Assembly (NCBI GenBank): GCA_965204725.1
Contig: OZ242005.1
Span: 1,664,001 to 1,728,000 of the forward strand
Reading direction: 5' to 3'
From: Candidatus Latescibacterota bacterium
GTDB lineage: Bacteria > Latescibacterota > UBA2968 > UBA8231
DNA length: 64,000 bases
Part shown: positions 1 through 64,000 of the stretch, one piece after another
Layout of the letters: each line of letters opens with the position of its first letter
Position numbering within the stretch: the first letter of the stretch is position 1
The notes under the pieces: generated by a model
Database searches by the model: none
What the model was told of the DNA's origin: nothing
Seen by the model: the letters and a program-made list of their open reading frames with translations, nothing else
Made by a program: the position numbers and the translations under genes

Positions 1-77
1 GTCAGCACCAGCAAGCCGGTTACCAACAGGACGAGGAAGCCGGTCTCGAGCCGGTGGAGGAAGTGCGGGCCGCTCAA
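1..77 (-). CDS. TRAP transporter small permease (DctQ-like), 5' part only; runs off the window
   Basis: TTG at 77 overlaps the dctP stop; reads LSGPHFLHRLETGFLVLLVTGLLVL (hydrophobic); lies directly downstream of dctP. Confidence 0.65.
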   Translation of the reverse strand, partial: MSGPHFLHRLETGFLVLLVTGLLVL

Positions 78-1081
78 CGGGACGTCCGGCGGAAGTCTTG
101 GAGGTGGCGCGCGATTTGTTCATGGGCCTCTTGGGAAAAGGCGCGCCCCACGAGCTCGGTTTCAGCGCGAGCGACGAGGTCCTTGAAGGCCGCTACGTCT
201 GTGGGGTGAACCTCGACCAACGACAGGCCGTTGGCCTGCAATACGGCCAGAGCCTCGTCGTTTTCGCGGCGGTTGCGCTGTCCCAAGGCGACCATCTGCT
301 GCTGGGCGATGCGGTGGATATGTGCGCGATCGGCGGCGGGAATTTTGTCGAAAGCTCGCTTGTCGATCAAGAGCGCGCCTAAGGTGTAGTTGATGGGGAG
401 TTGGGTGACGTATTTTGCATGGGTAAACCATTGAAGGACGATGCTCACCGACGGCGAGGCGTACACTACATCGATTAGGTTGGTCTGCAACCCGAGGAGG
501 ACGTCCGGGATGTTCAGGGGAACCGAGGTGACGCCGGCTAAGCGGAAAAGCACGGAGGTAAGCGGCTCGTCGGGCAGTTGCCATACTTTTTGGGTGCGCA
601 TGTCCTCGACGGTGGCTACGGGTTGCTGCGAGAGAATGTGGACGAAGCCGATGTCGGTCCAACCGAGAAAGACATAGCCGCGTTCTTCGTACCCCCGCCG
701 GTAAAAGGCGTCCATTTGCGCGAGGACGTAATCGACCTCGGCGTAGCTGTCGAAGAGGAAGGGCATTTCCAGCGCGAGGACATCGGGCGAGGTTTGGCTG
801 ATGCCTTGGCCGCCAAAGCTCCCGCCGTGGAGCTGGCCGATGCGCATCTTACGCAAGACGACTTTCTCGTCGCCGTGGACGCCGCCGGGATAGATTTTGA
901 ATCCCACGTTGCCGGCCGTCTCCCGCCGCACCTCGGCGTCTATGGTGCGGAGTACCTTGGCCCAACTGCTGCCTTCGGGGGCGAGCGTAGCAATTTTGAG
1001 GAGGTGATTGGGTTGGGGTTGAGCGGCGACCGCGTTGGCGACGAGCGCGGCAACCGCAAAAAGCCCCTTAAAAGAAGTCAT
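74..1081 (-). CDS. dctP: TRAP transporter substrate-binding protein DctP (TatP-like)
   Basis: Signal peptide, then LKIATLAPEGSSW...IYPGGVHGDE...KMRIGQLHG, typical of the DctP family. Confidence 0.9.
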   Translation of the reverse strand: MTSFKGLFAVAALVANAVAAQPQPNHLLKIATLAPEGSSWAKVLRTIDAEVRRETAGNVGFKIYPGGVHGDEKVVLRKMRIGQLHGGSFGGQGISQTSPDVLALEMPFLFDSYAEVDYVLAQMDAFYRRGYEERGYVFLGWTDIGFVHILSQQPVATVEDMRTQKVWQLPDEPLTSVLFRLAGVTSVPLNIPDVLLGLQTNLIDVVYASPSVSIVLQWFTHAKYVTQLPINYTLGALLIDKRAFDKIPAADRAHIHRIAQQQMVALGQRNRRENDEALAVLQANGLSLVEVHPTDVAAFKDLVARAETELVGRAFSQEAHEQIARHLQDFRRTSR

Positions 1082-1967
1082 CGGCTTGGTCTAGCAGGGT
1101 CTGCGCCTGTCTTTGGGCGGCGATGTTTTGCAAGGTAAGCTCCGGTACGGCGTCCGCCGACTGGGTGAGGGCTTGGTTGAGCAGGGATTCGTATAACCCC
1201 CGATCAAAAGTGATCCGAGCGTAGAATTTGGCCTTGGCTACGTACACCATGAGTGCCTGTCCTTTGCTGATGGCGATGGCTCGATCGAAGTGCGCGGCCG
1301 CCTTTTCCGGGTCGCCGCCCAACATCGGCGGCAGGGCTGCGTAATAGGAGCCCAAGAAGACATGGGGACTCCCGTATTGAAAGGTCTCGTCTTGGGCGAC
1401 GATCCACTGCATAAGTTTAATCACTTTGGGCAATTCGGCCAGTGCCGCTATGGACTCAGTGTTGGCGCTGATCCAAGCTCCCCAACTTGCAGCCGCCCAA
1501 AACACGACCGGCAGATCGGCGGCCGCTAAATCGTCTGTGACGCGGACAAATTCAGCATAAGGAGCTCGGAGCAAATCGGGCTGACTAAGGCGCAGCGCAA
1601 GGGCTTTGAGGCCGTTTACCTTGCCCCGGTGGTACAGGTGCTTGGCCCGTTGGGGATCGCTGACTTCGACCAAGGTGGCGTAGGAAGTATAGATCTCACA
1701 GGTGCTCAAGAGCAGTTTCGGGTCTTGGGGATTGGCGACCAGCAGCCCCTCTAGCAAGAGCAGGAAGGTCGGTACGCCCGAGGCGACCAAATCCAAGTCG
1801 TCGTGGCGGGCGGTGGCCGCACTGACGTCCTCTATCAGCGACCCCACCAATGCAGACCGCAAAGCGGCGCACCCCAGCGGGCCAAAGGCGAGGGTCGCTA
1901 GCAAGATCGTCGTCAAAACGCGTTGAGCGATCCTGCGGGGCAAGCGGAGGCTAAGGCTAGGACGCAT
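1068..1967 (-). CDS. TRAP transporter TatT component (TPR-like lipoprotein)
   Basis: Lipobox-like LGC; YAALPPMLGGDPEKAAAHFDRAI and LQNIAAQRQA motifs; adjacent to dctP; start taken at ATG 1967. Confidence 0.85.
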   Translation of the reverse strand: MRPSLSLRLPRRIAQRVLTTILLATLAFGPLGCAALRSALVGSLIEDVSAATARHDDLDLVASGVPTFLLLLEGLLVANPQDPKLLLSTCEIYTSYATLVEVSDPQRAKHLYHRGKVNGLKALALRLSQPDLLRAPYAEFVRVTDDLAAADLPVVFWAAASWGAWISANTESIAALAELPKVIKLMQWIVAQDETFQYGSPHVFLGSYYAALPPMLGGDPEKAAAHFDRAIAISKGQALMVYVAKAKFYARITFDRGLYESLLNQALTQSADAVPELTLQNIAAQRQAQTLLDQADDFF

Positions 1968-3021
1968 TGCCCGCCTCCTCCGCCTCGATTGTGCCGCGCA
2001 GGCACTGCCAAGGGTCGCCCTCTTCAGCGCAGGCCGCAAAAATATCCAAGGCACTGGCCAAGTCCTCGTCGCGGGCGCGATAGACCGCGGCAAAGAGGGC
2101 TAGATTGGCATTGTAGCGGCGATAAGACAGCAGCCGTGCATTGTTGAGTTCCCACTGGAGGAACCCATCGTACCAGTTGTGGGTAAACTGCGCCTTAATG
2201 AGGGCGAAATCGCGCTGACGCTGGGCAAAAACGACCTGCCGGTCGCGCAGTACAACGCTGCGGGGCAAGCCGAGTGCGTAGAGGCTGTCGAGTGCCGCAA
2301 CGGTCTCGGCCATGAAGCCCCGAAACAAGGCGGCGTCCGCTCGACGCGCTTTGGCCTGTGGCAAGAGCGGGGTATTGGGGCCGAAGTGCTGCGCTAGGAA
2401 GAGCAAGGCTCCTTGGCGGCCGACGAAGGTCGCCAAGCTCTCGTTGAAATCGGTCTGACTGGGGGCATAGACTCGGGCGTGAGTCAGCTCGTGGAGGATC
2501 AAATCGGCGAGCTGGTCGGGCGCGTAGCCGATCATTGAGCTGAGAATTGGATCGGAGAAAACGCCCAAGGTGCTGTAGGCACTGACGGGGCGGACCATGG
2601 CGTCGTACCCCTCGGCCGCGAGGGCATCGCGCTCCTCGGCGGCCAAATCGCGGCGAAAGAAACCTTTGTAGGGGACTTCGCCGACGAACGGAAAATCCCA
2701 AGTGTAGGGCGAGAAGCGGTCGGGCGGACAAGCACTGACGTTCCAACTGATCGGGCCGCCCCCCGTATCGTAGAAGGTCGTGTACTGATCGTCTGTTTGC
2801 AGCCCCACGCTTTCGGCATAGCGAAGAATGGCTTGGATCAGGACTAGTTGGGTCCGGGTTTGTTCGGCTAAGTCGGGTCGGGCGAGGAGGGCTTGGACTG
2901 GTGTGCGCTTGTACAGGACGCGGCTTTGGCCGCGGGCGAGGTGCCAATAGTAATTGAGGTTGCAGCCATAGCTGCCCAAGAGGCTAAGCCCGATGAGAAC
3001 TCGATATAGACAAGTCATCAA
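1957..3021 (-). CDS. Putative zinc aminopeptidase lipoprotein
   Basis: HELTH...FNESLA zinc motif, W-FP-VG-VPYKGFF, AYSTLG-FSDP. Confidence 0.8.
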   Translation of the reverse strand: MMTCLYRVLIGLSLLGSYGCNLNYYWHLARGQSRVLYKRTPVQALLARPDLAEQTRTQLVLIQAILRYAESVGLQTDDQYTTFYDTGGGPISWNVSACPPDRFSPYTWDFPFVGEVPYKGFFRRDLAAEERDALAAEGYDAMVRPVSAYSTLGVFSDPILSSMIGYAPDQLADLILHELTHARVYAPSQTDFNESLATFVGRQGALLFLAQHFGPNTPLLPQAKARRADAALFRGFMAETVAALDSLYALGLPRSVVLRDRQVVFAQRQRDFALIKAQFTHNWYDGFLQWELNNARLLSYRRYNANLALFAAVYRARDEDLASALDIFAACAEEGDPWQCLRGTIEAEEAGNAS

Positions 3022-3053
3022 GTCGGCTCGCGGCTAGCAGCCCCGTGCGGCGC

Positions 3054-3536
3054 TCAAGAGCGGACGATCTTTTCTCCATCGAAGATCACATTGCCTTCTC
3101 GGTCGAGGACGCGGCCGTCGCTGGTAAACTCGTACTTCATGGATTGACCCAAGGTCAGGTGACGCTGTACTTCCTTTAAGTCTTGGTATTTCTCGATGAG
3201 CTTTTCAATCGGCCCCTCAAACGAAGTCTGCTGCCGCTTAGGCCGGCCCTTGTTGTGGGCTTCCCGCTCCTCAGTCGTCATAATGGGCAGGCGCTCGGCC
3301 GCGGGGGTGAACCGCCCCGCCATGGCCTGCTGGCGGCGATATTTTTCGTGGCGCTTTTCCGATTCGGTCAGCATCTCTTCGGGAATGGTCTCGAAGCTGG
3401 TATCTTGGTCGCCCCCTTGTTCCCGGCGCTTTTGCTGCTCTTCTTGGACCTCGCGGGCAAGGCGCTGTTGGCGCTCGTGGTCCAAGCTGGTGTCGGTGCC
3501 TAATCTCCTCAGTACATGCCGTGCGGCCTTGTTCAT
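3054..3536 (-). CDS. Hypothetical highly charged protein
   Basis: 160-aa ORF with a GGGG RBS-like stretch upstream; fills the gap; no recognisable family. Confidence 0.6.
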   Translation of the reverse strand: MNKAARHVLRRLGTDTSLDHERQQRLAREVQEEQQKRREQGGDQDTSFETIPEEMLTESEKRHEKYRRQQAMAGRFTPAAERLPIMTTEEREAHNKGRPKRQQTSFEGPIEKLIEKYQDLKEVQRHLTLGQSMKYEFTSDGRVLDREGNVIFDGEKIVRS

Positions 3537-3737
3537 AGCGAATGCGCTACCCCCTGAAAATTGCGTGTAGTGCGTGTAGTGTGTCCAAAATTGGCTAGCG
3601 ATAGAAAATATAAAGGGGGCGAATGATTTGGCAAATCCAAATCCCCTTAGTTATTATAGATAGAGATTTAGGCAGCAGCAGATGCTCTCGATAAGGCTAA
3701 AGAGTCGAGATTTAACTTTTTGGTATGGAGATATAGG

Positions 3738-4757
3738 ATGAGTTTTTTATCGCGTCTCTTTTCTCATGAAATAGGCATAGATTTGGGCACCGCCAATACC
3801 TTGGTATTTGTCAAAGGCAAGGGCATTGTCCTCAACGAGCCCTCGGTGGTCGCCCGCCAAGTCTCCACCCAAAAAGTCATTGCTGTCGGCGAAGAAGCCA
3901 AAGAGATGATGGGGCGTGAAAACGCCGGCATCCAAATAACTCGCCCTCTGAAGGATGGCGTCATCGCCGATTTTGAAGTTACCGAAGAGATGATTCGCAG
4001 TTTTATCCGCAAAATAAGAAAGAACAAACTGTTCGTGCGGCCCAAGATCGTGGTAGCGGTCCCGGCGGGTAGCACAGAAGTGGAAAAGCGGGCCGTGCGA
4101 AACTCCTGCGAGCGCGTGGGCGCCAGAGAAGTCCATCTAGTCAGCGAGCCGATGGCTGCGGCCATTGGCATGGGATTGCCCGTCGATCAAGCGGTCGGCT
4201 CCATGGTCATTGATATTGGGGGCGGGACGACAGAGGTCGCCGTAATCGCTCTTTCAGGTCTCGTCGAACACGAATCGCTGCGGGTGGCTGGGGCCGCTAT
4301 GGATCAGGCCATTATCGAGTGGATGCGGAGAAAGCACAACCTACTTATTGGCGTCCAAGGGGCCGAGGCCATCAAGTGGCAAATCGGTTCGGCGACGGAA
4401 CTAGAAACAGAAGAAACGATTCCGGTGCGCGGGCGCGATACCATAGCTGGGCTACCCAAAGTCTTGCAGGTGGATTCGGTTGAGATCCGAGAAGCCCTAT
4501 CCGGTTCCGTGACCCAAATCGTCGCCAGCGTCCGCAGAGTGCTGGAGAGGATGCCGCCCGAATTGGCGGCGGATATCCTCGATAGGGGCATGGTGCTGTG
4601 CGGTGGGGGGAGCCTGCTACGGGGATTGAAGGAACACCTGCTAAAGGCGACAAATTTGCCGACTTATATTGCTAGCGAAGACCCGCTCTCAGCCGTGGTG
4701 CGGGGCAATGCCCGCATTCTCGAAGAGTTTGATCACTACCGCCAAGTTTTGATCTAA
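3738..4757 (+). CDS. mreB: Rod shape-determining protein MreB
   Basis: IGIDLGTANT, RPLKDGVIADF, DIGGGTTE, GGGSLL. Confidence 0.97.
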   Translation: MSFLSRLFSHEIGIDLGTANTLVFVKGKGIVLNEPSVVARQVSTQKVIAVGEEAKEMMGRENAGIQITRPLKDGVIADFEVTEEMIRSFIRKIRKNKLFVRPKIVVAVPAGSTEVEKRAVRNSCERVGAREVHLVSEPMAAAIGMGLPVDQAVGSMVIDIGGGTTEVAVIALSGLVEHESLRVAGAAMDQAIIEWMRRKHNLLIGVQGAEAIKWQIGSATELETEETIPVRGRDTIAGLPKVLQVDSVEIREALSGSVTQIVASVRRVLERMPPELAADILDRGMVLCGGGSLLRGLKEHLLKATNLPTYIASEDPLSAVVRGNARILEEFDHYRQVLI

Positions 4758-4762
4758 TTGAC

Positions 4763-5536
4763 ATGGCCAATACTCGGGACCTGCTCGTCATAGGACTAGC
4801 CATTGGCTGCGCCTTGCTCTTGATGAGCTTGCCTGCATCCTATAAAACCTATATCGCCGAGCGCTGCCAAGTCGGTTTATTGGTCTCCGGTCAAGCCCTG
4901 TTTTCGCAAGTTATCCGCTATGCCCACCACGAAGAAAAGAGCCGTTTTCTCCTGACCGAGAACGCAGCCCTAGCCCTCGACAACATGCAGATGCAGGAGG
5001 CTGCATGGGAAAATATGCGCCTGCGCAAGGCCCTGTCTTTTCGCCCTATAGATGAAAGTACGAGCGTTATTTCTGCCGAGGTCATCGGCCGCGACCCCGA
5101 CCACATTTACGACACGATTGTCATCAACGCTGGCCGCGATCTCGGCGTAGATAAGGATATGCCCGTGGTGACGCCCGAAGGGCTCGTCGGGCACATTACC
5201 CAAGTCGGGGCATCGGACTCGGTCGTGCAGTTGTTAATGCGGACGAGGGTTAGTGCCTTGATCCAAGCGACTCGTGCCCAAGGCATTGTCTCGTGGATCG
5301 ACGGCCAGTTCCGGTTGCGATTCGTCGAAGCGAGTAACTTGGTGCAGGAGGGCGACTTGGTCGTGTCGTCGGGGTTGGGCGGGCGCTACCCCAAGGGCAT
5401 CCCGATTGGCACGGTGGCGGAGGTGAAGCAGGCGGAACGAACCCCGGTCTTTTTGCTGGTCGTCCTCGAATCCGTCGTGGATTTTTCCACACTTGAAGAG
5501 GTTTTCGTCCTTGGCAAAGGGGCCAGCCCGAGTTGA
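4763..5536 (+). CDS. mreC: Rod shape-determining protein MreC
   Basis: N-terminal TM, coiled coil, AEVIGRD, GLVG, VVSSGLGGRYPKGIPIG; follows mreB. Confidence 0.93.
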   Translation: MANTRDLLVIGLAIGCALLLMSLPASYKTYIAERCQVGLLVSGQALFSQVIRYAHHEEKSRFLLTENAALALDNMQMQEAAWENMRLRKALSFRPIDESTSVISAEVIGRDPDHIYDTIVINAGRDLGVDKDMPVVTPEGLVGHITQVGASDSVVQLLMRTRVSALIQATRAQGIVSWIDGQFRLRFVEASNLVQEGDLVVSSGLGGRYPKGIPIGTVAEVKQAERTPVFLLVVLESVVDFSTLEEVFVLGKGASPS

Positions 5537-5552
5537 GCGGGCACTGCTTGGC

Positions 5553-5581
5553 TTGACAGAGTATGAGCTGTTCCATATTCT
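5553..5581 (+). promoter_or_regulatory. Sigma70-type promoter for the HU/bS22/tRNA unit
   Basis: TTGACA-N17-TATTCT. Confidence 0.65.
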
Positions 5582-5644
5582 ATAAAACTCTTTGTTGGTG
5601 TGCTAGTTACATAATTTCAACCGACCCGAATAGAGAGTGCAGCC

Positions 5645-5986
5645 TTGACGAAAGCTGATATTGTGCGTCTAATCGCCGAGGGGACCGGGCTTACTAAGAC
5701 GGATACCGCGGCTGTCGTCAATGGCCTTATTGAATCCGTAGTTGAGGCTTTACAACGGGAAGATCACATTGAGATTCGCGGTTTTGGCACCTTCAAAGTC
5801 GTCGAGCGGGCGCCGCGCATAGGTCGCAATCCATGCACCGGGGCCGAAGTGAAAATCGCCGGTCGCAAGGCCCCGACATTTAAGCCCTCAAAAGAATTGC
5901 GGGCGCGCGTCAATGGGAAAAACATAGAGGACAAAGGTCCAGGAGAGAAAAAAGATGCCCTGTGGCAGGAAGAGAAAGCGGCATAA
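5645..5986 (+). CDS. HU/IHF family DNA-binding protein
   Basis: MTKADIV...IEIRGFGTFKV...RIGRNP...PTFKPSKELR. Confidence 0.93.
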   Translation: MTKADIVRLIAEGTGLTKTDTAAVVNGLIESVVEALQREDHIEIRGFGTFKVVERAPRIGRNPCTGAEVKIAGRKAPTFKPSKELRARVNGKNIEDKGPGEKKDALWQEEKAA

Positions 5987-6050
5987 AATCGCTACGCACA
6001 AGCGCAAGAAGAGACTGCGCAAGAATCGACACAAGAAGAAGAACATTTAG
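5955..6050 (+). CDS. Small basic ribosomal protein bS22 (AURKAIP1/COX24/mS38 family)
   Basis: MPCGRKRKRHKIATHKRKKRLRKNRHKKKNI, AGGAG upstream; below the ORF-track size cutoff. Confidence 0.85.
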   Translation: MPCGRKRKRHKIATHKRKKRLRKNRHKKKNI

Positions 6051-6055
6051 GCTAA

Positions 6056-6132
6056 GGGCTAATAGCTCAGCTGGATAGAGCGCCGGTCTCCGGAACCGGA
6101 GGTCCCAGGTTCGAATCCTGGTTAGCTCACCA
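6056..6132 (+). tRNA. tRNA-Arg(CCG)
   Basis: Cloverleaf, anticodon arm CCGGT-CT-CCG-GA-ACCGG, GGTTCGAATCC, 3' CCA. Confidence 0.96.
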
Positions 6133-6164
6133 CTTTGTCGCCACGTATGGTCGGATAATTGAGT

Positions 6165-6242
6165 CGGGGTGTGGCGCAGCCCGGCTAGCGCGCTTCCTTG
6201 GGGTGGAAGAGGTCGCTGGTTCAAATCCAGTCACCCCGACCA
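6165..6242 (+). tRNA. tRNA-Pro(GGG)
   Basis: CGGGGTG acceptor, CTTCC-TT-GGG-GT-GGAAG arm, GGTTCAAATCC, CCA. Confidence 0.96.
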
Positions 6243-6296
6243 TTTTATTTTTTTATTTTACATGTAAGAGCACGGCTTTTGTTTATTTATCTATGT

Positions 6297-6374
6297 CGGG
6301 GTGTAGCGCAGCCCGGCTAGCGCACCTGCTTCGGGAGCAGGGGGTCGCCGGTTCAAATCCGGCCACCCCGACCA
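6297..6374 (+). tRNA. tRNA-Pro(CGG)
   Basis: CCTGC-TT-CGG-GA-GCAGG arm, GGTTCAAATCC, CCA. Confidence 0.96.
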
Positions 6375-6376
6375 CG

Positions 6377-6422
6377 AATTAAGTCCCTGTGAGGTTTTAA
6401 CTTACAGGGACTTAATTTATTT
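6377..6422 (+). terminator. Intrinsic terminator after the tRNA cluster
   Basis: AATTAAGTCCCTGTGAG / CTTACAGGGACTTAATT stem followed by a T-rich tail. Confidence 0.75.
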
Positions 6423-6434
6423 GCGGTATGAGGT

Positions 6435-7526
6435 ATGGCTCTCTCCATCGGCATAATCGGCTTGCCCAATGTAGGCAAATCAACGCTCTTCAATGCGCTA
6501 ACGGGCGGTGGGGCCGAGGTATCGAATTATCCATTCTGCACAGTGTCCCCCAATGTCGGTACAGTCGACGTCCCCGACCCGCGCTTGGAGCGGCTAAGCG
6601 AGGTTATTCAGCCCCAATCCACGACGCCCACGGGCATCCGCTTTGTCGATATTGCCGGGCTAGTGCGGGGCGCGAACCAAGGCGCTGGGTTGGGCAATCA
6701 ATTTCTCGCCCACATTAGAGATGTCGATGCCTTGGTCCACGTGGTGCGCTGTTTTGACGACGAGCAAATAAGCCATGTAGATGGGGCGATTGACCCCTTG
6801 CGCGATATTGAGACCCTTGAAACGGAGTTGCTACTAGCGGATTTGGCGGTCTTGGAAAAGGCCGTGCCCCATCTAGATAAAGTGGTCCGCTCTGAGCCGC
6901 GGAGCACGCGGACGCACGAGTTGGCGGCCTGCGCCAAGGTCTTAGAGGGATTGCAACGCGGAACGAGCGCGGCCGCGCTGGGATTGACTGTAGAAGAACA
7001 GGACGTGCTCGCTCCGTATCGCTTGCTGACGGCAAGGCCGGTGCTGTATGCGGCCAATGTCGGGGAAGCAGAGGCCGATGCGCCCGGCCCATGGGTGGAC
7101 CAACTGGTCGAGCGTTATGGAGCGGACCGAGTGCCGGTCGTCTCGGCCCAGTTCCAAGCGGAGCTGGCCGGTCTAAGCCGAGCGGAGCGAGCGGAGTTCA
7201 CTCGGGAATTGGGGCTGGAGCAGGGGGGCATTGAGTGCTTAATCCAAGCCGGATACAAGTTGCTGAATCTGATCACCTTCTACACGCTCGCCCACGGCAA
7301 GCTACAGGCTTGGCAGTTGCCGCGTGGGGAAAAGGCACCGCGAGCAGCCGGGCGGATTCACACGGACATGGAAAAGGGGTTTATCCGCGCCGAACTGGCC
7401 CCTTGTGACCAGCTGCTCACTATGGGGGGATGGGCATCGCTGAAAGCGGCGGGGCAGTTGCGGAGCGAGGGCCGGGATTATACCGTGGCCGATGGGGACG
7501 TCATCACCTTCCTTTTTAAGGTTTGA
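6435..7526 (+). CDS. ychF: Redox-regulated ATPase YchF
   Basis: GLPNVGKSTLFNALT, NYPFCT, DIAGLV, IHTDMEKGFIRAE. Confidence 0.96.
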   Translation: MALSIGIIGLPNVGKSTLFNALTGGGAEVSNYPFCTVSPNVGTVDVPDPRLERLSEVIQPQSTTPTGIRFVDIAGLVRGANQGAGLGNQFLAHIRDVDALVHVVRCFDDEQISHVDGAIDPLRDIETLETELLLADLAVLEKAVPHLDKVVRSEPRSTRTHELAACAKVLEGLQRGTSAAALGLTVEEQDVLAPYRLLTARPVLYAANVGEAEADAPGPWVDQLVERYGADRVPVVSAQFQAELAGLSRAERAEFTRELGLEQGGIECLIQAGYKLLNLITFYTLAHGKLQAWQLPRGEKAPRAAGRIHTDMEKGFIRAELAPCDQLLTMGGWASLKAAGQLRSEGRDYTVADGDVITFLFKV

Positions 7527-7702
7527 GGTTTAGCAGAAAGCGCGGAGCACTAGACTCAGGACTCAGCCCAGCGGCGTTGCTCTAATCGTCTCGAGGAACG
7601 CTTTTTTTGTGCGAGCAAGCGCGGCTAAAGCAGTATAAAAACAAGGAATAGGGTCGCTTGACGGAAGGGATTAGGTCGCCTATCTTCTGCCGTCTAAACG
7701 GC

Positions 7703-8533
7703 ATGATAATTTGGGTAAAAATCATCTTGGCAGCGGCCCTGCTCGGCTGTGCTGTATGGTATCTCAAGCCGGATGAGCTCCTCGGGGCCGCAGGACAGGT
7801 TGGTGGGGACAAGGTGCTCGTCTGCGGGGCGATTGCCCTTGTGGGCATCGGCGTCCAGTGGCTTAAGTGGCAGTTGTTGTTGCGCCCCCAAATTCCCGAG
7901 GCCAATGGGCGCGATGCACTCTATTCGCTGCTCGGCGGCGCCGCCCTCGGTCTGGTGACGCCCAGCCGCTTAGGCGAGTTGGGGCGCGGCGTTTTCTTGG
8001 GGCGGAGCCGGACCAAGGCCGCGTTGCTGACGGCTGTGGACAAATTGAGCTCGGCCGCGGTCACGTTGGGGTTGGGGGCCGCCGCCGCTTGGATTTTATG
8101 GCCTCATCTCAGGGGCTTTTTGCTGTTGCTATTCTGCATCCTCGGCGCGCTGCTATATTGGGGGTGGTGCCGCCGGCAAGCGAGTGGGCCGGTGGCATGG
8201 GGGGCCATCGCCGGTTTATCCGTCTCGTTCAACTTGGTATTCATGGCGCAATTTCTCTATTTGGTCTCCGCTAATGTGGCCGCCGACTTAGCGGTTGTGT
8301 TGGCGGTGCCGGTGGTATTTGCCCTAAAAACCCTGTTGCCCTTGGGGTTTTTGGACCTAGGCGTCCGCGAGGCCGCGGCCATCTTGGTATTTAGCAGCCT
8401 CGGCTTAGAGCCGCAACCTGCTTTTGTGGCTAGCCTCTTGATTTTTGCCTGCAATGTGTGCTTGCCGGCTGGCTTGGGCTGGCTGTGGATTGGCAGCCGC
8501 CGACTGCGGACGCTGGGAAAGGCCGCCCTATGA
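7703..8533 (+). CDS. Lysylphosphatidylglycerol synthase TM / flippase-like membrane protein
   Basis: Multi-TM; KW-LLL, TPSRLGELGR, LGVRE motifs. Confidence 0.75.
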   Translation: MIIWVKIILAAALLGCAVWYLKPDELLGAAGQVGGDKVLVCGAIALVGIGVQWLKWQLLLRPQIPEANGRDALYSLLGGAALGLVTPSRLGELGRGVFLGRSRTKAALLTAVDKLSSAAVTLGLGAAAAWILWPHLRGFLLLLFCILGALLYWGWCRRQASGPVAWGAIAGLSVSFNLVFMAQFLYLVSANVAADLAVVLAVPVVFALKTLLPLGFLDLGVREAAAILVFSSLGLEPQPAFVASLLIFACNVCLPAGLGWLWIGSRRLRTLGKAAL

Positions 8534-9252
8534 ATTCGGCGTATGCGATAAAAAAAGAAATATGCGAAGTAGGGCACCGGGTCTATCAGCGCGGGTACGT
8601 AGCGGCCAACGACGGCAACATCAGCGTCCGCCTAGAGGACGACCGAGTGCTGTGTACGCCAACCGGCGTGAGCAAGGGCTATCTGAGCGCCGACATGATA
8701 GCTACCTGCGACATGGCGGGTGGGCAAGTTGCGGGGTCGATGAAAATATCGTCGGAAATCCGCATGCACCTCGAAATCTACAAGCTGCGGCCCGATGTCC
8801 GCGCAGTCGTCCACGCGCATCCGCCGACCGCGACCGGTTTTGCCGTCGCAGGTATTGAACTGACTCAGTGCGTATTGCCCGAGGTCATCGTCAGCCTCGG
8901 GGGCGTTCCACTGGCGGACTACGGCACGCCCGGCGGCCCTGATATCGTCGAGCCGATGAAGCCGCTTTTGCGGCAATACGACGCCGTTCTAATGGCCAAT
9001 CACGGGGTCGTAACCGTCGGCCAACACGTCATGGACGCCCATTTCAAGATGGAGACGGTCGAACACTTTGCCCAAATCGCCTTGGTGGCGCACCAACTCG
9101 GGGGGATGCGGACGCTTGAGGGAAAAGATGTGGAAGATCTCGCGAATCTGCGGACGCGCTTTGGAATTGGGGATCGCCCCTCCTGCGAGCAAGCAGGAGA
9201 AAGCGCGCTCGTCGAGCGGATTACCGAAGAAGTCCTGCGCCAACTGCGCTAG
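8530..9252 (+). CDS. Class II aldolase/adducin family protein
   Basis: DGNISVR, TPTG, SSEIRMH, VVHAHP, MANHG. Confidence 0.92.
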   Translation: MNSAYAIKKEICEVGHRVYQRGYVAANDGNISVRLEDDRVLCTPTGVSKGYLSADMIATCDMAGGQVAGSMKISSEIRMHLEIYKLRPDVRAVVHAHPPTATGFAVAGIELTQCVLPEVIVSLGGVPLADYGTPGGPDIVEPMKPLLRQYDAVLMANHGVVTVGQHVMDAHFKMETVEHFAQIALVAHQLGGMRTLEGKDVEDLANLRTRFGIGDRPSCEQAGESALVERITEEVLRQLR

Positions 9253-9264
9253 CTGTGAGGGAGT

Positions 9265-10245
9265 ATGAGGTTTATAGGACTGATCGCCGCTGTCATTTGG
9301 CTAGCAACTCCGGCGGGCGGCCAAGCCATCGTCGAGGCGGTCCAGCGCGGAGACTCCCTGTTGACGCAAGGCCAGCCTAAACAGGCCCTAGCCGAATACG
9401 AAAAGGCCCGCGAACTGGGCGCGGGCGGTGCGGTGTTTCTCAATCGCTTGGCCAGCCTCTACATGCAGACCGGCGGCTATAAGCAGGCGGTCGAAGCGCT
9501 GCAAACCTCGCTCGTGCCGGTCTATTCGGCGTTGGGGGAGGCCTTTTTGGCCATGGGCCAGCTCGATTCGTCTATTTTTTACGTCGAACAAGCGAGTATT
9601 TTGGCCCCGTCCGCAACCAAAATCCACAGCACCCTCGGTTATCTCTACATGCAGGCCGGACAGAGCGAAAGGGCGCGCCAACGCCTCGACCGGGCTTTGG
9701 CTCTGGACGCCCAAAACTCGGAAGCCTATCGCCTATATGGGTATTACCACGCGCAAAAGGACTCGATAAATCGAGCTATTGAATCCTATCAAAAGTTGGC
9801 GGAGTTATCGCCGGAAAACGTCGAAGCCTACAACAACATCGCGTTCCTCCTCGTCGGAGCCGAGCGCTATCCCGAAGCACTCGACTATTACAACCGAGCT
9901 AAAGATCAGACGCAAGACCCGTACCTAGCCGAGGCGATCGCGGCCAAGATCGAAGAGGTACAGGCGATCTTAGCCGGCGAGATGCGGGCGCGCTACATAT
10001 TGGTTGAAACCGAAGCGTCGGCCCTTGAGGTTCTCGAAAAAATGGCGCAAGGAGCCGATTTTTCCCAGCTAGCGCAGCAGCGTTCCATCGCGCCCAACGC
10101 CCGTCAAGGGGGGGATTTGGGCTTTTTTGGCCCGGGTGAACTCATGCCCGAAATTGAGGAAGTCGTGGTAAAACTGAAGGTTGGGGAGCTGAGCCCCGTC
10201 GTGGAAATACCTCTGGGGTACATCGTGGTACAGCGATTGAACTAA
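9265..10245 (+). CDS. Exported TPR protein with C-terminal PpiC/parvulin PPIase domain
   Basis: Signal peptide, TPR repeats, F-LA-S...GGDLGFF...MPE. Confidence 0.85.
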   Translation: MRFIGLIAAVIWLATPAGGQAIVEAVQRGDSLLTQGQPKQALAEYEKARELGAGGAVFLNRLASLYMQTGGYKQAVEALQTSLVPVYSALGEAFLAMGQLDSSIFYVEQASILAPSATKIHSTLGYLYMQAGQSERARQRLDRALALDAQNSEAYRLYGYYHAQKDSINRAIESYQKLAELSPENVEAYNNIAFLLVGAERYPEALDYYNRAKDQTQDPYLAEAIAAKIEEVQAILAGEMRARYILVETEASALEVLEKMAQGADFSQLAQQRSIAPNARQGGDLGFFGPGELMPEIEEVVVKLKVGELSPVVEIPLGYIVVQRLN

Positions 10246-10278
10246 AGCCCCTGAGTCTCTCCAACAGAGCGAGTTGGC

Positions 10279-11646
10279 ATGCCCCATTCCTATAATACTT
10301 GGTTCCAGTGCCTCAACTGCGACGACGAGTGCTATCCGCTCAACGAAATAGTCTATGACTGTCAAAAGTGTGGGGGACTGCTCGAAGTACGCCACGATAT
10401 GGAAGCCTTACAGCGGCGCTCGGGCGGCGAGTGGCGGACGCTTTTTGATCAGCGCTACATGAGTTCAGTGCATCCCTATGGGAGTTCGGTGTGGGGCAAG
10501 AAAGAGATCGTCTGCCCCCTCGTCGAAGACGAGAACGTGGTCTCCATGTACGAGGGGGGGAGCAACTTGCTCTGGGCCGAACGCTTGGGCGCCGAACTGG
10601 GCATGGAGGATTTGTGGATAAAGCAGTGCGGCAACAGCCACACGGGTTCGTTTAAGGACTTGGGCATGACGGTCTTGGTTTCCATGGTCAATCAGATGAT
10701 TGCCGAGGGCCAGCATATCCCCGCGGTAGCCTGCGCCTCAACGGGAGACACCTCGGCCGCGTTGGCCGCGTATTGCGCGGCGGCCGGCATCCCGGCGATC
10801 GTCTTATTGCCCAAAGACATGATCTCCACCGCCCAGCTCATCCAGCCCATAGCCAACGGCGCGCTGACGCTCGCCTTGCGCACTGATTTCGATGGGTGCA
10901 TGGCTTTGGTGCAGGAAATCTGCCGCCGCGACCAAATTTATCTGGCCAACTCGATGAACTCGCTCCGCATTGAAGGGCAGAAGACCATAGCCATTGAGCT
11001 GTTGCAGCAGTTTCACTGGGAGGTCCCCGATTGGGTCATTATTCCGGGCGGCAACTTGGGCAATGTCAGTGCCTTGGGGAAGGGGTTTATCGAGGCTCAG
11101 AAAATGGGGCTTATAGACAAGCTGCCGCGCATTGCCGTCGCCCAAGCAGCCCAGGCCAATCCGCTCTATCTCAGCTATCTCGACCGGTTCCGCACCTTTG
11201 AGCCGCAAACGGCCGGCGACACGTTGGCCAGCGCCATAAAGATCGGCAACCCCGTGAGCAGGGAGCGGGCCATTCGCACCTTGCAGCGCTTCGACGGCAT
11301 CGTCGAAATGGCCACAGAAGACGAACTGGCCAACGCCTGTGCAAGGGCCGACCGCAATGGCTTGTTCACCTGTCCCCACACGGGCGTTGCCTTAGCCGCC
11401 CTAGACAAAATGATCGCGGCCGGGCACATCGCGCCCCACAGCCGCGTGATCGTAATATCCACAGCGCACGGGCTGAAGTTTCCAGATTTCAAAGTGAAAT
11501 ACCACGAAGACCAGTTGCGGGCGTTCCACGTCGAGCCGAGGTATCGCAATATGCCCGTTGAACTCGAAGCCGAATACGAAGCCGTGCATCGGGCCGTCCT
11601 CGAGGCCGTAGCGCAGCACCCGCCCCTGAGAAAGCCAAGCCAATGA
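10279..11646 (+). CDS. thrC: Threonine synthase (plant-like clade)
   Basis: [11 protein letters not shown] (PLP lysine), [25 protein letters not shown]. Confidence 0.95.
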
Positions 11647-12830
11647 ACCGCCCCGACGATGGTTTTGTAGGAGAGTCCACTCGTTCTGTCCACGAGGGCG
11701 TGGAACGAGATAAGTTTGCCCAGTCGCTCATCGACCCCATTGCCCAGACGGCCACCTATACTTTTGCCGATCTAGATGAATTTGCCGCCTTTAAGGCCGG
11801 CGAGAAGGCCCTCTACGAATACGGGCGCTATGGCAATCCGACCCAGCGGGCCGCCGAGCGCAGAATCGCCGCCTTAGAAAATGCCGCCGCCGCTTTGCTC
11901 TTTTCCTCGGGCATGAGCGCGATCACCTCGGTGCTCTATGCCATGCTGCGCCAAGGGCAACACGTGGTGCTCATGGAAGATTGCTATCGCATGACGGCCA
12001 AGTTCTGCGAAGTCTTGGCCAAATTCGGCATTGAATCCACCCTCGTTAAACCCGGCGACATGGCGGCACTGGCGGCGGCTGTGCGCCCGGAGACCCGCTT
12101 GATCTTTACGGAGTCGCCGACCAATCCCCACCTGCATGTCCTCGACTTGGAGCAGCTCGTCGCCTTTGCCAAACAACGGCGGCTCAAGGTTATCATCGAC
12201 AGCACCTTGGCTACGCCCGTCAATCAAAGGCCGCTCGATTTCGGGGTTGATCTGGTCATCCACAGCGCGACCAAATACCTCGGGGGGCACAACGACCTGA
12301 TGGCGGGGGCTGTCTGTGGCCGGGGTCCTTTAGTCGAGGCCATTGGCGAATACCAGCGAATCACGGGCGCGATCGTCGATCCCAATACCTCGTATTTATT
12401 GATCCGAGGGCTAAAGACGCTCGCATTACGCGTTCAGCGGCAAAACGATACCGCCCTGACTGTGGCCCGGTTCCTAGCCGCCCATCCCAAGATCCGCGCG
12501 GTCTTTTACCCAGGCCTCGAAAGCCACGCGGACCACCGCGTCGCCAAAGAGCAAATGCACGGTTTTGGCGGGCTGGTCAGCTTTGAGGTGGACGGAACCC
12601 TCGAGCAGACGCGGAATTTTATCCATCGTCTAGCCGTGCCTTATATCGCGCCGAGCTTGGGCGGGGTCGAGACGCTGGTCTCGCATCCGGCGACCGTTTC
12701 CTATTACGATTTGAGCCGGAAGGAGCGGCTGGACCTTGGCATCACCGACCAGTTGGTGCGCTATGCCGTAGGCATTGAGGACGCCGCAGAGCTCGTCGGC
12801 GATATAGAGCGGGCGCTTGCGACAGTCTGA
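11643..12830 (+). CDS. metB: Cystathionine gamma-synthase
   Basis: [31 protein letters not shown]. Confidence 0.88.
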
Positions 12831-12834
12831 GCGG

Positions 12835-13263
12835 TCAGAAGTTCAAGTCGGCCAAGAGCGCGGTCCAGGGCAGGGAAGCGACTCTACGGTACAGGTCGCC
12901 GTCGCTGGTCACGGCTTGGCAGCGGAGCTGGGCCCCCAAGGCAATGAAGCCCGCCGCGTACATGCTGATGGAATGCTCAAAGGCGATTTGCGTGGCTTTG
13001 CGGATAATTTCGGGGTTGTAAGGCACGATATCCAAGTGCATGTACTCCAAGCTGGCCAACGCATCGTCTATATGCGTCCGGTCGAATTGTCGGCTTTCCT
13101 TGAGGACATGGGCTAGCTCGTATATAGATTGGTCGAGCACGGTCAGTTCAACGCGCTCGGCTAACTGTTCTTGGCGAAGTCCAAGAGCCTTGTGGGAGTC
13201 CACATCGTGGGCTGGAGAAAACCACCTCAGCATAACCGAGGTATCGAGCGCGTAGCGAATCAC
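12835..13263 (-). CDS. PIN-domain toxin (VapC family)
   Basis: ALDTSV...YE...YAA...VTSD PIN pattern; GTG start overlaps the antitoxin stop. Confidence 0.85.
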   Translation of the reverse strand: MIRYALDTSVMLRWFSPAHDVDSHKALGLRQEQLAERVELTVLDQSIYELAHVLKESRQFDRTHIDDALASLEYMHLDIVPYNPEIIRKATQIAFEHSISMYAAGFIALGAQLRCQAVTSDGDLYRRVASLPWTALLADLNF

Positions 13264-13517
13264 TGCATTCGCCGTTCCGCGCGCAGAACTTGGAGCGGGT
13301 CCCAAGGCAGGGCCTTTTGGCGCAGGCTGTCTTGGAGCGTCATCCCGTGTTCGATAGCGGCCTGTTTGCGCTGGTACTCGTAGGTTGCTTCCCGTTGTTG
13401 GCAGTACGCCATAAAGGCCAAACGCAGGAGTTTGCTGCGGCTTACGCCCTCCTGCTGTGCAACTTGATCGATGCGTTCGAGCAGATCGTCCGGCAGCATG
13501 ACATTTACGCGCGCCAT
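13260..13517 (-). CDS. Ribbon-helix-helix (CopG-like) antitoxin
   Basis: RVNVMLPDDLLERID...GVSRSKLLR; upstream of the PIN gene. Confidence 0.85.
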   Translation of the reverse strand: MARVNVMLPDDLLERIDQVAQQEGVSRSKLLRLAFMAYCQQREATYEYQRKQAAIEHGMTLQDSLRQKALPWDPLQVLRAERRMQ

Positions 13518-13565
13518 AAACTCCTTTCCTCTTTCCTTTCGCCTGATAAGCGGCGCAAAATGGCC

Positions 13566-13594
13566 AAGTTAGTTTTGCGGCAACGGGCTGTCAA
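13566..13594 (-). promoter_or_regulatory. Sigma70-type promoter of the TA operon
   Basis: TTGACA-N17-TAACTT on the minus strand. Confidence 0.6.
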
Positions 13595-13651
13595 GGCGGC
13601 CCTCTTGCCTTTGTTTGGGGCGGTCTTTACTGTTACAACTGGGATTAGAGC

Positions 13652-14602
13652 ATGAAAAATCACCTGAAAATATTGTCGGGTTCGAGCAATCGAGAACTGG
13701 CCCAAGAAATATGCGATTACTTGGCGGTTCCTCCGGCTCGCCGCCAGATCGTCCGCGCGCCAAACGACAACATAAAGGTTAAAATTGAGGAGAACGTGCG
13801 CGAAGACGACGTCTTCGTCCTCCAGACCTCCGCCCCTCCGGTCAACCACCACTTCGTTGAACTGCTGTTGCTCATCGACGCGCTCAAGTACGCGTCGTCG
13901 CGCCGAATTACGGCCGTGCTGCCGTACTATCCCTACGTGCGCTCCGACAAAAAGGACGAACCGCGCATTTCGATTAGTGCCCGCCTCGTGGCCGACTTGC
14001 TCCAAGCGGCCGGGGCCGACCGCATTTTGACCCTCGCCTTGCACAGCCCGCAAATCGTGGCGTTCTCGCGCATTCCGGTCGACCAATTGTGGGCTACGAG
14101 CCTGCTGTGCAATTTTATGCGGCAGAAAGACCTCAGCAACGCCGTGGTGGTGTCGCCCGATGTGGGGAGCGCCGATGAAGCGAGCGCATACGCGCGTCGG
14201 CTCGGCTTGCCCATGGCCATTATGGACAAACGCCGCCACGCGGACGACGAAAAGGCCAACATCAAAAACATGATCGGCGAGGTCGCGGGCCGAGACGCCC
14301 TGCTCTTCGACGACGAAGTGCTGACGGGGGGGTCCATGATGGAGTCCATCCGGGTTCTCAAGGAAAGGGGTGCTCGCCGCATCCTGGCCGGCTGTACGCA
14401 CGGCGTTTTTTCGGGCCGTGCGCTAGAGCGGATTGATGCCTCTTCGGTGGAAGCATTCGCCACCACCAATACCATTCCCTTGCCGGCGGGTAAGCCGCGG
14501 CGCAAAATTGCCGTATTGAGCGTCGCCCGGTTGTTGGGGGATGCGATCAAAGCCATTCACCGCGGCGAATCCGTGAGCCGCTTAATTGAGTGGGAGGGCT
14601 AG
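13652..14602 (+). CDS. prs: Ribose-phosphate pyrophosphokinase
   Basis: ENVREDDVF, PYYPYVRSDKK, VSPDVG, DKRR loop, DDEVLTGGS. Confidence 0.93.
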   Translation: MKNHLKILSGSSNRELAQEICDYLAVPPARRQIVRAPNDNIKVKIEENVREDDVFVLQTSAPPVNHHFVELLLLIDALKYASSRRITAVLPYYPYVRSDKKDEPRISISARLVADLLQAAGADRILTLALHSPQIVAFSRIPVDQLWATSLLCNFMRQKDLSNAVVVSPDVGSADEASAYARRLGLPMAIMDKRRHADDEKANIKNMIGEVAGRDALLFDDEVLTGGSMMESIRVLKERGARRILAGCTHGVFSGRALERIDASSVEAFATTNTIPLPAGKPRRKIAVLSVARLLGDAIKAIHRGESVSRLIEWEG

Positions 14603-14605
14603 ACC

Positions 14606-14767
14606 ATGCCAAGTAAGCTGAGTATTTTCTCTGAGTTATGGGATTTTATGAAGGTCCGCAAAAAGTGGTGGTTGGGGCCGATATTCGCCGTTTTGGTGTT
14701 GCTCGGGTTGTTAATTGTCACAACCCAAGGGTCGGCGGTGGCACCCTTCATTTACACGCTGTTTTAG
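14606..14767 (+). CDS. DUF5989-like small membrane protein
   Basis: MPSKLSIFSELWDFMKVRKKWWLGP...QGSAVAPFIYTLF; GGAGG upstream; not in the ORF track. Confidence 0.85.
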   Translation: MPSKLSIFSELWDFMKVRKKWWLGPIFAVLVLLGLLIVTTQGSAVAPFIYTLF

Positions 14768-14791
14768 TGCTCATAAAATTTTTTATGTAAA

Positions 14792-15304
14792 ATGAACCTC
14801 AAAGAACTCATCCACGAAATCCCCAACTTCCCGCAAGACGGCGTCTCGTACAAAGACATCACGCCGCTGCTCAAAGACCCTGCTGGTTTCTCGGCCGCCG
14901 TCCAAACCATGCTGGCCCCCTTTGCGGACGCCCCCATTGACCTAGTCGTAGGCATAGAGGCCCGCGGCTTTGTATTCGCAACCCCGATCGCACTCGAATT
15001 GGGATGTGGTTTTGTGCCAGCGCGCAAACCGGGGAAGCTACCGGCGGCCACCTTGCGCCGCGAGTACTCGCTCGAATACGGCGAGACGGCCGTAGAAATC
15101 CACACCGATGCCATGGCACCCGGACAAAAGATATTGGTCGTGGATGACGTTTTGGCCACCGGCGGGACCTTGGCGGCGACCTGTCAAGTGCTCGAAACAC
15201 TAGGGGCGGTTGTCGCGGGCATCAGCGTCTTGGCCGAGCTGCGCTTTCTAGCCGGCCGCGACCGCTTGCCCGGATATCAGTTAGAAACCGCTATCGTCTA
15301 TTAA
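14792..15304 (+). CDS. apt: Adenine phosphoribosyltransferase
   Basis: GIEARGF, RKPGKLP, YSLEYG, VDDVLATGGT. Confidence 0.96.
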   Translation: MNLKELIHEIPNFPQDGVSYKDITPLLKDPAGFSAAVQTMLAPFADAPIDLVVGIEARGFVFATPIALELGCGFVPARKPGKLPAATLRREYSLEYGETAVEIHTDAMAPGQKILVVDDVLATGGTLAATCQVLETLGAVVAGISVLAELRFLAGRDRLPGYQLETAIVY

Positions 15305-15339
15305 CCCAAAACCCAAAACGATGGAGCCATCATACCTTC

Positions 15340-16008
15340 ATGTCGAGTGAGCACCGTAAACTGAGCAAGAGCGAACTCCGCGAAGACGAGTTTGTCGAAT
15401 GGATCATGCAGGCGGTCGAGTACGTCAAGGAGCGCGCCCGCCTCTTTGTCGGGGGGGCCGTCGCCGTGATCGCGGTCATTATGGCCATCCATTATTCCAT
15501 CGAGTCCAAAGAGGCCAATCGGCTCAAAGCCGCGGCCCTGCTCGGGGATGTGCTGATGGTCGAGCAGGGCGGAGAGCCGACCGAAGCCATCCGCTTGGCC
15601 GAAGAGTTGGCGTCCTCCTATGCTGGGACGCCGGCCGCCGCCCAAGGGATCGTGCTTTTGGCCCATCTCCACTATGCACAGGGCCGCTATGCCGAGGCTC
15701 GGACCTACTATCAGCGCTACTTGGACAACTACGAGCCGTTGGATGTCTTGGCCTATGCAGCCCAAAGCGGTCTGGGGGCCTGTCTCGAAGCCGAAGGGCA
15801 GTTCTTGGCTGCGGCCGAGCACTACGAAGCACTTGCGGCTCAACAGGCCGGGACGATCCACGAAGCTATGGCGCGGATGGAAGCCGCCCGCATCTATGGG
15901 TTGGCTGGCGAGCGCGACAAGCAACAGGCCCTACTCGAACAGGTCAGTCGCACGTTCCCCCAGTACCCCATTGCCGCTCAAGCCCGCGCGGCCCTAGCCC
16001 TGTTCTAA
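15340..16008 (+). CDS. Membrane-anchored TPR protein (YfgM-like)
   Basis: KSELREDEFV N-terminus, one TM, TPR helices. Confidence 0.75.
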   Translation: MSSEHRKLSKSELREDEFVEWIMQAVEYVKERARLFVGGAVAVIAVIMAIHYSIESKEANRLKAAALLGDVLMVEQGGEPTEAIRLAEELASSYAGTPAAAQGIVLLAHLHYAQGRYAEARTYYQRYLDNYEPLDVLAYAAQSGLGACLEAEGQFLAAAEHYEALAAQQAGTIHEAMARMEAARIYGLAGERDKQQALLEQVSRTFPQYPIAAQARAALALF

Positions 16009-16025
16009 GGGAAGGGGCCTGATTG

Positions 16026-16949
16026 ATGGGGAGTACTGATCTCAAGGTTTTCGCCGGGCGGAGCAATCCCGCACTCGCGGAGGGCATTTACCAGTCGCTG
16101 GCCATTGAGCCGGGGGGCATTGAGTTCATTGACTTTAGCAATGAAAACATCAAGGTAAAGATCTGTGAAAACGTGCGCGGTCGCGATGTGTTCTTTATTC
16201 AGACGTCGTGTCCGCCCGTTAGCTCCTACTTGATGGAGCTGCTCATCGCCCTCGACGCCCTAAAATACGCCTCGGCGGGCCGCATCACCGCCGTCTTGCC
16301 GTACTACCCTTACGCGCTGGCCGACAGCAAGGACGAGCCGAGGATTTCCGTGGCCGGTCGCTTGGTGGCCGACCTGATCGCCGAAGCCGGGGCCGACCGC
16401 ATTCTCACCATGACCTTACACAGCCCGCAGACGATGGGTTTTAGCCGGATTCTAGTGGACCAACTGAGCGGCGTCCCAGCGATATGCGATTATTACGCCG
16501 ACCTCGGTCGCGCTGGCTTAGTTGCGGCGGCGCCGGACATCAGCCGCGCCAAGGTCACCGAGATATACGCCCAGCGCTTGGGGTTGCCCCTCGTCGTCGT
16601 GGATCAGGGCGCCGGGGAAAACAGGGTCATTGGCGACGTAGCCGATCGCGACGTCGTATTCTTCGACGACGCGATCATTACCGGCACCTCCATCCTCAAG
16701 GGGGCCGCAGCCGTCAAGGAGCGCGGGGCGCGCAAAATCTACGCGGGTTGCGTCCACGGGACTCTAACCCAGCAGGCGATAGCCCGACTGGAGCAATCGA
16801 GCCTCCAAGCCCTCGCCATCACCGATACGATCCCCTTGCCAGCAGACGCCGGTGCCCCCCTGATCGAGGTCTGCTCTGTGGCTCCTCTTTTTGCCAGCGC
16901 CATCCGCGCTATCCACGAAGAAACGTCCATCAGCGCGTTATTCAACTGA
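16026..16949 (+). CDS. Second, divergent PRPP synthetase homolog
   Basis: ENVRGRDVF, RITAVLPYYPY, FDD-IITG; catalytic DKRR loop absent. Confidence 0.85.
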   Translation: MGSTDLKVFAGRSNPALAEGIYQSLAIEPGGIEFIDFSNENIKVKICENVRGRDVFFIQTSCPPVSSYLMELLIALDALKYASAGRITAVLPYYPYALADSKDEPRISVAGRLVADLIAEAGADRILTMTLHSPQTMGFSRILVDQLSGVPAICDYYADLGRAGLVAAAPDISRAKVTEIYAQRLGLPLVVVDQGAGENRVIGDVADRDVVFFDDAIITGTSILKGAAAVKERGARKIYAGCVHGTLTQQAIARLEQSSLQALAITDTIPLPADAGAPLIEVCSVAPLFASAIRAIHEETSISALFN

Positions 16950-16960
16950 GGCGGCCCCCC

Positions 16961-17683
16961 TTGAAGATCGCAGTGCTCGCCGATATTCACGCCAATCTCG
17001 AAGCGTTGGAGGCTGTATTGATTGCTGCGGCCAACGCCGGGGCCGAGCGCATCGTCTGTCTCGGGGACATCGTGGGGTACGGCCCCGATCCGTTGGGTTG
17101 TATCTATCGGCTCAAGGAAGTAGAGGCGCAGATCGTCTTGGGCAACCACGACCAAGCCGTGCTGGAGCCGAGGCGCATCCAGTCCTTTAACGCACTGGCC
17201 CGTCCCTCGCTGTACCAAGCCTACGAGGTGCTGGGGTCGGAAGAACGCGGCTTTTTGCGGCAAGGAGTCTTTCGGCGCGTGGAACGCAATGCGGGGCTGT
17301 CCCACGCCAACCCCCTCAAGCCCGAAGAGTGGGAGCCCCTCCTCCTGTACGATCGCGTCGCTTGGTGTATGCGCCACCTCAAGTGGCCCTTGGCTTTTGT
17401 CGGCCATACCCACGAAGCGCGCATCTATTGCAAGATGCGCGACGAGCCCGTTCCGCTGACCTCGGCCACAGCCGCGATAGGGGAGCACCAATACTTGGTT
17501 GCGGTCGGCAGCGTCGGCCAGCCCCGCGACGGAGACTGGCGGTCGGCCTATACCCTGTGGGATGTCGATGAACAATGGGTCGAGCTCCAGCGCGTCGAAT
17601 ACCCGGTCAAGCGAACCCAAGAGAAGATCAACAACCTCGGCTACCCCCACTACTTGGCCGAGCGCTTGGCCAAAGGGGAGTAG
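16961..17683 (+). CDS. Metallophosphoesterase
   Basis: DIHAN, GDIVGYG, GNHD, GHTH, GSVGQPRDGD. Confidence 0.92.
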   Translation: MKIAVLADIHANLEALEAVLIAAANAGAERIVCLGDIVGYGPDPLGCIYRLKEVEAQIVLGNHDQAVLEPRRIQSFNALARPSLYQAYEVLGSEERGFLRQGVFRRVERNAGLSHANPLKPEEWEPLLLYDRVAWCMRHLKWPLAFVGHTHEARIYCKMRDEPVPLTSATAAIGEHQYLVAVGSVGQPRDGDWRSAYTLWDVDEQWVELQRVEYPVKRTQEKINNLGYPHYLAERLAKGE

Positions 17684-17698
17684 GCAAGGCCGGTTGGC

Positions 17699-18604
17699 AT
17701 GCGAGGCCGCATCAAGAGAGTCTCTGGGTTGCAGTGCCTCGTGGAGGTGGAGCAAAGCGACTGGCAATGCAAAATTAGGGGCCGGCTCAAGGCTGGATGC
17801 CGCAAGACCAACTCCCCGGTCGTCGCCGGCGACTGGGTCGAGATTGTGCCTACGGCCGAGCGGACGGGCGTCATCGAAGCGGTGCATCCCCGCAAGTCCA
17901 AGTTCTCGCGTGGGACCCGGGGGACGCGCCCGTTTGAGCAGATCCTCTTCGTCAATATGGAGCAATTGGTCGTCGTCGTGGCCGCTTGCCAACCGAGGCC
18001 GCGTCGAGGCTTTATCGACCGAGCGATTGTCATGGCCATCCAAGGGAATCTCCAGCCCGTGGTTTGCATCAACAAAATCGATTTAGTCGCCAAAGAAGCC
18101 GTGGCCGCCCTGACCGCGCCCTACGAGGCTCTTGGCTATCCAGTCTATCGCACCAGTGCGGTAGAGGGCGATGGAATGGGCGAGTTCAAAAAGGCCCTTC
18201 GCAATCGCAGCACGGCCGTGGTTGGCCCCTCTGGGGTCGGCAAATCGACCTTGCTCAACGGCGTCGAACGGGGGTTGGGCCTAAAGACAAAAGAAATAAT
18301 GAAGCACCGCGATCGCGGCCGGCACACGACCGCGGCCGTGCATTTGTTCAAGCTGCAAGCAGGCGGCTATGTGGCCGATACCCCCGGGGTTGATACGCTC
18401 CGCTTATGGGGGATAAAACCCGCTGAGCTCGCGGCGTATTATCCCGAGCTAGACCCCCTGCGCGGCCAGTGTCAATTCGGCGATTGCAGCCACTTGTGCG
18501 AACCCGGTTGCGCGGTGCGGGCGGCCGTAGCGGCCGGCCGGGTGGCCCCGGCGCGCTACGAAGGATACCGGCGCATTTTCGCCAGCTTGAGCCGCGATGA
18601 GTGA
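17699..18604 (+). CDS. rsgA: Ribosome small subunit-dependent GTPase RsgA
   Basis: NKID, GPSGVGKSTL, GRHTT, DTPG, C-terminal CQF-DC-H-EPGC zinc finger. Confidence 0.95.
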   Translation: MRGRIKRVSGLQCLVEVEQSDWQCKIRGRLKAGCRKTNSPVVAGDWVEIVPTAERTGVIEAVHPRKSKFSRGTRGTRPFEQILFVNMEQLVVVVAACQPRPRRGFIDRAIVMAIQGNLQPVVCINKIDLVAKEAVAALTAPYEALGYPVYRTSAVEGDGMGEFKKALRNRSTAVVGPSGVGKSTLLNGVERGLGLKTKEIMKHRDRGRHTTAAVHLFKLQAGGYVADTPGVDTLRLWGIKPAELAAYYPELDPLRGQCQFGDCSHLCEPGCAVRAAVAAGRVAPARYEGYRRIFASLSRDE

Positions 18605-19538
18605 ACTGACCATCAAAGAGCTGCTAGCCACCTACGGCCAGCAACTCCGCCTCAAGCTCATCGCCGGCGCCAAGGGGCTTGAGCGCACCATCAACAACAG
18701 CGACATCCATCGCCCGGGCTTGGCTCTGACGGGCTTCGTCGAGCTGTTTACCTTGGATCAGGTGCAGTTGTTGGGCAATACCGAAGTCGAGTACCTGCGT
18801 AGCTTACCCCCAGCGCGGCGGCGGCAAGCCCTCAAAATCATCTATCAATTCGACATCCCCTGTGTGGTCTTGACCGGTCGGGGGCGCGTTCACTCCGAGC
18901 TGCGGGTGCTAGCCGACGAGTGTGCGGTCCCGCTGCTCAAGTCCGAATACAGCACGGCTGAGCTGACCCATCTCATCCGCTTTTATCTCGACGAAGTGTT
19001 TGCCCCTCAAGTGTCCGTGCATGGGACGCTGGTTGATGTCTCGGGAGTCGGGCTGCTCTTTCGCGGTCGCAGCGGCATTGGCAAAAGCGAGGTCGCCTTG
19101 GATTTGGTCGAGCGCGGGCACCGATTGGTGGCCGACGATATGGTCATCATCAACCGCAAGCCCCAAGGCATTTTGGTGGGGCGCAGCTCGGATATGCTCC
19201 AAGATCACATTGAAATTCGCGGCATCGGCATCTTAGACGTAAAAAAGATGTTTGGCGCGTGGAGAACTCGGCGGCAGAAGCGGGTGGAGATATTGGTCAA
19301 CCTCGTTGATTGGGACGAAAAATATGCTTATGAACGTCTTGGCCTTGAAGACAACAAGGTGGTAATCCTCGGCGTTGAGGTGCCCGAGGTCTTCATACCG
19401 CTGTTTCCCGGCAAAAATATCACGGTGCTCGCCGAGACCATAGCGATAGATTACCTCTTGCGCTTGGACGGGGAGTACGCGGCCCGGTCGTTTAGCCAGC
19501 GGCTCCAAGAGCGCATTAAGGCGGGCAAAAAACCATGA
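18597..19538 (+). CDS. hprK: HPr kinase/phosphorylase
   Basis: IHRPGLALTG, GRSGIGKSE, GHRLVADD, IEIRGIGI. Confidence 0.95.
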   Translation: MSELTIKELLATYGQQLRLKLIAGAKGLERTINNSDIHRPGLALTGFVELFTLDQVQLLGNTEVEYLRSLPPARRRQALKIIYQFDIPCVVLTGRGRVHSELRVLADECAVPLLKSEYSTAELTHLIRFYLDEVFAPQVSVHGTLVDVSGVGLLFRGRSGIGKSEVALDLVERGHRLVADDMVIINRKPQGILVGRSSDMLQDHIEIRGIGILDVKKMFGAWRTRRQKRVEILVNLVDWDEKYAYERLGLEDNKVVILGVEVPEVFIPLFPGKNITVLAETIAIDYLLRLDGEYAARSFSQRLQERIKAGKKP

Positions 19539-20491
19539 TGACGCTCGGGGTGGCCGGCCATGCCCGCGAGGTGGCTGTCCATCGGGCGGCCTTGCAGGAG
19601 TGCCGCGATATTCAGTTGGTATATGACGCCGATTGCGCCGCGGTCTTAAAGGAAAAAGTAGATGGGCTGGTGCTGCTGCACGTGGCCGATAAATCGCATT
19701 GGATCGGCACGGCCCTCGCGGCTGGTCTTCCCGTCATGGCAACCCATCCCGTACCGGAGTTTGCCGATAGCCGTCCGTCTAAGAAGCGATCTGAAAACTC
19801 TGGTGGTCGTCCCTTGGGGCTCAACGATCCCGGCTGGATTCCCGCTTTCGCGGGAATGACGGGGACTTTTGCGGGAAAGACGGAGACTTTCGCGGGAGTG
19901 ACGGAGGTGGATTCTCAGACAGCGTCTAAGGTGTGTGTGCTGTCGCTGGGGCGGCATACGCGCTTTTGCTCGGCTTTGGTCCGACCGGGCGTAGCGCATT
20001 ACTCGTTGGAGCTTTCTTTTAATTCGGCTTCCTTCGATTGCATGGACCGCGAGACGATTTGCAATCAAGCGGCCTTGGATATGTGCGACCTGCTGTTGGG
20101 TGCTTGGGGGGCGGTCGATGTGCTGTACAGCAGGATGCGCAACTTCTTTCATCCTAGTCGCATGGAGGATGTGTCAGTCGCGCTGTTGAGGATGCGCAAC
20201 GGCGTCGAAGGCTCGGTCGCGCTCTTCGACGTTACGGGGGGGAGCGCGGCGTTGCGAATTCGGTTGTATGCAGCGGACGAAATCGTCGATGCGTCTTGGC
20301 CTTGGGCATGGGAAGCAGACGATCTGATGGCGTACTATCGCAATTTCATCGCCTGTATCCAAGGGTGTGCCCAGCCGCTGTTGGGTTTGGGGCAGGTAGC
20401 CGAAAGCTATCGGCTTTTGGAATGGATGCGCATGTCGGCGAGACAAGATGCGGTTTTGAGCCGCAGAGATGTGAGCAGAGATGTGAAATGA
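19535..20491 (+). CDS. Divergent Gfo/Idh/MocA-like protein carrying an in-frame MITE
   Basis: Weak similarity (H...ALAAG.PV; EDVSVALLRMRNGVEG); 53 aa come from the inserted repeat. Confidence 0.55.
   Translation: MMTLGVAGHAREVAVHRAALQECRDIQLVYDADCAAVLKEKVDGLVLLHVADKSHWIGTALAAGLPVMATHPVPEFADSRPSKKRSENSGGRPLGLNDPGWIPAFAGMTGTFAGKTETFAGVTEVDSQTASKVCVLSLGRHTRFCSALVRPGVAHYSLELSFNSASFDCMDRETICNQAALDMCDLLLGAWGAVDVLYSRMRNFFHPSRMEDVSVALLRMRNGVEGSVALFDVTGGSAALRIRLYAADEIVDASWPWAWEADDLMAYYRNFIACIQGCAQPLLGLGQVAESYRLLEWMRMSARQDAVLSRRDVSRDVK
19768..19928. mobile_element. MITE/REP-type element, 159 bp plus TA duplication
   Basis: Imperfect TIRs TAGCCGTCCGTCTAAGAA / TTCTCAGACAGCGTCTA; internal CTGGATTCCCGCTTTCGCGGGAATGACG plus two degenerate copies. 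Confidence 0.7.
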
Positions 20492-20573
20492 TAATGTCTT
20501 ATAAAATTTTTTATGTAAATAAAAGAAAAAAAGAAACTCAAAACCGTGTAGAAAAAAATGGCGTTTTGGGTAT

Positions 20574-20669
20574 GAGATACTTCGCTACGCTCAGTATGAC
20601 CAGGGCTGGGGCACGCAGCCCCCGTCTGTGTGTCATGCTGAGCGTAGCGAAGCGCAGTCGAAGCATCTC
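20574..20669. repeat. REP-like inverted repeat pair
   Basis: GAGATACTTCGCTACGCTCAGTATGAC ... GTCATGCTGAGCGTAGCGAAGCGCAGTCGAAGCATCTC. Confidence 0.75.
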
Positions 20670-20707
20670 TACATGCTTTCGAGTCATTTAGGACAGCTAT
20701 ATATATA

Positions 20708-21238
20708 ATGTATAAGTCATCCACGCCCCCGACGTACTTCGCTCTTGCGTTAGCGTCTTTCTTATTGGCGATCGTGTTGTTGTTCAACATGCTCAGCCCT
20801 ATGGCCGTGCCGGTTACTAAGGAGCAGTTCGAGCAGATCAGAGAGGCCGACCTTATTGAGCATCTAATCGTGCAGCCCCAAGGATTTACTTGGCAGCTCA
20901 AACGGACCGTGCGCGTCCAAGGGACCAACGGCGAAACACAGGCCAAGCGCATCGCGCTCGCCGAGCCGGACCCCGCTATGGCCGAAGATTGGCAACAAAA
21001 GGGGGGAGCGGTGCGGCACGAGCAAGAGCAAGATGTCTCCCAGTGGGGGGGCATAATTTTCATCGCCTTGTTGCTCGGCGTAGGGGGGTGGCATATATGG
21101 TCCCAAATACGGCTCGACCTCAAAGGGGGCGGGGGGCCGCGCCGGCGCTTGCGCGACTTAGAAACCGCGCTCAAACAAGGCAAAATTACCCAAGCCGAAT
21201 TCCGGCAGCGGGCCGAGCGGCTGTGGGCCGAATTGTGA
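20708..21238 (+). CDS. Hypothetical two-TM membrane protein with a SHOCT-like C-terminus
   Basis: Two hydrophobic segments; C-terminal LRDLETALKQGKITQAEF. Confidence 0.7.
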   Translation: MYKSSTPPTYFALALASFLLAIVLLFNMLSPMAVPVTKEQFEQIREADLIEHLIVQPQGFTWQLKRTVRVQGTNGETQAKRIALAEPDPAMAEDWQQKGGAVRHEQEQDVSQWGGIIFIALLLGVGGWHIWSQIRLDLKGGGGPRRRLRDLETALKQGKITQAEFRQRAERLWAEL

Positions 21239-21244
21239 GGAGCT

Positions 21245-22993
21245 ATGGCGAGTACTATTCGCGTTCTCGACGAAAGCCTCATTGGAAAAATCGCCGCTGG
21301 TGAGGTCGTGGAACGACCGGCCTCGGTCGTGAAAGAATTGGTCGAAAACTCAATTGATGCCGGGGCCACGAAAATCTGCGTGGAAATCAAGGCGGGCGGC
21401 AAGCAGTTGATCGTCGTGACCGACGATGGTTCGGGCATGAACCGAGAGGATATCGCTTTGTGTGTGCGGCGGCATGCCACGAGCAAGATGGCTTCAGCGG
21501 CCGACCTGTTCTGCATTCAGACGCTAGGGTTTCGCGGCGAAGCCCTAGCCAGCATTGGGGCGGTCGCGCACTTGGCGATTGAATCGCGCACCCAGCAAGA
21601 CGAGGTGGGGACGCGCTTGGTCGTGGAAGGGGGGATCGAGCGAGAAATGCACAGCATGGGTCGAGCGCACGGCACGACCATTGTGGTAAAGAACCTGTTT
21701 TTTAATACGCCCGCGCGGCGCAAGTTCCTCCGCTCCGTCAATGTGGAAGCTCGCCACGTGGCCCAGACCCTCATCCATTTAGCCGCTGGCTACCCGGCCC
21801 TTGGCTTTGAACTAGCACACCAAGATCGCCAAGTCTTGAGCTACGCCCCGGCATCGCGGCGAGCGCGGGCGGCCGAGCTGTTGGGCATTCCAGTCGCCGA
21901 ACTGTTGGACTTGGCGCACGAGGAGGAGGGCCTCAAAATCGAAGGGGTCTTGGCCGGTCCCGAGTGCTGCGGCCCCAGCAAGGGCAAGCAATATATCATT
22001 GTACAGGGGCGGCCCATTTTTTCGCGCCTGATGGTTAGGGCAATTCAGCGGTGCTTTGAGGGCCTGCTGCCCGAAGGACACCATCCGGTATTCATGCTCT
22101 GGATCGATATGGATCCCCAGAAAATCGACGTCAATGTCCATCCGACCAAGCGGGAGATTCGCTTGGCCAACGAAGGGCAGGTGGTTGCGGCCATTGAAAA
22201 CAGCGTCCGGCACAGCTTGCGCCTGCCCGAGGTGCAATCCTTTGTCTATGCTCCTCCTCGTTCCAGCGATCCCAACAGCGATGGGGGGGACGAGCCGGTC
22301 GCGGTCCGCGTCGGCGAAGGCGAGCCGGCGTCCCCGGTGTTGCACAGCCTGCCCACGCCCGGGGATGCCGACGACCAACTCGCGATGACCTTCGTCGCCC
22401 CGAGCGAGGCCAAAGTCGCCGTTGTCCAAGACGCCGCGATGTGGCAGGTCCACAATCAGTACATCCTCGTCGAGGTGGCCGATGGCTTGCTTTTTGTCGA
22501 TCAGCAGGCCGCGCACGAGCGGATCAACTACGACCGGGCCATGGCGCAAATCGATGGCGCGACCGGGGAAAGCCAGCAGTTGCTCTTTCCCATCCAGCTA
22601 GAAATGGGAGCCGCGGATTTCGAGGTATTCAACCAAGTGCGGGCGGACGTTGCCAAGCTGGGCTTTGTCGTGCGGGACTTTGGTGCCCGGACGGTGTTGG
22701 TGGAAGCCATTCCCGCTGAATTGGAGAACTTTGGCGAAGGCGATGCTTTTTATCAGCTATTGAACGACGTGCGCGATGGCCAGCATTCGGGCCACGCTTG
22801 GCGCGAAGCACTTGTCTTGGCTTATACGCGCAAGGCGAGCATCCAGAAGGGACAACGACTGAACGCCGAGGAGCAGGCGCATTTGATCGCTGCATTGCTC
22901 AAGGTGGAGCGACCGCACGTAAGCCCGACGGACAAGCCGATTATGGCGCGGATGAAGTTGAGCGATATGGAGCGGCTGTTGCGGAAGTTCTAG
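21245..22993 (+). CDS. mutL: DNA mismatch repair endonuclease MutL
   Basis: IAAGEVVERPASVVKELVENSIDAGA, GFRGEALASI, DVNVHPTK, DQQAAHER. Confidence 0.96.
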   Translation: MASTIRVLDESLIGKIAAGEVVERPASVVKELVENSIDAGATKICVEIKAGGKQLIVVTDDGSGMNREDIALCVRRHATSKMASAADLFCIQTLGFRGEALASIGAVAHLAIESRTQQDEVGTRLVVEGGIEREMHSMGRAHGTTIVVKNLFFNTPARRKFLRSVNVEARHVAQTLIHLAAGYPALGFELAHQDRQVLSYAPASRRARAAELLGIPVAELLDLAHEEEGLKIEGVLAGPECCGPSKGKQYIIVQGRPIFSRLMVRAIQRCFEGLLPEGHHPVFMLWIDMDPQKIDVNVHPTKREIRLANEGQVVAAIENSVRHSLRLPEVQSFVYAPPRSSDPNSDGGDEPVAVRVGEGEPASPVLHSLPTPGDADDQLAMTFVAPSEAKVAVVQDAAMWQVHNQYILVEVADGLLFVDQQAAHERINYDRAMAQIDGATGESQQLLFPIQLEMGAADFEVFNQVRADVAKLGFVVRDFGARTVLVEAIPAELENFGEGDAFYQLLNDVRDGQHSGHAWREALVLAYTRKASIQKGQRLNAEEQAHLIAALLKVERPHVSPTDKPIMARMKLSDMERLLRKF

Positions 22994-23008
22994 GGCCGAT
23001 TGCGGGGA

Positions 23009-23217
23009 TTATCCGGGTAGCTTGCTGAGGATGCTAAACAGCAGGCTGCCGATAGCGAACAAGCTGGCGACCAGCACTCCGACCAACCAGCGCGTAAGCG
23101 TGTCGAGGCGGCGATTGAGCGCGGCAATTTCTTGCCGCACTTCGGAAAGGCTGCGCTCAACGCTGTCAATCCGCTTTTCAATAGAATCCAATCGGCGGTC
23201 TAACTGCTCGGCAGCGC
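23009..23217 (-). pseudogene. 5'-truncated coiled-coil + C-terminal TM small protein
   Basis: GAAEQLDRRLDSIEK...LTRWLVG; paralog of 24536..24757; similarity stops near 23218. Confidence 0.65.
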
Positions 23218-23220
23218 CGC

Positions 23221-23625
23221 AGCTTTGGCTATACGGCCCTGCACTTGGCGGCGGGGGCAGTAGATTATCGGGATAATAATACGTATTTTCCTGGTCGTCT
23301 TGAGATAATCAAGTATCTGGTGGGTCAGGGGGCGGATGTGAATGCTACGAACGCCTTCGGCTGGACGCCGCTGCACGAGGCGGTGGTGCGGGATTTTTTG
23401 GAGGGGGTGAAGGTGCTTGTGGGTCAGGGGGCGAGTCTCACGGCTACGAACAACGGCTGGACGGCGTTGCACCGGGCGGCGTGGTCGGGTCGTTTGGAGG
23501 CAGTGCAGTATCTAGTGGGTCAGGGGGCAAGCCGCACGGCTACGACCAACGATGGCAAGACGCCTCGGGCCTTGGCGGTGGAGAAAGGTCATACGGCGGT
23601 GGTAGCGTATTTTGACACGCTGTGA
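23221..23625 (+). pseudogene. Ankyrin-repeat protein, 5'-truncated
   Basis: Frame reads FGYTALHLAA...FGWTPLHEA...NGWTALHRAA...GKTP; first possible start (TTG 23245) lies inside repeat 1; in-frame stop at 23182. Confidence 0.75.
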
Positions 23626-23672
23626 CGACGACGAGTAGGTTAGTCTGTCTTATTCGTTGGTAGGTTAGGTAT

Positions 23673-23711
23673 AGGTCGGCACTCGATGTTTATCGGGTGC
23701 TGGCCTTTTTT
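23673..23711 (+). terminator. Intrinsic terminator after the ankyrin gene
   Basis: AGGTCGGCACTCGAT / ATCGGGTGCTGGCCT stem plus T-run. Confidence 0.75.
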
Positions 23712-23739
23712 GGTTATGGGCAAGTGAAAGCGGAACGGC

Positions 23740-23920
23740 TTGACCGCCCCTAGCGCACGGAACGATATTGAGGGTTAAGGTGAAACACGTCGCGGCTGAC
23801 CTACCGGCAGAGTAAACCGGGCGTGGAAGTTTTACGAGCGGCGTTGGTTGGGCCGATTGCGTAAGCGCGGCCACCGGGTCTAACATCCCCGGCTTTCGCG
23901 GCCAACGCCGCACTTTTTTT
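23740..23920 (+). ncRNA. Candidate structured small RNA unit 1 (C4/CI-like three-way junction) with promoter and U-tail
   Basis: TTGACC-N18-GATATT; 13-bp stem 23838-50/23899-911 enclosing two hairpins; T8 tail. Confidence 0.5.
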
Positions 23921-23965
23921 ATGGGGCTTGGCTTGGCACACACTTCACAGACAGGAGCCTAAACG

Positions 23966-24148
23966 ATGCGGTTATTGAGCGGGTTGACCGCGCCTTGCCG
24001 CGGTCCGTATCCTGTTGGTCAGTTTGGCAGGGACGGCCCTATTGCGCCGTCCGCCAAGCAGGTTGCGCGCCGCGGCTGCTTCACTGGCAGAGTAAACCGG
24101 GCGCGTTTTTTTTGCCTTCCCCGTCCATCCCCGGATTTTGTGCAGTGA
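23966..24148 (+). CDS. Small Ash/Kil-like ORF overlapping RNA unit 2
   Basis: AGGAG RBS; GLT-x6-Y...ARFF pattern arises from reading through the promoter and terminator. Confidence 0.35.
   Translation: MRLLSGLTAPCRGPYPVGQFGRDGPIAPSAKQVARRGCFTGRVNRARFFCLPRPSPDFVQ
23984..24113 (+). ncRNA. Candidate structured small RNA unit 2
   Basis: TTGACC-N18-TATCCT; two hairpins, the second shared with unit 1 with compensatory changes; T8 tail. Confidence 0.5.
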
Positions 24149-24178
24149 ACATTCAAGCTGGTTTTGACTATCGGTTAG

Positions 24179-24252
24179 CACGTGTTTGGCTTGCCGAACT
24201 TTTTGGATCGCAAAAAATCCATGTTGGCGTCACGTGTTTGGCTTGCCGAACT
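24179..24252 (+). repeat. Perfect 22-bp direct repeat CACGTGTTTGGCTTGCCGAACT, two copies
   Basis: Copies at 24179-24200 and 24231-24252. Confidence 0.9.
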
Positions 24253-24278
24253 AGTCGAGGGAAATTTGCCGCGGTCCC

Positions 24279-24449
24279 TTGACCCGCCCTAGCGCGGCAT
24301 TGCTCTCTGCGTGGGAGTGCTTTTGCACAAGCGACAAAACGGCCAACGTCTTGCCCGTGCTCCGGCCAGAGCACACGAAGGGCGGGATGGTTGCTTGTGC
24401 ATTTTCTTGCAAAAGCCTTGTCGGTGGGCGCATCGACAAGGCTTTTTTT
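24279..24449 (+). ncRNA. Candidate structured small RNA unit 3 with strong terminator
   Basis: TTGACC (poor -10); TGCACAAGCGAC/GTTGCTTGTGCA stem with nested stems; terminator 24411-24449. Confidence 0.45.
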
Positions 24450-24455
24450 ATGCGG

Positions 24456-24487
24456 ATACTACCGATAACGGGCATTATCGGTAGTAT
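24456..24487. other. Palindromic dif-like tyrosine recombinase site
   Basis: ATACTACCGATAA-CGGGCA-TTATCGGTAGTAT: perfect 13-bp arms, 6-bp asymmetric spacer, ATAA-N6-TTAT core. Confidence 0.65.
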
Positions 24488-24535
24488 AAAATGAGCACCG
24501 GAGGCTCGTTGAGCGGCGGCCTATTTTGGGTCCGA

Positions 24536-24757
24536 TTACGGCAAGCGCGACAGGATCAGCGTCCCCAGTGCCAGCAAGGTCGCGATTTGCATTCCAACCA
24601 ACCAGCGCGTGAGCGTGGCGACTTCTTTCCGCACTTCACTGATGGACCGCTCAATGCTATCCAAGCGGATGTTGGTCTGGCGGTTTTGCTCAACGGATTG
24701 CTCGGCAATGCCTTCTAACCGCCCAATTCGGCGGTCGTGGGTTAGCGGTTCGCTCAT
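24536..24757 (-). CDS. Small coiled-coil protein with C-terminal TM helix
   Basis: 73 aa, AAGGAAAG RBS; RIGRLEG...LDSIERSISEVRKEVATLTRWLVG. Confidence 0.75.
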   Translation of the reverse strand: MSEPLTHDRRIGRLEGIAEQSVEQNRQTNIRLDSIERSISEVRKEVATLTRWLVGMQIATLLALGTLILSRLP

Positions 24758-24929
24758 GCGGCTTTCCTTTCGGTTGGGTCCTCAATTTCATATCCAAGAT
24801 CATTCGCGTCAAACGCGGCGGCAAAATGCCGCGATGTTCGCTATATTTGTTTTATTCTTTAGCCACTGTTACAAACATCGCGGATATTAAAGCTAATGCA
24901 CCAGACCTCTAATCCTGTAAGCCCATTCA

Positions 24930-25910
24930 ATGAGTGAGATGCTCAACCCAGTCGTCCGCAAGCTGACGCCAACGCCCGCGTTGGTAGCCGACGACCCGCT
25001 GGAACAATTTCTCAGCGGCCAGCTCAGCGAGCGCACTCGGCGGGCGTATTACGCCGACCTCGAGCACTTTTTTGCATCCATCGGCATAGAACTAAAGGAC
25101 GTTTCCCTCGCCATCTTACAAACCATCACCTTTGAGCATGTGGTCGCCTTTAGAAATCAACTCGCCAGCGAAGGCTACAAGCGGAGCAGCATCAATAGAA
25201 AACTGTCCAGCCTGAAGTCGTTGTTCAAGATGTTGGTCGCTTTAGGCCACATCGGGAAAAATCCCGCTGACTCCGCCTTGGTACGCGGCTACAAATTGGA
25301 CGAAACGCTGGTTGGCAAAGCACTTCCCAATGTGGTGTTGAACAAACTACAGCAAGCCATTGCCGAGGAAGAAAACGACTTAGTCCGCACACGCGATGCG
25401 GCCATATTCCATTTGCTCACGTTTGGCGGGTTGCGCCGCTCCGAAGTGGCGGGCGTCGCTTGGGAGGATATATCCTTGGAGGGCGTCTTTCACATCCTGC
25501 GCCTGCCCGAGACTAAATCGGGCGTGACGCAGGAGATCAAACTGCAAAACGTCGTCCTCCATCATCTCGAACTATACAAACAACAGCTTGAGCAGGCGGG
25601 CTTGCCGACGACGGGCAAGGTCTTCATCAGCCTGTCGCGCAACCAATCTCGCGGCCAGCCGCTGACCGATCAGTCGGTAAATCACATCGTCAAGAAGTAC
25701 GCCCGGCGCACCGGCCTCCCCCAAAACGTCACCGCGCACATGTTTCGCCATACCTGCTGCACCCTAGCGATTGAAGGCGGCGCCAAGCCCCAGCAAGTGC
25801 AGGCTCACTTGCGCCACAAGGACCTAAAGACGACCATGCGCTACTACGAAAACCGCGAAAAGCTGCTCGATAATGCGTCGGATTATATTAAAGTGGGTAT
25901 GGGGAGTTGA
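24930..25910 (+). CDS. Tyrosine recombinase (Xer-like)
   Basis: N-terminal SERTRRAY...SINRKLSSLKSLFK domain; catalytic GLRRSE, K, HMFRH, HLRH, TTMRY. Confidence 0.92.
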   Translation: MSEMLNPVVRKLTPTPALVADDPLEQFLSGQLSERTRRAYYADLEHFFASIGIELKDVSLAILQTITFEHVVAFRNQLASEGYKRSSINRKLSSLKSLFKMLVALGHIGKNPADSALVRGYKLDETLVGKALPNVVLNKLQQAIAEEENDLVRTRDAAIFHLLTFGGLRRSEVAGVAWEDISLEGVFHILRLPETKSGVTQEIKLQNVVLHHLELYKQQLEQAGLPTTGKVFISLSRNQSRGQPLTDQSVNHIVKKYARRTGLPQNVTAHMFRHTCCTLAIEGGAKPQQVQAHLRHKDLKTTMRYYENREKLLDNASDYIKVGMGS

Positions 25911-25984
25911 TTTTTTTAGTTTTTTGTTTACATATTAAATCTTACACGACATTTACTTGCAAGCTGTTGTTGTGCCCCCTCGCG

Positions 25985-26499
25985 TCACTCGGCACTATCC
26001 AAGTGCCGCTGAAAGGTCGCCAGATCGGCGGCTTGCACCGCTGTGCGATGCAACTGCTTGAGCCGGTGCAAATCGTCCAGCGCGGCAATGCGGGCGGCCA
26101 ATGAATGGGCGGAGGCCGGCCCAAAGCGAATCTCCAACACGTCAAGAATATCTTCAACGGCGCGTTGTCGGCCCCCCTGCTCAAGGCCCTGTTCAAGGCC
26201 CTGCTCAAGGCCCTGCTTAAGGCCCTGTTGGGTAAGGTATTGGGCAAAGGATGATTCGCGCATGATCGTGTCCATAAGACCCTCCTGAGAAATAATACGT
26301 TGAATGGTGGTCCACTCGTACGCTAACCCACTCAGTGGGTCCAACCGCACGGCTTGGGTCGCCTGAATGCACTGGCGCAACCACGCTTCCGCGGCCATGC
26401 CCGACGGACCGCCACATCGTCGCGTTGGAGGGTGAAGCGGACGAAGTCGTCGGGGTAGGTTTGGATTAGGTGTTTGGAAATGGTATCGTATTCGGCCAT
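25985..26499 (-). pseudogene. Rpn/DUF4351-family gene with nuclease core deleted; internal small ORF 25985..26275 intact
   Basis: MAEYDTISKHLIQTYPDDF N-terminus is out of frame with the C-terminus (span 515 nt); QGLEQGLEQG repeats, LEIRFG; AGGAGG before internal ATG 26275. Confidence 0.7.
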
Positions 26500-26533
26500 A
26501 GCAGCACCTTGGGATTACGGAGGGACGATATTC

Positions 26534-29461
26534 CTACACCACGATATTGACGATCTTATTCGGCACCCATATAAACCGCTTTATCGCCGTTTCATCGGCC
26601 ACGTACCGCTGGATGCTCTCCATGGCCAGCACCAAAGATTTTATCTGTTCCTCGCCAGTGTGGACGGGCACTTCAACTTGTCCGCGCATTTTGCCATTGA
26701 CCTGAATGGGCACTACGATCAGGTCCTCGGCGGCCTTTGCTGCATCCCACTGCGGCCAACTCTGACGACTGAGGCCGGCCGGCCCAAAGCCGGCCAACTC
26801 CCATAGTTCCTCGGCAAGATGCGGCGCAAAGGGCGCGAGCAGGAGCAAGAAGGGCTTGGCGACAGCCGGCGGCACCTCGTCTAAGGACACCAATAGATTG
26901 TTTAGCTCGATCAAGGCGGCAATGGCCGTATTAAACCGCAGCCCCTCTATGTCCTCGGTCACCTTTTGGATGGTTTGGTGCAGCTTTCTTTCTAGATCCG
27001 ATTTCAGCGCAGTACTCGTCCCTATTTTTATGCATCGATCCGAATCGACAAAGTTGCGCCAAACGCGCTGCAAAAAACGCTGCATCCCGCGGATGCCTTC
27101 CATGCTCCACGGCGCACTCGCTTCAAGCGGCCCCATGTACATTTCGTACAGCCGCAGGGTATCCACGCCAAATTCCTCGCCGATTTCTTCGGGCGGCAAC
27201 CCGTTTTTATAGCGTTTGCCCATCTTGCCGAAGGACCGATGCAGCCGCTTCCCCGTCCCCTTCTCAACAGGCTCCCCGTCGCAAAACTCGACCTCGCGGA
27301 TGTCGATATACACGCCGCGATCATCCTGAAAAGCATCGGCCGTCATCATGCCTTGGTTGAACAGCTTCTTAAACGGCTCGGGCGTCGATACGTGGCCCAA
27401 GTCGTAGAGGGCCTTGTGCCAAAACCGGGCGTAGAGCAGGTGCAACACGGCGTGTTCCGCCCCGCCGATATAGAGATCAACGGGCATGAAGTAGCCTTCC
27501 TTGGTCGGGTCGCAGAAGGCTTCTTCGTTGTGCGGGTCGATAAAGCGGAGGTAGTACCAGCAAGAACCAGCCCATTGGGGCATGACGTTGAGCTCGCGCT
27601 GGCAGGCCACCCCGTCGATTGCTACCGTCGTCCACTCTGCGCCGGCCCGATGCAGCGGCGGCGAAACGGGTTGGGCGGGATCGTCGGAAGTCTCCGGTCT
27701 GAAATCCGCTAGGTCCGGCAGCACCACCGGAGGCCCGGTCGCGACGGAATATCCATCGGGATGCGTGGCGAGCGGAAAGGGTTCGCCCCAATAGCGCTGC
27801 CGCGCAAAGGTCCAGTCGCGCAGCTTGTAGTGTACCGCCGCTTGGCCGCGCCCTTGGGCTTCGAGGGCGGCGACAATCTGGGCTTTGGCCGCGGCTGATT
27901 CTAAGCCGTTAATGGCGTATGGATTATCGCTATCGCCCGCGGCCGGTACGGACGGCGAATTGATCGCGGTCCCCTCCCCAGCATACCACCCGGTCGGGCC
28001 AGCACTAGCCAGCGCAAGCACGGGGTCGCCTTCCCCGCCGGCAACCACGCGCACAATATCCAAGTTATAAGCGGTGGCAAAGGCAAAGTCGCGCTCGTCG
28101 TGGGCCGGCACGGCCATAATAGCACCCGCGCCGTAGTCCATGCTGACGTAGTCGGCGACAAAAATGGGAATTTTTTGGCCATTGACTGGATTGCGGGCGT
28201 AGATGCCGGAGAAGATCCCGGTTTTTTCCTTGGTCTCATCGGCCGTGGCGACGGCCGCCTGCGCTACGTACTCGGCTACGGCTTGCCGGATGGGCACCCC
28301 TCCCCCGCTCCCCTTCCACTGCTCAGGCGTCCCATCGGGCCAAGCACTCGGAACCAAATAGGCTTCTGTGGCGGGATCGACCAGCGGATGCAGCGGGGCG
28401 ATGGCCATGAAGGTCGCCCCAAAGAGCGTGTCGGGGCGGGTCGTGAACACGGGCAACGGCCCGATGACCGCGTCGCTTTGCGGGTCGAGGACATCAAAGC
28501 ACACTTCCGCCCCTTCGCTGCGGCCGATCCAGTTGCGCTGCATCCGCTTGATGGGCACCGGCCAATCGAGCCGGAAGGGCTCGCCGTTGCGATCCTCCAG
28601 CTCGGCGTCCAAATCCTCTAAGAGCCGCTCGGCGTAAGCTGTTATGCGCATCGTCCACTGCCGCAATGGTTTGCGATACACCGGGAAATCGCCGCGCTCA
28701 CTGCGGCCTTCGTTGGTCACCTCCTCGTTGGCCAACACGGTCCCCAAGCGAGGGCACCAGTTGACGACAGCCTCTTGCTGGTACGCCAATCGGTAGTTGT
28801 TCAGCACCGCTTGCCGTTGGACCGCGGTGAGCGCAGACCAAGCGGCCTCCGAGTTGAGCGTTTGGCGGTCAACGGGCGACAAGGCCCTACCGGCCGCAAA
28901 TTGGGCCTCTAAGTCGGCGAGGGGCTTGGCCCGCCCCTGTATGGAGCGTCCTTGGCCGTCTTGCCAGCACTCGTCTTCGTCGAAATAGCTATTGAAGAGT
29001 TGGGCAAAAATCCACTGGGTCCAGCGGTAGTACGACACCTGCGAGGTGACCACTTCGCGGTCCCAGTCAAACGACAGCCCGAGAAACTGCAACTGGCCGC
29101 GCATGGCCTCGATATTCTGCTCGGTAACGGTCGCGGGATGGATGTTGTGTTCAATGGCGTATTGCTCCGCTGGCAACCCGAAACTGTCGAACCCCATCGG
29201 GTGCAGGACGTTAAAGCCCCGCATCCTTTTGTAGCGGCTGTAGATGTCGCTGGCGATGTACCCTTTGGGATGGCCGATGTGTAGCCCCGCGCCGCTTGGA
29301 TAGGGAAACATATCGAGGATGTAGCACTTGGGTTTGCTACCATCAAACCCAGGATCCCCCGGCCCCAGCGTTTGATAGGTCTGCTCCTGCTCCCAATGGG
29401 ACCGCCATTTGGCTTCGATGGTTTGGAAGTTGTATTGGCTCTTTTTCTCTTTGGTTGACAT
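26534..29461 (-). CDS. leuS: Leucine--tRNA ligase
   Basis: MFPYPSGAGLHIGH, GFDSFGLPAEQYA, TTRPDTLFG, KMGKR; start MSTKEK. Confidence 0.97.
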   Translation of the reverse strand: MSTKEKKSQYNFQTIEAKWRSHWEQEQTYQTLGPGDPGFDGSKPKCYILDMFPYPSGAGLHIGHPKGYIASDIYSRYKRMRGFNVLHPMGFDSFGLPAEQYAIEHNIHPATVTEQNIEAMRGQLQFLGLSFDWDREVVTSQVSYYRWTQWIFAQLFNSYFDEDECWQDGQGRSIQGRAKPLADLEAQFAAGRALSPVDRQTLNSEAAWSALTAVQRQAVLNNYRLAYQQEAVVNWCPRLGTVLANEEVTNEGRSERGDFPVYRKPLRQWTMRITAYAERLLEDLDAELEDRNGEPFRLDWPVPIKRMQRNWIGRSEGAEVCFDVLDPQSDAVIGPLPVFTTRPDTLFGATFMAIAPLHPLVDPATEAYLVPSAWPDGTPEQWKGSGGGVPIRQAVAEYVAQAAVATADETKEKTGIFSGIYARNPVNGQKIPIFVADYVSMDYGAGAIMAVPAHDERDFAFATAYNLDIVRVVAGGEGDPVLALASAGPTGWYAGEGTAINSPSVPAAGDSDNPYAINGLESAAAKAQIVAALEAQGRGQAAVHYKLRDWTFARQRYWGEPFPLATHPDGYSVATGPPVVLPDLADFRPETSDDPAQPVSPPLHRAGAEWTTVAIDGVACQRELNVMPQWAGSCWYYLRFIDPHNEEAFCDPTKEGYFMPVDLYIGGAEHAVLHLLYARFWHKALYDLGHVSTPEPFKKLFNQGMMTADAFQDDRGVYIDIREVEFCDGEPVEKGTGKRLHRSFGKMGKRYKNGLPPEEIGEEFGVDTLRLYEMYMGPLEASAPWSMEGIRGMQRFLQRVWRNFVDSDRCIKIGTSTALKSDLERKLHQTIQKVTEDIEGLRFNTAIAALIELNNLLVSLDEVPPAVAKPFLLLLAPFAPHLAEELWELAGFGPAGLSRQSWPQWDAAKAAEDLIVVPIQVNGKMRGQVEVPVHTGEEQIKSLVLAMESIQRYVADETAIKRFIWVPNKIVNIVV

Positions 29462-29480
29462 AAAAATCCTTATAAGACAC

Positions 29481-30785
29481 TTATGGATAGAGACGCTGCA
29501 TAGTGCGCGGAAAGGGCACGGCCTCGCGCACGTGCTTGAGGCCGCAGACCCAAGCAACCACCCGCTCGATTCCCATGCCAAAGCCCGCATGCGCTACCGA
29601 GCCGTAGCGCCGCAAGTCGAGATACCAGCGAAAGGCTTCGGGGGGCAATTGATGCGTGGCGATTTTGTGCTGCAAGACCGCGAGATCGTCTTCGCGTTGC
29701 CCGCCGCCGATGATTTCCCCGTACCCTTCGGATGCCAACAGGTCCATGCACAGGGCCAAGCGGCGGTCTTGGGCATCTTCCTTCATGTAGAATGCTTTGA
29801 CTGCCCGGGGATAGCGGTGGACGAAAACCGGCGACTCAAACTCGGACGCGAGGACGGTTTCGTCGTCGCCACCCAGATCGCGCCCCCAGACAATGTCGCT
29901 GCCTAGGGCCGTCAACCGCTCGACCGCTTCGTCGTAGGTTATGCGCGGAAAGGGCCGGCGGACCTGCTCCAGCTTGGCGGTGTCGCGGTCGAGCACCTTT
30001 AGCTCTTCGCGGCAGCGGTCGAGCGCCCGGTCGAGCACGTACAAGACCAAGTCCTCGGCCAAGTCCATAGCGGCCGCTAGATCGCAATAGGCCATCTCCG
30101 GCTCAATCATCCAGAACTCGGTTAGGTGCCGGCGGGTCTTGGACTTTTCAGCCCGGAACGTCGGCCCAAAACAATAGACCTTGCCCAAGGCCATGGCGGC
30201 CGCTTCCATATAGAGCTGGCCGCTCTGGGTCAAATAGGCCGTGTCGCCGAAGTACTCGGTCTCAAACAGGGTCGAGGTCCCCTCGCAGGCCGCGGGCGTA
30301 AAAATCGGCGCATCCACTAAAACAAAGCGGTGCTCTGCCATGAAGTCGCGGCAAGCCTGGCAGACTTCGCTGCGGATTGTGAGAATGGCCCGAGGCCGGC
30401 TCGACCGCAGCCACAAGTGGCGGTGATCGAGGAGAAAGGACACCCCGTGTTCCTTGGGCGCGATGGGATAGGGCTCGGCCTCCTGCACGACGTCGAGGTG
30501 GCTCACCCCCATCTCGTAGCCGATGGGCGCCCGGGCCTCCCGCCGCACTTGGCCGCGGACTACGATCGACGATTCTTGGGGCAAGTGAGCGCAGCGCTCG
30601 AATAATTCGGGCGCGACATCGCCCTTAAAAACAACGCATTGCACCACGCCGCTGCCGTCGCGCAACTGAAGGAAGTGCAGTTTGCCGCTCGAGCGCTTGT
30701 TGTACAACCAACCACGCAACTCGACTTCTCGCCCCTCGTAGCGGCCAATGTCAGCCACCTGAATCGACTCCATTTTCTCACCCAT
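29481..30785 (-). CDS. asnS: Asparagine--tRNA ligase
   Basis: [37 protein letters not shown]; alternative start at 30773. Confidence 0.96.
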
Positions 30786-30799
30786 ATCGAAGTCCTAAG

Positions 30800-30852
30800 C
30801 GTCACCCGCGAAAGAACGTCACCCCGTGCCCCGACACGGGGCGGGAATCCAG
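30800..30852. repeat. Nested REP-like palindromes
   Basis: CGTCA-CCCGCGAAAG...GCGGGAATCCAG interrupted by GTCACCCCGTGCCCCGACACGGGG. Confidence 0.65.
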
Positions 30853-30892
30853 TCTTGCAGGATGTAGGATTGCTATAGCGCAACAATATAAT

Positions 30893-30935
30893 AAGAAAAG
30901 GCTATCGAGATAGCCTCCCTCGATAGCCTTCTCTT
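30893..30935 (-). terminator. Terminator downstream of pnp
   Basis: AAGAAAAGGCTATCGAG / CTCGATAGCCTTCTCTT stem. Confidence 0.7.
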
Positions 30936-30955
30936 CCTGTAGCTCAAAACCGGCC

Positions 30956-33025
30956 CTATCTCTTTAACAGGGCCTTGTGGCTGAGCCGCATTTTGCCACC
31001 GGTGTCGATTTCGAGGACCTTGACGGCGATTCGGTCCCCTTGCCCTACGACGTCCTCGACCTTGTCCACCCGCCGATGCGCCAACTCGGAGATGTGCAAC
31101 AGGCCCTCCTTGCCGGGCAAAATCTCGACGAAGGCACCAAAGGGCATGACCCGCTTGACGACTCCGTCGTACTCCTTGCCCACCTCGGCGTCGGCCGTGA
31201 TCCCCTCAATCATGCGCCGCGCCTCTTCGGCCGGGCCGGCTTCAACCGAGGCAATGGTAATCGTGCCGTCTTCGTCCACATTGACCGTGGCCCCGGTTTT
31301 TTCGATCTCGCGGATGGTCTTGCCGCCCGGGCCGATGACCGCGCCGATTTTGCCTTGGTCAATTTTGACGAACTCAATGCGCGGTGCCCAGCGCGAAAGC
31401 TCGGACCGCGCCGCGCCCAAGCATTCGTTCATAACGGCCAAGACCTGCTCGCGCCCCTCTTTGGCGCGGTCGAGGGCCTCCTTGAAGACGTCGAGCGACA
31501 AGCCTTGGATTTTAATATCCATCTGGATCGCGGTAATGCCGTCCTTCGTGCCAGCGACCTTGAGGTCCATGTCGCCGAGAAAATCTTCGGCGTCGCGGAT
31601 GTCGGTCAGCAGCTCGTACTCGTCCCCTTCCTTGACCAAGCCCACGCCCGTACCGCACACCGCGGTTTTGACCGGAATTCCGGCGTCCATCAAGGCGAGG
31701 GAGCAGCCACACACCGTGGCCATCGAGCTGGAGCTGCTCGACTCGGTAATGTCGGATACCAACCGAATCGTGTAGGGAAAGGACTCGACCGCTGGGATGA
31801 CCGGCTCTAAGGCCCGCTCGGCCAGATGGCCATGGCCGATATCCCGCCGCCCCGGCCCGCGCTCAAAGCGCACTTCGCCGACCGAATACGGCGGGAAGTT
31901 GTAATCCAAGTAATAGGACTTAAACCGCTTGCCCTGCAGGTCGTCGGCCATGCGCTCGTCGAGCTTGGTCCCCAGCGTCGCCACGCAGAGCGCTTGCGTC
32001 TGCCCCCGGGTAAAAAGTGCCGAGCCGTGCGTCCGCGGCAGCACCGTGCTCTCGCACGTGACGTCGCGCACCGCGTCGAGCGCCCGGCCATCAATGCGCC
32101 GCTTTTCCTTGAGGATCATGGCGCGCATGTCGGCCTTGAGCAGCGCCTCCAGCTCGTCCTTGATGAGCTTTTCAGCGTCTGGGAACCGCTCGGCCAAGCT
32201 CGCCAAGACCTCGGCGTTAATCGCGTCGATGCGCGCTTGGCGCTCTTCTTTGAGCGGGCTTCTGTTGGCCTCGGCAATCTGCTCGCGCGCCAACTCGGCC
32301 ACGGCTTGGACGAGCGCGGGATCGACTTCCTCGGTTTCGATGACAATTTTCTCTTGGCCGACTTGAGCACCGAGTTGCTCCTGTAGCTCGACCAACTCGA
32401 CGATGCGCTCGTGGCCAAAGGCCAACGCATCGACGAGCACTTGCTCGGCAATCTCGTGGGCCCCTCCTTCGACGCTGACGATGGAATCGGCCGTGCCACA
32501 GACCATGATCTCTAGATCGGAGTCATCGAGCTGGGCCGAGGTCGGATTGGCGACGAACTCGCCGTTGATGCGCCCGACCCGCACGGCTCCTATCGGCCCA
32601 GCAAAGGGAATGTCGGAAATGCTCAGGGCGGCCGAGGCCCCGATTAAACCCAAGACATCGGCGTCGTTTTCGCCGTCGTACGACAGCACCGAGACATAGA
32701 CTTGGATCTCGTAGGGAAACTTCTTGGGAAACAGCGGCCGAATGGGGTGATCGATCAACCGCGCGCTCAAGGTCTCCTTTTCGGAGGGACGCCCTTCGCG
32801 CTTGAAGATGTTGCCCGGTATCTTGCCCCCAGCGTAGGCCTTTTCCCGGTAATCGACGATCAAGGGCAAAAAGCCTCGATCCTCCGGGGTGTTGGTCCGG
32901 CAGGCCGTGACTAGCACTACGGTCTCCCCGTATTGCATCCACACGGCCCCATTGGCTTGCTTGGCGATTCTGCCGGTTTCAATCGACAGACTCCGCCCAC
33001 CTATTTCGCGTTCGAGTTTAGTCAT
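30956..33025 (-). CDS. pnp: Polyribonucleotide nucleotidyltransferase
   Basis: ETGRIAKQA, HGSALFTRGQTQ, GDMDLKVAG, KH and S1 domains. Confidence 0.97.
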   Translation of the reverse strand: MTKLEREIGGRSLSIETGRIAKQANGAVWMQYGETVVLVTACRTNTPEDRGFLPLIVDYREKAYAGGKIPGNIFKREGRPSEKETLSARLIDHPIRPLFPKKFPYEIQVYVSVLSYDGENDADVLGLIGASAALSISDIPFAGPIGAVRVGRINGEFVANPTSAQLDDSDLEIMVCGTADSIVSVEGGAHEIAEQVLVDALAFGHERIVELVELQEQLGAQVGQEKIVIETEEVDPALVQAVAELAREQIAEANRSPLKEERQARIDAINAEVLASLAERFPDAEKLIKDELEALLKADMRAMILKEKRRIDGRALDAVRDVTCESTVLPRTHGSALFTRGQTQALCVATLGTKLDERMADDLQGKRFKSYYLDYNFPPYSVGEVRFERGPGRRDIGHGHLAERALEPVIPAVESFPYTIRLVSDITESSSSSSMATVCGCSLALMDAGIPVKTAVCGTGVGLVKEGDEYELLTDIRDAEDFLGDMDLKVAGTKDGITAIQMDIKIQGLSLDVFKEALDRAKEGREQVLAVMNECLGAARSELSRWAPRIEFVKIDQGKIGAVIGPGGKTIREIEKTGATVNVDEDGTITIASVEAGPAEEARRMIEGITADAEVGKEYDGVVKRVMPFGAFVEILPGKEGLLHISELAHRRVDKVEDVVGQGDRIAVKVLEIDTGGKMRLSHKALLKR

Positions 33026-33112
33026 TAGATATATCTTTTCTTTTGCTCTTCCTTTGAGGTTGTGAAATCTGTGCGGCACCCGCGCCTACGAGCACCGCTA
33101 CGAGCCTACGAG

Positions 33113-33379
33113 CTAACGGCGCAATCCAAGCTCGCGGATCAACGCCGCGTACGCCTGCGGGTTTTTCTTTTGGTAGTAGCTCTGCAATCGCCTCCTTTTG
33201 CCTATGAGTACGAGTAACCCTCGCCGCGTGGCAAAGTCCTTTTGCTGGTCTTTGAGATGTTCGGTCAGGTTCCTAATCCGCTCGGTGAAAATGGCAATCT
33301 GCACCGGGGCGGAACCCGGGCCGCCCTCTTGGCCAAACTGTTCAATCAGTTCCTTCTTGCGTTCGCTTGTTATGGACAC
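33113..33379 (-). CDS. rpsO: 30S ribosomal protein S15
   Basis: GSAPVQIAIFTERI...RRGLL...GKRRRL...LGLRR; GTG start with GGAGG. Confidence 0.95.
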   Translation of the reverse strand: MSITSERKKELIEQFGQEGGPGSAPVQIAIFTERIRNLTEHLKDQQKDFATRRGLLVLIGKRRRLQSYYQKKNPQAYAALIRELGLRR

Positions 33380-33807
33380 CTCCAACCTCCGTATTGCGCG
33401 TCGCGCTTTCCGCCTTCAGGACTGGAGGCGAACAGGGCGCGGGCTTGATGAATGTCTCTGCGGATTTGCCCGACCAACTCATCTGGATGGGCAAAGGCGC
33501 GTTGGTCGCGCAGCTTCTCTACGAGAACGACCTCTAGGGTTTGTCCGTAGAGATCGCCGGCAAAATCGAGTATGTGCAACTCGATGACGAGCGCGTCTTC
33601 GGCGAATGTGGGCCGAGGGCCGATATGAGCCACGGCCGGCAAAACCCCACTTTTCGGGTACTGCACTGCGGCGGCAAATACCCCTTGGGGCAAGGACGCA
33701 TCGGCTGGGGGCCGCAAATTCGCCGTGGGAAACCCCAGTGTTTTGCCCCGTCCTTGGCCCCTGGTGACGCGGCCGGAAAAGCGAACTAAGGTTGGCGCAA
33801 AACGCAC
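33370..33807 (-). CDS. Monofunctional riboflavin kinase (RibF C-terminal domain only)
   Basis: G-GRGKTLGFPTANL, GPRPTF, IELHILDF-GDLYG, LRDQRAF; no adenylyltransferase domain; start uncertain. Confidence 0.88.
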   Translation of the reverse strand: MRFAPTLVRFSGRVTRGQGRGKTLGFPTANLRPPADASLPQGVFAAAVQYPKSGVLPAVAHIGPRPTFAEDALVIELHILDFAGDLYGQTLEVVLVEKLRDQRAFAHPDELVGQIRRDIHQARALFASSPEGGKRDAQYGGWRCP

Positions 33808-34676
33808 AGCGGCCGCAACGCCCCCTGCTCCCACCGGGCGAGGCCAAACAAGGTTTCCGCCGCGTCAAAAACCGCGCAGACCGTGCGCGGCGCGGCCGGG
33901 TACTCAATCGCCCTCCCATGGACGAAATCGGCTAGCTTGCCTTCGTTCAGCTCGACGGCCGCGAGCTCGCTCAGCGCCTGCCGCGGATGGACGAGGGCCT
34001 TTTCAATTTGACCCGCTCGACTCAGGCTGGCGACTTGGTCTAGCGTCAGGGCTTGGTCCAAGCCGAGGCCCCCCGCTCGCCGGCGGCGCAATTCCGCTAA
34101 ATAGGCCCCCGTCCCCAAGACGCGCCCCAGATCTGCGGCCAAGGAGCGAATGTACGTGCCCGCCGAGCAATGGATTTTTACGCCTAGTTTGGGAAAATCG
34201 TAGCCGAGCAATTCTAGGGTGTGGATGTGTACGCGGCGGGGCTTGAGGACGACTTCGTCCCCGCGCCGCGCCCGCTTGTACGAGCGCACCCCGGCCACTT
34301 TTACCGCTGAATGCGGCGGCGGCACTTGGTCTATCGCACCCGTACAGTCGCGCAAGGCTTGGGCCACGCTTTGGGCGTCGGGCGGCCGGCCGTGGGCTTG
34401 GGGGCAAATCGGCCCCTCGGCATCGCCCGTAGCACTGACCGCCCCCAGACAAATCTCGGCCTCGTATTCCTTATCCGCGCCGCTGAGCCAGCGGTTGAGT
34501 CGAGTATAGCGACCCAAACAGACGACTAAGACGCCGCTGGCCAAGGGGTCGAGCGTACCGCAGTGCCCAATGCGCCGCAACAGCAATAGGCGTCGGAGCG
34601 AGGCGATTACGTCGTGGGAAGTGGGGCCTTTGGCTTTGTCGAGGACCAAAACCCCGGTCAAGGCCGGATCAGTCAT
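33786..34676 (-). CDS. truB: tRNA pseudouridine(55) synthase TruB
   Basis: GHCGTLDPLASGVL, QVPP-HSAVK, CSAGTYIRSL. Confidence 0.96.
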   Translation of the reverse strand: MTDPALTGVLVLDKAKGPTSHDVIASLRRLLLLRRIGHCGTLDPLASGVLVVCLGRYTRLNRWLSGADKEYEAEICLGAVSATGDAEGPICPQAHGRPPDAQSVAQALRDCTGAIDQVPPPHSAVKVAGVRSYKRARRGDEVVLKPRRVHIHTLELLGYDFPKLGVKIHCSAGTYIRSLAADLGRVLGTGAYLAELRRRRAGGLGLDQALTLDQVASLSRAGQIEKALVHPRQALSELAAVELNEGKLADFVHGRAIEYPAAPRTVCAVFDAAETLFGLARWEQGALRPLCVLRQP

Positions 34677-35022
34677 GCTGCGCTCCACCGAGACTATCGA
34701 TCAGGGCTGTAACGCGCACGGCGCGCTCGGTGGTATTGTCGTAGGCAACCCGCAACTGGGGTGCATAGCGCAAGCGCGTGCGCTGGGCAATTGCTCGGCG
34801 AATAAAACCCAAGCCCCGGTGCATTCCTTGGAGTATCTGCTTTTTGTCGTCGTCGTCGCCGAGGGTGCTGACAAAAATAGTGGCATGGCTCATGTCGGTG
34901 GAGAGCTCCACATCGACGATTTGCACGAGCTGTAGCCGCGGATCTTTCATCCGCCCTACAATGTCGGTCAGCTCGCGGAGCAACTGCCCGCGCACTCGGC
35001 TAATTCGTTGGGGGGAGGCCAC
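34669..35022 (-). CDS. rbfA: Ribosome-binding factor A
   Basis: KDPRL...VELSTDMSHA...LRYAPQL; conserved position in the operon. Confidence 0.93.
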   Translation of the reverse strand: MASPQRISRVRGQLLRELTDIVGRMKDPRLQLVQIVDVELSTDMSHATIFVSTLGDDDDKKQILQGMHRGLGFIRRAIAQRTRLRYAPQLRVAYDNTTERAVRVTALIDSLGGAQHD

Positions 35023-35028
35023 CTGTGC

Positions 35029-35319
35029 TCAGTGTACTTCCATTTGATAGTCGAGAATATGCACTCGGGGATCGCCTTCGACGAAGTTGACGATTTTGGC
35101 CAACATCTCGTCGCAGTGTTCAACGGCCGAACTCACCACCGCAACCCCCAGCACCGACCGCTGCCACAGCGCGTGGTCATCGACCTCGGCTACGGCCGCG
35201 TTAAAGCGGTTGCGGATGCGCCCCTTGAGGCTGTTGAGGACCTGCCGCTTGTCCTTGAGCGAATGGCTATCGCCGATATAGATTTGCACCGCACAACTCA
35301 TGACGATCAAAACAGGCAA
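35029..35319 (-). CDS. DUF503 (YlxP) family protein
   Basis: SHSLKDKRQV...RFNAAVAEVD..LWQR. Confidence 0.9.
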   Translation of the reverse strand: MPVLIVMSCAVQIYIGDSHSLKDKRQVLNSLKGRIRNRFNAAVAEVDDHALWQRSVLGVAVVSSAVEHCDEMLAKIVNFVEGDPRVHILDYQMEVH

Positions 35320-35325
35320 CAGCCC

Positions 35326-37686
35326 CTAGAGCGTGCGCTCCGTCTCGACCACAACGAGCGACTCGACGATGTCCCCTTCGGCGATGTCGTCGAAGGCGGC
35401 AAACCCCATGCCGCACTCGAATCCCTCCGAGACCTCGCGCACGTCGTCCTTGAACCGCCGCAACGAGGTCAGCTCCCCGGTAAAGACGACTTGGCCCGCA
35501 CGCAAAATCCGCACCTGATTGCTGCGGGCGATGGTGCCGTCTTGGACCAAACAGCCGCCGATCGTCCCCATGCGGGACGAGGTAAAGATCTGGCGGATTT
35601 CGGCCCGGCCCACCACCTGTTCTTCGGTCGTCGGCGCCAAGAGGCCGGCCAGAGCGGCTCGCACATCCTCAATGACTTCGTAGATGATTCGGTAGTTGCG
35701 AATTTCCACGCCTTCTTGGGTGGCGAGGTCGCGGGCAGAGGGTTGGGTGGTTACGTGGAAACCGAGCAAAATGGCGTTGGAGGCCGCGGCCAACAGCACA
35801 TCCGATTCCGAGATGGCCCCCACCGCGCTGTGAATGACATTGACTCGCACTTCTTCGTGCGCGATGCGGCCCAACTCTTCGGCGATGGCCTCGACCGATC
35901 CATCGACATCGCCTTTGACCACCACCCGCAACTCTTGGATGTGGCCCTGCTGGATCTGATCGTGTAAATCGCTGAGCGTGACCGTGCGCAGCTTGCGGTG
36001 ATCCTGCTCGCGCTTGATGAGCTGCCGCCGCTGGCTCAGGTCTTTGGCCTCGCGCTCAGAGCTGGCAACGGCAAAAACGTCCCCCGCTTGCGGGACTCCG
36101 GGCAATCCAAGCACTTGGACGGGCACGGAGGGCTTCGCTTCTTGGACGCGCTGGCCGTGTTCGTCGAGCAGGGCGCGCACCCGGCCGCTGTGGACTCCGG
36201 TAATAAAAGGCTCACTCGGGCGCAACGTCCCCTCTTGCACCAAGACCGTGGCCACAGGGCCTCGCCCCTTGTCGAGGTGGGCTTCGACGATCGTCCCGCG
36301 GGCTTTCTTCTGGGGGTTGGCCTGCAACTCGAGCAATTCGGCCACGATGAGGAGCACTTCCAGCAAGTGGTCTATGCCCTGTCCGGTCTTGGCCGAGATT
36401 TCAGCGCAGGGAATCTGCCCGCCCCACTCTTCGACTAAGACGCCCCGCTCTGCTAATTCCCGCTTGATTTTGTCTGGGTCGGCCGTAGGTAAGTCGATTT
36501 TGTTGATCGCCACGACTAAGGGGACCTGCGCGGCCTTGGCGTGGTCGATCGCTTCAATGGTTTGTGGCATGACGCTGTCGTCGGCCGCCACGACTAGGAT
36601 TACGATGTCGGTTACTCGCGAACCGCGCGCCCGCATCGCCGTAAAAGCCGCATGCCCTGGGGTGTCGAGGAACGTCACGCCGCGCCCGTCTTCCACGCTG
36701 ATCACGTACGCCCCGATGTGCTGGGTAATGCCGCCCGACTCGCCTTCGGCCACCTTGCTTTCGCGCAAGTAGTCGAGCAATGAGGTTTTGCCGTGATCGA
36801 CGTGGCCCATCACGGTGATGACCGGCGGGCGCGGCTCGGGCTCGCCGATTTCTTCCTCCTCGACGATCTCCTCCAACTCAACTTCTTCAGCCTCCAGCGG
36901 CGCCACTTCAAAGCCCAACTCGTCGGCCAGCGTCTGCATGGTGTCCATATCGAGGCGTTGGTTGATGGTCGCCATGGTGCCCATCTGCAGACACAGGGCA
37001 ATTACTTCGCTGACCTTGACGCCGAGTTGTTCGGCAAATTCGCCGAGCGTGATAAACTCGCTCACCTTGATTTGGCGGACCGGACCGTCTTCTCCGGCGC
37101 CCTCTTCGTGCGGGCCGCGCTCGTAGCGGCGGCGCACCCGGCCCTCGTTGAGCTGGCTCAAGGTCCGCCGGACGCTTTCTTGCACCGCCTTGGCATCGGG
37201 CACCCCTTTGCGCCGCTTCCCCCGCCGGCGCTTGGGCGGCGACCCCGGCAAATTGGCCTGGGCCGTTACCTCCCGCTTCTCACCCAATTCGCGGATGCTT
37301 TCCAAGCCGTTTTGGCCCTTGCCGCGGCGGCGACCGCGACGACGACCGCCCCCACCCTCGGCCTTGTCGGGCAGCGGCGCGGTGCGCTCGTTGGCGAGCC
37401 CCTCAGTGCCCTGCTTGCGAGTTGCCGAGCCCTTTTCGCGGCGACGATCCGACCGCGATCGACCGGCTTGTTTGCGACTGTCCTCTTTGGCCTTCTGCCG
37501 CTTTACTTCCTCTATTGAGCTCTTCTTCTCTTCATCAAGCTTGCGGTTGATGGCCTCCAGCATCTCGGGCGTCACTACGCTCATGTGGCTCTTTACTTCC
37601 ATACCCAAGCCCTTGAGCATGGATATGAGCGCATCGCTGGACAGCTTCTGTTCCTTGGCTACTTGATAGACTCGGCGCTTTTCCAA
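35326..37686 (-). CDS. infB: Translation initiation factor IF-2
   Basis: MGHVDHGKTSLLD, GGITQHIGA, DTPGH, NKID. Confidence 0.98.
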   Translation of the reverse strand: MEKRRVYQVAKEQKLSSDALISMLKGLGMEVKSHMSVVTPEMLEAINRKLDEEKKSSIEEVKRQKAKEDSRKQAGRSRSDRRREKGSATRKQGTEGLANERTAPLPDKAEGGGGRRRGRRRGKGQNGLESIRELGEKREVTAQANLPGSPPKRRRGKRRKGVPDAKAVQESVRRTLSQLNEGRVRRRYERGPHEEGAGEDGPVRQIKVSEFITLGEFAEQLGVKVSEVIALCLQMGTMATINQRLDMDTMQTLADELGFEVAPLEAEEVELEEIVEEEEIGEPEPRPPVITVMGHVDHGKTSLLDYLRESKVAEGESGGITQHIGAYVISVEDGRGVTFLDTPGHAAFTAMRARGSRVTDIVILVVAADDSVMPQTIEAIDHAKAAQVPLVVAINKIDLPTADPDKIKRELAERGVLVEEWGGQIPCAEISAKTGQGIDHLLEVLLIVAELLELQANPQKKARGTIVEAHLDKGRGPVATVLVQEGTLRPSEPFITGVHSGRVRALLDEHGQRVQEAKPSVPVQVLGLPGVPQAGDVFAVASSEREAKDLSQRRQLIKREQDHRKLRTVTLSDLHDQIQQGHIQELRVVVKGDVDGSVEAIAEELGRIAHEEVRVNVIHSAVGAISESDVLLAAASNAILLGFHVTTQPSARDLATQEGVEIRNYRIIYEVIEDVRAALAGLLAPTTEEQVVGRAEIRQIFTSSRMGTIGGCLVQDGTIARSNQVRILRAGQVVFTGELTSLRRFKDDVREVSEGFECGMGFAAFDDIAEGDIVESLVVVETERTL

Positions 37687-37700
37687 AACGACTCCCTCAG

Positions 37701-39059
37701 CTACTCAACCCTTTGGTCTGCCTCATCGGCGGCGCGCACTTCTTCCTCCGCTGGCTCCGCTGCCTCTTCCTCCTCAGCAGCGGCCAATGACTCGATATCG
37801 ACCTCGCCGTGTTCGGCCAGATACGCGGCGGCCGCCGCCTTTACTCCGTGGGCGGTTTCGGCGAGCTCTAGCCCTGGCACGGTCTGCAATAGCTCCGGCT
37901 CGGCCTCGGCGACCGAGGCAATGGAGTTGAAACCGGACGTGGTCAAACTCAGGGCAATCAGTTCGCTAATGCCATCTATCTGGCGGAATACTTGCTGGTA
38001 CTGCTCCTGTTTGGCGCGGCGTTCTCGGTATTGCTCATCAGTGATAATATCGAGGCCCCAACCTGTGAGTTGGCTGGCGAGCTTGGTATTTTGCCCCCCC
38101 TTGCCAATGGCCAGCGATAGCTGCTCCTCTTCGACGATCACGACGGCGTGCCGGCGGCGCGAATCCGTGATGCAGCGCGTCACACTGGCTGGGCTTAGGG
38201 CCCGACTGATGAATATGTCCGGCTCGTCAATCCAAGGCACAATATCTATGCGCTCGCCGCTCAGCTCGCGGACGATGGCTTGCACCCGCGACCCCTTCAC
38301 TCCGACACAGGCTCCCACTGGATCGACGCGTTCGTCGCTGCTGCTGACCGCGATTTTTGCCCGCTCGCCCGGATCGCGGGCTACGCCGTGAATCTCGACG
38401 ATGCCCTCGGCTATCTCCGGCACTTCCGTCGCAAAGAGCTTGCGGAGGAATTCGGGCCGAGTGCGGGAGAGCAAAACCTGCGGCCCCCGGCTCGACTTGA
38501 GCACCTCGTATATATAGCCCCGCACAGCATCGCCTTGGCGATAGCGCTCGCGGCGGATTTGCTCTTTGTATGGAACGGCCGCTTCGGCCCGGCCGAGGTT
38601 GAGGATGATGTCGCCGTGGCTGATCTGCTGCACGGAACCCGACTCGACGAGGCCGACTCGGCCTATAAATTCGTCGTATATTCGCTCGCGCTCGGCTTCG
38701 CGGACCCGCTGAATGAGAATTTGCTTGGCGGTCTGGATGGCATTGCGGCCAAAGTCGGCGAAATTGAGTTGTTGCACCAGCACAGAGCCTAGCTGGACAT
38801 GCGGGTCTATGTCGCGGGCGTCGGCGAGGAGAATCTCCATGGACGGCTCGACCACTTCTTCGACGACGGTCTTGCGGGCGTACACGGCCATTTTGCCTTG
38901 GGCCGCGTCGATGTCAACTTCGTAATTTTCCGTATTGCCGTAGTGCCTTTTGGCGGCTGAAATCAGGGCGTCGGCGAGGGTCTGCACCACCAATTCCCGG
39001 TCGACGTTTTTTTCGCGGGCAATCTGTCCCAAAGCTTCAACAATGTTGGCGTTGTTCAT
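37701..39059 (-). CDS. nusA: Transcription termination factor NusA
   Basis: FGRNAIQTAKQ, DPVGACVG, LSLAIGKGGQN. Confidence 0.97.
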   Translation of the reverse strand: MNNANIVEALGQIAREKNVDRELVVQTLADALISAAKRHYGNTENYEVDIDAAQGKMAVYARKTVVEEVVEPSMEILLADARDIDPHVQLGSVLVQQLNFADFGRNAIQTAKQILIQRVREAERERIYDEFIGRVGLVESGSVQQISHGDIILNLGRAEAAVPYKEQIRRERYRQGDAVRGYIYEVLKSSRGPQVLLSRTRPEFLRKLFATEVPEIAEGIVEIHGVARDPGERAKIAVSSSDERVDPVGACVGVKGSRVQAIVRELSGERIDIVPWIDEPDIFISRALSPASVTRCITDSRRRHAVVIVEEEQLSLAIGKGGQNTKLASQLTGWGLDIITDEQYRERRAKQEQYQQVFRQIDGISELIALSLTTSGFNSIASVAEAEPELLQTVPGLELAETAHGVKAAAAAYLAEHGEVDIESLAAAEEEEAAEPAEEEVRAADEADQRVE

Positions 39060-39080
39060 GTTTTGCTCGCCCTTTGATGC

Positions 39081-39533
39081 TTACAATTCTGGTTCGATGG
39101 TGGCTCTGGCAATGTCGGCCCGCGCTACGAGCTTAGCGGGGCTATCGAGCTGAATCTGGTCGGCTTCCCAAGCGACCAGCCGGCCTATGACGACTCGGCC
39201 AGAGGTGAGAACGACTTTTAGCAACCGGCCCCGGGCGCGGGTGAAGTCCCCATCCGTTGTTAGGGGCCGGGCTAATCCCGGGGAGGTAACTTCGAGCCGA
39301 TACCGGCCGGCAATCGGGTCTTCTATGTCAAAAAGATCGGCCACTTCGCGACTGATTGACTCGCAGGTGGCCAGTGTTATGCCGCAATTTTTGTGAACCA
39401 ATAATCGAACTAGCTGATTGCCGCGGACGCCGCTGAGTTCGATATCGACGAGTTCGGCCTCGTGCTCGCGGATAATGGGCTCGGCAAGCGCGATTAGATC
39501 GGCCTTTAATGCGAATTTATCTACAGCGGAAAT
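39081..39533 (-). CDS. rimP: Ribosome maturation factor RimP (probable ATT start)
   Basis: LAEPII...ELVDIE...GITL..C..ISR...YRLEVTSPGL.RPL; frame is open upstream of 39401 with no ATG/GTG/TTG. Confidence 0.88.
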   Translation of the reverse strand: MSAVDKFALKADLIALAEPIIREHEAELVDIELSGVRGNQLVRLLVHKNCGITLATCESISREVADLFDIEDPIAGRYRLEVTSPGLARPLTTDGDFTRARGRLLKVVLTSGRVVIGRLVAWEADQIQLDSPAKLVARADIARATIEPEL

Positions 39534-39550
39534 ACGCGCTTTCCCCAGTA

Positions 39551-39580
39551 AGAAAAAAGTGGGCTAGTGACGCCCACTTG
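39551..39580 (-). promoter_or_regulatory. rimP leader terminator-like hairpin
   Basis: AAGTGGGC-GTCACTA-GCCCACTT-TTTT directly upstream of rimP. Confidence 0.75.
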
Positions 39581-39647
39581 GGATTATAAAATATGGGATT
39601 GTATTGATTTAGGCAAGACGACTTAACAGCCCTTGCCAAATGCCAAG

Positions 39648-40052
39648 TCAGAGGAGGCGCAAAATCTCGCGCAGCTCCTTTTGGGCCTCTTCAATCGCTC
39701 TGAATGCGGCCTCCCGGTCCGGTGCGGGTGCGGGCGAAACGGGCCGGTCCTGCTGTTTAGCGCCCAAAGCAGGTACTGGTTCGCCCGCTTGGTGCAGGAG
39801 CTCGGGCTCGTCTTTGAGCTTCTTCTTTACGCCCTGCGTCGTATAGCCCTCCTCGTAGAGGAGGCGTTTGAGCAACAAGATGATCCCTATATCGCGCTCC
39901 CTATACGCTCTGTTTTTACCCCCGCGCGCACGCCGCGGCCGCAAACAGGCAAACTCCTTTTCCCACGCCCTGAGCGTATAGGGTTGCAGTTGGGTGAGCT
40001 CTGCGACCTCGCTGATGCTGTAATACAGCTTATTTTGCAATGGATTTTTCAC
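39648..40052 (-). CDS. MerR family transcriptional regulator
   Basis: KLYYSISEVA...LRAWEKEF..L.P...RAY...LLYEEGYT. Confidence 0.9.
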   Translation of the reverse strand: MKNPLQNKLYYSISEVAELTQLQPYTLRAWEKEFACLRPRRARGGKNRAYRERDIGIILLLKRLLYEEGYTTQGVKKKLKDEPELLHQAGEPVPALGAKQQDRPVSPAPAPDREAAFRAIEEAQKELREILRLL

Positions 40053-41419
40053 GATCGCACTTCCCTAGATCTAGCTCTCTTAGACTCCTTGCGCCGACGC
40101 CAGACGATGCGCAGGGGCGTTCCCTCAAAATCAAATTCCGACCGCAGTCGATTTTCGATGTGGCGTCGATAATTCCCGGGCACGGCGCGGGGCAGATTCG
40201 TAAAGATCGTAAACGCCGGCGGGTTGATCCCGTGTTGGGTAGCGTAGAGCAGGCGGATGTCTCGGCCCTCTTGCGTCGCCAAGTACTCGCCGGAGAGTTG
40301 CTGAATGATCTTGTTCAAGCGCGGGGTGGGAATCCGCGTCCGGCGCTTGTTGCCCACGGCGGTCACCACTTCGAGGCACTTATGGACCCGCCGCCCGGTC
40401 AAGCCCGATATGCACAGCACCGGATAGTCGCGCAAAAAGGGATAGCGGTCGCGCAACGCACGGCGGTACTCGGCCGCGGTGCCCGCGGCGACCAAATCCC
40501 ACTTGTTGATCGCCACCACCAAGCCGCCGCCAGATTTTATTACTTGCTCCATGATGCGGACATCCTGCATAACCCACCCCTCGTCGCCATCTAGGAGCAC
40601 GACCGCCACATCGGCTTGGGCAATGCTGCTGGCCGCCCGGCGCGTGCTGTAGAACTCGACCGGATCACCCACCTTAGATCGCCGCCGCAAACCGGCCGTA
40701 TCTACGAACAGTAGATGGCTATTCTGCCAAGTCAAGCGCAGTTGAGTGGGGTCCCGGGTGGTCCCGGGCCGGGGGTGGACGATGGAAACCTGCTCGCCGG
40801 CGAGGCGGTTGATCAGCGTAGATTTGCCCACGTTGGGCCGCCCGACCAAAGCGACCCGGATCGCCTCTGCATCCCATTCCGGCCCATGAGCCACCGCCTC
40901 GTCAAACAGGGCAATGAGCGCGTCGAGCAAGGCACCGGATCGCCGCCCGGTAACGGCCGAAATCGGCCGAGGCTCCCCCAAGCCGAGCCGGTAGAATTCG
41001 TCGAGCGAAGCGACCGGCCCAACCTCATCGATCTTGTTGACGGCCAGCAGGCACTTCCCGCCCCCGCTGCGCAGCATGGTCCCCATCTCTTGGTCGAGAT
41101 CGGTCAAACCCGTGGTCGCATCGCAGAGAAAAATCGCTACATCCGCCTCGGCCAGTGCCTTGGCCGCTTGCGAGCGCACGGCCGCGGCTAGCGCATCTTG
41201 GACCCTCGGCATATAGCCCCCGGTATCAACCAGCGTGAAAGACCGCCCTCCCCACTCGGCCGCGGCGAATATCGGGTCGCGCGTGACCCCGGGCTGGCCG
41301 TCGGTTATGGCCCACCGGGTCCCCAAGATGCGGTTGAAAAGGGTTGACTTGCCCACGTTGGGCCGCCCGACGATCGCCACGATGGGCCGGCGATGGTTTT
41401 CGACGGTTTGGGTGTTCAC
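40049..41419 (-). CDS. der: Ribosome biogenesis GTPase Der
   Basis: Two GRPNVGKST G-domains, DTGG/DTAG, C-terminal KH-like F.F.GTP. Confidence 0.96.
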   Translation of the reverse strand: MNTQTVENHRRPIVAIVGRPNVGKSTLFNRILGTRWAITDGQPGVTRDPIFAAAEWGGRSFTLVDTGGYMPRVQDALAAAVRSQAAKALAEADVAIFLCDATTGLTDLDQEMGTMLRSGGGKCLLAVNKIDEVGPVASLDEFYRLGLGEPRPISAVTGRRSGALLDALIALFDEAVAHGPEWDAEAIRVALVGRPNVGKSTLINRLAGEQVSIVHPRPGTTRDPTQLRLTWQNSHLLFVDTAGLRRRSKVGDPVEFYSTRRAASSIAQADVAVVLLDGDEGWVMQDVRIMEQVIKSGGGLVVAINKWDLVAAGTAAEYRRALRDRYPFLRDYPVLCISGLTGRRVHKCLEVVTAVGNKRRTRIPTPRLNKIIQQLSGEYLATQEGRDIRLLYATQHGINPPAFTIFTNLPRAVPGNYRRHIENRLRSEFDFEGTPLRIVWRRRKESKRARSREVRS

Positions 41420-42789
41420 TTTTCCCGCCCTTCGCGCCCTATGTAATAGCCCAGCTCGGTCAACTGCCGTCCTTCTCCTTGTACTTTAACGCCAACGCGC
41501 CGCTCGGCCCAAAAGCCCTCGAGCGATTCGACCAAGTCGTATCCCCCTACCGCGAGGGGGACCCCGACCTCTTCCGCGAGTTGTGGCACGGTCCGGTCGT
41601 CGAGCGTCAGGCCCTCGCCATTGACGCAATTGGGCGGCAACAAGACCAAATCCCGCTGAATGCCATCGCGCACCCGCGCCGCCATATCGCGGCCGGTCAG
41701 CAGGCCCGATACCGTGATGCCGTGGCCGAAAAAGTCGTTATCTACCGGCAGGAGATCAATCTGTACGTTCTCAATGGCGTTCAGCCTAGGCATTAGGGGC
41801 GCGAGCATGGGCTCGGCCAAGCGGCCGGTCAGCAAGCCGATCCGCACGGCCTGAGCCACGCGCCCGGGCAGCCGCTTGCTCGCCTCGTCCCAAGTGTCGA
41901 GGAAGGAGCGGGACATGCCGATGCCGTTTTCGAGCTGGGGAAACGCATCGTAATACGACGCCTCGGGCAGAGGCCGCCCCATCAGCAGAAAGATCTCGTC
42001 GGCCGCATAGACAAACCGCTCGCCAAAGCGCGCTTTGAATTGCGCGCCCCACGCTTGGGCTGCGTCCGCGTACTCAGCGGCCTTGGCCGGGGTCACCGGA
42101 TCGAGCGCGACGAGCCGGTGCCGGTGATCGGTCAGCCCCACGGGCACCAACGCCACCGAGCGCACCGCGGGATAGTACGCCGACAGATCGGCCACCGTGC
42201 GCGCGAGGTGCGGCCCGTCGTTCCAGCCCGGGCAGAGCACGACTTGGGTGTGCATTTCAATGCCGTGGGCCGCTAGTTTGCGCAAGCGCTCGGTGATATC
42301 GACCGTCGCTTTCGTGCGGCCGAGCATGACTTGCCTCAGCTCGGGGTCGGTGGCATGGACGGAGATGTACTGCGGCGTCAGCCCTTGTTCAATGATGCGG
42401 TCAATATCGCTTTCGCGGACATTGGTCAAGGTCACGTACGAGCCGTGGAGGAAGGAGAGCCGAAAATCGTCGTCCTCAAAATACAGGCTGCGCCGCATGC
42501 CCTTGGGCATTTGATGGATGAAGCAGAAGACGCATTTGTTGTTGCAGCTACGCAAGCGCATATCTTCAAAGACCAGCCCTAGGGACTCGCCGCTTTGGCG
42601 CTCAATTTCGGCCTCGTACCGGTCTTCGCCGCGCTCGATTTCTACGCAGATCACATCCTCGGCGCTGGCGACCTGAACGTCGATCAAATCGCGTACTGCT
42701 TCGCCATTGATGCACAAAATGCGATCGCCAATGCAAAACCCCGCCCGCGCCCCGAGGCTGTTGGGCTCGATGTCTTTTACGACAACCAT
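41416..42789 (-). CDS. PDZ + DUF512 radical-SAM-like protein
   Basis: CNNKCVFCFIHQMP, DDDFRLSFL.GSYVTLTN, QLENGIG. Confidence 0.9.
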   Translation of the reverse strand: MVVVKDIEPNSLGARAGFCIGDRILCINGEAVRDLIDVQVASAEDVICVEIERGEDRYEAEIERQSGESLGLVFEDMRLRSCNNKCVFCFIHQMPKGMRRSLYFEDDDFRLSFLHGSYVTLTNVRESDIDRIIEQGLTPQYISVHATDPELRQVMLGRTKATVDITERLRKLAAHGIEMHTQVVLCPGWNDGPHLARTVADLSAYYPAVRSVALVPVGLTDHRHRLVALDPVTPAKAAEYADAAQAWGAQFKARFGERFVYAADEIFLLMGRPLPEASYYDAFPQLENGIGMSRSFLDTWDEASKRLPGRVAQAVRIGLLTGRLAEPMLAPLMPRLNAIENVQIDLLPVDNDFFGHGITVSGLLTGRDMAARVRDGIQRDLVLLPPNCVNGEGLTLDDRTVPQLAEEVGVPLAVGGYDLVESLEGFWAERRVGVKVQGEGRQLTELGYYIGREGREK

Positions 42790-42895
42790 AGTGAATTAAG
42801 CAATTAGTCTGCGCTATGTATCATGCTGTGGGGCAAGATGTTTTATTGGGTCAAAGGTATGTGGATCGTACGCCATCGGCAATACCTCGGGCAGA

Positions 42896-42932
42896 AATAA
42901 AAAATCCGCCCGACCACGTTGGCCGGGCGGAT
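42896..42932 (-). terminator. Terminator after tRNA-Gly
   Basis: ATCCGCCCG(G/A)CCA stem followed by a T-run on the minus strand. Confidence 0.7.
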
Positions 42933-42934
42933 GA

Positions 42935-43009
42935 TGGAGCGGGAGACGGGAATCGAACCCGCGACATCAAGCTTGGGAAGCTTGCGCTCTACCCCTGAGC
43001 TACTCCCGC
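42935..43009 (-). tRNA. tRNA-Gly(CCC)
   Basis: GCGGGAG acceptor, CAAGC-TT-CCC-AA-GCTTG arm, GGTTCGATTCC, CCA. Confidence 0.96.
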
Positions 43010-43019
43010 TAATTTTCGT

Positions 43020-43994
43020 TCATAAGGTAGAAGCGGCCCCAACCCCTGTCAACCCAGCCCCTCGGCCCCAGCGATACTCCCACTCGCCGACGATGCGCTC
43101 GACGACGCCGGTCTTTCCCCACACATCGAGGTCTAATTCGCGCAAGCGCCGATCGCGGCGGCACCACGTCATTTGTCGTTTGGCCAAGCGCCGGGTGCGC
43201 TGTTTGGTGCGCTCAACGGCTTCTTGCCAAGGGCAATGCCCGGCCAGTGCGCTGCACAGTTCAAAATAGCCCAAAGTCCCCAAGGCGCTATCGCCGCGAT
43301 CGTACCCCATGGCGCGCAAGGCGCGCACTTCTTCGATCCATCCTCGTTCTACCATCCGATCGACCCGCTCGTCAATCCGCTCGTAGAGCCGGCTACGCGC
43401 CATGGTCAGGCTGATCATCTGCGGCTGCCGCACCCAAGGCCGCCCCGCCCGCTCCCGCCATAGCGTGCTGAGCGCACCCTTTCCGGCCAGCGCGACCTCC
43501 AACGCCCGCAGGATCCGCTGCCCGTCGCCCGGGTGCAACCGCGCTTGCGCGATGGGATCCCGGCGGCCCAACTCCTCGTATAGGGCGGCAAGCCCCTCGC
43601 AATGCAGGCGATTTTGCAATTCGGCGCGGATCGGCGCGTATTCGGTTTCGTCCTCAAAGCAGCCATCCAATGCACTCTGCCAGTACAGGCCCGTCCCGCC
43701 GACCATGATGGGCAGGCCCCCTCTGCTCCAGATCTGCTCAACGACGCGCCGTGCGGCTCGCGCATACGCTCCCGCGCTGTAGTTTTGCTCGGGATCGAGC
43801 ACATCGAGCAAGTGATGGGGGCATTGGTTTTGCTGTTCAGCAGTTGGCTTGGCTGTGCCGATATCCAAGTAGCGATAGATTTGCCGCGAGTCGGCTGAGA
43901 TGATTTCCACTTTGGGCAAGTGCTGGGCTGCTTGGAGGGCTATTTCTGTTTTGCCGGTGGCGGTGGGGCCGGTGATTAGGATGAGGGGTAACAT
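43020..43994 (-). CDS. miaA: tRNA dimethylallyltransferase
   Basis: GPTATGKT, ISADSRQIY, DIGTAKP, GGTGLY, AKRQMTW. Confidence 0.96.
   Translation of the reverse strand: MLPLILITGPTATGKTEIALQAAQHLPKVEIISADSRQIYRYLDIGTAKPTAEQQNQCPHHLLDVLDPEQNYSAGAYARAARRVVEQIWSRGGLPIMVGGTGLYWQSALDGCFEDETEYAPIRAELQNRLHCEGLAALYEELGRRDPIAQARLHPGDGQRILRALEVALAGKGALSTLWRERAGRPWVRQPQMISLTMARSRLYERIDERVDRMVERGWIEEVRALRAMGYDRGDSALGTLGYFELCSALAGHCPWQEAVERTKQRTRRLAKRQMTWCRRDRRLRELDLDVWGKTGVVERIVGEWEYRWGRGAGLTGVGAASTL
43024..43052 (-). promoter_or_regulatory. tRNA-Gly promoter inside the miaA 3' end
   Basis: TTGACA-N17-TACCTT. Confidence 0.6.
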
Positions 43995-44011
43995 AATCAC
44001 AATTATAGGAA

Positions 44012-45682
44012 CTATTCAACCGACTCCTCTTTCTCTAACAAGGCCGGCTCCACGATGATCGTTTTCTCGCGGCGCAACAGGGCCTGCCCGGGTGCGCCGC
44101 CCCGCGGCTTGGTGACGTGTTTTACCAAGGTGTACGCCACGGAGACCTTTTTCGCTGTCTTGCCCTTGCTCCAATACGCGGCTAAGGCCGCAGCCTCCTC
44201 AATCGTCTGCTTGCTGGGGGCTTCCTTGCGGCCTCCGCTCCGCAGGACGACGTGCGAGCCCGAGTACCCCCGGGCGTGAAACCACCAATCGTTTTGGGCG
44301 GCCATTTTGTGCGTCAGCACATCGTTTTCCTTGTTGTTGCGCCCGGCCCACACCGACCACCCCGTGGAGGTCCTATAGCGCCGGGGATGGGCCTGGGGCG
44401 GCTTGCTCGCCCTTTTGTCGGTGCGGGTCACCTTGCTCTCCAACCAGTTTTGCAGCGCGGCGTCGGCTTCCCAAGTACCGGCATCCACCGCGCCGACCCA
44501 ATGCTCGTATTGGATGCACTGACGCCTGAGCTGGGCTAGGTGCTGCGGCAGGACTTGTTGGCGGCGCTCGTATTTTTGCGCGGTCTTTAGATAGAATGCG
44601 GCGTTTTCCGCCAAGCTGCGATTTACATCCAAATCGATGCGCAGCGTCGAGCGTCCCTCCGAATCGAAGAGGTCGGCGAGCTCTACGTGCGCGGGCCGCC
44701 CGGATAGCTGCCCCATGTTGGCCCACAGCGCGTGGCCTTTGCGCTTGTATTCCTCGGCACGGGCCGCCTCATCGAGATCGACTTGCAGGGCGGCCAAACG
44801 CCGCCGGGCATTTTTTAAGGCTTGGCTCAGCCGGCGGCGGAGTTGCTGCTGCGTCTTTTGCGCCCGGCGGTGTGCCCGCTCCTTTTGGCACACCGCCCAT
44901 ATCCCGGTGCTAACCGCGTCAAACGGCTCGTAGGCCCCTTGCAACCGACGCGGCTCAAGGGCGGAAACACAAAACCGGCCCGCCTCTTGCCACACGTAGC
45001 TGCGGCCCGACGGCGCACGGGTGTACGCCTCGGTGGCCGCGGCCCATAAGGCGGCCGGCTCGTCGGCCCCGGACAGCTGGCTACGGAAGATCAGTTCGCG
45101 CACCACCGCACGATCCGCTCCGGCCAACCAGCGGCGCGCGGCTTTTTCCAAGGGGGCATCCGCGCTCGCCAGCCGGTCGCACCACGTGCTGAGCGCGTCC
45201 GTGCCGGGCAGCAGGCGGCCCGACGGTTTGGGCGGCTGGTACGACGTACCCACGAGCGACTTGTCCTTGGCCATGCCCCAGTAGCCCAAAATCGCGCCAT
45301 CGGCTTGGCGATGGAGAACGAACCGCACCTTGTTGGGAATGAGTTCACACACCAAGACGCCAAAGCTCGTCCGGCCGGCGCGGTCCCGGCGCTCTAGGCG
45401 CAAGCGCAGGACGCGCTCTCGGCCCTCGGCTTCGACGGCCGCGACCCGCGCACGCACCAAGTACTTTTCCGGGCCATCGCCCGCCCGCCAAGGCCGCGGC
45501 CAAGCCTCCGGCCGCAGGCAGAGCAAGCCCTCCCGGCCACTCGCGCCGTACAGCCACTCGCCCTCGTCCACCGCCAAGGCCAGTTCCGTCGACTGGGCAT
45601 AGGCCCGCTCGATGAGCGCCCCTTGCAGGCGCGCCCGCAACTCCTGCGCGAGGGCCTGAATGGTGAAGTAATCAAACGCCAT
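44012..45682 (-). CDS. NFACT / RqcH (FbpA-like) ribosome quality control protein
   Basis: MAFD N-terminus; GRNNKEND.LT, DWWFHA, GSHVVL. Confidence 0.9.
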   Translation of the reverse strand: MAFDYFTIQALAQELRARLQGALIERAYAQSTELALAVDEGEWLYGASGREGLLCLRPEAWPRPWRAGDGPEKYLVRARVAAVEAEGRERVLRLRLERRDRAGRTSFGVLVCELIPNKVRFVLHRQADGAILGYWGMAKDKSLVGTSYQPPKPSGRLLPGTDALSTWCDRLASADAPLEKAARRWLAGADRAVVRELIFRSQLSGADEPAALWAAATEAYTRAPSGRSYVWQEAGRFCVSALEPRRLQGAYEPFDAVSTGIWAVCQKERAHRRAQKTQQQLRRRLSQALKNARRRLAALQVDLDEAARAEEYKRKGHALWANMGQLSGRPAHVELADLFDSEGRSTLRIDLDVNRSLAENAAFYLKTAQKYERRQQVLPQHLAQLRRQCIQYEHWVGAVDAGTWEADAALQNWLESKVTRTDKRASKPPQAHPRRYRTSTGWSVWAGRNNKENDVLTHKMAAQNDWWFHARGYSGSHVVLRSGGRKEAPSKQTIEEAAALAAYWSKGKTAKKVSVAYTLVKHVTKPRGGAPGQALLRREKTIIVEPALLEKEESVE

Positions 45683-48448
45683 CTAGGCTTCGACGCGCTT
45701 GAGGCTGGCGTTTAGCTTCTCCTGAGTGGCGCGATATTCGGCTTGGCGTTGGCGCTCTTGGGCGACGATTTCGGGCGGCGCTTTGGTCAGGAAGCGTTCA
45801 TTGGCCAGTTTGGCGTCTAGGCCTTTGAGCAAGCCGTCCATCTTGTGGATTTCTCGTTTGAGCCGCTGCCGCTCGGCCGCTAGGTCGATCAATCCCTCTA
45901 AGGGCACGAAAATCTCGGCCGTGGCCGTCAGCGCACTCCCGGAAGCCGGCGGCCGGACGAGCCCCTGCCCCACTTGCACGGAAGCGGCCCGGCTCAACAG
46001 CGCGATGTAAGGGGCGGCTTGGCGCAGAGTCTGTTCCACCTCGTCTGAGGCGGCCGAAATCAAGACCTCGACTTTGCGCCCGGGCGGGACGTTCATCTCG
46101 CCGCGAATGATCCGCACGCCGGTCACCGCCTCTTGCAGGTACTGCATGCGCGCTTCGGCCTCCAAGTCGATCAGCCCGGCATCGCATTCCGGCCAAGCCG
46201 CGACCATGATGCTGTTGGCCGCCGAGCCGTGGGGCAGTGCCTGCCACAAGGTCTCGGTGATGAAGGGCATAATAGGGTGCAACAGCCGCAGGGCGGTTTC
46301 GAGGACCCGCACGAGATGGTCTTGGGCGGTGCGCCGCGCTTGGGGATCGCCGCCCTGCAAGCGCACCTTGGCCAATTCGAGGTACCAATCGCAAAAGTCG
46401 CGCCAGACAAAGTCGTAGATCGCCCGCGTCAGGTCGCTGAAGCGATGCGATTGCAGGGCCTCGGTCATCTCGCGTACGGCCCCCTGCAACCGACTCCAGA
46501 TCCAGCGGTCAGCCCATTCGCTCCGCTCGCAGGGGCCGCGCTCGTATCCGTCGATGTTCATCAGCACGAAGCGAGTCGCGTTCCACAGCTTGTTGCCAAA
46601 GTTGCGGCCGGCCTCGGCACTGGCCGAAGCCTGCACTTGGTTGTTGGCGACCACGGCGTCGAAGCGCACGTCTTGGACGGCCCCGGCCTGCGCCAACAAA
46701 CAGTAGCGGGTCGCATCCGCGCCGTAGCGCACGACCAAGTCGAGCGGGTTGAGACCCGTGCCCAAGCTCTTGCTCATGCGGCGGCCGTCTCGGGTCAGAA
46801 TAGTCGGGTGAACCAGCACGGTCTTAAAGGGAATTTGCTCCACGCACTCCAGCGAGGTCATGGCCATCCGCAAAACCCACAAATAGAGAATGTCGCGGGC
46901 CGTGATGAGCAAATCCGTGGGATAAAAGTACGCCAGCGCGTCGCTGCGCTGCGGCCAGCCGAGGGTGGCAAAGGGCCACAGAGCCGAAGAAAACCACGTG
47001 TCGAGCACGTCTGGGTCTTGGACCCAAGTCCGGCCACCGCATTCGGCACAGGCGGCCGGCTCGGCCGCGCTGACGACGGGTTTGGCACCGGCCGCCACCG
47101 AGACCCTAAAGTTGCCCTCGCGCAGGGCCTGCTCCCGGTCCAAATCGAACATGGGGATCAGCGCGTCCCCGCTGCACTCGGTGCAATACCAAGCGGGAAT
47201 GCGATGCCCCCACCAAATTTGCCGCGACAAGGGCCAGTCGCGTATTTGGTCCAACCACTCGATGGCATAGCGGCGGAAGCGATCGGGCGCGTATTGGATA
47301 TCCGCCTGTACAAACGCGGGCCGCGCCTTGGCCGCTAGTTCCTTCATGTTCATAAACCACTGCTCCATCGGCAGGGGTTCGACTATCGTGCCGCACTTGT
47401 CGTGGTGCGGGACCGCATGGTCGTGATCCTCTATTTTGGCCAGCAGTCCCTCGGCTTCTAATGCGGCCACGACCGCTTCGCGAGCCGCCGAGCGATCCAA
47501 CCCGGCGAAGCGACCCGCCGCCTCGGTCATGACCCCGTCAAAGCCGATGACTTGGATTTGCGCTAGGTCGTGGCGCTGGCCCAGCGCGTAGTCGTTGGGA
47601 TCGTGGGCCGGCGTCACCTTGACCGCGCCACTGCCCAACTCGGGATCGGCGTATTCGTCGGCGACGATGGGAATGGCTCGGCCCGTCAGCGGCAGCTCGA
47701 CTTGCTGGCCAATGGCCGCGCGCCAGCGGTCGTCGGTTGGGTGGACAGCCACGGCCGTGTCCCCGAGCATGGTCTCCGGCCGCGTAGTAGCGACCACGAC
47801 TTGCAGTGCTCCCTCCCCCTCTTGGGCCGGGTAGCGAATGTGCCACAAGTGGCCGGCGACCTCGCGCTCTTCGGTCTCTAGGTCGGAAATGACCGTGCGG
47901 CACTGCGGACACCAGTTGATCATGCGGGTGCCGCGGTAAATCCACCCTTTCTCGGCAAAATGGGCGAAGGCCTGCAATACGGCCTCGACGTATTCCTCGT
48001 CGAGCGTGAACCGCTCCCAGCGCCAATCGTAGCTGGCGCCGAGTTGGCGCAACTGGCGGTAGATGGCGTCGCCGTATTTTTCCTTCCACTGCCAAATCCG
48101 GTCGATCATGGCGGCCCGTCCCAAGTCGTAGCGGCTCTTGCCCTCGACCTGCAAAAGCTCTTGCTCGACCTTTATATGGGTGGCAATGCCCGCGTGATCA
48201 GTGCCCGGCAGGCAGAGCGTCTCAAAGCCCTGCATCCGCTTCCACCGGACGACTAAGTCGTGGATGGCGTGTTGAATCGCGTGGCCCATGTGTAGCTCTC
48301 CGGTGACGTTGGGCGGAGGAATTGCGATGCAGTACGGGGGCTTGTCCGGGTTGATCTCCGCCTTAAAGAGGCCATTTTCCTCCCAGAAATCGTACCATTT
48401 TTTTTCTATCGCCCCGGGCTCGTACGTCTTGGCCAGTTCTTCGCTCAT
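45683..48448 (-). CDS. valS: Valine--tRNA ligase
   Basis: PPPNVTGELHMGH, TTRPETMLGD, DVLDTWFSS, RMSKSLG. Confidence 0.98.
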   Translation of the reverse strand: MSEELAKTYEPGAIEKKWYDFWEENGLFKAEINPDKPPYCIAIPPPNVTGELHMGHAIQHAIHDLVVRWKRMQGFETLCLPGTDHAGIATHIKVEQELLQVEGKSRYDLGRAAMIDRIWQWKEKYGDAIYRQLRQLGASYDWRWERFTLDEEYVEAVLQAFAHFAEKGWIYRGTRMINWCPQCRTVISDLETEEREVAGHLWHIRYPAQEGEGALQVVVATTRPETMLGDTAVAVHPTDDRWRAAIGQQVELPLTGRAIPIVADEYADPELGSGAVKVTPAHDPNDYALGQRHDLAQIQVIGFDGVMTEAAGRFAGLDRSAAREAVVAALEAEGLLAKIEDHDHAVPHHDKCGTIVEPLPMEQWFMNMKELAAKARPAFVQADIQYAPDRFRRYAIEWLDQIRDWPLSRQIWWGHRIPAWYCTECSGDALIPMFDLDREQALREGNFRVSVAAGAKPVVSAAEPAACAECGGRTWVQDPDVLDTWFSSALWPFATLGWPQRSDALAYFYPTDLLITARDILYLWVLRMAMTSLECVEQIPFKTVLVHPTILTRDGRRMSKSLGTGLNPLDLVVRYGADATRYCLLAQAGAVQDVRFDAVVANNQVQASASAEAGRNFGNKLWNATRFVLMNIDGYERGPCERSEWADRWIWSRLQGAVREMTEALQSHRFSDLTRAIYDFVWRDFCDWYLELAKVRLQGGDPQARRTAQDHLVRVLETALRLLHPIMPFITETLWQALPHGSAANSIMVAAWPECDAGLIDLEAEARMQYLQEAVTGVRIIRGEMNVPPGRKVEVLISAASDEVEQTLRQAAPYIALLSRAASVQVGQGLVRPPASGSALTATAEIFVPLEGLIDLAAERQRLKREIHKMDGLLKGLDAKLANERFLTKAPPEIVAQERQRQAEYRATQEKLNASLKRVEA

Positions 48449-48559
48449 GCCGCGTCCTTTGTTTTATTTCTTTGTTTAATGGGGTTAAAAATATAACCCT
48501 TTCCCCTGCTCTGACAATTTTGCTCGCCGCGCCTTGCTGGCTATTTTGTGTTCCGTTCT

Positions 48560-48694
48560 TTACTACACGACACCAGCTCCAGCTTTCCAAGGATCGAGGG
48601 CATCTTGCCCTCGTCGAGGGCGGGACGCCCTCGATCCCGGACGCAACGGCAACACCAGAAAAGGCGTACTCAAAGTAGGTGTCGCGTACTTAGG
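48560..48694. mobile_element. MITE/REP-like element, copy 1
   Basis: About 135 bp, near-identical to 60198-60333; imperfect TIRs (..CGACACC / GGTGTCG..); internal GATCGAGGGC...GCCCTCGATC palindromes. Confidence 0.8.
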
Positions 48695-48741
48695 TCCCGT
48701 TCCCTTTCACTTTCACTGCACCGGCACTAGGCGATTCCATA

Positions 48742-49665
48742 ATGGGCAACTGGTCCAAGCTCCAAACCGAACAGCGCAACCCAGCCAGCCAGCGCATCGA
48801 CGAGGTCTCGACGCTGGAGATGCTGGCGATCATCAATCGAGAAGACGCCCTCGTGCCGGCCGCGGTCGCCACGCAACTGAGGCCCATTGCCGACGCGGTT
48901 GACTTGGTCGCCAATCAGCTTGGGAACGGAGGCCGCCTGTTCTACCTCGGCGCGGGGACCAGCGGTCGGCTCGGCGTGTTGGATGCCGCTGAATGCCCCC
49001 CCACCTTTGGCACCGCCCCCCACTCGGTGCAGGGCCTAATTGCCGGCGGGCCAGCGGCTTTGTGCCAAGCCGTAGAAGGCGCGGAGGACGACGGCGAGAC
49101 CGCGCCCCGTGCATTGTCGCAGCGGGGCTTGGAGCCGGCCGACGTGGTCATGGGCATTGCCGCTAGCGGCGTAACCCCTTTCGTCGTCAGCGGCCTCCAG
49201 TACGCCGCCCAGCGGCCGTGCCCGACTATTTTTTTTACGTGTAGTCCCACGGCCGCCGCAGCCGTTGCCGCCTCAATCAAGATCGTCCCCGAGGTCGGCC
49301 CGGAAGTCATCACCGGGTCAACGCGGATGAAGGCCGGGACCGCAACCAAGCTGGTACTCAACATGATCAGCACCGGCGCCATGGTGAAATTGGGCAAGAC
49401 TTATGGCAACCTCATGGTCGATCTCCAGCCTACCAATGCCAAGCTGCGCGACCGCGCCGAGCGCATCTTGGCGACCCTAACCGGGGCCTCGCCGCAAGCG
49501 GCCGCGGCCCGGCTGCAAGCGGCCGAAGGCAGCTTGAAGCTGGCGCTGGTCATGGAGTGGTGCCAACTAGAGCGCACCCAAGCCCAGCGCCTCCTCGACA
49601 CCTGCGGCGGGAGCGTCAAGGCCGCCACCCTCGCCACCGGAGCCGCCCCTTGCAAATGGACCTAG
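48742..49665 (+). CDS. murQ: N-acetylmuramic acid 6-phosphate etherase
   Basis: TEQRNP, GAGTSGRLGVLDAAECPPTFG, GPEVITGSTRMKAGTA. Confidence 0.96.
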   Translation: MGNWSKLQTEQRNPASQRIDEVSTLEMLAIINREDALVPAAVATQLRPIADAVDLVANQLGNGGRLFYLGAGTSGRLGVLDAAECPPTFGTAPHSVQGLIAGGPAALCQAVEGAEDDGETAPRALSQRGLEPADVVMGIAASGVTPFVVSGLQYAAQRPCPTIFFTCSPTAAAAVAASIKIVPEVGPEVITGSTRMKAGTATKLVLNMISTGAMVKLGKTYGNLMVDLQPTNAKLRDRAERILATLTGASPQAAAARLQAAEGSLKLALVMEWCQLERTQAQRLLDTCGGSVKAATLATGAAPCKWT

Positions 49666-49771
49666 CCAAGCTCTTTGCCCCCGGTGCTCATTCGGCTATT
49701 TTCGGTATCGCGAATGTCTCCGAACTCGAAGCCAATGTACCCAACCCCGGCAACTAAAGGCGATCCACACC

Positions 49772-50869
49772 GTGAATAGACTCACCCCGAACCAAGCCGT
49801 TGGCGATTTAGAGACCCCGGTACTGCTGCTCAACCTAGAGCACTTTGAATCCAATGTGCGGCACTTGGCCGCGTATTGCCGCGACAACGGCAAGGCATGG
49901 CGGCCCCACAGCAAGGCGCACAAATCTCCGGCCATCGCCCACATCGAACTGGCCAACGGGGCCGCTGGCATCACCTGCGCCAAATTGAGCGAAGCCGAGT
50001 GGATGGTCGCGCATGGCGTCCGTTCCATCCTGCTGGCCAACCAGATCGTCAGCCCAGGGAAATTCGCCGCCCTCGCACGCCTGCAACACCAAGCCGAACT
50101 CATTGCCGCCGTAGATAATATCGCGGTCGTCGAACCGATGGCCGCGGCGGCCGCGGCCGAGGGGGTCTGCATCCCTGTGGTCGTGGAGATCGACATTGGC
50201 ATGAAGCGGGTCGGCGTGGCCCCTGGCCCCCCTGTCCTCGCTTTGTCCAAGGCCATTAGCGACCAACCTCGGCTGGCGTTCAAGGGCCTGATGGGCTACG
50301 AGGGCCACGCCCTTGACTGCTGGCCACACTCGGCCAAGCAAAGGGCCTGTTTCCAAGCACTCGACCTATTAGTAGAGTCGCGCAATTTGCTGGAAGCCAA
50401 CGGGATACAAGTGGAGATCGTCAGTGCTGGCGGCACGGGTTCATACGAGATCAGCACCCTCCACGACGGAATTACCGAAATTCAAGCCGGCGGCGGCGTG
50501 TTCATGGACGCCATGTATCGCCGCACCTGTCACGTCGAAGCCCTCGCCCCCGCTCTAACCGTGCTCACCACGGTTACCAGTCGCGCTGCCGACCGAGTCG
50601 TCGTCGATGCCGGCTTTAAGGCCCTTTCCTCCGCTCACCAGCCGCCGGAGGTGCTAGGGCGCGACGATCTGCATTTGCGCTACCTGTCGGCTGAACACGG
50701 CGTCTTCGACATTGCAGCGGGCCGAGCCGGGCCAGCCTTAGGCGAGCGGATCGAACTACTCGTCGGCTATTCGGATTCGACGACTTTCCTCCACAATTAC
50801 TTCGTCGCCATCCGCAAGGGGCGCGTAGAAAAAATATGGGACATCTCAGCGCGGGGCCTTTTGCTCTGA
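49772..50869 (+). CDS. DSD1 / D-threonine aldolase family PLP enzyme
   Basis: RPHSKAHK, GLMGYEGH, SAGGTG, SAEHG. Confidence 0.9.
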   Translation: MNRLTPNQAVGDLETPVLLLNLEHFESNVRHLAAYCRDNGKAWRPHSKAHKSPAIAHIELANGAAGITCAKLSEAEWMVAHGVRSILLANQIVSPGKFAALARLQHQAELIAAVDNIAVVEPMAAAAAAEGVCIPVVVEIDIGMKRVGVAPGPPVLALSKAISDQPRLAFKGLMGYEGHALDCWPHSAKQRACFQALDLLVESRNLLEANGIQVEIVSAGGTGSYEISTLHDGITEIQAGGGVFMDAMYRRTCHVEALAPALTVLTTVTSRAADRVVVDAGFKALSSAHQPPEVLGRDDLHLRYLSAEHGVFDIAAGRAGPALGERIELLVGYSDSTTFLHNYFVAIRKGRVEKIWDISARGLLL

Positions 50870-50899
50870 CGTCGACGAACCGCAAGGGAGAAAACATAC

Positions 50900-51184
50900 A
50901 TGACTAAAGCCGAGATCGCCCAGCAGCTAGCCCGGAGTACGGGCCTCTGCCAAGTGGATACCGCGGCCGTTATCGAGGGCTTCATCGAAGCCATAGCCCA
51001 AGCCCTATCGGAAGGCGACCACGTCGAAATCCGCGGCTTTGGCACCTTCAAGGTCGTGGACCGCGCGCCGCGCACCGGCCGCAACCCTAAAGCCGGCGCG
51101 ACCATCGCAATCCCCAAGCGCAAGGCCCCGACCTTTAAGCCTTCCAACGCCGTAAAGAGCCGAATAGTCCAGCGCGAACCATGA
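50900..51184 (+). CDS. HU/IHF family DNA-binding protein (second paralog)
   Basis: MTKAEIA...VEIRGFGTFKV...GRNPK...PTFKPS. Confidence 0.93.
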   Translation: MTKAEIAQQLARSTGLCQVDTAAVIEGFIEAIAQALSEGDHVEIRGFGTFKVVDRAPRTGRNPKAGATIAIPKRKAPTFKPSNAVKSRIVQREP

Positions 51185-52296
51185 ACCTGCTGTTGATTTC
51201 GGTCGATAGCTTGCGCTTGGATTTTGCCCCGGGGATTCATGCGGCCGAGCGCACCCCCCGATTTTCCGACTTGACGCGCGATTTCCACATCTGCCAGCGC
51301 TGCTTTTCGGTTTCTTCGGCAACTCGCCCGGTCCACACCTCGCTTTTTACCGGGCTGTACCCGTTTGAACACGGCATTGAAGGCCAGCAGTCGCCCGCGA
51401 TGCGGCAGGGCGTTGCCGACCTCTTTGACCTGTGCCAGCAAGCGGGCTATGGCGTAGGCGCGTTCTCAGAGGCTCCGGGCATTTTCACCGGTCTGAGCTA
51501 CGCCCGCCACATCGCCCCCCTGCCCGCCGACGAGCAGCTAGTCGGCTGGCTACAACGCCGCGAGCCGACCGTTCTCTTTGTTCACTATTGGAGCGTTCAT
51601 CCCCCTTATGGGGCCGCAGACGGGCGGGCCTTTGGGGAGGTGGGCCGGTTGCTAGCGGCGGGGCGCATCGACTTGGTAAAGGCGCGCTATCGCGCTGCCA
51701 TTGAACAGCTCTTTGAACGGCACATCGCCCGGCTGCTAGCGGCCTTGGACCGGAGCGCGTGGGCCGTTTTCATCATCAGCGACCACGGCCAAAGCTGGCG
51801 GGCCGACGAACCCTATCACGGTCATACCCTGTGCAACGACGTGCTGCGGGTGCCTTTGTACTACCGCCTGCCCGGCGCGGACAACCCCGCCCCGGGACGC
51901 GGGTTAATCTCCCTCGTCGATCTTTTCCCTACCTTCTTGTCACTCTTGGAGTTAGCGCACCCCTACCGCGGCTTTGCCCGCGACATTCGCTCCCCGCTCA
52001 TGCCCGATTACTACCTCGCTGAAATCGACCCCGGCCCGACAGCCCCCCATCATGGCCGCCAGTGGTCGCTGTTTGACGAGGACGCCAAATTCAGCTACGA
52101 CGAAGCGACGCAGCGCGAGCACTTAGTCGCCACCTTCAGCGAAACGCCGCGCTCGGCCTTGGGCCACACCGACCAGTATCATGCGGCTTATGCCGCGCTC
52201 AAGGCCGCGTCGAACTACGGGCATGCGGATTGGGGACCGGCCGCCGATCGCACGGTATTGGAGCAGCGGCTGCGGCAGCTAGGCTATCTGGAATAA
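51181..52296 (+). CDS. Sulfatase-like hydrolase/transferase
   Basis: LLISVDSLR.D, T-P-HTSLFTGLYP, H.PY, SDHG, RVPL, LRQLGY. Confidence 0.85.
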   Translation: MNLLLISVDSLRLDFAPGIHAAERTPRFSDLTRDFHICQRCFSVSSATRPVHTSLFTGLYPFEHGIEGQQSPAMRQGVADLFDLCQQAGYGVGAFSEAPGIFTGLSYARHIAPLPADEQLVGWLQRREPTVLFVHYWSVHPPYGAADGRAFGEVGRLLAAGRIDLVKARYRAAIEQLFERHIARLLAALDRSAWAVFIISDHGQSWRADEPYHGHTLCNDVLRVPLYYRLPGADNPAPGRGLISLVDLFPTFLSLLELAHPYRGFARDIRSPLMPDYYLAEIDPGPTAPHHGRQWSLFDEDAKFSYDEATQREHLVATFSETPRSALGHTDQYHAAYAALKAASNYGHADWGPAADRTVLEQRLRQLGYLE

Positions 52297-52299
52297 ACT

Positions 52300-53871
52300 T
52301 CACGCTCGTTCCACCTCAAAAGCGACCACGTTGCGCGTCTCTTGGCTAAACTCCACACCCACGAGGTAAACCGCTTCCCCCCGTGAGCGATACTTGGCCG
52401 CGTAGTCCCGCGCCTGCAACTGACCCAATGCCGCCCCCGACGACACCCGCTCCACCACCTTGAACTCGAACAGATACACGTTCCCATTAAACTCCACCGC
52501 CATGTCCAACCGCCCCGCCCGGCTGCTGTCCTCCACCGTGACCGAAAGCCCCAGCGACGCAAAGTACGAGTAAAACACGCTGGCGTAATAGCCCTCGTAG
52601 TTGGCAATCTCGTTGTTGGTGTGCCACTGGTAGGGAATGCTGGCAAAGAACGCCTCGAACAGCGTTTCCAACCCCTCGAAGTCGTTGACCAGCAACAGGT
52701 CGTACAGCCGAGCCATGTGCTCAACCCGGCGCGAGGGATTGCCCGTCAGGTGACTCAGCAAGCTCTTGTTCAGGCTCTGCTGCACCTCTCGGTTAGGGTA
52801 GCCCAGCCGATAGAACATCTCCCCGCCGCGCGACTCGGCTCGGCGAATGGTCAAGTAGCCAGTCTGGAACAGCAGCGCCTCGGTCGCAATGTGATCCACG
52901 TCAAACGCCGACAGCAACTCCTCGCTGCTGAGCAGCCCCTCCAACGCCAGCGCACTCACCCCTCGCGCTAACAGCATCTCAAGCAGAAACGTCGGCGTTC
53001 CCGTCTCAAACCAGTAGGCACCAAAGGCGCGACGACGAAACAGTAACAACACGTCAAAGGGGTTGTACACCTGTTCCTCGCCCAGCCAGTTGTACCCATT
53101 GTACCACGTGCGGATTTCTTCTCGGTCCAATCCGGGCAGTTCCGCGGCGAACACCGCGTCTAAGTCCGCCTCGGTATAGCCGCAGATCGCCGAGTAGTGC
53201 GGGTCCAAGGTGATGTCGATGAGGTTGTTGAGGCCGGAGAAGAGGCTCACCTTGGAGAATTTGCTCACCCCGGTGAGGAAGCTAAACGCGATGTGCGCGT
53301 CGCAGTCCTTAATCGTCGCATACAGCCCGCGCAGAAAGTCGCGGTTGGCACGCGCCACCTCCGGCACCTCGAGCGCGTCTAAAATCGGCTTGTCATACTC
53401 ATCTATCAGTAGCACCACCCGCTGGCCGGTCTGTTGATGCAGCACCTTCAGCATATACCGGAAACGCCCCCGTGCCGTGTCATAGCTGGACCGGACCGGA
53501 ACCTCGCTCTCTACCTCGTTCAACTGCTCCATCACGTCTTTGTGCAGGTCGCCCGGCTCCTTGAAATTGCCGCTGCCAAAGCTCAACCGCAGCACCGGAT
53601 GGCGCACCGACCAGTCCCACTGAGGATGGATCGCCAACCCCTTAAACAGCGGCTCGTTGCCCGCAAACAACTCCTTCAGCGTGTCCAAAAACAGGCTCTT
53701 GCCAAACCGACGAGGACGAGACAGAAAGTAGTGCGTACCCTCGGCCACCAGCCGCGCCATGTACGCGGTCTTATCGACGTAGTAGTAATTCTCTTCCCGA
53801 ATCGTGCGGAACGTCTGAATGCCGATGGGCAGCTTGCGCTTGGCCGAATCTTCAGGGGTGATCAGTAGCAT
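52300..53871 (-). CDS. AAA-ATPase-like + PD-(D/E)XK nuclease protein, copy A
   Basis: LPIGIQTF, YYVDKT, RPRRFGKSL, IDEYDKP, NYEGYY, GRLDM...FEFK. Confidence 0.92.
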   Translation of the reverse strand: MLLITPEDSAKRKLPIGIQTFRTIREENYYYVDKTAYMARLVAEGTHYFLSRPRRFGKSLFLDTLKELFAGNEPLFKGLAIHPQWDWSVRHPVLRLSFGSGNFKEPGDLHKDVMEQLNEVESEVPVRSSYDTARGRFRYMLKVLHQQTGQRVVLLIDEYDKPILDALEVPEVARANRDFLRGLYATIKDCDAHIAFSFLTGVSKFSKVSLFSGLNNLIDITLDPHYSAICGYTEADLDAVFAAELPGLDREEIRTWYNGYNWLGEEQVYNPFDVLLLFRRRAFGAYWFETGTPTFLLEMLLARGVSALALEGLLSSEELLSAFDVDHIATEALLFQTGYLTIRRAESRGGEMFYRLGYPNREVQQSLNKSLLSHLTGNPSRRVEHMARLYDLLLVNDFEGLETLFEAFFASIPYQWHTNNEIANYEGYYASVFYSYFASLGLSVTVEDSSRAGRLDMAVEFNGNVYLFEFKVVERVSSGAALGQLQARDYAAKYRSRGEAVYLVGVEFSQETRNVVAFEVERA

Positions 53872-53998
53872 GGGCTGAATCCACCTCAACGTTGGCTTGG
53901 ACAGCTATGGACCTATAACCGACAAGATAGAAACTACCGGGAGAACTCATGCAAAGAAAACTCCCCTGCTGGAATACGTTCCGCTAGACGCTGGACCG
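53872..53998. repeat. Duplicated intergenic spacer (second copy 55577-55703)
   Basis: Near-identical sequence GGGCTGAATCCACCTC...GACGCTGGACCG. Confidence 0.9.
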
Positions 53999-54004
53999 TA
54001 CGCC

Positions 54005-55576
54005 TCACGCCTGTTCCACCTCAAAAGCGACCACATTGCGCGTCTCTTGGCTAAACTCCACACCCACGAGGTAAATCGCTTCCCCTCGCCCACGATACTT
54101 GGCCGCGTAGTCCCGCGCCTTCAACTGCCTGATCGCCGCCCCCGACGACACCCGCTCCACCACCTTGAACTCAAACAGATATACGTTCCCATTAAACTCC
54201 ACCGCCATGTCCAACCGCCCCGCCCGACTGCTATCCTCCACCGTGATCGAAAGCCCCAGCGACGCAAAGTACGAGTAGAACACGCTGGCGTAATAGCCCT
54301 CGTAGTTGGCAATCTCGTTGTTGGTGTGCCATTGGTAGGGAATGCTGGCAAAAAACGCCTCGAACAGCGTTTCCAACCCCTCAAAGTCGTTGACCAACAG
54401 CAGGTCGTATAGCCGAGCCATGTGCTCAACCCGGCGCGAGGGATTGCCCGTCAGGTGACTGAGCAAGCTCTTGTTCAGGCTCTGCTGCACCTCTCGGTTA
54501 GGGTAGCCCAGCCGATAGAACATCTCCCCGCCGCGCGACTCGGCTCGGCGAATGGTCAGGTAGCCAGTCTGGAACAACAGCGCCTCGGTCGCAATGTGAT
54601 CCACGTCAAACGCCGACAGCAACTCCTCGCTGCTGAGCAGGCCCTCCAACGCCAGCGCACTCACCCCCCGTGCCAACAGCATCTCAAGCAGAAACGTCGG
54701 CGTTCCCGTCTCAAACCAGTAGGCACCAAAGGCGCGACGACGAAACAGTAACAACACGTCGAAGGGGTTGTACACCGCCTCGTCGCCCAGCCAGTTGTAC
54801 CCGTTGTACCACGTGCGGATTTCTTCTCGGTCCAATCCGGGCAGTTCCTCGGCGAACACCGCATCTAAGTCCGCCTCGGTATAGCCGCAGATGGCCGAGT
54901 AGTGCGGGTCCAAGGTGATGTCGATGAGGTTGTTGAGGCCGGAGAATAGGCTCACCTTGGAGAATTTGCTCACCCCAGTGAGGAAGCTAAACGCGATGTG
55001 CGCGTCGCAGTCCTTAATCGTCGCATACAGCCCGCGCAGAAAGTCGCGGTTGGCACGCGCCACCTCCGGCACCTCGAGCGCGTCCAAAATCGGCTTGTCA
55101 TACTCGTCTATCAGCACCGCCACCTGCTGGCCGGTGCGCTCGTGCAACGCTTCGAGTAGATGGCTAAACCGCGCCGGCGCCCCAGCGCAGTCCGACCCGA
55201 CACCTGCCCGTCTTTCCGCCGCGGCCAGTTGCGCCAGCACGTCCTCTTGCAGTTCGCTTGGCTGCTTGAAGTTGCCCCTGCCGAAGCTCAGCCGCAGCAC
55301 CGGATGGCGCACCGACCAGTCCCACTGAGGGTGGATCGCCAACCCCGTAAACAGCGGCTCGTTGCCCGCAAACAATTCCTTCAGCGTGTCCAAAAACAGG
55401 CTCTTGCCAAACCGACGAGGACGAGACAGAAAGTAGTGCGTACCCTCGGCGACCAGCCGCGCCATGTACGCGGTCTTATCGACGTAGTAGTAATTCTCTT
55501 CCCGAATCGTGCGGAACGTCTGAATGCCGATGGGCAGCTTGCGCTTGGCCGACTCTTCAGGGGTGATCAGTAGCAT
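54005..55576 (-). CDS. AAA-ATPase-like + PD-(D/E)XK nuclease protein, copy B
   Basis: Same motifs and same length (1572 nt) as copy A. Confidence 0.92.
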   Translation of the reverse strand: MLLITPEESAKRKLPIGIQTFRTIREENYYYVDKTAYMARLVAEGTHYFLSRPRRFGKSLFLDTLKELFAGNEPLFTGLAIHPQWDWSVRHPVLRLSFGRGNFKQPSELQEDVLAQLAAAERRAGVGSDCAGAPARFSHLLEALHERTGQQVAVLIDEYDKPILDALEVPEVARANRDFLRGLYATIKDCDAHIAFSFLTGVSKFSKVSLFSGLNNLIDITLDPHYSAICGYTEADLDAVFAEELPGLDREEIRTWYNGYNWLGDEAVYNPFDVLLLFRRRAFGAYWFETGTPTFLLEMLLARGVSALALEGLLSSEELLSAFDVDHIATEALLFQTGYLTIRRAESRGGEMFYRLGYPNREVQQSLNKSLLSHLTGNPSRRVEHMARLYDLLLVNDFEGLETLFEAFFASIPYQWHTNNEIANYEGYYASVFYSYFASLGLSITVEDSSRAGRLDMAVEFNGNVYLFEFKVVERVSSGAAIRQLKARDYAAKYRGRGEAIYLVGVEFSQETRNVVAFEVEQA

Positions 55577-55722
55577 GGGCTGAATCCACCTCAACGTTGG
55601 CTTGGACAGCTATGGACCTATAACCGACAAGATAGAGACTACCGGGAGAACTCATGCAAAGAAAACTCCCCTGCTGGAATACGTTCCGCTAGACGCTGGA
55701 CCGCACGGTGATGCCGTGCGCC

Positions 55723-57294
55723 TCACACCCGTTCCACTTCAAAAGCGACCACATTGCGCGTCTCTTGGCTAAACTCCACGCCCACGAGGTAAATCGCTTC
55801 CCCGCGTGAGCGATACTTGGCCGCGTAGTCCCGCGCCTGCAACTGACCCAATGCCGCCCCCGACGACACCCGCTCCACTACCTTGAACTCGAACAGATAC
55901 ACGTTCTCATTGAACTCCACCGCCATGTCCAACCGCCCCGCCCGGCTGCTATCCTCCACCGTGATCGACAGCCCCAGCGACGCAAAGTACGAGTAAAACA
56001 CGCTGGCGTAATAGCCCTCGTAGTTGGCAATCTCGTTGTTGGTGTGCCACTGGTAGGGAATGCTGGCAAAGAACGCCTCAAACAGCGTTTCCAACCCCTC
56101 GAAGTCGTTGACCAGTAACAGGTCGTACAGCCGAGCACTATGCTCAACCCGGCGCGAGGGATTGCCCGTCAGGTGACTCAGCAAGCTCTTGTTCAGGCTC
56201 TGCTGCACCTCTCGGTTAGGGTAGCCCAGCCGATAGAACATCTCCCCGCCGCGTAGCTCGGCCCGGCGAATGGTCAGGTAGCCGGTCTGGAACAGCAGCG
56301 CCTCAGTCGCAATGTGATCCACGTCAAATGCCGACAGCAACTCCTCGCTGCTGAGTAGCCCCTCCAACGCCAGCGCACTCACCCCCCGTGCCAATAGCAT
56401 CTCAAGCAGAAACGTCGGCGTTCCCGTCTCAAACCAGTAGGCACCGAACTGGCGGCGGTCGAACAGCAGGAGGACGTCGAAGGGGTTGTACACCTGTTCC
56501 TCCCCCAGCCAGTTGTACCCGTTGTACCACGTACGGATTTCTTCTCGGTCCAATCCGGGCAGTTCCGCGGCGAACACCGCGTCCAAGTCCGCCTCAGTAT
56601 AGCCGCAGATCGCTGAGTAGCGCGGGTCCAAGGTGATGTCTTTGAGGTTGTTGAGGCCGGAGAATAGGCTGACCTTGGAGAATTTGCTCACCCCGGTGAG
56701 GAAGCTAAACGCGATGTGCGCGTCGCCAAACTTGATCGTCGCATACAGCCCGCGCAGAAAGTCGCGGTTGGCACGAGCCACCTCCGGCACCTCGAGCGCG
56801 TCTAAAATCGGCTTATCATACTCGTCTATCAGCACCACCACCCGCTGGCCGGTGCGCTCGTGCAACGCTTCAAGTAGATGGCTAAACCGCGCCGGCGCCC
56901 CAGCGCAGTCCGACCCGACACCCTCCCGCCTTTCCATCGCGACCAGTTGCGCCATCGCGTCCTCTTGTAGTTCGCCTAGCTCCTTGAAGTTGCCCCTGCT
57001 AAAGTCGAGCCGCAGCACCGGATGGCGCACCGACCAGTCCCACTGAGGGTGGATCGCCAACCCCTTAAACAGCGGCTCGTTGCCAGCAAACAACTCTTTC
57101 AGCGTATCCAAAAACAGACTCTTGCCAAACCGACGAGGACGAGACAGAAAGTAGTGCGTACCCTCAGCGACCAGCCGACCCATGTACGCGGTCTTATCGA
57201 CATAGTAGTAATTCTCTTCCCGAATCGTGCGGAACGTCTGAATGCCGATGGGCAGTTTGGGCTTAACTGGCTCTTCGGGGTCTATCAGTAGCAT
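55723..57294 (-). CDS. AAA-ATPase-like + PD-(D/E)XK nuclease protein, copy C
   Basis: Same motifs and same length (1572 nt). Confidence 0.92.
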   Translation of the reverse strand: MLLIDPEEPVKPKLPIGIQTFRTIREENYYYVDKTAYMGRLVAEGTHYFLSRPRRFGKSLFLDTLKELFAGNEPLFKGLAIHPQWDWSVRHPVLRLDFSRGNFKELGELQEDAMAQLVAMERREGVGSDCAGAPARFSHLLEALHERTGQRVVVLIDEYDKPILDALEVPEVARANRDFLRGLYATIKFGDAHIAFSFLTGVSKFSKVSLFSGLNNLKDITLDPRYSAICGYTEADLDAVFAAELPGLDREEIRTWYNGYNWLGEEQVYNPFDVLLLFDRRQFGAYWFETGTPTFLLEMLLARGVSALALEGLLSSEELLSAFDVDHIATEALLFQTGYLTIRRAELRGGEMFYRLGYPNREVQQSLNKSLLSHLTGNPSRRVEHSARLYDLLLVNDFEGLETLFEAFFASIPYQWHTNNEIANYEGYYASVFYSYFASLGLSITVEDSSRAGRLDMAVEFNENVYLFEFKVVERVSSGAALGQLQARDYAAKYRSRGEAIYLVGVEFSQETRNVVAFEVERV

Positions 57295-57426
57295 GGGGCT
57301 TGATCCTAGCTTGGGCAGGTATGGACCTATAACCGACAAGATAGCCGACCGAGACAACCCATGCAAAGAGGAATTGGCTACCGGCCGCCGATTGCACGCG
57401 CTTGCAACGGCTTCTGTGGCTTTGGG

Positions 57427-57987
57427 TTATCTCGACTGGTCTGAGGCGACGAACTTGGGTTTTAGGGCCTGATAATCGGCCCCCAAGCGGGCAAAGATGT
57501 CGGCCCATCGGCGCGGGTAGGATGGATGGCTGCTATTGGGCGCGAAGCCCAACTTGAGATAGCAGCGCAGGGCCGGCAGGCGGAAGTCGTCGGTCAGTAG
57601 GTATATGGGCCGTGGACCTAACGATTTGGCTTGGACTACCGCCGCCCCGACGATGAACTTGCCCAAGCCGCGCCCCTGAAAGGCCGGATCGACCGCAACC
57701 CAACCGATTTCCCAACAAGGCCGCAACTCGCGGGTGCGGTCATTGCAACCCGCACAGGCGACGATCTGCCCCTCGCACTCAACAAAGAGCTGGACCCGGG
57801 TTTCTTTGAGTACGCTCTCCAGCCGCTGCCGGTCCCAACGACCCAATTCGCCGTTGGCTTGCAATAGGGCCAACCAGCCCTCCTCGTCGCCCGGGCGGTA
57901 CGTCCGCAGCCGATAGCCAGCCATTGCCGACAAGTCCGGGGCCGCCGCACGCCCATACCAGAGGATGAGCTGAGGTGCGGGATTCAA
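57427..57987 (-). CDS. GNAT family N-acetyltransferase
   Basis: VAVDPAFQGRGLG, L.TDDFRLPALRCYLKLGF. Confidence 0.9.
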   Translation of the reverse strand: MNPAPQLILWYGRAAAPDLSAMAGYRLRTYRPGDEEGWLALLQANGELGRWDRQRLESVLKETRVQLFVECEGQIVACAGCNDRTRELRPCWEIGWVAVDPAFQGRGLGKFIVGAAVVQAKSLGPRPIYLLTDDFRLPALRCYLKLGFAPNSSHPSYPRRWADIFARLGADYQALKPKFVASDQSR

Positions 57988-58394
57988 GTGCGGCTTTCCT
58001 GACGCCGGAACAGAGACGACTTAAACTGCTCGGGGCGATGGGGTTGGAGAACGACGATTTCGCACTCGGGGAAGGCTTCGGCCAAGCCTGCTGGCCTCCT
58101 TTGGTCGTAGCCGAGGGCAATGATGTGGGGAGCAATCTCGCCGACGATGCGCAAAAAGTTATCCCCCTCGTGGCCGAGGCGAACTTCGGCGACTTCGGGC
58201 AGCTTCACCAGCGCGGCTTCGCGCTCCTCTTGGGATTGGTCGGGATAGTACCCCTTGATGCGCCGGACGTTTTCGTCGCGGGCGACCACGACGAACAGTT
58301 CGTCGCCCAGCGCAGCCGCCTGCGCGATGAAGGAGCGGTGGCCCGGATGCAGGTAATCAAAAGTGCCGCAGCACAGTACGCGCGTTTTATTCAT
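57984..58394 (-). CDS. Cytidylyltransferase-fold protein, RibL-like FAD synthase
   Basis: GTFDYLHPGH, LGDEL.VVVARD, IIALGYDQ. Confidence 0.8.
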   Translation of the reverse strand: MNKTRVLCCGTFDYLHPGHRSFIAQAAALGDELFVVVARDENVRRIKGYYPDQSQEEREAALVKLPEVAEVRLGHEGDNFLRIVGEIAPHIIALGYDQRRPAGLAEAFPECEIVVLQPHRPEQFKSSLFRRQESRT

Positions 58395-58821
58395 CGGTGC
58401 GCCGGTCTATCCAATACTCGACACTGTGGTCCTTGGCAAAAATGCGGCCGAAGCGGTCGGCGTCGGCATGCGTGGCGAAATAGCCGATCCGCACCCGCAC
58501 GCCGGCACCGCTCTGGACGCTATAGGCCGGATAGCCCTCGTCCTTCAATGCGCGCACCTTCTGATCGGCGCGCTTGATGTCCCGATAGACGCCGACTTGA
58601 ACGGTGAATTGGCCTTCGGGATTAAAAAACACCGGGCTGGTATCGCTGGGATCTACTTCGGCTGGAGCGGCCCCAGAGTCCGCCGGAGCCAAGACTACGA
58701 TCTCGCGGCGACTCGCGGGTTCGGGTTCGGGTTTAGGGATCTGTTCGTCGGCGCAGCCCCCGGCCCAGAGGGCGGCCCACGCGAGCATCCACAACAGCCT
58801 CTTGGGGTTCGCCGCGATCAA
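58387..58821 (-). CDS. SPOR-domain lipoprotein
   Basis: AGGC lipobox-like; FTVQVGVY...A...L...GY.AY...RVRIGYF. Confidence 0.8.
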   Translation of the reverse strand: MIAANPKRLLWMLAWAALWAGGCADEQIPKPEPEPASRREIVVLAPADSGAAPAEVDPSDTSPVFFNPEGQFTVQVGVYRDIKRADQKVRALKDEGYPAYSVQSGAGVRVRIGYFATHADADRFGRIFAKDHSVEYWIDRRTDE

Positions 58822-60107
58822 TGCACGGCCTTGAGCGCGGCAAAGTGAATGCGGAGCGTTTCTTCGATATCCCCTTCCCCGTGGGCGAGCGAGGGAAACA
58901 TACATTCGTATTGAGAAGGGGCCAGATAGAGGCCCCGCTCTAGACAGGCCCAGAAATAGTGCTTAAAACGCACTAGATCAACCGTGCCGACGCTGGCAAA
59001 ATCCACCACCGGGCACTCGGTAAAAAACATGCAGAGCATGGCGCCAACCCGGTTTAGCGCGTAGTTCAAGCCCAGTTTTTGCAGGTTATCGGCCATGCCA
59101 GCCGCCAAGTCGGCGCAACGGCTCTCCAGCGTTTCGTACGTTCCGGGTTCGGCCAGCATGTTCAATTGCTCCAAGCCAGCGGCCATGGCGAGCGGATTGC
59201 CCGATAAGGTGCCGGCCTGCGAGACCTTTATGCCCAGCGGCGACACGTTTTCCATGATCTCTCGCTTGCCGCCATACACGGCCGCCGGCAAGCCGCCCCC
59301 GACGATCTTGCCCAAGCACGTCAAATCGGGCAGCACGCCATAGCGCTCTTGCGCCCCGCCCGGACCAATTCGGAACCCAGTGATGACCTCGTCGAAGATG
59401 AGGACGATGCCCTCTTCGTCGGCTATTTGGCGCAGCGCGGGAAGAAACCCCTCGCGTGGGGGCACGGTCCCCATATTACCGGCCACTGGCTCGACGATGA
59501 TAGCCGCGATCTGGCCGCTGTTTTCTCGTGCGACCGCACGCACGGCAGCCGCGTCGTTGTACGGCAGGGTCAGGGTCGAATCAACCACGCTCTGCGGCAC
59601 CCCGGGGCTTGTGGGAACCCCCAAGGTCAGGGCCGAAGACCCGGCCTCGCTCAAGAAGCTGTCCCCGTGCCCGTGCCAGCAGCCCTCGAATTTGGCGATT
59701 TTGTCCCGGCCGGTATGGCCGCGGGCTAGGCGCACCGCCGCCATCGTAGCCTCGGTTCCCGAACTCACCATCCGCACCATTTCGATGGAAGGGACCATGT
59801 CCACAATGCGCTCGGCCAGCGCGGTTTCCAGATCGGTCGGGGCACCAAAACTAGTGCCCTTCACGCAGGCTTCCTGCACGGCTTTGACGACGCGGGGATG
59901 AGCATGGCCGAAAATGAGCGGCCCCCAAGAGCACACGTAGTCGATGTATTCGCGGCCATCGACATCAAACAGCCGCGAACCAGCCCCCCGCTCAATGAAG
60001 CGAGGGCCACCGCCCACCGCGCCAAAAGCCCGCGCCGGACTGTTCACTCCTCCGGGAATGACCTGCTGCGCTTGGGCGAAGGCTGTTGCGGAATTGGGTA
60101 TCGACAT
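58818..60107 (-). CDS. hemL: Glutamate-1-semialdehyde 2,1-aminomutase
   Basis: PGGVNSPARAF, SSGTEATM, FDEVITGFR, GKIVGGGLP, AGTLSGNP. Confidence 0.97.
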   Translation of the reverse strand: MSIPNSATAFAQAQQVIPGGVNSPARAFGAVGGGPRFIERGAGSRLFDVDGREYIDYVCSWGPLIFGHAHPRVVKAVQEACVKGTSFGAPTDLETALAERIVDMVPSIEMVRMVSSGTEATMAAVRLARGHTGRDKIAKFEGCWHGHGDSFLSEAGSSALTLGVPTSPGVPQSVVDSTLTLPYNDAAAVRAVARENSGQIAAIIVEPVAGNMGTVPPREGFLPALRQIADEEGIVLIFDEVITGFRIGPGGAQERYGVLPDLTCLGKIVGGGLPAAVYGGKREIMENVSPLGIKVSQAGTLSGNPLAMAAGLEQLNMLAEPGTYETLESRCADLAAGMADNLQKLGLNYALNRVGAMLCMFFTECPVVDFASVGTVDLVRFKHYFWACLERGLYLAPSQYECMFPSLAHGEGDIEETLRIHFAALKAVH

Positions 60108-60197
60108 GAGTTAGATCCTCTTAAGACGCGATAATCGCGGACAGACAGGCAAATTAGTCGTCGTCATAATCAATGAGATTTCTTTAGGGTCTTTTCG

Positions 60198-60333
60198 TTA
60201 CTACCCGACACCAGCCTTCCGCCTGTCAAGGATCGAGGGCATCTTGCCCTCGTCGAGGGCGGGACGCCCTCGATCCCGGGTGCAACGGCAACACCAGAAA
60301 AGGCGGACGCAAAGCAAGTGTCGCGTACTTAGG
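60198..60333. mobile_element. MITE/REP-like element, copy 2
   Basis: Near-identical to 48560-48694, same orientation. Confidence 0.8.
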
Positions 60334-60385
60334 GCTTTTAGTTCAAAATAAGGCGTAGGCATTAAAATTCAACTGCTTAGCGATT

Positions 60386-61360
60386 TCACAATACCTGTAA
60401 AAGCCCAGCCTCTTCTTCTGCCAAACGCTCTAGAACAACCAGCCGATACACCCGCCCGCGCTCGGGCATCTCCAAGTCGGCCAAGACTTCCAAAGGATAG
60501 TCCTCGGCTTCCAACGGGGCGATGAAGGAGGCGAAATCGGCGACTTGGACCACGGCGATTCCACCCGCTCGCAACACCCGCGCCAATTCGGCCAACTCCG
60601 CGGCGGGGTTTGCTCCGGCCAAGCTGAACGCGTAATCGAGACGCCCCCCGACAAGAGGAAGCTGATCCAACGCGGCACTTAGGTTCGCTCGGATGCCCAC
60701 CAGCAGGCGCGGTGCAAACGCTTCTCGCAACGCGGCCAACTCGCCCGGATCGCGGCGCGCCCAGAGGACACATGCCCCCGGCTGCATGGCGACCAAGCGG
60801 GCCAAGCAATACGCCACGGCCGCCTTCGGCGCAACGCCCGGTCCCAGCCGCAGCCCCAACAAAGCACGTCGCCCGGTCAGTTGTAAGTGAAACCGCAAAA
60901 GATGCGGCCCCTTGCCGCGGCGCAACCCGTGCTCGTCGCGCAAAACCGCCGCCACGGCCGCGATCAACTCGGCCGCGCTGAACCGATACCGGCCCTGCAG
61001 CGTCGCGCTCAGGGCAAAAGCACCGGGGTCAACCGGAGCAGATGTGGCCCGCGCAAGGCTTTTGACGGGCGTCAAATCGCAGCGCGCGATGCGTTTGCAG
61101 ATGTAGTCTAGGCCCGGAGGCCCCACCGTAACCCCGTGCATCTGGCTGATTAAACCGGCGCACTGCATGGCCGAGCGCAACTGGAGCAGCCGCTCGGGGC
61201 TGCGCTTGTACGTGAAGAAAATCCGGCCCACGCGCCCGCCCGGTTCGACCTCGACCTGTTGCACCTCGGGCGCGTACTCGCGCAAATCGTCGAGTGCGAC
61301 CGCCTCCAACCCGCTCGGCACTGCGATCCAATAGCGATAGATCTTGTCGTGGGCGGCCAT
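60386..61360 (-). CDS. THUMP-like protein with degenerate methyltransferase C-terminus
   Basis: SGLEAVA..L N-terminus; AVAYCLARL; LPL...LD...ELARVLR.GG. Confidence 0.55.
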   Translation of the reverse strand: MAAHDKIYRYWIAVPSGLEAVALDDLREYAPEVQQVEVEPGGRVGRIFFTYKRSPERLLQLRSAMQCAGLISQMHGVTVGPPGLDYICKRIARCDLTPVKSLARATSAPVDPGAFALSATLQGRYRFSAAELIAAVAAVLRDEHGLRRGKGPHLLRFHLQLTGRRALLGLRLGPGVAPKAAVAYCLARLVAMQPGACVLWARRDPGELAALREAFAPRLLVGIRANLSAALDQLPLVGGRLDYAFSLAGANPAAELAELARVLRAGGIAVVQVADFASFIAPLEAEDYPLEVLADLEMPERGRVYRLVVLERLAEEEAGLLQVL

Positions 61361-62658
61361 TATTCGGCGCGTCCCGTAGGTACAATCTGCATCGCGCTTA
61401 AATGCGACGACGACAGGCAACTCTCTAGCACTTCGAGAATATCGCCGACCCCAATCTGCTCGTGGACCTCAAAATAGACGCTGGGGGCCGCCTCACTCGC
61501 CGCGACCGAGCAGAGCAGATCGGCCACATCCTCGGCTTGCTCCCACGCCCGCAGCAGCAGGCCGTAGGCTTTGCGCTTGGCGCGGGCCAAATCCGCGGCC
61601 ACGACGCGCTCGTCAAGGCCGGCCAATGCGGCCCCTATTTCCTCGCGCAATCGCTCGCTTTGTTGGGTATATCCGCCCACCGCGCAAAAGCAGAACGTCG
61701 GCTCGGCATAGACCTCGGCCCCAAAGGCATCGCCATCGATTAGACCGTCTTCGTAGTGGGCGGCAAAAAAATCGCTCGCCGGTCCCAGGGCGATATCCAA
61801 GGCCAGCTCTAAGGCCAACTCCCGCAAGAGCAAATCGCGCCCTGACCGGCCCGCCTTGTCGTCGCCAAAAAATAGCAAGGTATAGGGCCGGCTAACCGGC
61901 AGCACTAGAGGCTCAAGCGGCTGCGGCGCCGGCAAAACCACCGGCCGCTCCACCCGGCCCCAGGCCGAGCGCGGCCGACCGTATTTTAGCAAGGCAGCCT
62001 CGACGACCGCGCAAGTGGCCTCGATGTCGAAATCCCCGCACAGGTACAGCCCCATATATTCGGGGCGATAAAAGACTTCGTGGCAACGGGTTAGCACGGC
62101 CGCGTCAATCTGCCCAAGGCTCGCCCGCGTACCGGCCATATCCCAAGCCAAGGGGCCATCCCCATACAGCCCCCCGAGGCCATGCAAAAACCCGATCCAC
62201 TCCGGGTCGTCGCAACTCGTCTGGAGTTCGCGCTCGATGATTTCGCGCTCCTGAGCGACGCTCGCTGGCTGGATGTACAACCCCAACGCAAGCTCAAAGA
62301 GCAAGTCTAGGTGAGCGGCAAAATGCTCAATGCACGTCAGAGAAAAAATGGTTGAAGTAAAACTGGTGCTGGCGTTTACGTCGCCGCCGAGGCGGTTGAT
62401 TTGCTCGGCGATGTCGCCGGAGGGTTTGGCAAAAAGGCAGTGTTCGAGAAAGTGCGCGGTTCCAGCAGGCGTGGTCTGGACTGGACCGGAGTCGCGGGCG
62501 CGCAAATGCAGATCGACCGAACCGTAGTCTATGGACAGCACGGCTGCTTTTTGCCGACTGCTCGGGCGCGGCACCGCCCATACATCGAGGCCGCCTAAGC
62601 AACGGCGGTACACGACTTCCCCCAACAGCGCATCCGCGCTCGCAGTCTCACGTCCCAT
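61360..62658 (-). CDS. M16 family zinc peptidase (YmfH-like)
   Basis: YGSVD, PAGTAHFLEH.LF, NASTSF, ER.II..E. Confidence 0.88.
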   Translation of the reverse strand: MGRETASADALLGEVVYRRCLGGLDVWAVPRPSSRQKAAVLSIDYGSVDLHLRARDSGPVQTTPAGTAHFLEHCLFAKPSGDIAEQINRLGGDVNASTSFTSTIFSLTCIEHFAAHLDLLFELALGLYIQPASVAQEREIIERELQTSCDDPEWIGFLHGLGGLYGDGPLAWDMAGTRASLGQIDAAVLTRCHEVFYRPEYMGLYLCGDFDIEATCAVVEAALLKYGRPRSAWGRVERPVVLPAPQPLEPLVLPVSRPYTLLFFGDDKAGRSGRDLLLRELALELALDIALGPASDFFAAHYEDGLIDGDAFGAEVYAEPTFCFCAVGGYTQQSERLREEIGAALAGLDERVVAADLARAKRKAYGLLLRAWEQAEDVADLLCSVAASEAAPSVYFEVHEQIGVGDILEVLESCLSSSHLSAMQIVPTGRAE

Positions 62659-63913
62659 GCAGGAGAAAGGCCGTGTCGGCGGTGATGCCACCGGCCACGC
62701 GGGTTAGATCCTCAACGCCGACTTGCTCAATGCGCTGCCACAGCGCCTGCGGGGACTGGCTCCCCCCGATCAGCCCCTCCCGCAACTGATAGCGAAAAAA
62801 GTCCTCGCGGTCTTCGGCCAGCCCCAACAGCCACGCCCTTAGCAAGCACCGGGCGGCCTCAATTTCCCAGGGGTCAAAGGCCCCTGTCCGCAGCGCTTGG
62901 AGCTCCTGTTCCACCGCATCCCGGGCTTGGGGGTATGCGGCCGCTTCAATGCCCGCGGCCACAAAGAGCAGTCCGCTCAATGCCTCAATATGCGAGGCGA
63001 CGTAGTAGCACAACCCCTCTTCTTCGCGCAGGTGTTTGAACAGCCGCGATGGACCATCGCCCCCCAGCATCAGGTTTAGGAGCACCAAAGCCGGATAGTC
63101 GTCTGTGCCGTCCGCGCCATAGGCAACTTGAGTGCGATAGCCCAACACCATCTTTGCCTCTCGCACCGCTTGGCATTCAAAAATCTCGCGCTGCGGACCA
63201 GCCCTGCGCGACCGTTGCGCCCGGGGCTGGCTTGCAGTACGCTCCCAAGTAAAGAGCGACTCCACCAAGGGCCGAACCTGCTCCAAGCGCACAGCGCCGC
63301 TTACGAAGAGGTCTAGGCGGTCGGCCGCCGTCCGCTCGCGGTGAAAAGCCCACAGCTCGTCCGCCTGCACGGCCGCAAAGTCGGCCGGATTGCCCAACGG
63401 CGACAGGCCCATGGGTTCGCCCCGGCACATCTCCTCGCAGCACCGCCTTTGGGCGTAGCCTAGTTTGTCGTTGAAACCATCGGCGATTTGCCGCGCGAGG
63501 CGGTTTTTTTCTCGCGCTAGCGGCTCGTCCTGAAACCCGCTGCCATCGCACAGGATGTCGCGCAGGAAGGTCAGACCGCGTTCCAGTATCCCTTTCTCCC
63601 CAAGGAGGTTCTCGTCAATGACCTCTAAGCACAGGTGAATCAACTGATGCTCCCCTAAGCGATCGACTTGGACCGAGTAATGCGCTCCGTAGAGATCGTC
63701 GATAAAGCGGTTGAGGCTCTGGACATCGGGCAGCTTGTGCGTGCCCCGCGTCAGCAGCCGGCTGCTCAGGGCCACGAGCGAATGGCGCGGCGCGCCCAGC
63801 GGCGTGCTCAGACACACATCCACTCGAATCGTCTTGTACAACCCAATGCCGTGCCAGTGCAAATACACACCGTCCGCGAGTTGGACGCGGGTGAATTCAC
63901 CGGGGGTGTGCAT
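62648..63913 (-). CDS. M16 family non-catalytic partner (YmfF-like)
   Basis: KT...LL.RGT, LGG...SRLF..LREEEGLCYY; no HxxEH. Confidence 0.85.
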   Translation of the reverse strand: MHTPGEFTRVQLADGVYLHWHGIGLYKTIRVDVCLSTPLGAPRHSLVALSSRLLTRGTHKLPDVQSLNRFIDDLYGAHYSVQVDRLGEHQLIHLCLEVIDENLLGEKGILERGLTFLRDILCDGSGFQDEPLAREKNRLARQIADGFNDKLGYAQRRCCEEMCRGEPMGLSPLGNPADFAAVQADELWAFHRERTAADRLDLFVSGAVRLEQVRPLVESLFTWERTASQPRAQRSRRAGPQREIFECQAVREAKMVLGYRTQVAYGADGTDDYPALVLLNLMLGGDGPSRLFKHLREEEGLCYYVASHIEALSGLLFVAAGIEAAAYPQARDAVEQELQALRTGAFDPWEIEAARCLLRAWLLGLAEDREDFFRYQLREGLIGGSQSPQALWQRIEQVGVEDLTRVAGGITADTAFLLHGT

Positions 63914-63953
63914 TGACGCCCAGCGTCCTTCTTGGTTTAGTTTCCATTTCCGC

Positions 63954-64000
63954 ATGAATCCGCTCGACAACATCCGCGTCGTGCTCGTTGAGCCAGCGAC
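63954..64000 (+). CDS. TrmJ/LasT family RNA methyltransferase, 5' fragment
   Basis: MNPLDNIRVVLVEP. Confidence 0.7.
   Translation, partial: MNPLDNIRVVLVEPA

What the first reader, a model, noticed from the sequence alone, without database searches (positions are those of the whole stretch)
24456..25910. Candidate single-recombinase Xer/dif module: perfectly palindromic dif-like site upstream of a lone tyrosine recombinase
Seen: ATACTACCGATAA-CGGGCA-TTATCGGTAGTAT has perfect 13-bp arms, an asymmetric 6-bp spacer and no following U-tract, and lies about 440 bp upstream of a 326-aa tyrosine recombinase with all catalytic residues. Known: dif sites are 11-6-11 with an ATAA-N6-TTAT core and different XerC and XerD arms, while single-enzyme systems (XerS/difSL, XerH/difH, archaeal XerA) use one recombinase, with difSL lying next to xerS. 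Inference: identical arms imply one protein binds both halves, so this may be an undescribed single-recombinase chromosome dimer-resolution system, or the resolution site of an integrated element.
Basis: partly seen in the sequence, partly recalled or inferred. Interest (0 to 1): 0.85.

Follow-up and report, generated by a model that had tools for sequence, protein, structure and literature searches.

The report
Third Xer recombinase nested in dif
At the replication terminus of one family of uncultured sponge-associated bacteria, an extra Xer-type recombinase gene sits beside its own palindromic site, between two inverted ordinary dif sites, an arrangement not described before.

Summary
The palindrome is real: 13-6-13, once in 5.43 Mb, none in shuffles. 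It is not a lone system. The genome also has XerD- and XerC-type genes, and canonical asymmetric dif-like sites bracket the module in inverted orientation.

The recombinase ("Xer3") is single copy in 59 of 75 genomes of one Latescibacterota family and in 0 of 92 genomes of 13 other families. The palindrome (P) lies upstream of it in 25 of 25 close loci and 19 of 26 distant loci. The locus sits exactly at the GC-skew switch in the window's genome and in 7 of 7 relatives tested.

Within the genus, the ~3.5 kb segment between the dif-like sites (mutL, P, xer3) has inverted at least 6 times on a 22-species tree.

Three Xer3-less genomes carry a Cre-like recombinase in the same slot. Two of them have a palindrome of the same layout.

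An integrase-less, phage-like ~10.4 kb element carries a P mimic.

Best reading (0.5): P is Xer3's own core recombination site, a third lineage-specific Xer module inside the dif locus. A new variant of a known kind; all function is inferred.

The parts
24456..24487 (.). P: palindromic 13-6-13 site with an ATAA-N6-TTAT core and the asymmetric spacer CGGGCA
   Evidence: unique in window and genome. Conserved upstream of orthologues.
24930..25910 (+). xer3: 326-aa Xer-like tyrosine recombinase with the full R-K-H-R-H-Y set
   Evidence: Single copy in 59/75 family genomes.
20492..20523 (+). Site A: canonical asymmetric dif-like site (XerC-like arm, 6-base spacer, XerD-like arm TTATGTAAAT). It is the left border of the invertible segment.
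25923..25954 (-). Site B: inverted dif-like site 13 bases after the xer3 stop. It is degenerate in this genome (2 mismatches to the core pattern) and is the right border of the invertible segment.
   Evidence: Its counterpart is present in 22/24 close and 18/25 distant loci.
20524..25922 (.). Segment between A and B (orf176, mutL, ankyrin gene, P, xer3). It is found in both orientations relative to orf318 and leuS among species of the genus.
14764..14795 (+). A further direct copy of the dif-like site. A third copy lies 1.7 kb before the window start, at G000:C1:1662257.
   Evidence: Housekeeping genes lie between the copies.
21245..22993 (+). mutL, inside the invertible segment in this genus
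26534..29590 (-). leuS, the conserved right-hand flank of the locus across the family
19535..20491 (+). orf318 (no Pfam family), the left-hand flank. It swaps sides with leuS in the inverted configuration.
24820..24848 (+). Conserved block GGCAAAATGCCGCGATGTTCGCTATATTT between P and xer3. It may be the xer3 promoter region (inference only).
   Evidence: Alignment A1.
24536..24757 (-). 73-aa ORF inside a ~330-base insertion between P and xer3. It has no family match.

Best explanation
P is the cognate core recombination site of the adjacent recombinase Xer3. Together they form a third, lineage-specific Xer module at the replication terminus of one Latescibacterota family.

Inferred mechanism: one Xer3 protomer binds each arm, and cleavage and strand exchange occur at the borders of the 6-base spacer. 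Because P is single copy, the only partners are the P site of a sister or dimeric chromosome, so the reaction is of the dimer-resolution type, or P mimics on other replicons.

The module does not stand alone. It is nested between two inverted canonical XerC/D-type dif-like sites whose XerD-like arms face inward. Those sites are themselves recombinationally active: they have inverted the intervening segment repeatedly.

Shown here: anatomy, conservation, terminus position, inversions, and P mimics on an integrase-less element. Inferred: binding, catalysis and biological role.
For: 1. Geometry. P has two symmetric arms ending in ATAA/TTAT around a 6-base spacer. It differs from both arms of the flanking dif-like sites. 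So there are three arm types and three Xer-family genes in the genome.

2. Linkage. P lies upstream of xer3 in 23/23 genus loci. In a second set it is found in 25/25 close and 19/26 distant loci. The P core is normally one copy per genome.

3. Terminus. The global cumulative GC-skew maximum of C1 falls in the 5 kb bin that holds P. The sign switch falls exactly at the locus in 7/7 other Xer3 genomes tested.

4. Conservation. Xer3 is 60-69% identical between genera. LeuRS is 57-65% and MutL 31-45% at the same loci. This fits vertical descent under purifying selection.

5. The arms co-vary symmetrically: 26 double-change cells against 10.9 in shuffles, reached by 0/500 shuffles. The spacer C[A/G]G[G/T][C/T]A is largely conserved.

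6. P stays intact at distances of 28 to 2466 bases from xer3. That argues against a purely promoter-bound operator.

7. A Rhodothermales homologue has a CCGATAA-N6-TTATCGG site just upstream of the matched coding region.

8. Cre-like recombinases occupy the same slot in Xer3-less genomes. G167 and G135 each have an upstream palindrome with the same ATAA-N6-TTAT layout.

9. A ~10.4 kb phage-like element carries a P mimic, with 11/13 arm positions as in the window's P and a different spacer. No recombinase was found on it. This parallels the dif mimic on LME-1 for XerL (abstract of PMC9765430).
Against: No binding or recombination was tested.

Canonical XerC/D-type genes and dif-like sites at the same place make a second dimer-resolution system look redundant.

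For 7 of 26 distant loci no P was found at up to 9 mismatches. L055 does carry a divergent P core, and L068 and L076 have little upstream sequence. L052, L056, L057 and L067 show no convincing inverted repeat in the 400 bases upstream.

Relatives at about 46% identity (the P0126 cluster) show no adjacent palindrome.

CGATAA-N6-TTATCG sites with other spacers occur elsewhere in these genomes. Some other protein could therefore read this motif.

Arm covariation and the spacer-only flips would also arise from hairpin-templated mutation.

The whole-genome skew of G000 has several local extremes, and dnaA (4.25 Mb) is not at the global minimum (3.70 Mb).
Confidence: 0.5

Rival explanations
1. The xer3+P unit is a selfish or domesticated cassette of the dif-module type, trapped between inverted XerC/D sites. 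XerCD can only flip it, never excise it. It has no role in host chromosome segregation, and P served the multimer resolution of an ancestral element.
For: Inverted XerC/D-type sites bracketing a cassette are the layout of Acinetobacter pdif modules, where inversion between such sites has been shown (passages of PMC13141974). The segment has inverted at least 6 times in the genus. A different recombinase (Cre-like, multi-copy and clearly mobile in genus g13) fills the same slot in other lineages. P-like sites occur on a phage-like element and beside terL remnants.
Against: Xer3 is single copy and confined to one family. It always lies between mutL and leuS, and it is as conserved as LeuRS. No hit was found in viral contigs. 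No second copy or plasmid copy was seen. Long-term purifying selection on a catalytically complete enzyme needs a reason.
Confidence: 0.2
2. P is only an operator for autoregulation. The real substrates of Xer3 are the flanking dif-like sites, where it would act as an invertase or as a partner of XerC/XerD.
For: P usually lies 95-200 bases upstream of xer3, near a conserved promoter-like block. The flanking sites hug the cassette and do recombine. Genera g20-g22 show only one strong XerD-type hit plus a diverged XerC-like gene, so Xer3 could stand in for a partner there.
Against: The flanking arms are of the canonical XerC/XerD kind. A single such site sits at the skew switch in a family that lacks Xer3 (G083). 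P survives intact 874 and 2466 bases from the gene. P has exact core-site geometry and a conserved spacer, which an operator does not need. No inversion was seen in 25 informative loci of other genera, although they carry Xer3.
Confidence: 0.15
3. P is a structural hairpin (terminator, REP-like element or RNA stem-loop) with no link to the recombinase.
For: The arms are perfect and co-vary. Only the spacer flips between collinear flanks. In G000, P follows a terminator-like hairpin, and one P-like site elsewhere shares that flank.
Against: Pairs 7-26, 8-25 and 9-24 are unpaired in 10-13 of 36 sequences, while the ATAA/TTAT ends never vary. No T-run follows P on either strand. There is no Rfam match. 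P is single copy and strictly linked to one gene across a family.
Confidence: 0.05

Closest known systems
XerS/difSL of streptococci and lactococci
   Same: One Xer-like recombinase is genetically linked to its own dif-like site at the terminus (abstract of PMC2731167, seen in the listing).
   Different: XerS replaces XerC/D. Here XerD- and XerC-type genes and canonical dif-like sites coexist with Xer3. Xer3 scores 92 bits against a cut-off of 267 on the XerS model. The P arms are symmetric. I did not retrieve the difSL sequence, so no site comparison was made.
XerH/difH, archaeal XerA/dif and XerL/dif of Legionellales
   Same: All are single-recombinase systems acting at a terminus site. XerL was discovered through a mobile element that carries a dif mimic (abstract of PMC9765430). 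That matches the P mimic on the phage-like element here.
   Different: Those organisms lack XerC/D. Xer3 scores 109 bits against 220 on the XerA model. Its best solved relative by sequence is E. coli XerD, at only E = 1e-15. No XerH or XerL model was available to test.
Acinetobacter pdif (dif) modules
   Same: Cassettes are bounded by inversely oriented XerC/D-type sites, and inversion between such sites is documented (passages of PMC13141974). The XerD-like arm here, TTATGTAAAT, resembles the pdif XerD arms listed in that paper.
   Different: pdif modules sit on plasmids, are many per replicon, and carry accessory genes. Here there is one cassette per chromosome, at the terminus. It carries a recombinase and its site, and in one genus mutL as well.
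Cre/loxP of phage P1
   Same: A single recombinase acts on a site with two symmetric 13-base arms and an asymmetric spacer that gives the site direction (recalled, not retrieved). A Cre-like protein fills the same slot in some genomes.
   Different: Xer3 is Xer-like, not Cre-like: it is 23% identical to the Cre-like protein. The spacer is 6 bases and has the Xer-type ATAA/TTAT ends.

Membership tests
Xer/dif-type terminus recombination module (general) | Tyrosine recombinase with the complete R-K-H-R-H/W-Y catalytic set and an N-terminal SAM-like domain | tested here: met
Xer/dif-type terminus recombination module (general) | Core site of two ~11-base arms around a 6-base central region with ATAA/TTAT inner ends | tested here: met
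Xer/dif-type terminus recombination module (general) | One site per chromosome, at the replication terminus (GC-skew switch) | tested here: met
   the window's genome plus 7/7 relatives.
Xer/dif-type terminus recombination module (general) | The recombinase binds and recombines the site, under FtsK control | not testable with these tools
   An FtsK gene is present. No assay was possible.
Single-recombinase Xer system (XerS, XerH, XerA or XerL kind) | The one recombinase replaces XerC/XerD, and its site is the only dif | tested here: not met
   XerD-type 343 bits and XerC-type 313 bits in the same genome. 75/76 family genomes have an XerD-model hit. Canonical dif-like sites flank P.
XerC (TIGR02224) / XerD (TIGR02225) equivalogs | Score over the curated cut-off | tested here: not met
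   131 bits against 335, and 116 bits against 330. 25-26% identity to the genome's own XerD/XerC-type proteins.
XerS (NF003462) / XerA (NF040815) | Score over the curated cut-off | tested here: not met
   92 bits against 267, and 109 bits against 220.
pdif-type dif module | Cassette bounded by inversely oriented XerC/D-type sites that recombine | tested here: met
   Inversions among species are. Which enzyme catalyses them is not shown.
pdif-type dif module | Plasmid-borne and moving between replicons | tested here: not met
   Chromosomal, single copy and syntenic between mutL and leuS. No viral hit.
IMEX (integrative element exploiting Xer) | No recombinase of its own; integrated at dif between directly repeated sites | tested here: not met
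   The cassette encodes a recombinase and its flanks are inverted. DNA between the direct dif-like copies holds housekeeping genes.

The most novel reading that the evidence does not exclude
The terminus of these chromosomes is a three-recombinase, invertible dif cassette. Xer3 acting on P is a genuine second layer of chromosome resolution, or a control on XerCD at the two inverted dif sites. Integrase-less phage-like elements exploit Xer3 through P mimics. That would be an independent case of IMEX-type parasitism on a previously unknown Xer enzyme.
Probability: 0.25. Interest if true: 0.85.

Novelty: new variant of a known kind. Interest (0 to 1): 0.72.

Why it matters
Dimer resolution is taken to need either XerC+XerD at one asymmetric dif, or one recombinase at one site. 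This family shows a third layout: paired inverted dif sites that flip a segment holding a core repair gene (mutL), with an extra Xer enzyme and its symmetric site nested inside.

If Xer3 acts at P, it gives a compact, self-contained recombinase/site pair from an uncultured phylum. It would also be a natural case for asking how several Xer systems share one terminus, and a new host factor that mobile elements may exploit.

If it does not, the recurrent site-specific inversion at a chromosomal terminus is still unusual.

Tried and rejected
1. IMEX arrays. I first read the three direct dif-like copies in G000 as nested integrated elements. The DNA between them encodes mreB, mreC, HU, ychF, cystathionine enzymes, prs and HPr kinase, so I rejected this.

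2. Ongoing inversion within a sample. The four runs laid are Logan contigs. No joint linking sites A and B on opposite strands was among the rows shown, and 8 joint rows were not shown. Contigs cannot show absence, so nothing is concluded. One contig of run X1 joins P on the opposite strand to position 24540. That fits a spacer-flip or deletion variant, but it is weak.

3. Distant relatives. The P0126 cluster (about 46% identity) has 36 metagenome loci. I scanned 19 for cored palindromes and 4 for inverted repeats, and found no adjacent palindrome.

4. Viral contigs gave no relative of Xer3.

5. Rfam gave no match in 23900-26100. The terminator scan found none in 24200-25000.

6. The search for related loci with alignment A2 failed because no stretch was conserved enough. 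I used the single protein P0124 instead, which gave one locus.

8. Integration through P. L058 and L060 have extra DNA between P and xer3 but only one P each and no hybrid sites.

Full report
OBSERVATION. The 32-mer ATACTACCGATAA-CGGGCA-TTATCGGTAGTAT lies at window 24456-24487.
- It is the only match in the window at up to 3 mismatches, with none in 100 shuffles.
- It is the only match in the 5.43 Mb genome.
- The 326-aa ORF at 24930-25910 carries the integrase catalytic domain (95.8 bits) and a SAM-like N-terminal domain.
- Its R169, K196, H270, R273, H296 and Y305 align with the catalytic residues of the genome's own XerD-type protein. They are invariant among 12 relatives.

ORGANISM. Titles of related records name Candidatus Latescibacterota MAGs, many assembled to chromosome level. 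Runs that hold the stretch are labelled sponge or marine metagenomes.

NOT A LONE RECOMBINASE. The genome has three tyrosine recombinases by PF00589.
- One at 0.72 Mb passes the XerD model: 343 bits against a cut-off of 329.6.
- One at 3.17 Mb, downstream of a topoisomerase gene, scores 313 bits on the XerC model (cut-off 335).
- The finding's protein scores 131, 116, 109 and 92 bits on the XerC, XerD, XerA and XerS models. All are far below their cut-offs.
- It is 25-26% identical to the other two.
- Its best solved relatives by sequence are E. coli XerD (E = 1e-15) and Pyrococcus XerA.
- I call it Xer3 for convenience.

CANONICAL DIF-LIKE SITES BESIDE IT. I listed every ATAA-N6-TTAT in the genome: 26 sites.
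- Three asymmetric sites carry a TTATGTAAA arm. All lie within 27 kb to the left of the palindrome, and all are on the + strand. They are at C1:1662257, window 14764 and window 20492.
- A fourth, degenerate copy lies on the - strand 13 bases after the xer3 stop, at window 25923-25954.
- Their layout and their TTATGTAAAT arm resemble the XerC/spacer/XerD tables given for Acinetobacter pdif sites (passages of PMC13141974).
- In a genome of another family that lacks Xer3 (G083), a single site of this kind sits at a clear skew switch.
- I therefore take them to be XerC/D-type dif sites. That assignment is an inference.

CONSERVATION OF THE MODULE.
- Xer3 orthologues (E <= 1e-60) occur once each in 59 of 75 genomes of family f1. 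They occur in 0 of 92 genomes of 13 other families of the phylum.
- The palindrome (P) is found upstream of the gene in 23/23 genus loci.
- In an independent set of 51 loci it is found in 25/25 close loci and 19/26 distant loci at up to 9 mismatches. One of the 7 misses, L055, has a divergent P core. Two have little upstream sequence. Four show no convincing repeat.
- The P core is usually one copy per genome.
- A (+) dif-like site lies upstream in 22/24 close and 12/24 distant informative loci. A (-) site lies within 250 bases after the gene in 22/24 and 18/25. Only 1 upstream and 2 downstream hits have the opposite orientation.
- In the other genera the cassette is minimal, about 1.2 kb: dif(+), then P 10-50 bases on, then xer3, then dif(-), with the XerD-like arms facing inward.
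- In the window's genus the left site lies 2.5 kb further out, so orf176 and mutL are inside.

TERMINUS.
- The global maximum of the cumulative GC skew of contig C1 falls in the 5 kb bin ending at 1,690,000. P is at 1,688,456. Skew is about +0.07 to the left and -0.05 to the right.
- With 40 kb on each side, the sign switch falls at the locus in G001, G010, G129, G137 and G138, and in G132 and G005. That is 7 of 7, from four genera.
- Caveat: the genome-wide profile of G000 has several local extremes, and dnaA (4.25 Mb) is not at the global minimum (3.70 Mb).

THE FLANKING SITES RECOMBINE. I oriented the loci by xer3 and looked for the flanking genes.
- Thirteen genus loci plus G000 read orf318 / A / orf176-mutL-P-xer3 / B / leuS.
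- Ten read leuS / A / the same inner segment / B / orf318. This is what inversion between A and B predicts.
- I built a tree from mutL+xer3 DNA with 22 rows. L028, L047, L048 and L074 were left out for incomplete flanks. On it the orientation changes at least 6 times, 5 of them forced by well-supported branches. That is as scattered as shuffled labels.
- Very close sisters differ in orientation: L041/L042, L032/L037, and L031 against L036 and L072.
- The inverted repeats are only 34-50 bases long. Site-specific recombination is therefore more likely than homologous recombination.
- In the three sister comparisons the spacer and the XerD-like arm stay with the inner segment. That fits a crossover at or outside the XerC-like arm. 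This is an inference from few differences.
- In other genera 25 informative loci all have mutL on the left or leuS on the right, with no inversion.
- The contigs of four runs did not show both forms among the rows listed. Contigs cannot show absence.

ANATOMY OF P. I aligned 36 distinct P sites, oriented by the spacer.
- The ATAA/TTAT ends and several outer positions are invariant or nearly so.
- The spacer reads C[A/G]G[G/T][C/T]A in most sequences.
- Arm positions 7-9 vary.
- The two arms are not equivalent. Position 9 is G or T, while its partner C24 never changes.
- The arms co-vary: 88.5% of cells are paired, and 26 cells have changes on both sides against 10.9 in shuffles, reached by 0/500 shuffles.
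- Pairs 7-26, 8-25 and 9-24 are unpaired in 10-13 of 36 sequences. This fits a protein that reads two half-sites better than an obligatory hairpin.
- In L040 and L044 only the 6-base spacer is inverted, while both flanks stay collinear with the other species. Both orientations occur across the family. The function does not depend on orientation relative to the gene.
- The P-gene distance ranges from 28 to 2466 bases with P intact. This argues against an operator-only role.
- There is no Rfam match.

THE SAME SLOT WITH ANOTHER ENZYME.
- G167 and G135 have no Xer3. They carry a 319/309-aa recombinase between mutL and leuS, next to dif-like sites.
- Its best solved relative is Cre (E = 2e-19). 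It is 23% identical to Xer3.
- Each has an upstream palindrome of the same layout. G167 has GTTACTTGGTATAA-TATCCC-TTATAGAAAGTAAC. G135 has TTAGTTTTGATAA-CGTGAA-TTATACAAACTAA.
- G133 has the gene beside a near-symmetric dif-like site, but I saw no palindrome there.
- This Cre-like gene is multi-copy in genus g13 (4-12 matches) and sporadic elsewhere. The 9 non-terminus copies fetched have no such site.
- So a recombinase with its palindrome recurs at this locus with unrelated enzymes.

P MIMICS ON A PHAGE-LIKE ELEMENT.
- CGATAA-N6-TTATCG sites with other spacers recur in the genus.
- In G046, the closest relative, three small contigs are versions of one element. Contig C9 is a tandem repeat of a ~10.3-10.4 kb unit.
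- The unit encodes a portal protein, an S78 prohead protease, an HK97-type capsid protein, a large terminase and a GH108 lysin.
- No tyrosine recombinase was found by Pfam on 9 ORFs or by tblastn (best E = 0.8).
- It carries AAACTAACGATAA-ATCCTA-TTATCGTTCGTTT once per unit. Eleven of 13 arm positions are as in the window's P, and the spacer is different.
- Two of the four extra P-like sites in G000, at 3,848,689 and 4,093,143, lie beside terL remnants of the same element family.
- This parallels plasmid or IMEX sites that borrow a host Xer enzyme, and the LME-1 dif mimic of Legionella (abstract of PMC9765430).
- It is indirect evidence that P-type sites are recombination substrates used in trans.

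WIDER RELATIVES.
- HMMER against 1.84 billion representatives gives only 52 clusters at E <= 1e-30. The relatives at 40-47% identity that I looked up come largely from ocean-survey (Tara) and other environmental sequence collections.
- A Rhodothermales MAG homologue has CTACTTCCGATAA-CCCTTA-TTATCGGAACCGC just upstream of the matched coding region and no dif-like site nearby.
- The P0126 cluster shows no adjacent palindrome.

XerC/D ACROSS THE FAMILY.
- 75 of 76 genomes hit the XerD model at E <= 1e-50. Most have two hits, of about 340 and 285 bits.
- Genera g20-g22 and two g13 genomes have one.
- In g22 the second gene is a diverged XerC-like one, at 148-165 bits, with a stop inside the match. 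I did not resolve whether it is intact.

VERDICT.
- The site and enzyme are a conserved, terminus-located pair with every sequence feature of a Xer module. But they are an addition to XerCD/dif, not a replacement, and they sit inside an invertible bracket of dif sites.
- I put 0.5 on P being Xer3's recombination site acting on sister or dimer chromosomes and on P-mimic replicons. I put 0.2 on a host-neutral trapped cassette, 0.15 on operator-only with action at the flanks, and 0.05 on a mere hairpin.
- Two literature searches found no description of dif or Xer in Latescibacterota, or of a recombinase nested between inverted chromosomal dif sites (listings only). Supplements were not consulted.
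- B. subtilis XerD-binding sites in the terminus region are a recalled parallel for the extra polar dif-like copies. I did not retrieve that paper.

Noticed in passing
G046:C9 (L216:1-20000), C12 (L218), C6 (L217): A ~10.4 kb phage-like element, assembled as a tandem dimer. It encodes a portal protein, prohead protease, HK97-type capsid, large terminase and GH108 lysin. No recombinase was found. It carries one P-like site per unit.
   Followed up: partly
G000:C1:3848689, 4093143, 278071, 3473534 (outside the window): Four further intergenic P-like palindromes with other spacers. Two lie beside terL remnants, one beside a DNA methylase gene, and two beside LRR-protein genes. The site at 4093143 shares with P a preceding terminator plus a TTTTTTTAT(AT)GCGG flank.
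   Followed up: partly
window 14764-14795 and G000:C1:1662257: Extra direct copies of the canonical dif-like site lie among housekeeping genes. All are (+) to the left of xer3, while the copies to its right in relatives are (-). This polar arrangement converges on the terminus.
   Followed up: partly
G133, G134, G135 (genus g13): A Cre-like recombinase is present in 4-12 matches per genome. One copy sits at the dif locus in place of Xer3.
   Followed up: partly
G133:C1:1835975-1836005 (L105:1500-1530): The dif-like site of this genome has XerD-like arms on both sides (ATTTACATAA-GAAATA-TTATGTGAAC). The skew changes only from positive to about zero there.
   Followed up: no
G167:C1:1057603-1057690 (L107:1440-1530): Two inverted dif-like sites lie only ~21 bases apart, with a Cre-like gene and a further inverted dif-like site after it. 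The local skew is weak.
   Followed up: partly
window 20558-20700: A short stretch just right of site A has very high contig depth in all four runs and repeat-type joints. It includes a 21-base inverted repeat at 20580-20652. It is probably a multi-copy element in the metagenomes.
   Followed up: no
G000:C2 (51.7 kb contig): Two copies of a stretch similar to the 854-aa ORF of the phage-like element lie about 34.9 kb apart. The contig may be a concatemer of a circular element.
   Followed up: no
G164, G166, G167 (genus g22): The XerC-like gene is strongly diverged (148-165 bits) and has a stop codon inside the model match. Only the XerD-type gene scores high.
   Followed up: no
window 23245-23625: An ankyrin-repeat protein gene lies inside the invertible segment between mutL and P. 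Ankyrin genes are reported as common in sponge symbionts (recalled).
   Followed up: no
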